A DNA stretch of 26,987 nucleotides from Thermodesulfovibrionales bacterium (GCA_044450345.1 JBIOIY010000043.1:1-26987); one strand, 5' to 3'; shown: positions 1-26,987, numbered from the stretch's first letter. The notes: generated by a model not told the origin, from the letters alone. Numbers and translations: made by a program.

Positions 1-1
1 A

Positions 2-151
2 AACAATGACCATGAAATGTACGAATGTCTTGCGAAACTGAAGGTGTGGCGAGTTGAAAACCTCATGTCACCGACTGGAATGGATAGGTTTGCACAGGAT
101 ATCAAAAAGACAAAATCTAAAAAGGACGGGACGGAAAGCGGAGGGTCTTAG
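2..151 (+). CDS. 3' end of an unknown CDS entering from the left edge (partial)
   Basis: Frame starting at base 2 is open (NNDHEMYECLAKLKVWRVENLMSPTGMDRFAQDIKKTKSKKDGTESGGS) to TAG at 149-151; no recognisable motif. Confidence 0.4.
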   Translation, partial: NNDHEMYECLAKLKVWRVENLMSPTGMDRFAQDIKKTKSKKDGTESGGS

Positions 152-175
152 CAGTAAGATGGCCGAGCTGCCGAT
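123..175 (+). ncRNA. Truncated (3' half) c-di-GMP-I/GEMM riboswitch aptamer
   Basis: GGACGGGACGGAAAGC-GGAGGGTCTTA-GCAG-TAAGATGGCCGAGCTGCCGA aligns with the copy at 3586-3663; the 5' strand of P2 and its GNRA loop are absent. Confidence 0.7.
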
Positions 176-283
176 GGATGGCCCTTTGTATGTTCGGCCA
201 ATATATTTAGTGAAAGGAGGTTTTGTGAGCGGCGGTAGTTGATCGAATTAACCAGGAATAATCGAAAGAAAGGAGAAAACGTC

Positions 284-607
284 ATGAAATATTTAGCACA
301 GGCATCGTATACAGCCGAGGCTTGCGCGGCTATGATCAAGAACCCGCAGAACCGCGGTGAGATGGTACGGCAGGTTATTGAAAAACTCGGAGGACGCTTC
401 GAAGGCTTTTGGTTCGCATTCGGGGATTATGATCTAGCAACTATTTTTGAGTTGCCTGATAACGTAACTGCAGCAGCCTTTTCTCTGGCCGTCTCCGCGG
501 GCGGTGCTCTTAAAGCCTTGAAGACTACCCAGTTGATGACAGCTGAGGAGGCAGTTGAAGCTATGAAGAAGGCGGCAAAGATAGGATACCGACCACCGAC
601 CAGTTAG
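284..607 (+). CDS. GYD domain-containing protein
   Basis: MKYLAQASYT...EKLGGRFEGFWFAFGDYD pattern; SD AAGGAG upstream of ATG 284. Confidence 0.85.
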   Translation: MKYLAQASYTAEACAAMIKNPQNRGEMVRQVIEKLGGRFEGFWFAFGDYDLATIFELPDNVTAAAFSLAVSAGGALKALKTTQLMTAEEAVEAMKKAAKIGYRPPTS

Positions 608-623
608 AAAAGGAGATTCACGG

Positions 624-701
624 GGAAGGTTCTCATTTCAATTTCTTTTAAAGCAAGGAGGAATTTAAAATGCGTAGTAAAAAACAAAAATGGTTGATGT
701 C
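624..701 (+). repeat. Direct repeat A, copy 1 (leader, SD and first ~10 codons of the IPT/collagen gene)
   Basis: Closely matches 4525-4603 (TTCTCATTT..ATTTCTTTT.AAGCAAGGAGG...AAAATGC.TAGTAAAAAACAAAAATGGTTGATGTC). Confidence 0.9.
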
Positions 702-1654
702 TTTGGTTGTGATCCTCGGGATGTTTTGTACTTTGTCATCCGCATTGGCAGCCAGTATTAATGAGGCGAGTGTTGATCTTTCAAATCAGTTGCTCACCAT
801 CTCGGGGCAGAATTTTGGGACAACTCCATATTCTGTGCTCCTTGGAAACAGCACGCTTACTGTTCAGAGCTGGGCGGATACCCAAATAATCGCAAATCTG
901 CCTGCGGGTGTCACTCCAGCCACTTACCCGCTGACAGTAACCTCTAGTAAAAGTAAAGACGATGCGACTTCGGCGGTAACGATCGGGGCGCAGGGTCTCC
1001 CGGGACCGACGGGGCCACAAGGGCCTGTTGGCGCAATAGGTCCACAGGGTCCTCCAGGTCCTCAGGGACCACAAGGTACAGCAGGGCCTGCAGGTGCAGC
1101 AGGGAGCAACGGGACCACAGGGCCCAGTAGGCCCATCAGGGCCTCAAGGGCCAACAGGAGCAACGGGGCCACAGGGTAGTCCCGCAGATGTCATCGGAAG
1201 CACCATTGCTATGGGCTCCGCGGACCAGAATGGAAAAGTCATTTCTGGCAACAATTGGGCGCTCTCCCAGCAATATGCCAATCCCGCGACGGGCGAAGAG
1301 GATACAGTCATTGCCTTAACTGATATGACACAGAATACGACCCACCCAATCAACTGCCAGGTAGCAACCACCGCAGTTAGCGGATTATTCTGGGCTATTG
1401 TATATGGAGGGTGTTACCAACAGAACTACTCGGGAGGATGCAACTACTACGACTGTTATAGGCAGCTTGGAGGACAGGTGTCATGGCATTATATTACAAG
1501 GTGGAAGCAGGATAATATATATACGCACGCGGGACACTGGGAGCTTGTCGTATCCAGCATGACCAGCACGCCCGCCACCGATCCATGCAACAACCTATCT
1601 TACGAGTACTCTGCGCCCTACCAAATACCGTTTTCATTCATATGCGCCTACTAA
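670..1654 (+). pseudogene. Secreted IPT/TIG-domain, collagen-like repeat protein split by a +1 frameshift (ORFs 670-1179 and 1094-1654)
   Basis: Signal peptide, Ig-like IPT segment (LTISGQNFG...[12 protein letters not shown]), and Gly-X-Y repeats that continue in the next frame; removing one G at 1102-1104 gives a single 327-aa ORF. Confidence 0.8.
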
Positions 1655-1666
1655 CAATGGTAAAAG

Positions 1667-1850
1667 CTATGGGTTGTGCATGGTCGTTTCGCAGGCGATT
1701 CCTCTTACCCAACTTATCCACCGCCGCACATACAATCCAAGCTGGGAGGGGCCGCAAGGCCTCCTCCCACTCTTGCTCATAAAGCCGGACCGCACGTGCA
1801 AGAAACTTCTCTATCGTCTTTACAGCCACAGAAAGCCCGTTAGGGAAGAA
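1667..1850 (-). pseudogene. C-terminal remnant of a group II-like reverse transcriptase
   Basis: Minus strand reads FFPNGLSVAVKTIEKFLARAVRLYEQEWEE, then after a 1-nt shift near 1760 PCGPSQLGLYVRRWISWVRG..., stop at 1669-1667. Matches my recollection of the RLYEQ...LGxYVRRW tail of a bacterial RT family. Confidence 0.65.
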
Positions 1851-2009
1851 CGTCCTGAAAAGTGACCTTTCTGCCTTTTCTTTTCCGCAGATTCATCTTT
1901 GCGAATCCGTATCCAATCTGTAACCTCCCCCGTGGTAAGTTGATTACAGATACAAAATAAGAAAGAGCCGTCAATATAGTCTCTCTCTCAATAAAAGGAG
2001 GATAAGACA

Positions 2010-2423
2010 ATGGATAAGAAAGGCAATGTAAGGTGGGGTTGGCTGAAGTTCATGTATGTATACACTATTATCGGAGCGGGAGGGTTCGGGCTGGGAATAA
2101 TTCTCATTCCTCAGGTGATACGCTCAGTATTCAGGTTCCCCGGTCAGGACCCTGTCGTATTTGGTATTTTAGGAAGCTCATACATCGCCTTTGGGCTAGT
2201 GTCGATATTAGGTCTGCGGTCTCCCCTGAATTTTGTTCCCGTTCTATTACTGCAGCTATGCTACAAGGTGATATGGTTTATAGCTGTCGCGGCGCCTCTA
2301 CTTGTTTCGGGCGGCCTTCCTATTCATGCGGCATTGCTTCTTGGAATATTTGTGACGTACATCATCGGCGATCTCATTGCTATCCCGTTTTCGTATGTCT
2401 TCTCAAAACAGTCCGGATCGTGA
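2010..2423 (+). CDS. Hypothetical integral membrane protein (about 4 TM helices)
   Basis: Strong SD AAGGAGG; four hydrophobic segments. Confidence 0.8.
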   Translation: MDKKGNVRWGWLKFMYVYTIIGAGGFGLGIILIPQVIRSVFRFPGQDPVVFGILGSSYIAFGLVSILGLRSPLNFVPVLLLQLCYKVIWFIAVAAPLLVSGGLPIHAALLLGIFVTYIIGDLIAIPFSYVFSKQSGS

Positions 2424-2435
2424 AAGGAGGATGAA

Positions 2436-3296
2436 ATGAAAAAGGCGCTGATTGTTTATTTTTCTCAAGGGAAAACGAACATGCGCGTAGCGGACGCAAT
2501 AAGTGCAGGCCTCCGCGAGGCGGGCCATCAAATTGACCAATGGAACCTTAAGGACGGACAGCCGCCCGATCCCCGCAAGTATGATCTGTTTGGCATCGGG
2601 TCGCCAACATATTACTTTCGTCCGCCCTTTAACGTGACGGACTATGTCAACAGTCTGCCCGAACTGGCAGGCCTCCCGGCCTTTGTCTTTGTGCTGGGAG
2701 GTACCCATTGGGGCAACACCGGCAACAAAATACGACGCGCTCTGACCCTAAAGGGAGCGCGAGAAGTTGGTTATTTCCATTGTCTCTCAGCATCGTACTT
2801 CCTGGGTTATATGAAAGTAGGATACCTCTTTTCGGCGGATCACCCTACGGCGGACGATTTGGCCCGGGCTGAAGCTTTCGGGCGCGAGATCGCGGGCAGG
2901 CTTGCCGGCAAGCAATATGTCAGACCAGAAAAAGACCCGGCGGCGGCAATGCTCTATCGCATAGAACGGTTTGTGTTAAATCGCTTTTTGGTAAAACAGA
3001 TTTACAGCAGGTCCTTCAGGGTGAACGCAAGATGCAGCAATGACTGCGACCTCTGCGAGAAGCAATGTCCTGTCAAGAACATTTCCAGGGATAAGCATGG
3101 ACGTCTGGTGTGGGGCAGGGACTGCCTGCTATGCCTGAGTTGTGAGAAGAATTGTCCCGAAGATGCCATCACCTCTTTATTGACTGGCCCCCTTTTTCGG
3201 CCGGTCATGCTTTTAAATACGTACCTTGGATCCCGAGACCCGTCGTTTGATTACGCCAGGGTGGTCCACAGGAAAGGTCAAACGCATCGCCTGTGA
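2436..3296 (+). CDS. EFR1-family flavodoxin/ferredoxin fusion protein
   Basis: N-terminal flavodoxin-like (IVYFSQGKTN, GIGSPTY) plus C-terminal CxxxCxxCxxxCP and CxxCxxCxxxCP 4Fe-4S motifs. Confidence 0.85.
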   Translation: MKKALIVYFSQGKTNMRVADAISAGLREAGHQIDQWNLKDGQPPDPRKYDLFGIGSPTYYFRPPFNVTDYVNSLPELAGLPAFVFVLGGTHWGNTGNKIRRALTLKGAREVGYFHCLSASYFLGYMKVGYLFSADHPTADDLARAEAFGREIAGRLAGKQYVRPEKDPAAAMLYRIERFVLNRFLVKQIYSRSFRVNARCSNDCDLCEKQCPVKNISRDKHGRLVWGRDCLLCLSCEKNCPEDAITSLLTGPLFRPVMLLNTYLGSRDPSFDYARVVHRKGQTHRL

Positions 3297-3389
3297 TAAG
3301 TTGCCTGTAACAAGGGCCACACCACATTGCCAAAATGAGAACATTGGTAAAGTGTGGGCATGATATACATCTACGAATAGAGGCTGGAT

Positions 3390-3611
3390 TTGAAAAACTA
3401 CATCATTCGCATTTATCGCCAGGAAAACGACAACCCGAAAAAGATTGTCGGGGTAGTGGAGGAGCCGGAGATCGAAGGGAGGAAGGCATTCACCAATCTC
3501 GACGAACTGTGGGGGATACTGAACCCTGTGAAAGCGGCAAGAGTAGTGCGGGAAACAAAGAGAAGCAGGAAGCAGGGTCTTTTGACTTTGATAAAGCCAA
3601 ACCCTCCGTGA
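3390..3611 (+). CDS. Small hypothetical protein (MKNYIIRIYR...GVVEE...AFTNLDELWGIL type)
   Basis: TTG start after GAGG; protein-like pattern; its middle is duplicated at 4333-4417. Confidence 0.65.
   Translation: MKNYIIRIYRQENDNPKKIVGVVEEPEIEGRKAFTNLDELWGILNPVKAARVVRETKRSRKQGLLTLIKPNPP
3468..3552 (+). repeat. Direct repeat B, copy 1
   Basis: 85 bp matching 4333-4417 with 5 transition mismatches; first 54 bp identical. Confidence 0.95.
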
Positions 3612-3663
3612 GAAGGGGGCGGAAAGCGGCGGGTCTTCAGTAGAGATGGGCGAGCTGCCGAAG
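3586..3663 (+). ncRNA. c-di-GMP-I (GEMM) riboswitch
   Basis: P1 CTTTG/CGAAG; GCCAAACC-CTCC-GTGA-GAAG-GG P2 with GNRA loop; CGGAAAGC junction; P3 GTCTT/GAGAT; 3' TGCCGA. Confidence 0.85.
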
Positions 3664-3699
3664 GATGCTATTCTTGTGGTGTTGCTCGGTCTTTTTATT
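3648..3699 (+). terminator. Putative riboswitch expression-platform terminator overlapping the aptamer 3' side
   Basis: GGGCGAGC (3648-3655) can pair with GCTCGGTC (3684-3691), followed by TTTTTATT. Confidence 0.5.
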
Positions 3700-3765
3700 C
3701 TGGTGTGCTTGTCGGTTTTTTTGACGGCGAGATTTTTGTGAACGGGTACGAAAGGGGGGAACATC

Positions 3766-4326
3766 ATGAATGCCCTTTTAAAGTTCTTTTTCGTCATCAT
3801 TGTCGTCAGCCTTCCGATTCCGTGTGATGCCGGACCTGTCCTCTCAGATGAAGAAGCGCCCGGGATTATCGGAGCGCATTTTGGATATCCGATCGTTGTC
3901 TCCACACAGATCACTTTCAAGGGGAAGAGCCGGGAAATGTTGGATTATCTGAAAAGGACAGGGTATATTGTCGACTCGCCTGCTCAAAGCTGCTGCGGCG
4001 ACTTTTACGCAACTGCCGAAAAAGGAAAGCCGCACTTTGGAGATTTCGTAAAATACTTTTCGCATGGTGATCTGTACGTTGACTGCGTCTATGCGAAGAA
4101 AACAATTAAATCCATTGAGACGATTCTTCTCGATACGAAGAAGAGAGGTGCGACGGTTGTATATATCGAGAGCCTTGAGCCGGATGAACCGGTATACTCG
4201 GAAGTATTTAGGAAGAGTCGGGAGGGCGCACAGGAAATAGACTTTAATAAAACACAGAGGATAAAAGTGAAAATGAGATATGACGGCAAGGGGTGGCGGG
4301 TTGAAGGGAAGCGGGATGGCAAATAA
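3766..4326 (+). CDS. Hypothetical exported protein
   Basis: Signal-peptide-like N-terminus, purine-rich SD, 186 aa, no recognised domain. Confidence 0.7.
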   Translation: MNALLKFFFVIIVVSLPIPCDAGPVLSDEEAPGIIGAHFGYPIVVSTQITFKGKSREMLDYLKRTGYIVDSPAQSCCGDFYATAEKGKPHFGDFVKYFSHGDLYVDCVYAKKTIKSIETILLDTKKRGATVVYIESLEPDEPVYSEVFRKSREGAQEIDFNKTQRIKVKMRYDGKGWRVEGKRDGK

Positions 4327-4332
4327 TAACCT

Positions 4333-4417
4333 GAGATCGAAGGGAGGAAGGCATTCACCAATCTCGACGAACTGTGGGGGATACTGGACCCTGTGAAAGC
4401 AACAGGAGTAGCGCGGG
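4333..4417 (+). repeat. Direct repeat B, copy 2 (5'-truncated copy of the 3390-3611 ORF)
   Basis: Begins 6 nt after the stop of 3766-4326; encodes EIEGRKAFTNLDELWGILDPVKA. Confidence 0.95.
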
Positions 4418-4524
4418 GTTTCACCAGCCATGCCGGTTCGGGAAGTCATGCCGAAAGAAGGAGAGTTGCTGAAAAAACTTGCATCTGCATAAAGGGGATG
4501 GAAGTAGTCGGGGGTATATATGCA

Positions 4525-4628
4525 GGAAAGATTCTCATTTAAATTTCTTTTGAAGCAAGGAGGGAATTAAAATGCTTAGTAAAAAACAAAAATGGTTGAT
4601 GTCGTTATTTCTCTCCACGCTTGCGTAA
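4525..4628 (+). pseudogene. Direct repeat A, copy 2: truncated start of an IPT/collagen paralogue ([18 protein letters not shown], 4572-4628)
   Basis: Matches 624-701, then diverges and stops after 18 codons. Confidence 0.8.
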
Positions 4629-4757
4629 AAACCACCGAAAGCTACGCTGTTATCTTGACCTAAACCCGCCCTATTCATTACTCTAAACAGTCATTTCGAT
4701 TTTTTTTAAACTTAAACCGGGCCGCAGGCAAATGGTCCATTATTCCGGAGGAAAGAT

Positions 4758-6443
4758 ATGCGGTTATCAAATATGTTCATCCCTACACTAAGAGACGTGC
4801 CGGCAGACGCCGAGGCGATAAGCCATATCCTGATGTTGCGTGCCGGGTACGTGCGGCAGCTGGCATCGGGCCTATATATTTACCTGCCTCTTGGCTGGAG
4901 GGTCATGAACAGGATCAATAAAATCATCAGGGAGGAGATGGACGCGATAGGAGCCCAGGAAGTGTCGATGCCGGTACTCCATCCCGCCGAGATCTGGCAG
5001 CAGACGGGCAGATGGGACACGATCGGGGACGAGATGTTCCGTCTAAAAGACAGGACCGGTCGTGACATGTGCCTCGGCATGACACACGAAGAGATCATGA
5101 CCTGGCTTGCGTCGAGGGAGATACGCTCCTATCGGGACCTTCCCCAGGTCTGGTATCAGATACAGACGAAGCTGAGGGACGAGGCAAGACCGAAGAGCGG
5201 GATACTCAGGACGAGGGAGTTCATCATGAAAGACAGCTACAGCTTCGATGTCTCAGAGGAGGCCCTCGAAAGAAATTATACGCTCCATGCCGACGCCTAC
5301 CACAGGATATACGAGAGGTGCGGACTGAGCTTCTTCATGGTCGAGTCCGACCCGGGCATGATGGGAGGCGCGGTGTCCCATGAATTCATGGCCCCGAGCC
5401 CTGCGGGCGAAGACCAGGTGGCCCTGTGCAAGGGCTGCGGATATTCCGCCAACGTAGAACTCGCACTTTCGGTGCCCCTTAAAAATAATCCTGCCGACTG
5501 GCAGACCGAAGAGGTGCATACTCCTGAAAAAAGGACGGTGAAGGAGGTCTCGAATTTCCTGAAACTTTCCCCGTCTTATTTCCTGAAGAGCATCCTCGTT
5601 ATCTCAGACAAAGGGCCTGTGCTCGCACTGGTGCGCGGCGACCAGGAACTCCATGAAAAGAAACTCGCAAAGGTGATCGGCGACCACAGGCCGGCACAGA
5701 AGGCCGAGGTGAAGGAAATTCTCGGCGTGGAGGCCGGGTTCATCGGCCCGATGGGGCATACGATCAGGATAGTCTCCGACGAATCGCTGAAAGACGGCCT
5801 GTTCGTGTCCGGCGCGAACAAGCCACACTATCATATCAAGGGGATAATGGCCGGGCGCGATTTTCAGGCAGAATGGCACGATATCCATATCGCAAAAGAA
5901 GGTGATCATTGCGTCAAGTGCGGGGGCCCGCTTCAGATCGAGCGTGTCATAGAGATAGGCAATATCTTCAAGCTCGGCACAAAATATTCGATTCCTCTGA
6001 AGGCGGTCTTCCTGGATGAGAACGGGCAGGAAAAGCCGGTCATTATGGGGAGCTACGGCATCGGTCCTGCCAGGATCGCAGCAGCTGCCATCGAACAAAA
6101 CAACGACAAGGACGGCATGATATGGCCGGAAAGCATATCTCCGTTCGATGTAGAAATACTGCTGCTGAACATCAAGGACGCAAAGACGATGGAGACGGCC
6201 GAGGCGCTTTACAAAGATCTTACGGGGAAAGGCTTTGAAGTGCTCATGGACGACCGCGACGAACGGGCCGGAGTAAAGTTCAAGGACGCGGACCTTATCG
6301 GGATACCCGCTCAGATCGTCATCGGCGAGAAGAACCTGAAGGAAGGGTTTCTGGAACTCAAGAAAAGAAGGACTAAAGAGGTGTCGAGGGTGAAAGTTGA
6401 AGAAGTCGTGGAAACATATACCTCATCAGTCGTGAGTTCCTGA
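4758..6443 (+). CDS. proS: Proline--tRNA ligase (bacterial type with INS editing domain)
   Basis: MRLSNMFIPTLRDVPADAE, RDEARPKSGILRTREFIMKDSYSF, IEIGNIFKLGTKYS, MGSYGIG, DDRDERAGVKFKDADLIG. Confidence 0.98.
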   Translation: MRLSNMFIPTLRDVPADAEAISHILMLRAGYVRQLASGLYIYLPLGWRVMNRINKIIREEMDAIGAQEVSMPVLHPAEIWQQTGRWDTIGDEMFRLKDRTGRDMCLGMTHEEIMTWLASREIRSYRDLPQVWYQIQTKLRDEARPKSGILRTREFIMKDSYSFDVSEEALERNYTLHADAYHRIYERCGLSFFMVESDPGMMGGAVSHEFMAPSPAGEDQVALCKGCGYSANVELALSVPLKNNPADWQTEEVHTPEKRTVKEVSNFLKLSPSYFLKSILVISDKGPVLALVRGDQELHEKKLAKVIGDHRPAQKAEVKEILGVEAGFIGPMGHTIRIVSDESLKDGLFVSGANKPHYHIKGIMAGRDFQAEWHDIHIAKEGDHCVKCGGPLQIERVIEIGNIFKLGTKYSIPLKAVFLDENGQEKPVIMGSYGIGPARIAAAAIEQNNDKDGMIWPESISPFDVEILLLNIKDAKTMETAEALYKDLTGKGFEVLMDDRDERAGVKFKDADLIGIPAQIVIGEKNLKEGFLELKKRRTKEVSRVKVEEVVETYTSSVVSS

Positions 6444-6610
6444 CTACCGGATTCATGCCTCGCACAATAAAGGCAGTCGAGGTTGCAACGCCCGGTTATA
6501 TATTGCGTGGCACGGAGTGGAATCCTTGCCCCGAGAATGACTTTCAGTGTCCGTGGATTGCTTTCCGTTTGAAGTCTTCGAGAAATATATTTACCTAGTT
6601 GGCATAATGG
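6419..6610 (-). pseudogene. N-terminal remnant of a radical SAM protein
   Basis: Minus frame reads ...LGARIPLRATQYITGRCNLDCLYCARHESGSQELTTDEV (CX3CX2C at 6487-6464); no in-frame start codon; the frame then runs antisense into proS. Confidence 0.75.
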
Positions 6611-6611
6611 G

Positions 6612-6643
6612 GCGAGAAGGCAGGCACTTGCCTGCCTTCTCGC
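6612..6643. terminator. Perfect 15-bp inverted repeat (terminator or stabilising hairpin)
   Basis: GCGAGAAGGCAGGCA-CT-TGCCTGCCTTCTCGC followed by TTT on +. Confidence 0.7.
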
Positions 6644-6652
6644 TTTGGAATA

Positions 6653-6940
6653 TCAATACCCGCCTGCAGCCTTCTTTTTCTTTTGGGTGACTTTTGTCGC
6701 TTTCTTCTTGCCACTAACTTCCTTGTATTCTACAGTCACGTGATCTCCCACCTTCACATCTTTAACCAGGGAACCCGTTTCACAATCGAAGCCCACATCG
6801 ACTGTTCCACTCTTTAGTGTGAGCGTACCTTTTATAGCATCTACCGCGATAACTTCTCCAGACATGTCTTTCGCGACCGCCACCCCAAAAAAGGTTGCCA
6901 GCACAAAAGCAATAATAAGAAATGACATTGCAGCTTTCAT
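6653..6940 (-). CDS. Small secreted beta-rich (OB-fold-like) protein with a Lys-rich tail
   Basis: SD AAGGAGGTG before ATG 6940; signal peptide; GEVIAVD...LTL...DVKVGDHVTVEY pattern. Confidence 0.85.
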   Translation of the reverse strand: MKAAMSFLIIAFVLATFFGVAVAKDMSGEVIAVDAIKGTLTLKSGTVDVGFDCETGSLVKDVKVGDHVTVEYKEVSGKKKATKVTQKKKKAAGGY

Positions 6941-6995
6941 ATGTCCACCTCCTTTCATTATGGTCTATGATGCCCAACTCTTTAAACGTATAATA

Positions 6996-7023
6996 AGTCT
7001 ACCACAGTAATAACATTTGTCAA
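6996..7023 (-). promoter_or_regulatory. Sigma-70-type promoter for the 6653-6940 gene
   Basis: TTGACA-N16-TAGACT with an extended TG on the minus strand. Confidence 0.65.
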
Positions 7024-7061
7024 TCGGCTTACTCTCGGCTTACTCTCGACTTACTCTCGAC
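7024..7061. repeat. 11-bp tandem repeat (TCGRCTTACTC, about 3.5 copies), likely regulator binding array
   Basis: TCGGCTTACTC TCGGCTTACTC TCGACTTACTC TCGAC, abutting the -35 box. Confidence 0.85.
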
Positions 7062-7203
7062 CCTTCTTTTTTTAATGAGACAAGTTCAGTCATATATAAA
7101 TTCCAGATAGCGGATATCATATTTCTATATATTTTTTGTCGGCGTCATTCCTGATCGCTATAAAAAAATGCTATTAATCAGAGAGTTTTATTTTCGTTCG
7201 TTG

Positions 7204-7219
7204 TGGTACGTTTATTGCT
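7204..7219 (+). promoter_or_regulatory. Sigma-54 (-24/-12) promoter
   Basis: TGGTACGTTTATTGCT fits TGGCAC-N5-TTGC (GG-N10-GC); AT-rich upstream. Confidence 0.6.
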
Positions 7220-7236
7220 GTCCTAATTCAGCTAGC

Positions 7237-7602
7237 ATGGTTAAAATATTAATCGTAGATGACCAATCTTCTATCCGGGAATTACTCTCACATATATTGA
7301 GAAAGGTCTCTACCGTCATCACAAGCCACAGTCTGGAAGATGCGCGGACCGCGCTTTCGAATCACGCATTCGATCTTGTCATTTCAGATCTCCGGCTGAA
7401 CAGGGCGAAGGGGATGGAAGGGTTCGAGCTCCTCAGTTACGTGCGGGAAGTGAGTCCTCAGACAAAGGTCATAATTATGTCCGGCTTCGGCACTGCAGCG
7501 GTCAAAAATGAAGCATATGAGTTAGGCGCAATGTGTTTTCTTGAAAAGCCGATAAATATCTCTCATCTATATTCAAAGGTCCAGTCGCTTAATAGCCAAT
7601 AG
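7237..7602 (+). CDS. Single-domain response regulator (receiver)
   Basis: KILIVDD, DLVISD, GFELL, IIMSG, FLEKP motifs. Confidence 0.9.
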   Translation: MVKILIVDDQSSIRELLSHILRKVSTVITSHSLEDARTALSNHAFDLVISDLRLNRAKGMEGFELLSYVREVSPQTKVIIMSGFGTAAVKNEAYELGAMCFLEKPINISHLYSKVQSLNSQ

Positions 7603-7609
7603 GCACTAT

Positions 7610-9460
7610 CTACTTATCTGCTGCCCCGGTATGTCCCCCTTCTCCGGCCTCCGGCGTACCTTCTTCTCTACCCTCGACCTTTGCGGCAGCATCTTCCTTA
7701 ACGGCCCCGTCTGTTCTCGGCCGCCTTGACCTCCCCCTTCGACGGTATCTGTCCCTTGGCTTGCGTTTATGCTGGACCTTCTCCTGACTTTTTTGTTCTT
7801 CCGCTGCCTTGGCCTCACCCTTTTCCAGGCCTTCAGTTTCAGCACTCTCAGCCTCTGCTTCGTGCCGCTCCTTTCCCCCTGCTTTGGACTCCGCCCTTCC
7901 GCCGGTCTCATCCCTGGTCTTGTCCCTTTCCCTCCCCCTGTACTTTTGAGGGTGCTCCTCTGCGGACTTTTCATGTTCCCGGGCCTTTATCTCGCCCTCG
8001 TTCTTTTCCGTCTCTATGACAGGCTGCCCTATTAACTTTCTGTCCGCAAGAACGGTGATCTTGACCCCGTATTCTTTTTCGGCGCTCCGGATATCTTCGA
8101 GTTTGCTGTTTACCAGGTAGTTCATGCTTTCAATAGGGAGGCGGCAGGTTATGCCCTTGATGCCTCCTTTTGACGCAATCGTAAGGACTTCCCTGAACGC
8201 GGATATCGCGATCATCTCTTCGTTCCTCACAATCCCCAGTCCGCCGCAGGCTTCGCACTTTTTGTTCACCGTCTCGAAGTAGGCAGGTCTCATCCTCTCC
8301 CTCGTCATTTCGACGATCCCGAACTTCGAGATGTTCGTTATCTCGGCATGCGCCTTGTCGGATTCCATCGCATCCATCAGCCTGGTTTCGAGTTCCCTCC
8401 TGTTCTTGGAAGAAATCATATCGATAAAATCGATCACGATCAGTCCGCCGATGTCCCTCAATCTGAGCTGCCGTGCAATCTCATCGGCCGCTTCAAGGTT
8501 CGTCCTCAGCGCCGTAGACTCGACGTTCTCCTCCTTCCTGGACCTCCCGGAATTCACATCGATTGCAGTAAGGGCCTCTGTCTTGTCGATGACCACATAT
8601 CCCCTGGAAGGCAGGTGCACATACCTCTCGCTTAATTTAGCGATCTGGTCCTCTATATTGTGAATCGAGAAGATCGGCTTCTTGTCTTTGTAGAACTTGA
8701 TGTTGATCTTGCGCCATGGCACGGTCTTTCTCAGGAACTCCTTTGTTCCTCTGAATGCCTCCTGGTCGTCGATGAGTACCTCACTCACGTCGGAGGTCAG
8801 ATAATCCCTCACCGTCCTTACCGCAATGTCCTGCTCCTTGTAAATAAGGGCCGGTGCGGGAGCCTTTTTTGCCTCGGCCTGGATCTTGGTCCAGAGTTTC
8901 ATAAGATATTTCAGGTCGTTTTCGAGGTCTTCACCGGTCTTGTCGCTTCCGGCCGTCCTAAGGATAAACCCCATCTTTTTGGGAAGCTTAAGGGCGTGGA
9001 AAATTTCCTTGAGACGCTCCCTGTCGTCCCGGTCCTCGATCTTTCTCGATATCCCCACCCTCTCCTGGCCGGGCATCATGACGATGTATCTGCCCGGGAT
9101 CGAGATATAGGTCGTAAGGCTTGCGCCTTTAGTGTCCCTCTCGTCCTTCTCTACCTGCACGATCAGTTCCTGCCCCTTCTGCAGGTCCTGCACCCGGGGT
9201 CTTTTGCCCTGGGGCGTATTGACGATAAACTCCGGCTTTATCTCCCGCAGCTGCAAGAAACCGTGCTTCTTCGGTCCGAAATTCACAAATACCGCCTGCA
9301 GCCCCGGTTCGATCCTCGCAATGACGCCTTTATAAATGTTCCCCTTGAGATGCTCCTTCCCGGACCCCTCGACATAGAAGTCGACGAGTATGTCGCCGTC
9401 GACAATAGCGACCCTTTTTTCCTCAGGATACATCGCGTTTATCAATATCTTCTTTTTCAT
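7610..9460 (-). CDS. rne: Ribonuclease E/G family, with a charged low-complexity C-terminal tail
   Basis: GNIYKG S1 domain, TEALTAIDVNSGR, IARQLRLRDIGGLIVIDFIDM, CEACGG Zn-link. Confidence 0.93.
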   Translation of the reverse strand: MKKKILINAMYPEEKRVAIVDGDILVDFYVEGSGKEHLKGNIYKGVIARIEPGLQAVFVNFGPKKHGFLQLREIKPEFIVNTPQGKRPRVQDLQKGQELIVQVEKDERDTKGASLTTYISIPGRYIVMMPGQERVGISRKIEDRDDRERLKEIFHALKLPKKMGFILRTAGSDKTGEDLENDLKYLMKLWTKIQAEAKKAPAPALIYKEQDIAVRTVRDYLTSDVSEVLIDDQEAFRGTKEFLRKTVPWRKINIKFYKDKKPIFSIHNIEDQIAKLSERYVHLPSRGYVVIDKTEALTAIDVNSGRSRKEENVESTALRTNLEAADEIARQLRLRDIGGLIVIDFIDMISSKNRRELETRLMDAMESDKAHAEITNISKFGIVEMTRERMRPAYFETVNKKCEACGGLGIVRNEEMIAISAFREVLTIASKGGIKGITCRLPIESMNYLVNSKLEDIRSAEKEYGVKITVLADRKLIGQPVIETEKNEGEIKAREHEKSAEEHPQKYRGRERDKTRDETGGRAESKAGGKERHEAEAESAETEGLEKGEAKAAEEQKSQEKVQHKRKPRDRYRRRGRSRRPRTDGAVKEDAAAKVEGREEGTPEAGEGGHTGAADK

Positions 9461-9467
9461 ATCGGTC

Positions 9468-9761
9468 TCACATTACCTCTTTCTTATCACCAAAAATTTT
9501 TGCGATCTCGGCATCGAGCTCCTCATGAAGCAGGTACAGTGCCTCGCTCAGCGCGAGCTCCGGATACCTTACGACCGCCTCGATGACCTCCTCGATGGGA
9601 AAATCCGTATAATGTCCGTCGGGGTATACGATCCTGAGAAACGGTCTCTTGAGAATAAAACAGCGCTTCTTCCGGCCGTCTTTGCCCCGGAGCGGGATGA
9701 TAATATGTTCCTGGTCTTCCTCCAGCCCATAACGCCTTATCAGCTCCTTTATCGCTTCCAT
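9468..9761 (-). CDS. Hypothetical protein
   Basis: 97-aa ORF tightly packed (6-7 nt gaps) in the ychF-rne run. Confidence 0.75.
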   Translation of the reverse strand: MEAIKELIRRYGLEEDQEHIIIPLRGKDGRKKRCFILKRPFLRIVYPDGHYTDFPIEEVIEAVVRYPELALSEALYLLHEELDAEIAKIFGDKKEVM

Positions 9762-9767
9762 GTCCCG

Positions 9768-10133
9768 TCACGACGCCGGCATCTCGTCTGCGGGCGAGAT
9801 CATGATGGAGGCCCATATCGAAAACAGGTCGGGGTCGATCTCCTCGATCCCTTCGGGAAATGTCTTCATAAACACCTCCCTGTTTTTGAGATAGCGCAAC
9901 ACCATGGCGTCGATGACTTCCTGCTCCGCCCCCTTCAGCGCGTCCCGAGAGCCCCCGGCATCGACGACCCTGCGGACAAGCTCGTTGACCTTTTCGCGCT
10001 CCTTCCCAAAAAGGCCGAGGTTCCCCTCTTCTCCCCTCTCCTTCGCCCTCTTTATCGAATCCATCATCTCGTCATGCGTAAGGAGCTGCTTCATCGCCTT
10101 GACGCTGCTCTCAAAAATCTCCTGCGCCTTCAT
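9768..10133 (-). CDS. Hypothetical protein (helical)
   Basis: 121-aa ORF with AGGAG SD, same strand run. Confidence 0.75.
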   Translation of the reverse strand: MKAQEIFESSVKAMKQLLTHDEMMDSIKRAKERGEEGNLGLFGKEREKVNELVRRVVDAGGSRDALKGAEQEVIDAMVLRYLKNREVFMKTFPEGIEEIDPDLFSIWASIMISPADEMPAS

Positions 10134-10191
10134 ATCGCTCCTGACATTGTGTCACACTTTTCCATTTTACATCACGGCGCTGCCGCATAAA

Positions 10192-11277
10192 TTATACATT
10201 AAATCTGAAATTGATGATATCTCCGTCCCTCACCCCGTATGTCTTTCCTTCGAGCCTTAAAAGTCCCCTTTCCCGCGCCGCGGACATGCTCCCGCAGGAA
10301 ATGAAATCCTCATAAGAGATCACCTCCGCCCTTATAAAACCACGCTCTATGTCTGAGTGGATCTTGCCTGCGGCCTTCTGTGCGTTCATGCCCTTCATGA
10401 TCGTCCATGCCCTCACCTCGTCCTCACCCGAAGTAAGAAAGGATATAAGGCCGAGCAGATCGTACGAGACATGGATAAGCTTGTTCAACGCCGGTTCCTT
10501 TATGCCGAGATCATCGAGAAAGGCTGCCGCCTCTTCGGGCGGAAGCTGGGCTATTTCCATCTCGATCTTGCCGCATAGGCCCAGGACCCTCACCCTCTTG
10601 CCGCTGAAGAAAGATTGCAGGGCCGCAACGGTCCCGGCAGTCTTATCGGAGTTCACGTCCTTCTCCCCCACATTCACCACTACCACCTCTGGCTTTATCG
10701 ACATAAACTGGAGGTGGCTCATCGCCTTCTGCTCCTCTTCCGAAAACTCCACATCCCTGAGGGCCTTTTCACCCTCCAGGAACTCCTTGCATTTCAGGAG
10801 AAGTTTCTTTTCCGCCTCATCCGGCTTCTTTCCCCTCTTCGCCCCCTGCTCCATCCTTTCCAGGCGTTTTTCTACAAGTTCCAGGTCGCCGAATATCATC
10901 TCCAGTTCGATCGTCTCGGCGTCCCTCTTCGGATCGGTGCCGCCGAGCGGATGGACCACGGTCTCGTCCTCAAATCCCCTTATCACGTGGACCACGGCAT
11001 CCACGTCCTTTACCAGGTCGAAGACCTTCCGGTTCTGCTCTACGTCACCCTTTGTGAGTCCTACATAATCGACATATTCTACCGTCGCGTAGGCGGTCTT
11101 TTTCGGCTTGTAGATCTCGGTGAGCTTTTCTATCCTGGCATCCGGCACCTTCACCATGCCGAGATGAGGCTCAGCCATGAGAGACGCATAAATAGTTGTC
11201 TCAAGGTTCTGTCCGGTCAACGCGTTAAAGAGCGTCGTCTTCCCTGAATTCGCAAGTCCTGTTATCGCTATCTTCAC
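10192..11277 (-). CDS. ychF: Redox-regulated ATPase YchF (Obg family)
   Basis: P-loop GLANSGKTTLFNALT, VPDARI, EVRAWTI, AAGKIHSDIERGFIRAEV, RLEGKTY..DGDIINFRFNV. Confidence 0.96.
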   Translation of the reverse strand: MKIAITGLANSGKTTLFNALTGQNLETTIYASLMAEPHLGMVKVPDARIEKLTEIYKPKKTAYATVEYVDYVGLTKGDVEQNRKVFDLVKDVDAVVHVIRGFEDETVVHPLGGTDPKRDAETIELEMIFGDLELVEKRLERMEQGAKRGKKPDEAEKKLLLKCKEFLEGEKALRDVEFSEEEQKAMSHLQFMSIKPEVVVVNVGEKDVNSDKTAGTVAALQSFFSGKRVRVLGLCGKIEMEIAQLPPEEAAAFLDDLGIKEPALNKLIHVSYDLLGLISFLTSGEDEVRAWTIMKGMNAQKAAGKIHSDIERGFIRAEVISYEDFISCGSMSAARERGLLRLEGKTYGVRDGDIINFRFNV

Positions 11278-11353
11278 TCTGTTCTCCTTATTCCTGAATA
11301 GGTGCTATTATACCCTATCGGCCGTGACGAAAGCATGGATACAGAGGAACAAG

Positions 11354-11866
11354 ATGACCTCCCAGGACAGGGAAAAGCTTGAGATCGTAGACGATGAAGG
11401 GAATGTGATCGGCCTCGCGGAAAGAGAAGAGCTGCACCGAAGCCCCGGCCTCATCCATAGGGTGGTCCATGTACTGGTTTTCAATAATCATGGCGACCTG
11501 CTCCTTCAAAAGAGGTCCCTCAGAAAGGACGTAGCTCCCGGCAGGTGGGACACTTCGGTGGGAGGACATATCAACCCCGGAGAGGATGTCCTTGCGGCAG
11601 CGCGGAGAGAAATGGAAGAAGAGCTCGGCGTAAAAGGCTGCGAACTTCATTACCTTTACCGCTATCTTTTCTCCAACCGACGGGAATCGGAACTAGTGAA
11701 CACCTTCTCATGCATCTACGGGGGAGAGGTGGATTTCAACCGGGAAGAAATCGACGAGGTCGCCCTCTGGGACATCCCAACTATCAAAACAAATCTCGGC
11801 AAGGATATCTTCAGCGGCCATTTCGAGAAAGAGATACGCCGCTACCTCGGGATGGAGAAAGAGTAA
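11354..11866 (+). CDS. NUDIX hydrolase (IDI/YfcD-like)
   Basis: HRVVHVLVFN, LLLQKRS, Nudix box GGHINPGEDVLAAARREMEEELG. Confidence 0.92.
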   Translation: MTSQDREKLEIVDDEGNVIGLAEREELHRSPGLIHRVVHVLVFNNHGDLLLQKRSLRKDVAPGRWDTSVGGHINPGEDVLAAARREMEEELGVKGCELHYLYRYLFSNRRESELVNTFSCIYGGEVDFNREEIDEVALWDIPTIKTNLGKDIFSGHFEKEIRRYLGMEKE

Positions 11867-11906
11867 AAAGAGCGGCAGGTACCGACCCTGCCGCTTTGCC
11901 GCTTTT
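11866..11906. terminator. Likely bidirectional intrinsic terminator
   Basis: AGCGGCAGG...CCTGCCGCT stem flanked by A and T runs between convergent genes. Confidence 0.65.
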
Positions 11907-11918
11907 CAGAAGACCGGT

Positions 11919-12767
11919 TCAGCCCTTTTCTTCCTTCGGTTTCATCCAGACCAGGAACGGACAGAGCTTGCACATATTGAAGCCCGGATACGTCTCTCCG
12001 GTGCGCGGGAACGATGTGCCTTTGTCTCTCACCGTCCGCTCAAGCATCCACCTCACGGTCGGCTCAAGCTGGCTGCCGGGCCATATCCAGTTTATCTCTC
12101 CCTGCTCGGTCTTTCCGGCCGTGTAGCTGCCGCTGCACATCGGGGTTATGTTCGGCTTGTTTGTGAGGTACACAGAGGCGACCCCGTGACATGCCGAGCT
12201 GTTCATGGTCATGGTCATCTCGAAGGGGTGGATGTCCATAGCCGCGCACCAGTCGTTGCCGAGGTGGTATGCCTGAAGCACATCGCTCATCCCGTGAACG
12301 ACGTCAGGTTTGAAAGGAGACTTGTGAAGCGGCGCCGTTGCAAAGCCCAGCAGCCCTCCGGGCAGCCTCTTCTTTGTCTTCACAAACCGTTCGGCCTGGG
12401 CCATGTCCTTTGTATATTTCATATGGCTCTTCACTTCGCCCTCGTCGAACTCTTTCCAGCCCCAGACAAACTTCGCATTCGAGCACCCCAGCTCTTTGAC
12501 CGTACCCAGCAGGATGTCCCCTCTCTGTCTGGATGCGGCGAGATAATGGCAGAAGGTGAACGCGTGCGCGCCCACCTTGTAAGAGGCGTGTTTTTTGAAG
12601 TCGGCCAGCTCACTCTCCGAAAAGAAGAACTTCACCGCAACGGGATAATACTTCATCCGAAGAAGGTTCCGGAGCGAAAATACTATATCCGCATTACTAA
12701 GCTCCTTCTTCTCAAGAATTGCCTTCGCGAACGCAACATCATCCAACAGTACAGACGTATCTATCAT
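11919..12767 (-). CDS. DUF169 (COG2043-like) Cys-rich protein
   Basis: L+MKYYPVAVKF, TFCH, LGCSNA, PDVV, SACHG, PMCSGS pattern; start could be 12773. Confidence 0.7.
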   Translation of the reverse strand: MIDTSVLLDDVAFAKAILEKKELSNADIVFSLRNLLRMKYYPVAVKFFFSESELADFKKHASYKVGAHAFTFCHYLAASRQRGDILLGTVKELGCSNAKFVWGWKEFDEGEVKSHMKYTKDMAQAERFVKTKKRLPGGLLGFATAPLHKSPFKPDVVHGMSDVLQAYHLGNDWCAAMDIHPFEMTMTMNSSACHGVASVYLTNKPNITPMCSGSYTAGKTEQGEINWIWPGSQLEPTVRWMLERTVRDKGTSFPRTGETYPGFNMCKLCPFLVWMKPKEEKG

Positions 12768-12785
12768 TGTCATTTCTCCCGGTAT

Positions 12786-13175
12786 TTAATATACGCCCAG
12801 CAGGTTGAGCGCCAAAATCAGAAGCCCTGCTACCGCAATCCTTTTCACGACGAGGGGGCTGACGCGTTTTGCGATCTGCGGTGCGATGAATCCGCCGAGT
12901 ATCGCGGCCGGGAACATGATGAGAAAGAATGTCGCATCGAAGTTCCCGAACATGTAGTGGCGCGTCGTCCCCATAAGCGTGTTGAAAAAGATCGCCAGCA
13001 GCGAGCTCCCGACCACCACGTACATGGGCAGACCGAGACCCACCGTCATAAGAGGGACCATGAAAGGGCCGCCGCCGAAACCGAACATCGACGAAACGAC
13101 CGCGATCAGAAACCCTCCGATGCATCCCAAAAGAATGTGTATCTTAAATTCGTGTCCCCAGAATTCTACTATCAT
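12786..13175 (-). CDS. TauE/SafE (TSUP) family half-transporter
   Basis: Four hydrophobic helices, GFGGGPFMVP, VVGSSL, GGFIAP; own SD GGAGG. Confidence 0.85.
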   Translation of the reverse strand: MIVEFWGHEFKIHILLGCIGGFLIAVVSSMFGFGGGPFMVPLMTVGLGLPMYVVVGSSLLAIFFNTLMGTTRHYMFGNFDATFFLIMFPAAILGGFIAPQIAKRVSPLVVKRIAVAGLLILALNLLGVY

Positions 13176-13188
13176 TATCTTATCCTCC

Positions 13189-14451
13189 CTATGCCTTTTT
13201 GCCCGCGGCCTCTTCGGCCTTCTTCTTGAATTCCTTAAGTATCGCCTGTTCCTTCTTGTTCCTGGCGATATATCCCGGAGTGGTCTGCCAGAACATCAGC
13301 ACTGCCAGCACTATCAGGATCCACCCGAACACGAACTTGAATTGGTCGAGCGTTATCATCTCGGTAAGCTTCGGGCCTATGAACCCTCCGGCCACCATCG
13401 CAAGACCGATGGAGGTCCCGAGCTTCCAGCTGATAAATTTGATCTTTGAATAATTGTAGATCCCGCTCCCCTGCGAAAACAGAACGGTCGGCATCACGGT
13501 GCCCGCGACCACCGTGTGCGGCAGCGGCCAGAGCGAAACCAGAAGCGGGTTCATGATAAATCCGCCCCCGGCACCCATGAGCACACCGAATATCGCTATC
13601 GCCAGGGTAAGGAAAAAGGGCCCGAACAGATTGATGCTCGTTCCCGCGTTTGAGAGGTACACATTGGGGAAACTGATATTATTTTTTATAAAGACCGGCT
13701 GACTTCTCACATTTTTGTCGACCGCAGCCACAATGTTATATCTGCCGGGAGCGAGCCCCTTCCTGATATTCAGTACCGCCTTATAAGACCCGTCGGGCTG
13801 CGACTCGACATCCGCACTCAGCACCTTGTTGGCCGACCTGAACCTTGCCTTTACAAGCTGCATCGAACGCGTCCTGTTCTCCTTTTCATCCATCTGGGGA
13901 AGGAGCTCTCCACGCGAGCCGATGATGCTTCCCATGAGCGTTGCCTGATATTTGTCTATCATTGTCTTCGCAGGCACTGAATAAACACCTTCTGCCCCAA
14001 GGTCTTTCAGGGCCTTTGAAAAGCTCCACTTACCGCCTTCCTTATTTATCTTCTCCAGATTTTCCTTTCGGTCCTTGGGAATGAATATCTTATAATATGA
14101 AGGCATAGTATGGGTCATATAAAGGACATAAGGCCTTTTGCCCGTGTCCTTGTCGACTTCGGCGTCGAACCTGGATGCGCGCACCTCTTTGTCGGACCAG
14201 ACTTCCAGATATACAGGCTTCCCCGCCGGAGCTGTGCCCGTGACTGTAATCGTACCGCCGTTGTCCATTGAGGTCTTATCAACCTCGATGGTGACAGAGC
14301 CGGCCGGAGAAAACGATTTTTGGCCTGACTTGGCGGTTTCCTTTCCCGCAGCCGGCTTGACGTCCAGGGGTCTCTCCATAGAACAAAAGACCGGCGACAC
14401 TATTGTCAATCCGAAGAAGACAGCGATGCTCACCAAAAAAAAACGTTTCAT
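13189..14451 (-). CDS. Large extracytoplasmic domain fused to a TauE/SafE half-transporter
   Basis: Signal-like N-terminus, about 250-aa soluble region, then GAGGGFIMNP, VAGTV, GGFIGP TM repeat. Confidence 0.85.
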   Translation of the reverse strand: MKRFFLVSIAVFFGLTIVSPVFCSMERPLDVKPAAGKETAKSGQKSFSPAGSVTIEVDKTSMDNGGTITVTGTAPAGKPVYLEVWSDKEVRASRFDAEVDKDTGKRPYVLYMTHTMPSYYKIFIPKDRKENLEKINKEGGKWSFSKALKDLGAEGVYSVPAKTMIDKYQATLMGSIIGSRGELLPQMDEKENRTRSMQLVKARFRSANKVLSADVESQPDGSYKAVLNIRKGLAPGRYNIVAAVDKNVRSQPVFIKNNISFPNVYLSNAGTSINLFGPFFLTLAIAIFGVLMGAGGGFIMNPLLVSLWPLPHTVVAGTVMPTVLFSQGSGIYNYSKIKFISWKLGTSIGLAMVAGGFIGPKLTEMITLDQFKFVFGWILIVLAVLMFWQTTPGYIARNKKEQAILKEFKKKAEEAAGKKA

Positions 14452-14468
14452 TTTCACCTCCGTATTTT

Positions 14469-14885
14469 TTATCTAACGACGAGGACCGAGCATGGAGCAT
14501 AGGCAACCACCCTCGACGACACACTTCCGATAACAGCCCTTTCCGTCGCCTGCTTCCCGCTGGAACCGACGACGACCATATCATACCCCCTGTGGGTTGC
14601 ATGGTCGCAAATGACATCGGCGGGCTTTCCTTCAAGGACCATTGTCTCGGCGACAATGCCTTTTTCCGCAAGCAGGGTTTTGACGCCCTCCATCGCGCCT
14701 TCAACCTCCGCCCTGTAAAGCCGTGTCACCGTATCGCAGTCGATCCCGATCTCGCTGAAACACAGGTTCGGGACAACAGAGATTACGGTCAGCGAGGCCT
14801 TGAAATTATCCGCAAGTTCCGCCGCTTCTAGCAGTGCCCTGTCAGCATGGTCCGAGCCGTCGTGTGCAACAAGGATTTTCTTCAT
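14469..14885 (-). CDS. Universal stress protein (UspA family)
   Basis: KILVAHDGS, GKPADVI, DMVVVGSSG, IGSVSSRVVAYAPCSVLVVR. Confidence 0.93.
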   Translation of the reverse strand: MKKILVAHDGSDHADRALLEAAELADNFKASLTVISVVPNLCFSEIGIDCDTVTRLYRAEVEGAMEGVKTLLAEKGIVAETMVLEGKPADVICDHATHRGYDMVVVGSSGKQATERAVIGSVSSRVVAYAPCSVLVVR

Positions 14886-14994
14886 ACGCACCTCTCTTTC
14901 AATCTATATTCTAGGCACTTTTTTATCGTAAGCCAAAAAGGTCGGATAAATCCCTCATTCATTACCGCGCAGACGATGTCACTCTTAAGAGGCC

Positions 14995-15633
14995 CTACAC
15001 CCCCCTCTCGTCCGGCCCGAAGATGTACTTATGGATCTGCGTATTGAGCCTCACTGCAAGCCTGTCTTCGACGATCCAACCCGCGAGCTGCGAGGGTTGG
15101 ATCGTGCCCAGGGCTGGTGAAAAAAGGACCTTCGCCTTTTCAGTAAGCCTGAACTTCGTAATCATTTTTTTGGACCAGTCATAGTCGGCCCTGCCGCAGA
15201 TGACGAACTTGACCTCGTCTGAAGGCTTCAGGTGGTCGAAATTAGAGAAGTCCATCTCTTCGCTCATGCGGCTTCCAGGGGTCTTCACGTCCAGGATGAT
15301 CACCGCCCTCTTATCTATGCCTTGTATGCTGCGCGAGCCGTTCGTCTCGATCAAGACTTCATACCCCCCGTCAAGCAGGTCCCCGGTAAGCAAAAGTATT
15401 TCTTCCTTCTGTAAAAGCGGCTCCCCTCCGGTGATCTCGACCAGTTTGACGCCGGCCTGCTTTACACGGCCGATAATGTCTCCGACTGTCATTTCAATGC
15501 CGTTGTCGTATGAGTATCGGGTATCGCAGTAGAGGCATCTGAGGTTGCATCCCGCAAGTCTTACAAACGTGCACGGCAACCCTGCATACGTCGACTCACC
15601 CTGTATGCTAGTGAATATCTCGCAGACTTTCAA
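14995..15633 (-). CDS. queE: 7-carboxy-7-deazaguanine synthase (radical SAM)
   Basis: EIFTSIQGES, FVRLAGCNLRCLYCDT, EITGGEPLLQ, IETNGS, QIHKYI. Confidence 0.92.
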   Translation of the reverse strand: MKVCEIFTSIQGESTYAGLPCTFVRLAGCNLRCLYCDTRYSYDNGIEMTVGDIIGRVKQAGVKLVEITGGEPLLQKEEILLLTGDLLDGGYEVLIETNGSRSIQGIDKRAVIILDVKTPGSRMSEEMDFSNFDHLKPSDEVKFVICGRADYDWSKKMITKFRLTEKAKVLFSPALGTIQPSQLAGWIVEDRLAVRLNTQIHKYIFGPDERGV

Positions 15634-15757
15634 GATTTCTCAGCAGTCTTATTTCGCATATCAAACACAGGCGGCAATTTCCCGTTTTGCCGGGAGACCC
15701 GTATGGAATTAGGATAAAACAGAGAGTAAGAAACTAGCAACTTTGCATTCGGAAATC

Positions 15758-15882
15758 ATAACTCCCCTTACCCCCATGGTAATAATAACTCCCCCATCCC
15801 CCTCTTACCTCAAGAGGGGGTGGCAAAGCCGGGGGCGTTATCTTAAGAGGGGGGCGTTATTTCAAAGGGGGAACGAAGGGGT
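15758..15882. repeat. REP-like palindromic repeat cluster
   Basis: ATAACTCCCC twice, hairpin CCCCTCTT-ACCTC-AAGAGGGG, GGGGGCGTTAT twice (imperfect inverse of ATAACTCCCCC). Confidence 0.65.
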
Positions 15883-15893
15883 CTTGATCCACA

Positions 15894-17054
15894 TCACTCA
15901 AGGGCCAACCCTTTAACGCTCTCCATGACGCGCCTTCTGATCACCGCCGGGGGGTCGGATTCCATGGCCTGCCTGCCGTTGTCGAGGAGCGGTATGAGTA
16001 TGTCTTCAAACGTTTTCCCGCATGCGCAGGCGTGCGCGGCGCTGTTTTGAGGCACGATCTTCCCCGCCCCGCAGCCAGAACATCTGAGTACCCTCTTGCT
16101 TCCCGACCACTTCCCGCGCTTTGAAAACGGTTTCCCTTCAACTTCCACGATGTCCATAGCAAAGTCTATGACCGGCGCGTTGCTGATGGACGTACCGATG
16201 CCGTATCCGTCGACGACAGGGTTAAGGGCCGGAAGTTCGTGCTCCTTTATACCGCCGCTCACATAAAACTTCACATGTGAGAACCCCCTCATATCGAGCT
16301 CCCACCTCGCCTCCTGGAGGATGCGGAAGAAGTTCCCGCGGCGTGACGCCGGGGTGTCGAACCTGACCGCATAAAGCCTTTCGCCCAATGCCTCGGCGAC
16401 GTTCAGGCATTCGAATTTCTCATCGAGGAACGTATCGATCAGCGCGACCCGTTTTACCTCAGCGCCGAGGACCTCGTCATATGCCTTTACGGCATCAACG
16501 GTAGATCCGAAACAGATGATAAGGGCATGAGGCATAGTGCCCATCGGGTCCTCTCCTATGATCTCCCCCGACTTCAGCACGGACACGCCGTCGCACCCTC
16601 CGATGAAGGCGTTCCTCTCGATCATCGGCGCAAGTGCGGGATGCATCCTTCTTGCGCCGAAGCTGACGACCGGCCTCTCCCCTGCGAGTTTCTTAAACCT
16701 CGCCGCCTTCGTGGCGACACCCGAGGCCTGGCAGAGAAGCCCCAGTAGTGCGGTTTCATAGACGCAGAAGTCCTGATACGTCCCCTCGATCTCCATGACC
16801 GGTTCATAGGGATAGAAGACTGTCCCTTCCTTCATCGACCTGACCTTCACCGGAAGATTTTTCATGAGGTATACCGTCTCCTCAACGCCTGCGAGAACGG
16901 CCCAGGGCCAATTATCCGGCAAGTTCTTCGCGATAAACTCCGCCTTGACCCTCTTGTTGATCTTCTTCGCCTTCAGTATCTTTACGGTCCGTTCGAAGTA
17001 TACATCGGTAACCTTGCCCTCTAGAATGTCCTTCGCCTCAGCAGTATGAAACAT
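15894..17054 (-). CDS. pncB: Nicotinate phosphoribosyltransferase
   Basis: TDVYF, SFGARRMHP, GTMPHAL, LIDTF, VRFDTP, VSGGI, GIGT; C-terminal CxxC/CxC. Confidence 0.92.
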   Translation of the reverse strand: MFHTAEAKDILEGKVTDVYFERTVKILKAKKINKRVKAEFIAKNLPDNWPWAVLAGVEETVYLMKNLPVKVRSMKEGTVFYPYEPVMEIEGTYQDFCVYETALLGLLCQASGVATKAARFKKLAGERPVVSFGARRMHPALAPMIERNAFIGGCDGVSVLKSGEIIGEDPMGTMPHALIICFGSTVDAVKAYDEVLGAEVKRVALIDTFLDEKFECLNVAEALGERLYAVRFDTPASRRGNFFRILQEARWELDMRGFSHVKFYVSGGIKEHELPALNPVVDGYGIGTSISNAPVIDFAMDIVEVEGKPFSKRGKWSGSKRVLRCSGCGAGKIVPQNSAAHACACGKTFEDILIPLLDNGRQAMESDPPAVIRRRVMESVKGLALE

Positions 17055-17158
17055 CTTTCCTCCCATCCGTCAGGCCAGGCGGCCTTTTATTTACATTATA
17101 TATCTGTTCTTGCCTTTCGCGGCAGAGATATGGAAAATAGTTTCTGAAAGGACATTTC

Positions 17159-17443
17159 ATGAAAAAGATGGTACTCGGCATCGGCTTTTACCGGAGGGAG
17201 CAGTGGCCCCTGCTCATTGAGACGGCTGTTGATTCCCCTCTCCTTGAGAAGACGTATGACGACTGGATGGCGGTCCTCGACTCCTCGATCGAAAAAATCC
17301 GTGCAACCGGACTGGAACCCGAACTCGTCGACATAGACGTAGAGGAACTTCTCGCATTCTGCAAGGAGGAGGGGCTTCCGAACAATGCCGCATGCCGGGC
17401 CAGATTCATCGCAAAACTCTCCTCAGAACGCAATAAAGAGTGA
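17159..17443 (+). CDS. Hypothetical protein
   Basis: 94-aa ORF with SD AAGGA. Confidence 0.75.
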   Translation: MKKMVLGIGFYRREQWPLLIETAVDSPLLEKTYDDWMAVLDSSIEKIRATGLEPELVDIDVEELLAFCKEEGLPNNAACRARFIAKLSSERNKE

Positions 17444-17491
17444 TGTTTATTTCCCTCTGGACATTCATGAAAAAACCGCTATCCTTATAGT

Positions 17492-18040
17492 ATGGAGTTG
17501 AGGACACTGAGGTTCGTTCTTATCCTGGTCATTGTGACAGCGTCTCTCTCTCTTTATTCATTTATGGCCGCAGGAAAGGAGGCAAAGATGACCGAAGCAT
17601 TCAGGCTATCAAGCACTGTATTTGAAAATAACGGGAGTATACCGCTGAAGTTCACATGCGACGGCATGGATATAAACCCGCCCCTTCTGGTCTATGGCGT
17701 TCCCGCCGGCGCAAAGTCACTGGCGCTCATCGTCGATGACCCCGACGCCCCGAGGGGCATGTGGGTACACTGGGTAGTATGGAACATCGATCCGAAGACC
17801 ACGGAGGTCAGGGAGGATTCCGTGCCGAAGGGAGCGGCGCAGGGGATGAACGACTTCAGAAAACATGATTACGGCGGCCCCTGTCCTCCGTCAGGCACTC
17901 ACAGATATTTCTTCAAGCTCTACGCCCTTGATGCTCAGCTCACTATCGGACCAAACTCAGAGAAGACGGCCCTCGAAAAAGCGATGCAGGGGCATATCAT
18001 TTCGCAGACCCAGATAATGGGCACTTATAAGAGGAAATAA
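17492..18040 (+). CDS. YbhB/YbcL family Raf kinase inhibitor-like (PEBP) protein
   Basis: LALIVDDPDAP, WVHWVVWNI, YGGPCPP, HRYFFKLYALD; alternative start at 17588. Confidence 0.95.
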   Translation: MELRTLRFVLILVIVTASLSLYSFMAAGKEAKMTEAFRLSSTVFENNGSIPLKFTCDGMDINPPLLVYGVPAGAKSLALIVDDPDAPRGMWVHWVVWNIDPKTTEVREDSVPKGAAQGMNDFRKHDYGGPCPPSGTHRYFFKLYALDAQLTIGPNSEKTALEKAMQGHIISQTQIMGTYKRK

Positions 18041-18168
18041 CCGGCTTTACTATCGGGATGTTCATCCCGGTTAGAGATCAAGCTCTAAGGGGATTTTACA
18101 TAGTTGCCACTGCTTGCCTGAAAGTTCAAATCAAATCTATTTCGGATGGATGTCTTAAAGACACTTTA

Positions 18169-18792
18169 TCAGAAGGCAATGCCGGGTTCGGCATGCCTGC
18201 AGCTCTTCGCAGCCTTAATGACCTTTTCTGCTGAATCAATTCCGAGTGCCATCATTTCCCGCATTTGTATCTGAAAGATCTGGGCTGCAAAAAAGGCATC
18301 TGCAACTGCATTATGGCGGTAATACTGTTCCAGACCATACGTTGCGATCATACCATCGAGGCTGAAATTATTTTCCTCGGTTTTCCGTTTCAGCATCAGC
18401 CATCGCTCTACCATTGCTATGTCAATAAGATCCCTTTTAAATCGCACTCCCAATGACTTGAAGTTGGTTTTCAAAAATGTGAAATCAAACTCGACAGAAT
18501 GACCTACGAGGATACCATCCAGAGCCTTCTGGATTCGGTCAGAGACCTCCTCAAATACCGGCGCATCCGTAAGATTATCCTCGCTTATGCCGTGGTACCT
18601 CATTGCCTTATAATTGTAACTCTTAGGTTTAATCAGGGTATAAAAAGTATCCCGCACAAGGATTTTTAAATTAATGATAGGCACACAGGCAAATGATATA
18701 ATCTCATCCTTGTCAAAGTCTAACCCTGTGGTCTCAATGTCAATGGCAATAAATTTGGCAGCTTTCAGGTCCGTGGAACGATATATTCTCAT
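18169..18792 (-). CDS. DEDDh 3'-5' exonuclease (DnaQ-like)
   Basis: AIDIETTGLD, LVGHSVEFD, RHNAVADA. Confidence 0.92.
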   Translation of the reverse strand: MRIYRSTDLKAAKFIAIDIETTGLDFDKDEIISFACVPIINLKILVRDTFYTLIKPKSYNYKAMRYHGISEDNLTDAPVFEEVSDRIQKALDGILVGHSVEFDFTFLKTNFKSLGVRFKRDLIDIAMVERWLMLKRKTEENNFSLDGMIATYGLEQYYRHNAVADAFFAAQIFQIQMREMMALGIDSAEKVIKAAKSCRHAEPGIAF

Positions 18793-20607
18793 CTATAATT
18801 GACTATAAATGACGGTTCGACTGACGTCATATTTTTTCATCAGGAACTTCTGAAATTCCGAGACGATCTTTAGCGACTCCTTTAATATGAGCAAATCGAT
18901 ATGCGAGAGTTCCTTGGCACTTATCAAATTGTTTGTCAGAGATTTATTCAGCACTGCCCCTGCTTGATGTCTCAACCTTAAATCCTGCAGAAAGCCATAC
19001 GACTCGATGAGATCGTCGCACATTTCGTTGCTGATCGTCATACTGGCACTCAGCGCCTCCAATCTTTCCTTGGTGTTGGTTATCCCCCAAACTCCGCTGT
19101 CTATGGCGAGGACCCTTGCTCCGTTTACAATAGGATAAATACCATAGGTCTTCAGGTCCACACCCTGATGGAGACCCTGGATTCCGAATATCCCGAGTGG
19201 TGGCCTGATTTCAATGGCATCCTCGGCCATCAGTTTTACGGCCTCGGCTTTTACTGCCGGTTTTATCGATTCCAGCAATTCATTGTATAAGGCTGTCTCT
19301 CCGTATACCGGTCTCATGTCCAGAAACACAGAAAGGTATCGCAGATGATAAGGAATCGGATCTGAAAACCACTGTTTGAAGTACTCTTTCCATACCGGCA
19401 GGGGCTGATTCCACATGCTGTTGGATGCCATGTAGTTTCCGAGGCACTTGGGGATGCCGATTTTGGCCAGTGACTCATTGATAGTATCAGCCAGTGGCGC
19501 GGGATTATCTCCCAGATAGATTAAGGCATTGTCCTGATCGGTAGAGATGATCTCTTCCTTTCTGCCGGAACTGCCCATATGGACCCATAGGAAATGAGCA
19601 GGGGCATGTTCAGCGATAAGGATCTGAATTACCTTGTGCACTACGGCATCATGAACTGAGCATAACACCCTGGTCAAGTCGAAGAAATTCGGACCGGTCA
19701 TCGCAATCTTCGAGACCGATACCATGAGACCTTCGAAGACGGTTTTAAGCTCCTCCATGGAAGCCGCCTTGAGAACCTTTCTGAACAGTTTGACTATGGA
19801 AAAGGAGGGTTCGAGGTGGATCTGAATGTCCTTCCTGGTGATTATACCAAAGACTTTATCATCCTTAGTGACAACGAGGTGGTCTATTCCGGCATCGATC
19901 ATTTTTGTAAAGGCATCGAAGATTGTTGTCCTGGCGGTAATGGTCTTAACAGGAGATGACATAAACTTGGAAATCGGATCTGATTTTTCTCCTCGCATGA
20001 TGACCTTCCTCAAGTCCTTATGGGTGAGGATGCCGATTGGTTTCATATCGTCGTCTACAACAATAATTGAACTGATCGCATTCTTATCCATCTCGGCAGC
20101 AGCGATCGCCAGCGTCAACGTATCATTGCACACAACAGGTTTTTTGTAGATTATTTTTTCAACTTCCAGAACAAATGAAGCTTCCTCAAGGATCTTCTTA
20201 TCGGATGCTACGGTCTTAAAAGAGCGAAAACTTCTATTCATGAATGTGGAGAAAAACGATGCAAATCTTTCATTTGCATCAAGGATTACCTTAAATTGCT
20301 GCGCTGCTACCAAATAGCAGACCGTATCCTCCATAGCTTTGGCAGTAAAATTCAAAGGAATTCCATATATTGATTTAATGCCGAAGATTTCACCCCTTGA
20401 AAGGTAATCGACAGCCTCATCATCAAAAAGGCCGACAACTCCTGAGAATATCACGTAAACGTATTCTGAAATCTGCCCTTTTTTATAGATTATTTTGCCT
20501 TTTTCAAACAACTCGACATCTAAAGCAGATATCAGGATGTCTAAATCGTGTTCCGATAGAAAAGAAAAGGGACGGATATTGCGTATAAACTCCTTGGGCG
20601 GGATCAT
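18793..20607 (-). CDS. cNMP-binding, CBS-pair, DUF294 nucleotidyltransferase-like protein
   Basis: N-terminal cNMP (GEIFG), two CBS repeats (GILTHKDLR, GIITRKDI), MGSSGRKEE..STDQDNAL, DLKTYGIYPIV. Confidence 0.92.
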   Translation of the reverse strand: MIPPKEFIRNIRPFSFLSEHDLDILISALDVELFEKGKIIYKKGQISEYVYVIFSGVVGLFDDEAVDYLSRGEIFGIKSIYGIPLNFTAKAMEDTVCYLVAAQQFKVILDANERFASFFSTFMNRSFRSFKTVASDKKILEEASFVLEVEKIIYKKPVVCNDTLTLAIAAAEMDKNAISSIIVVDDDMKPIGILTHKDLRKVIMRGEKSDPISKFMSSPVKTITARTTIFDAFTKMIDAGIDHLVVTKDDKVFGIITRKDIQIHLEPSFSIVKLFRKVLKAASMEELKTVFEGLMVSVSKIAMTGPNFFDLTRVLCSVHDAVVHKVIQILIAEHAPAHFLWVHMGSSGRKEEIISTDQDNALIYLGDNPAPLADTINESLAKIGIPKCLGNYMASNSMWNQPLPVWKEYFKQWFSDPIPYHLRYLSVFLDMRPVYGETALYNELLESIKPAVKAEAVKLMAEDAIEIRPPLGIFGIQGLHQGVDLKTYGIYPIVNGARVLAIDSGVWGITNTKERLEALSASMTISNEMCDDLIESYGFLQDLRLRHQAGAVLNKSLTNNLISAKELSHIDLLILKESLKIVSEFQKFLMKKYDVSRTVIYSQL

Positions 20608-21065
20608 TTATTATCCAAAGGGAGCGTGCCTTGATGGTGCATAATAAGAACGCTTAGTAATCCGCTGATCCCTTAGACTCAATACTGAGTGACCGAACGT
20701 GCTGAAAACCTTGGATGTTATTATTGATGACGTTTTGCAGTTCATCCTTCGACTCCGATATGAAATGCATCAATCGTATTACTGTCAAAACATTATTTTT
20801 ATCATACCACATTTAAAAGCATGCTGTTAGCTCCTGGGGAGACCACACTTAATTCCTTGTAATTAATGGTACATCCGACACATAAAAGCAGTGAGTCCGA
20901 TTTTGCCGTAGCAGCGGCCTTATTTGACGGGGAGACGTCGCGGTGCGGTGTATATAGGGAAAAATGAACGGCAGCTCCTATTTTCCGAAGGTGTCGAATA
21001 GAAGGGGAAAGAAAGGTCATATTAGTCAAGATGACCACTGACGGGTGCAGTCCTAACCTTAAAAA

Positions 21066-21809
21066 TTATGACGGCGCCCGGGTCTTAATGTATCGTCCCC
21101 CGGTCCAGATCAGGACCGCCGCAAAGACCACCCGCAAGGCCCCCTCGGGGAGTCTGTGCGCCAAAGTACCCCCGAGATACGTCCCGAGAAGGATCCCCGG
21201 AATGAGACCCGGCAGGAGTTTGGCCTCCACATTTCCAAGACGCCAGTGCGCATAGGCGCCGGCCCCGCCGGCAGGGACCATCGCCAGGAGTGAACTCCCC
21301 TGCGCCATATGCTGGCCGAACCCTGCGAGAAGGACCATAGCGGGGACCATGATGGTCCCGCCTCCAACGCCCATCATACCTGAAAGAAACCCGGTAAAGG
21401 CTCCTGTGACGAGAAGGACGACAGCCTTGCCCCATCCGCTTGCCGAACCGATCACGTGAGAAAGATATGGTTTCAGGAGAAGGAGCACCGAAACGAAGAT
21501 CAAAAAACCACCGAAGGCCCTTTTGAGTATCCATTCGGGAAGGGCGTGCGCAAAATGAGCCCCCGAACGCGCCGTTACGACTGCGGTGACAGCGAGGGAG
21601 AGCGCTGCCGTAACGTCTACCGATCCCTTCATGGCGTAGGTCACCGCTCCTGATATCCCGGTAAACACAAGCGCGACAAGACTTGTGCCATGGGCCCTGT
21701 GCTGGCCGAGTTTTAAGAAACCTACCATCAGGGGGATCATAATGACCCCTCCTCCAAGACCTACGAGGCCCCCGAAGATACCTGCCAAAAGACCGATAAA
21801 AAGATTCAT
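21066..21809 (-). CDS. Full-length TauE/SafE sulfite exporter family protein
   Basis: Two repeats: GLGGGVIMIP...AHGTSL and GVGGGTIMVP...AQGSSL. Confidence 0.93.
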   Translation of the reverse strand: MNLFIGLLAGIFGGLVGLGGGVIMIPLMVGFLKLGQHRAHGTSLVALVFTGISGAVTYAMKGSVDVTAALSLAVTAVVTARSGAHFAHALPEWILKRAFGGFLIFVSVLLLLKPYLSHVIGSASGWGKAVVLLVTGAFTGFLSGMMGVGGGTIMVPAMVLLAGFGQHMAQGSSLLAMVPAGGAGAYAHWRLGNVEAKLLPGLIPGILLGTYLGGTLAHRLPEGALRVVFAAVLIWTGGRYIKTRAPS

Positions 21810-21827
21810 TAAAACCCCGCGAACAGA

Positions 21828-24044
21828 TCAGACTTCGGCTGTGGAAGCCTTGCGCTCCGGTTTAAAATACAGGACGGCGAGCGGAGGAAGCGTGATCTTG
21901 GTGGAGCAGGGTTTCCCGTGCCACGGCACGTTTTCCGAGAAGACCCCGCCCAGGTTCCCCATGTTGCTGCCCCAGTTATCCCGGGAGTCGCTGTTCATTA
22001 TCTCTTTGTAAAAACATTTCTCGGGAACGCCTATCCTGTATCCCTCTCGTGGGATCGGGGTAAAATTACAGACAACGACGATATAATCGTCAGGTTCCTT
22101 CGCTCGCCTTATGAAGGCGATGATGCTGCTGTCGGCGTCCCTGAAATCTATCCACTCGAACCCCCTGGCTTCAAAATCGACCTCATGAAGAGCGGGCTCG
22201 GCCGCGTATGCGGCATTGAGACCGCGGACGTACTTCTGCAGCCTCCAGTGCTCCTCCTTCTCGAGAAGCTGCCAGTCGAGGCCCTGATCGAATTTCCATT
22301 CGTCCCACTGCCCGAACTCGTCCCCCATAAAAAGGAGCTTTTTGCCGGGGTGGGCGTACATGAAACCATAGAAGAGCCTCAGGTTGGCGAACTTTCTCCA
22401 GATATCGCCGGGCATTTTGTTCAGCATTGACCTCTTCCCATGGACAACCTCATCATGGGAAAGGACAAGGACGAAATTTTCAGTGAAGGCGTAGATGAGG
22501 CCGAAGGTCAGATTGTTGTGATGGTATCGGCGGTGTATCGGGTCCTTCGAAATATAGACGAGCATATCGTTCATCCATCCCATGTTCCATTTCATGTCGA
22601 AGCCCAGCCCCCCGAGATAAACCGGCTTTGAGACGCTAGGCCACGCGGTCGATTCTTCGGCGATCGTAAGTATGCCCGGGAAGAGCTGGTGCGTGATCTC
22701 GTTGAATTTTTTTATGAACTCGATCGCCTCGAGGTTTTCGTTGCCTCCGTGAATGTTCGGGATCCATTCGCCCGGCCTCCTCGAATAATCGAGGTAGATC
22801 ATCGAGGCGACCGCGTCGACCCTCAACCCGTCTATATGGTACTTCTCAAGCCAGAAGAGGGCATTCGATATAAGAAAATTCATTACCTCTTTGCGGCCGT
22901 AATTGAAGATCAGGGTCCCCCAGTCTTTATGTTCTCCCTTGCGCTTGTCCATATGCTCGTAAAGGCATGTCCCGTCGAAGAAACCGAGGCCGTGTCCGTC
23001 CTTAGGGAAATGCGCCGGCACCCAGTCGAGGATGACGCCGATGTCGTTGCGGTGACACATGTCGACAAAGAACATAAAATCTTCAGGCGTGCCGAACCTG
23101 CTCGTCGGCGCAAAGTACCCTACTGTCTGGTATCCCCACGAGGCGTCAAGCGGATGCTCGGACACGGGAAGAAGTTCTATATGCGTAAAGCCCATAAATT
23201 TAATGTACGGTATCAGCAGGCCGGCAAGCTCCCTGTAAGTGAGGAACCTGTTCCCCTCTTCCTTACACCTCATCCAGGAGCCCAGGTGAACCTCATACAC
23301 CGACATGGGAGCTTCGAACCAGTTCGTGCGTTCGCGTTTTTTCATCCATTTCTTGTCGGACCAGGAATACTCGTTTATGTCATGAACGATAGAGGCGCTC
23401 TTCGGTCTCATCTCGAAATAGAAACCGTAGGGATCAGCCTTCACTGCGCGATAGTTATGGTAACGAGATTTGATATCGAATTTGTAGAGTTCCCCTTCGC
23501 CAAGCCCGGGGATAAATATCTCCCATATCCCAGATCCCACGAGTAACCGCATAGGGTGGTGCCTGTTGTCCCAGGCGTTGAAATCGCCGATAACGCTCGC
23601 ACTTTTCGCGTTCGGAGCCCAGACCGCGAAATGCACACCCTTCACCCCGCCTAACTCGATTACATGGGCCCCGAGTTTCTCGTATTTCTTATAATGACTG
23701 CCCTCGCCTATCAGATGCAGGTCATAATCAGTGAGGACCTGGCCAAAGGAGTATGGGTCGACGATTTCGGATATATCTCCTTCAGAAGTCTCCATCCCAA
23801 TGCGGTAGGAAAATGTTTCTCCAGGTATATAGGCGGAGTAGAAACCCTTCTTGTGTACCTTCTCCATCGCATACGCCTTCTGCGTCCGTTCATCGATGAC
23901 CCAGGCCTCCGCGACCTCCGGAAGGAAGGCCCTGACCTCAAGACCCTTTTCATCCCCTTCTCCGACAACATGCATGCCGAGCACCGAAAAAGGATCACCG
24001 TGGAGACCGTCGACAACGAGTTTGATGTCTTCCTTAAGCCCCAT
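21828..24044 (-). CDS. glgB: 1,4-alpha-glucan branching enzyme
   Basis: [58 protein letters not shown] before ATG 24044. Confidence 0.97.
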
Positions 24045-24169
24045 TCCCTTCCTTTCTACTCCGTACGCTGCTGATATGGTATTGCAAAACAAGAAACTTC
24101 ACAAGCAAAATCCTTGCGCTGCTCTTGATTACCGTGGGGCTGAGAATTCCGGATGGGGAAGTTATAATG

Positions 24170-24328
24170 AAAAAAAAATGACCGTAAGGCCGGGGTCGTA
24201 AGTGCCACAGGCGACTGGTTACACATCAAGATATGAACCGCAGGGATATCCGGGCATGTCAGTCCACGGTGGATTATCGTCCCACGCATTATTTCTCGCG
24301 CCGATCGAATCCCTCCGACGGGTTCGTG
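24170..24328 (-). ncRNA. Candidate structured small RNA or long glgB leader
   Basis: Downstream of a TTGACA promoter; several hairpins; ends in a short stem followed by U9. Confidence 0.35.
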
Positions 24329-24332
24329 CCAG

Positions 24333-24360
24333 AGAATAAATAAAGCACGAAACATGTCAA
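24333..24360 (-). promoter_or_regulatory. Sigma-70 promoter pointing toward glgB
   Basis: TTGACA-N16-TATTCT on the minus strand. Confidence 0.6.
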
Positions 24361-24454
24361 GAATTATTTCGGTTGCGCGAAGAGAATAAGCCGGAGGCGA
24401 TACCTGCACGGCGGTTATTTAGGTCAGAACCCGCACGCAGTTCAGCGAAACCTG

Positions 24455-24483
24455 TTGACATATATGTAAATAATTTTTATTAT
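24455..24483 (+). promoter_or_regulatory. Sigma-70 promoter of the cytochrome/porin operon
   Basis: TTGACA-N17-TATTAT. Confidence 0.7.
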
Positions 24484-24510
24484 TGTACACGAAATAATAA
24501 GGAGGGAACC

Positions 24511-25509
24511 ATGATAATGTCACGAAGTCTTCTCCTCTTACTTTTAATCATCCCTGCAATAGTTCTTTCGGGCTGTGAATCTCTTAAGTCATCGAAGGCC
24601 ATACTTCCGATCAAGGAATATGAGCTGATGATAGCAGGAAGGCTCGACGCCAACTACGTGGGTACGGCTAACTGCCTGTCTGCATGCCACTATCACGACA
24701 GGATAAAGCGTGATTTTGATGCGAGCACCATGGGTGTCCAACTATCAAAAAAATCCGGGATGCCTCTGGTCGACTGCGAATCCTGCCACGGACCGGGCAG
24801 CCTGGCGATCGAGGGCCTGACCCCGGAAAAGGTCGAGCAGGGCGCAAAGGAGGGGAAACAGACGGCATGCGATTTCAGGACGCTGATCGACATCAAAAAC
24901 CTCCCGGCGCAGGCCAGGTCGCTCATATGCCTCAAATGTCATAGCGCCAATGCGACCTTCAACCTGCATAACTGGAATGCCAGCGCCCACTCCATCGGCG
25001 ACGTTTCCTGCTCCGAATGTCACAAGGTCCACGCGGGACCTGATTTAACGGTAAGACTCGACGATATGGCGGGCATGTGCGAGAAGTGTCACATGGATGT
25101 GCAGGCCGAGTTCTCCCTGCCCAGTCACCACCCGATACACGAAAAAAAGATCTTCTGCATAAGCTGCCATGATGCCCACGGGTCGACGGGCGATAAAATG
25201 CTCCGCAAGGACATCAAAGAGACCTGCACCCAGTGCCATGCCGAAAAAGAGGGGCCCTTTGTCTTCGAACATGCGGATCTGACGGAGGACTGCAGGACTT
25301 GCCACGCTCCTCACGGTTCCGTCAATAATAACCTGCTGACACAGCAACTGCCGTTTCTGTGCCTTCAGTGCCACTCGGGGCACAGGACGTCGAGCACCTC
25401 CTCTGCCTCATCGAAGGCGGCGTTTTATACGAGATGTACGGACTGCCATTCTCAGATCCACGGCTCAGATATTCCTTCTCCTGTCGGCAGGAGAAGGTTT
25501 ACGCAATAG
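24511..25509 (+). CDS. Decaheme c-type cytochrome lipoprotein (DmsE/MtrA-like)
   Basis: Nine CxxCH plus one CX3CH (CLSACH); lipobox LSGC; AEKEGPFVFEH and CTDCHSQIHGSD motifs; SD AAGGAGG. Confidence 0.92.
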   Translation: MIMSRSLLLLLLIIPAIVLSGCESLKSSKAILPIKEYELMIAGRLDANYVGTANCLSACHYHDRIKRDFDASTMGVQLSKKSGMPLVDCESCHGPGSLAIEGLTPEKVEQGAKEGKQTACDFRTLIDIKNLPAQARSLICLKCHSANATFNLHNWNASAHSIGDVSCSECHKVHAGPDLTVRLDDMAGMCEKCHMDVQAEFSLPSHHPIHEKKIFCISCHDAHGSTGDKMLRKDIKETCTQCHAEKEGPFVFEHADLTEDCRTCHAPHGSVNNNLLTQQLPFLCLQCHSGHRTSSTSSASSKAAFYTRCTDCHSQIHGSDIPSPVGRRRFTQ

Positions 25510-25523
25510 GGGGACTGAAGACT

Positions 25524-26987
25524 ATGAAGATATATATGTATATAGCACTTATATCGGTACTACTGATGAGCGGCCGGGTCTTTGCCCAGGGAGAAGGTCC
25601 TTCGTCCGGGGAAACAGCCGTCGAGGAAGCCTCTCAGGAAGAAGGGTACACATTCCCTTCGATCAAACCCGAGTTCTCTGTCTCCGGGGGCTACCGGTTC
25701 GTCCACAGCGACGGGTTCGACAGAGCGGCCGAGTATGAATACCTCCATAACTCCCTCACACTCGGCGGTGAGTTCAGGATGTTTTCCTTCCCCAACAGGT
25801 TCCACCTGGAATTCGACGTCAAGAACGAGAAGGACTTTATGGGCGATGTTACCTATATGTATAAGGACATCTTCCGTTTCAGGGGCACCACGAGCAGCCT
25901 CTTCCATAACCTCGATAATATCAAGCTCATCAACCTGGATCCCTCAACCCCTTCACCTGGCGTAGACGTCAGGGACGCCGAGACAAAATACGGGGTCCGG
26001 ACCGGTATAAGCAACGCCTCTCTCAGGTTCAAGACACCCGACTTCCCTTTTCATCTGTATGTCGAGGGAAGTCTGGTAGAGAAGAAGGGAACGCGACAGC
26101 AGATAAGTCTGCTCGGTTCGGGCTCGTTCAATAACATTGTCAGGACCTCCCAGAGCAGAAACATCGATCTTGATACAAAAAGCGTGACCGTCGGCGCAAA
26201 CAGCCATCTCGGGCCGGTCGAAGTCGATTACTCTCATGGTGAAAAAAGACTCGACGCCAATGGCGACAAGGTCCTTTTTGATTCTTACACCGCCTCCCCC
26301 GCGAGGGCGGCGGGGGAATTTCCTCACAATCTCATCCCCGACCTCAAGAGCTCTTCAAACACCATTAAGATCCATACTTCTTACACGGGCGCCCTGGTCG
26401 CATCAGCCACCTTCTCGAAAATCGACAAGGAAAACAAGGACAGCGGCGCCAAGGCGAATTATTTCATAGGCGCCGGAGAAATCTCGTGGGTTGAGTCTCC
26501 GAGGCTGGCCTTCTTTCTCAAGTACAGGCATAAGGAGTCCGATGTAGACAGCCCGGACATAGTGAGCATCACGGACAGGACAAACCCTCTTAACACGTAT
26601 ATCTATGCCGTTGAGCCGGCGATATCGTCGGTGGTCGACACGGTCAGCGGCATCGTCAGATACAGGCTGCTTTCAGGGGTCACCCTCAAGGCGGACTATA
26701 CCTATGAGAACATCCGGCGGGATGTCTCCCCCGAGTGGGACATTCCCGGGAACACGCAGAGGAACACCGCATCGATCTCAGCAGATGTCAGGATCGTCAA
26801 GGGCCTCGACTTCAAGGCAAAATATACGCACAAGTCCATCACCGACCCGGCTTATAATACGGAACCGGACCATTCAGACGAAGGCAAGGTATCGGTCACC
26901 TGGAGACCGCTGCCGCGGCTCAACGCAACGGTCAGTTACAGCATCATCAGCGAAAGAAGGGATGACCTTCTTTTTACCGATACCCCG
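25524..26987 (+). CDS. Outer-membrane beta-barrel protein (MtrB/PioB-like), 3'-truncated by the window edge; absent from the ORF track
   Basis: Open frame from ATG 25524 to the window end (MKIYMYIALISVLLMSGRVFAQ...GGYRFV...RAAEYEYL...), signal peptide, alternating beta-strand pattern, 14 nt after the decaheme gene. Confidence 0.8.
   Translation, partial: MKIYMYIALISVLLMSGRVFAQGEGPSSGETAVEEASQEEGYTFPSIKPEFSVSGGYRFVHSDGFDRAAEYEYLHNSLTLGGEFRMFSFPNRFHLEFDVKNEKDFMGDVTYMYKDIFRFRGTTSSLFHNLDNIKLINLDPSTPSPGVDVRDAETKYGVRTGISNASLRFKTPDFPFHLYVEGSLVEKKGTRQQISLLGSGSFNNIVRTSQSRNIDLDTKSVTVGANSHLGPVEVDYSHGEKRLDANGDKVLFDSYTASPARAAGEFPHNLIPDLKSSSNTIKIHTSYTGALVASATFSKIDKENKDSGAKANYFIGAGEISWVESPRLAFFLKYRHKESDVDSPDIVSITDRTNPLNTYIYAVEPAISSVVDTVSGIVRYRLLSGVTLKADYTYENIRRDVSPEWDIPGNTQRNTASISADVRIVKGLDFKAKYTHKSITDPAYNTEPDHSDEGKVSVTWRPLPRLNATVSYSIISERRDDLLFTDTP

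What the first reader, a model, noticed from the sequence alone, without database searches (positions are those of the whole stretch)
1..4628. Possible gene-capture platform: cargo genes joined flush to truncated copies of a small ORF / c-di-GMP riboswitch / secreted adhesin / RT backbone
Seen: three backbone parts each occur twice, once complete and once truncated (riboswitch 3586 vs 123; small ORF 3390 vs 4333; adhesin leader 624 vs 4525). Unrelated genes end at or inside these repeated parts (CDS 2-151, GYD 284-607, 3766-4326), and an RT remnant converges on the adhesin. Inference: a locus where genes are repeatedly swapped in behind a cyclic-dinucleotide switch, by recombination between backbone copies or possibly RT activity. 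No integrase, attC or IS ends are visible in the window.
Basis: partly seen in the sequence, partly recalled or inferred. Interest (0 to 1): 0.72.

Follow-up and report, generated by a model that had tools for sequence, protein, structure and literature searches.

The report
Mosaic of decayed surface-protein gene modules
The 4.6 kb upstream of proS is a patchwork of partly decayed regulatory "heads" (a small conserved protein gene, c-di-GMP riboswitches), secreted-protein genes and a dead reverse-transcriptase tail that also travel together elsewhere, most likely assembled by ordinary recombination rather than by a dedicated gene-capture machine.

Summary
All four observations hold. The three repeat pairs are real: 88 nt at 93%, 82 nt at 90%, about 55 nt at 87%. 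Unrelated genes end flush with them. The strand opposite the adhesin's 3' end encodes the last ~65 codons of a UG4-class reverse transcriptase.

The "backbone" is two independent modules.
- A c-di-GMP-I riboswitch, a collagen-like adhesin and a convergent UG4 RT. This module recurs in metagenomes: 46 of 51 UG4 loci have a convergent gene, mostly for secreted proteins, and 4 of 33 have the riboswitch.
- A conserved 45-residue small protein, S. It follows a SARP-type 2x11-nt operator in 23 of 31 loci, usually follows a STAND-BTAD regulator, and precedes varied secreted cargo. S is also found fused to PilZ.

S and the riboswitch or RT meet only in this window: 0 of 28 S loci and 0 of 80 RT loci.

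Contigs from related strains show the same parts in other orders, and the proS-upstream content differs in every congener examined.

The window shows decay: the RT is truncated, the adhesin frameshifted, and one riboswitch eroded. No recombinase and no intact UG4 RT were found. I read it as a recombination-prone accessory mosaic of reusable regulatory heads, not a dedicated capture platform. RT-mediated capture is not excluded.

The parts
1..106 (+). X': 3' part of a small ORF cut by the contig start. Its paralogue follows the S/Fe-S operon on contig C37.
   Evidence: 89% nt identity to C37:14518-14619; 71% aa identity; alignment A2.
99..180 (+). R': eroded c-di-GMP-I aptamer. Its 3' two-thirds are intact and its 5' stem is lost. 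ORF X' ends inside it.
   Evidence: 31.8 bits, below gathering 35, with non-pairing marks in the first stem. 93% identity to the C66 riboswitch over 123-178.
160..210 (+). Terminator-like hairpin that uses the aptamer's 3' strand. Its U-tract is interrupted.
   Evidence: Fold -20.8 kcal/mol, z -2.5. Compared with the platforms of the genome's other riboswitches.
284..607 (+). GYD-domain gene.
   Evidence: PF08734, E 1e-24. The homologue in G013 is similar only within the coding sequence.
623..704 (+). L: adhesin ribosome-binding region plus its first 12 codons. This is the complete copy of the leader repeat.
670..1654 (+). Secreted TIG plus collagen-like adhesin with a C-terminal domain ending in an FSFIC-type motif. 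It is split into two frames (670-1179 and 1094-1654), with the frame change near 1094-1130.
   Evidence: ORFs; TIG and Collagen by Pfam; the frame change is read from the sequence; C-terminal motif shared with L065, L070, L093 and L107.
1667..1880 (-). Relic of a UG4-class reverse transcriptase: about residues 260-318 and beyond of a 333-aa protein, with a frameshift near 1760. There is no catalytic part.
   Evidence: 80-90% nt identity to the RT 3' ends of many metagenomic loci. The fragment itself gives no PADLOC hit.
1863..1970 (+). E: conserved non-coding block with two 11-nt direct repeats (1904-1925), followed about 10 nt later by a -10-like hexamer. Putative SARP-type activator-dependent promoter.
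   Evidence: 83% identity to C37:12473-12579; alignment A5; the same repeat architecture upstream of S in 23 of 31 loci against 3% of control windows.
2010..2423 (+). Small membrane protein gene.
   Evidence: ORF; 70% aa identity to G040.
2436..3296 (+). Flavodoxin plus 4Fe-4S protein (EFR1-family ferredoxin). It is absent between the membrane gene and S in a related strain.
   Evidence: NF038196, 96.9 bits; Pfam; run X2 record 6.
3390..3611 (+). S: small protein with a conserved core of about 45 residues and a basic tail. Its stop codon lies inside the riboswitch.
   Evidence: 71 clusters; 1878 representatives; codon-position variation 0.24/0.17/0.60; predicted three strands plus a helix.
3587..3663 (+). 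R: complete riboswitch aptamer of the c-di-GMP-I clan.
   Evidence: 61.1 bits on RF03167.
3643..3700 (+). Terminator hairpin that uses the aptamer's 3' strand, followed by a U-run (expression platform).
   Evidence: Fold. The same design occurs at other riboswitches of the genome.
3766..4326 (+). Gene for a secreted protein of 186 aa with no known family.
   Evidence: ORF with an N-terminal hydrophobic leader; no Pfam or NCBIfam hit. In run X1 it follows a truncated ferredoxin gene with no riboswitch before it.
4330..4417 (+). S': 5'-truncated copy of S (codons 26-54).
   Evidence: The junction is bridged by an independent contig (X2 record 7).
4418..4524 (+). K: spacer between S' and the leader relic, of unknown origin.
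   Evidence: No similarity found; fold unremarkable.
4525..4628 (+). L': adhesin leader relic. An 18-codon ORF (4572-4628) is cut off after position 4606.
   Evidence: Related strains carry 63 or 316 extra nt at 4603.
4651..4757 (+). proS promoter and 5' UTR. Conservation within the genus begins at the -35-like hexamer.
   Evidence: Alignment A3 of 7 genomes.

Best explanation
The region is a recombination-prone accessory mosaic that abuts the proS promoter. It is built from two kinds of reusable module, plus relics.

Module A (99-1880): c-di-GMP-I riboswitch, small gene (GYD), secreted TIG/collagen adhesin, and a convergent UG4 reverse transcriptase. Here it is dead. The aptamer's 5' stem is replaced by the end of ORF X', the terminator's U-tract is broken, the adhesin is frameshifted, and only about the last 20% of the RT remains.

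Module B (1863-3611): a SARP-type promoter (two 11-nt direct repeats), a membrane protein gene, an EFR1 ferredoxin gene and S. It is probably driven by the genome's single STAND-TPR-BTAD regulator, which lies on contig C37. That regulator has a paralogous operon directly downstream of it.

Downstream of S, an intact riboswitch with a terminator that competes for the aptamer's 3' strand probably lets transcription run on into the secreted-protein gene 3766-4326 when c-di-GMP is bound.

4330-4628 is the relic of an earlier unit in which S preceded an adhesin, as in genus G011.

The duplicated and truncated parts arose by duplication of paralogous units, unequal or illegitimate recombination, and deletion. 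Junctions sit flush with stop codons because deletions that cut into functional genes are removed by selection.

Shown: the repeats, the identity of the modules, their recurrence elsewhere, the differences between strains, and the decay.
Inferred: the promoter's function, the ON-switch logic, the order of events, and the role of selection at the junctions.
For: Repeats and junctions.

Module A recurs. In 46 of 51 evaluable UG4 RT loci a convergent ORF stops within -80 to +300 nt of the RT stop. 29 of those carry a signal peptide by a crude rule, and 5 were cut at the 5' end. Collagen-like cargo occurs in 7 of 51 (Pfam confirmed it in 5 of the 14 cargo proteins tested). A c-di-GMP-I riboswitch above gathering lies on the cargo strand in 4 loci (11 loci scanned with Rfam, all 80 with nhmmer). 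The literature already notes that UG4 RTs are associated with predicted fimbrial proteins and lack enrichment in defence islands (PMC9226505, passages). It also notes near-identical UG4 copies with unrelated 3' flanks (PMC2602772, passages).

Module B recurs. There are 31 S loci in Nitrospirota and Thermodesulfobacteriota. In about 16 of 31 the gene directly upstream is a regulator of about 1040-1150 aa with a STAND ATPase, TPR and BTAD. A period-11 direct repeat lies upstream of S in 23 of 31, against 35 of 1156 control windows and 2-6 of 31 for other periods. This fits the SARP promoter rule (PMC10936776, introduction passages). The genome has one true BTAD regulator and two such operators.

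Decay and plasticity. All three collagen-adhesin traces in the genome are broken. The relics in the window and the two in G010 start at the same RT residue, about 260. Related-strain contigs show four differences: the membrane gene joined to S without the ferredoxin gene; S placed upstream of the membrane gene; gene 3766 without its riboswitch; and extra DNA where L' ends. Six congeners each carry different genes upstream of the proS promoter.
Against: - Two of the three truncated copies (R', S') lack their 5' ends and abut the preceding gene with no spare sequence. Abortive reverse transcription would also produce this pattern.
- Among UG4 loci with different cargo, homology ends close to the RT's stop (alignment A8). 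L063 and L065 share a left flank but differ to the right. This hints at a defined exchange point rather than random recombination.
- Promoter activity, regulator binding and riboswitch logic are untested.
- The left end of the locus is missing because the contig starts there.
- The adhesin frameshift could be an assembly error in a repetitive stretch; no laid contig covers it.
Confidence: 0.6

Rival explanations
1. RT-mediated capture. UG4 reverse transcriptases copy mRNA-shaped units (5' leader with riboswitch, coding sequence, 3' end) and insert them next to the RT gene's 3' end. The 5'-truncated R' and S' would be abortive reverse-transcription products. The window would be a burnt-out platform whose RT has since decayed.
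For: - Variable convergent cargo abuts the RT stop in 46 of 51 loci.
- Homology between loci with different cargo ends near the RT's last codons.
- L063 and L065 have the same left flank and different cargo.
- Many RT loci lie on short contigs, and the RT-tail stretch (about 1761-1845) has high summed depth in run X8, which suggests many copies.
- UG4 was singled out as the only non-intron RT with a hint of mobility (PMC2602772).
- The units begin with a 5' UTR element.
- Two relics are truncated at the 5' end.
Against: - No intact UG4 RT was found in this genome or in 40 relatives with this query.
- The three relics share one truncation point, so they were inherited with the adhesin unit and were not made locally.
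- L' is truncated at its 3' end, not its 5' end.
- S is absent from all 80 RT loci, so the S' relic has no link to an RT.
- No poly-A or target-site duplications were seen.
- Convergent pairing may equally reflect a functional RT-adhesin partnership or insertion of the RT element behind terminators.
Confidence: 0.1
2. Selected cassette shuffling by homologous recombination. The repeated S, riboswitch and leader segments would serve as portable homology arms that let surface-protein genes be exchanged between paralogous loci or strains, giving surface variation.
For: - A perfect 54-nt run is shared by S and S'.
- There are about 10 riboswitch copies in the genome.
- G011 has adhesin, S, adhesin and an S relic in tandem.
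- Strains differ in module order.
Against: - Only 2 of about 35 S loci carry a second S copy.
- The strain-level joints reported show no shared letters at the breakpoints (the 'both = 0' column), which points to illegitimate rather than homologous recombination.
- The copies differ by 7-13%, so they are not being homogenised.
- The products here are pseudogenes.
Confidence: 0.2
3. Assembly artefact. The repeats or junctions would be chimeric joins in a metagenome-assembled contig.
For: - The window starts at a contig end inside a repeated ORF.
- Contigs of several congeners break 0.5-2 kb upstream of proS.
- The X'/R' junction and the adhesin frameshift have no independent cover.
Against: - The repeat copies differ by 7-13%, so they are not collapsed duplicates.
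- Independent contigs from another study bridge 3517-4383 and 4369-4603.
- R' shows graded decay rather than a sharp join.
Confidence: 0.04

Closest known systems
c-di-GMP-I (GEMM-I) riboswitches in front of collagen-binding or collagen-like adhesin genes (Bacillus thuringiensis Bc2/Cap and CbpA; Clostridioides difficile CD2831)
   Same: An aptamer of the same Rfam clan lies in the leader of a secreted adhesin or secreted-protein gene, followed by a terminator-type expression platform. Papers seen as search listing and abstracts only: PMC4933901, PMC7423583, PMC6447587.
   Different: The intact switch here sits inside an operon, overlapping the stop of the upstream S gene, and controls a secreted protein of no known family. 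The copy in front of the adhesin is eroded. The organism is a Nitrospirota lineage.
UG4 reverse transcriptases (UG/Abi family, class 2)
   Same: Full-length relatives of the remnant match PADLOC RT_UG4. They lie next to surface-protein genes, as reported for UG4 and predicted fimbrial proteins, and UG4 shows no enrichment in defence islands (PMC9226505, passages).
   Different: Only about 65 C-terminal codons remain here. The convergent, stop-to-stop arrangement, the collagen-like and PEP-CTERM cargo, and the c-di-GMP riboswitch on the cargo side are my observations. I did not see them in the passages I read.
Integrons (the classical gene-capture platform)
   Same: Conserved parts lie next to variable, promoter-less-looking cargo, and cargo differs between relatives.
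   Different: There is no integrase and there are no attC-like inverted repeats at cargo borders. Cargo carries its own regulatory leaders. The junctions look like deletions.
SARP/AfsR-type activators and their direct-repeat promoters
   Same: A regulator with a C-terminal winged-helix (weak Trans_reg_C hits) and BTAD, plus two 11-nt direct repeats occupying the -35 region upstream of a -10-like hexamer (rule from PMC10936776).
   Different: The domain order is ATPase-TPR-SARP, whereas AfsR is SARP-NOD-TPR. The hosts are Nitrospirota and Thermodesulfobacteriota. The targets are operons headed by S that encode secreted proteins, not antibiotic clusters. The distance from the repeat to the -10 is about 10 nt rather than 8.
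Diversity-generating retroelements
   Same: An RT lies next to the 3' end of a surface-protein gene. Some UG4 cargo carries an Lcl_C domain.
   Different: The RT is UG4, not the DGR class. No template/variable repeat pair with adenine-biased mismatches was found in the window or in the RT loci of at least 2 kb among the 80.

Membership tests
c-di-GMP-I riboswitch clan (Rfam CL00126) | Covariance-model score at or above the curated gathering score | tested here: met
   3587-3663 scores 61.1 bits on RF03167 (gathering 59). The copy at 99-175 does not meet it: 31.8 bits on RF01051 against 35.
c-di-GMP-I riboswitch clan (Rfam CL00126) | Both hairpins of the aptamer can pair | tested here: met
   Few non-pairing marks in the alignment of 3587-3663. 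In 99-175 the first hairpin is marked as non-pairing at most positions, so that copy fails this feature.
c-di-GMP-I riboswitch clan (Rfam CL00126) | Binds c-di-GMP and changes expression | not testable with these tools
   Only a competing terminator hairpin was predicted.
UG4 reverse transcriptase | RT fingers and palm with the YxDD catalytic motif | tested here: not met
   The window keeps only the part after that motif, about residues 260-318 of P0229. There is no RVT_1 or PADLOC hit on the fragment. It is a remnant, not a member in working form.
UG4 reverse transcriptase | Sequence kinship to the UG4 group | tested here: met
   The fragment is 68-83% identical to the tails of P0225 and P0229. 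P0229 matches RT_UG4 at E 1e-111 over positions 4-305 of 307.
Integron | Tyrosine-recombinase integrase next to the cassette array | tested here: not met
   No recombinase family among the 11 ORFs of 1-4757 scanned with Pfam. The DNA left of position 1 is unknown.
Integron | attC-type imperfect inverted repeats at cassette ends | tested here: not met
   No inverted repeat at the cargo borders among the 24 pairs listed.
Diversity-generating retroelement | Template and variable repeats that differ at adenines | tested here: not met
   No repeat of the adhesin's 3' part in 1-9000. No adenine-biased pair in the RT loci of at least 2 kb.
SARP-dependent promoter | Direct repeats spaced 11 (or 22) bp apart | tested here: met
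   1904-1925 holds two 11-nt units, and the C37 paralogue has two identical units. 23 of 31 S loci have such repeats.
SARP-dependent promoter | 3' repeat lies 8 bp from the -10 element | tested here: inconclusive
   A TAnnnT-like hexamer begins about 10 nt after the 11-nt unit (listing). The transcription start is unknown.
SARP-dependent promoter | A cognate SARP-domain activator binds it | not testable with these tools
   One BTAD regulator is present in the genome, on C37. Binding is not shown.
S small-protein family (unnamed; no Pfam or NCBIfam model) | Conserved core of about 45 residues (invariant Y9, R10, P16, G21, E24, F34, D38, E39, L40 in alignment A1) under purifying selection | tested here: met
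   Alignment A1. Codon-position differences 0.24/0.17/0.60 in the 31 of 32 cores that aligned without gaps.

The most novel reading that the evidence does not exclude
UG4 reverse transcriptases are gene-capture engines. They retro-copy mRNA-shaped units (riboswitch leader to 3' end) of surface-protein genes and deposit them, in convergent orientation, at the 3' end of their own gene. The flush junctions and the 5'-truncated riboswitch would be fossils of that process in a platform whose RT has since died. Alongside this, the S domain would be a c-di-GMP-linked adaptor of STAND-SARP regulators: it occurs free, fused to PilZ, or, as here, followed by a riboswitch.
Probability: 0.08. Interest if true: 0.9.

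Novelty: new variant of a known kind. Interest (0 to 1): 0.55.

Why it matters
Three poorly understood things meet here, and each becomes testable.

1. UG4 RTs have no known function. A stop-to-stop convergent pairing with secreted, often collagen-like or PEP-CTERM proteins, sometimes under a c-di-GMP riboswitch, gives a concrete context in which to look for their template and product.

2. S is a large small-protein family with no model in Pfam-A or NCBIfam: 1878 representatives at 50% identity. It marks the first gene of operons that lie behind a STAND-TPR-SARP regulator and a recognisable operator. It is also fused to PilZ, which ties it to c-di-GMP signalling in uncultured anaerobes.

3. 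The locus shows how regulatory heads are reused in front of different secreted-protein genes, and how such mosaics decay. This matters for annotating metagenome-assembled genomes.

The window itself is mostly wreckage, so its own physiological importance is probably small.

Tried and rejected
- RT by Pfam and NCBIfam, and by tblastn with the genome's two RVT_1 genes: negative, and later overturned.
- Group II intron parts in 1-5000: no Rfam hit at E up to 1.
- tRNA or tmRNA as an integration site: none in the window.
- Fold of S against PDB with Foldseek: no match at E <= 0.001, only weak HicB-like and dsRBD-like rows. The model is moderate (pLDDT 66 overall, about 75-84 in the core).
- ESM Atlas for S and for protein 3766: unnamed clusters. 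One structural row led to the PilZ fusions, which I then confirmed by sequence.
- Complex prediction of S (residues 1-60) with residues 200-1114 of the C37 regulator: verdict 'weak support', score 0.34, best of 3 controls 0.00. The runs agree in at least 97% of contacts and the partner's pLDDT is at least 70. At scores of 0.60 or below, only 18 of 157 solved complexes reached the mark, as did both mismatched pairs that passed (2 of 215 mismatches). My own alignments were used. I make no binding claim from it.
- Genome-wide operator pattern: 3 hits against 3.4 expected by chance, so the pattern alone is not specific. The two real sites are supported by their extended similarity.
- Composition: GC 0.44-0.56 across 1-4800 against 0.51-0.57 in proS and rne. 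This is not decisive for foreign origin.
- Parts of the window without laid contigs (adhesin 641-1760, most of GYD): not evidence of absence.
- Literature search for BTAD/STAND/PilZ: uninformative because the terms are too generic.
- I found no description of the S family, but I searched only Pfam and NCBIfam and that one full-text query.

Full report
**Setting.** The window is contig C43 of a 3.19-Mb assembly in 86 contigs, 91% complete, and it starts at position 1 of that contig. Nothing to the left can be read. A congener's contig carries the title 'Nitrospirae bacterium'. The lineage therefore belongs to Nitrospirota, with relatives titled Thermodesulfovibrionia. proS starts at 4758, and RNase E/G and ordinary genes follow it.

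**Observation.** The three repeat pairs are real and far beyond chance.
- S against S': 88 nt at 93%, E 1.5e-30.
- L against L': 82 nt at 90%, E 1.4e-24.
- R against R': about 55 nt at 87%, E 7.6e-9.

R (3587-3663) passes Rfam's gathering score with 61.1 bits on c-di-GMP-I-GGC. R' (99-175) does not: it scores 31.8 against 35, and its first hairpin is unpaired.

ORF 2-151 follows its paralogue on contig C37 at 89% nt identity up to about position 106. It then continues into riboswitch-derived sequence and stops there. GYD stops 16 nt before L. Gene 3766-4326 stops 3 nt before S', in the same frame.

**The RT remnant.** My first tests were negative. I had recorded 'unsupported' in my notes, and that was wrong. 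A search for longer proteins with 1641-1892(-) found RVT_1 proteins.
- P0225 is 68% identical over 57 residues.
- P0229 (333 aa) is 83% identical over residues 269-298. It matches again over residues 299-318 in a shifted frame.
- The matched part lies after the YMDD motif, so no catalytic part remains.
- P0229 matches PADLOC RT_UG4 at E 1e-111. It reaches only 111 bits on the NCBIfam group II intron RT model, whose cut-off is 300.
- With P0229 as query, no intact UG4 RT was found in this genome or in 40 relatives at E <= 1e-20.

**Module A elsewhere.** A metagenome scan with P0229 gave 467 relatives, and 80 loci were kept. The window's 1690-1845 is 80-90% identical in DNA to many of their RT 3' ends.
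- 51 loci have at least 500 nt beyond the RT stop. In 46 of them a convergent ORF stops within -80 to +300 nt of the RT stop. In 4 the next ORF is on the same strand, and 1 has none.
- 29 of the 46 have a signal peptide by a crude rule. 5 were incomplete at the 5' end, and several negatives are wrong start calls.
- Cargo varies: collagen-like in 7 of 51 (Pfam Collagen in L065, L070, L093, L107 and L118), PEP-CTERM in L104, and Lcl_C in L091.
- L065, L070, L092 and L107 carry a c-di-GMP-I riboswitch above gathering on the cargo strand. 33 loci have at least 1.2 kb beyond the RT. Only 11 loci were scanned with Rfam, but all 80 were scanned with an nhmmer profile.
- The collagen-like proteins of L065, L070, L093 and L107 end in the same short C-terminal motif as the window's adhesin. 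Their RT/adhesin junction aligns with the window's.

The unit of riboswitch, optional small gene, adhesin and convergent UG4 RT is therefore a recurrent module. The window holds a dead copy of it.

Two collagen-like genes in genus G010 carry the same RT tail, and it starts at the same RT residue, about 260. The truncation is therefore old and was inherited with the adhesin unit.

The passages I read say three things. UG4 is associated with predicted fimbrial proteins and shows no enrichment in defence islands (PMC9226505). UG4 was the only non-intron RT with a hint of mobility. Its near-identical copies had unrelated 3' flanks (PMC2602772).

No DGR-like repeat pair was found.

**Module B.** S (3390-3611) is a genuine protein family.
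- It has 71 clusters in a word-indexed search.
- It has 1878 representatives at E <= 1e-3, of which 528 are at <= 1e-10, among 1.84 billion proteins.
- There is no Pfam or NCBIfam model.
- It has a conserved core of about 45 residues and a variable, mostly basic tail.
- Pairwise differences at codon positions 1, 2 and 3 are 0.24, 0.17 and 0.60 in the 31 of 32 cores that aligned without gaps.
- The predicted fold is three strands plus a helix, with moderate confidence and no PDB match.

In 31 loci of species-representative genomes the gene after S is nearly always different and usually encodes a secreted or giant surface protein.

In about 16 of the 31 loci the gene directly upstream, on the same strand, is a STAND ATPase-TPR-BTAD regulator of about 1040-1150 aa. 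Four of the other loci have no upstream sequence.

Between the regulator and S lie two 11-nt direct repeats followed by a -10-like hexamer.
- They are present in 23 of 31 loci, 19 of them with the core motif.
- Among 1156 random 300-nt control windows, 35 (3%) have such a repeat and 1 has the core motif.
- Other repeat periods (8-14 nt) give 2-6 of 31 loci.
- This is the SARP promoter design (PMC10936776, introduction passages).

In the window the same element is E (1904-1925). Here it lies upstream of the membrane-protein gene rather than directly upstream of S. Its paralogue on C37 lies right behind the genome's only true BTAD regulator.

S also occurs fused at its C-terminal side to other domains.
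- PilZ in 11 proteins, at 19.7-33.9 bits against a cut-off of 22.5; five are at or above the cut-off.
- A receiver domain in one protein, and Usp in one.
- ADC in one, which may be a read-through call.

**The two modules are independent.**
- None of the 28 S loci scanned with Rfam has a riboswitch after S. One (L052) has a riboswitch after its cargo gene.
- nhmmer on all 31 loci added hits in only two further loci, neither next to S: L050, about 750 nt downstream of S, and L026, about 5 kb upstream of it.
- S is absent from the 80 RT loci.
- A close metagenomic relative does share the S-riboswitch adjacency. P0005 is 71% identical to S, and its tail matches the window's riboswitch region read in another frame (compare). 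Run X2 also shares it.
- Only the window and G011 carry a second S copy. In G011, S lies between two TIG/collagen adhesin genes. That arrangement matches the relic S'-K-L'.

**Plasticity.** Conservation upstream of proS in seven genomes of the genus starts at the -35-like hexamer. Beyond it each of six congeners has different genes, and contigs often end there.

In G004, greA, pyrK and pyrD abut proS. In this genome they lie on C37, next to the regulator.

Contigs from four runs in four studies, 90-97% identical to the window, show the following.
- X2 bridges 3517-4383.
- X1 and X2 cover 4369-4603 and then 4602-4800, with 63 and 316 extra nt respectively at the point where L' ends.
- X2 joins E, then 1845 extra nt, then the membrane gene, then 64 nt, then S, with no ferredoxin gene.
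- X1 has the S tail, then 126 nt, then the membrane gene and the 5' part of the ferredoxin gene, joined directly to 3742 just before gene 3766, with no riboswitch.
- The reported joints share no letters at the breakpoints.

**Mechanism.** The hairpin after R pairs the aptamer's 3' strand with a downstream segment and is followed by a U-run. Other riboswitches of the genome have the same design. I infer that ligand binding prevents the terminator from forming, making this an ON switch. R' keeps the hairpin, but its U-run is interrupted and its aptamer cannot close. I infer that it no longer senses anything.

**Verdict.** The simplest account of this window is decay and reshuffling of two independent, reusable modules beside a variable spot at the proS promoter. 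RT-driven capture remains a minority reading that the data do not exclude.

Noticed in passing
L012 (G003:C48) about 6171-6273 and 7625-7663: In congener G003 a stretch of about 40 nt of the proS promoter is present twice as direct repeats. The copies flank a 1.35-kb insert with an XRE/ImmA-like gene and a 133-aa gene. This looks like an att-type duplication at an insertion hot spot.
   Followed up: partly
L017 (G005:C13) 7948-8034: A group II intron 5' end (Rfam RF02005, 61.7 bits) lies about 2 kb upstream of proS at a contig end. Between it and proS are an ORF that by eye resembles an RHS-type toxin tip and a small membrane ORF. Neither ORF was checked against Pfam.
   Followed up: no
L001 8510-8634 (C37:16509-16633): A roughly 115-nt element is present in dozens of copies (up to 97-100% identity) in congeners, especially G003. 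It is probably a MITE- or REP-like repeat.
   Followed up: no
L001 6570-6827 (C37): Right after the X paralogue lies a run of seven Gly-X-Y triplets with no leader and no C-terminal domain. This is a third, almost completely deleted collagen-like gene in this genome.
   Followed up: partly
window 1094-1130: The collagen-like repeat of the adhesin changes reading frame, giving two overlapping ORFs. This is either a real pseudogene or an indel error in repetitive sequence. No independent contig covers it.
   Followed up: partly
L118 3067-3492: An IS200-like (Y1 transposase-like by eye) gene interrupts a UG4 RT gene in one metagenomic locus.
   Followed up: no
whole genome G000: About 10 aptamers of the c-di-GMP-I clan are spread over the 3.2-Mb genome. 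Several precede TAT- or Sec-signal proteins, and they share a common terminator design.
   Followed up: partly
window 7024-7059: Three tandem 11-nt repeats lie upstream of the response-regulator gene 7168-7602 (family D6).
   Followed up: no
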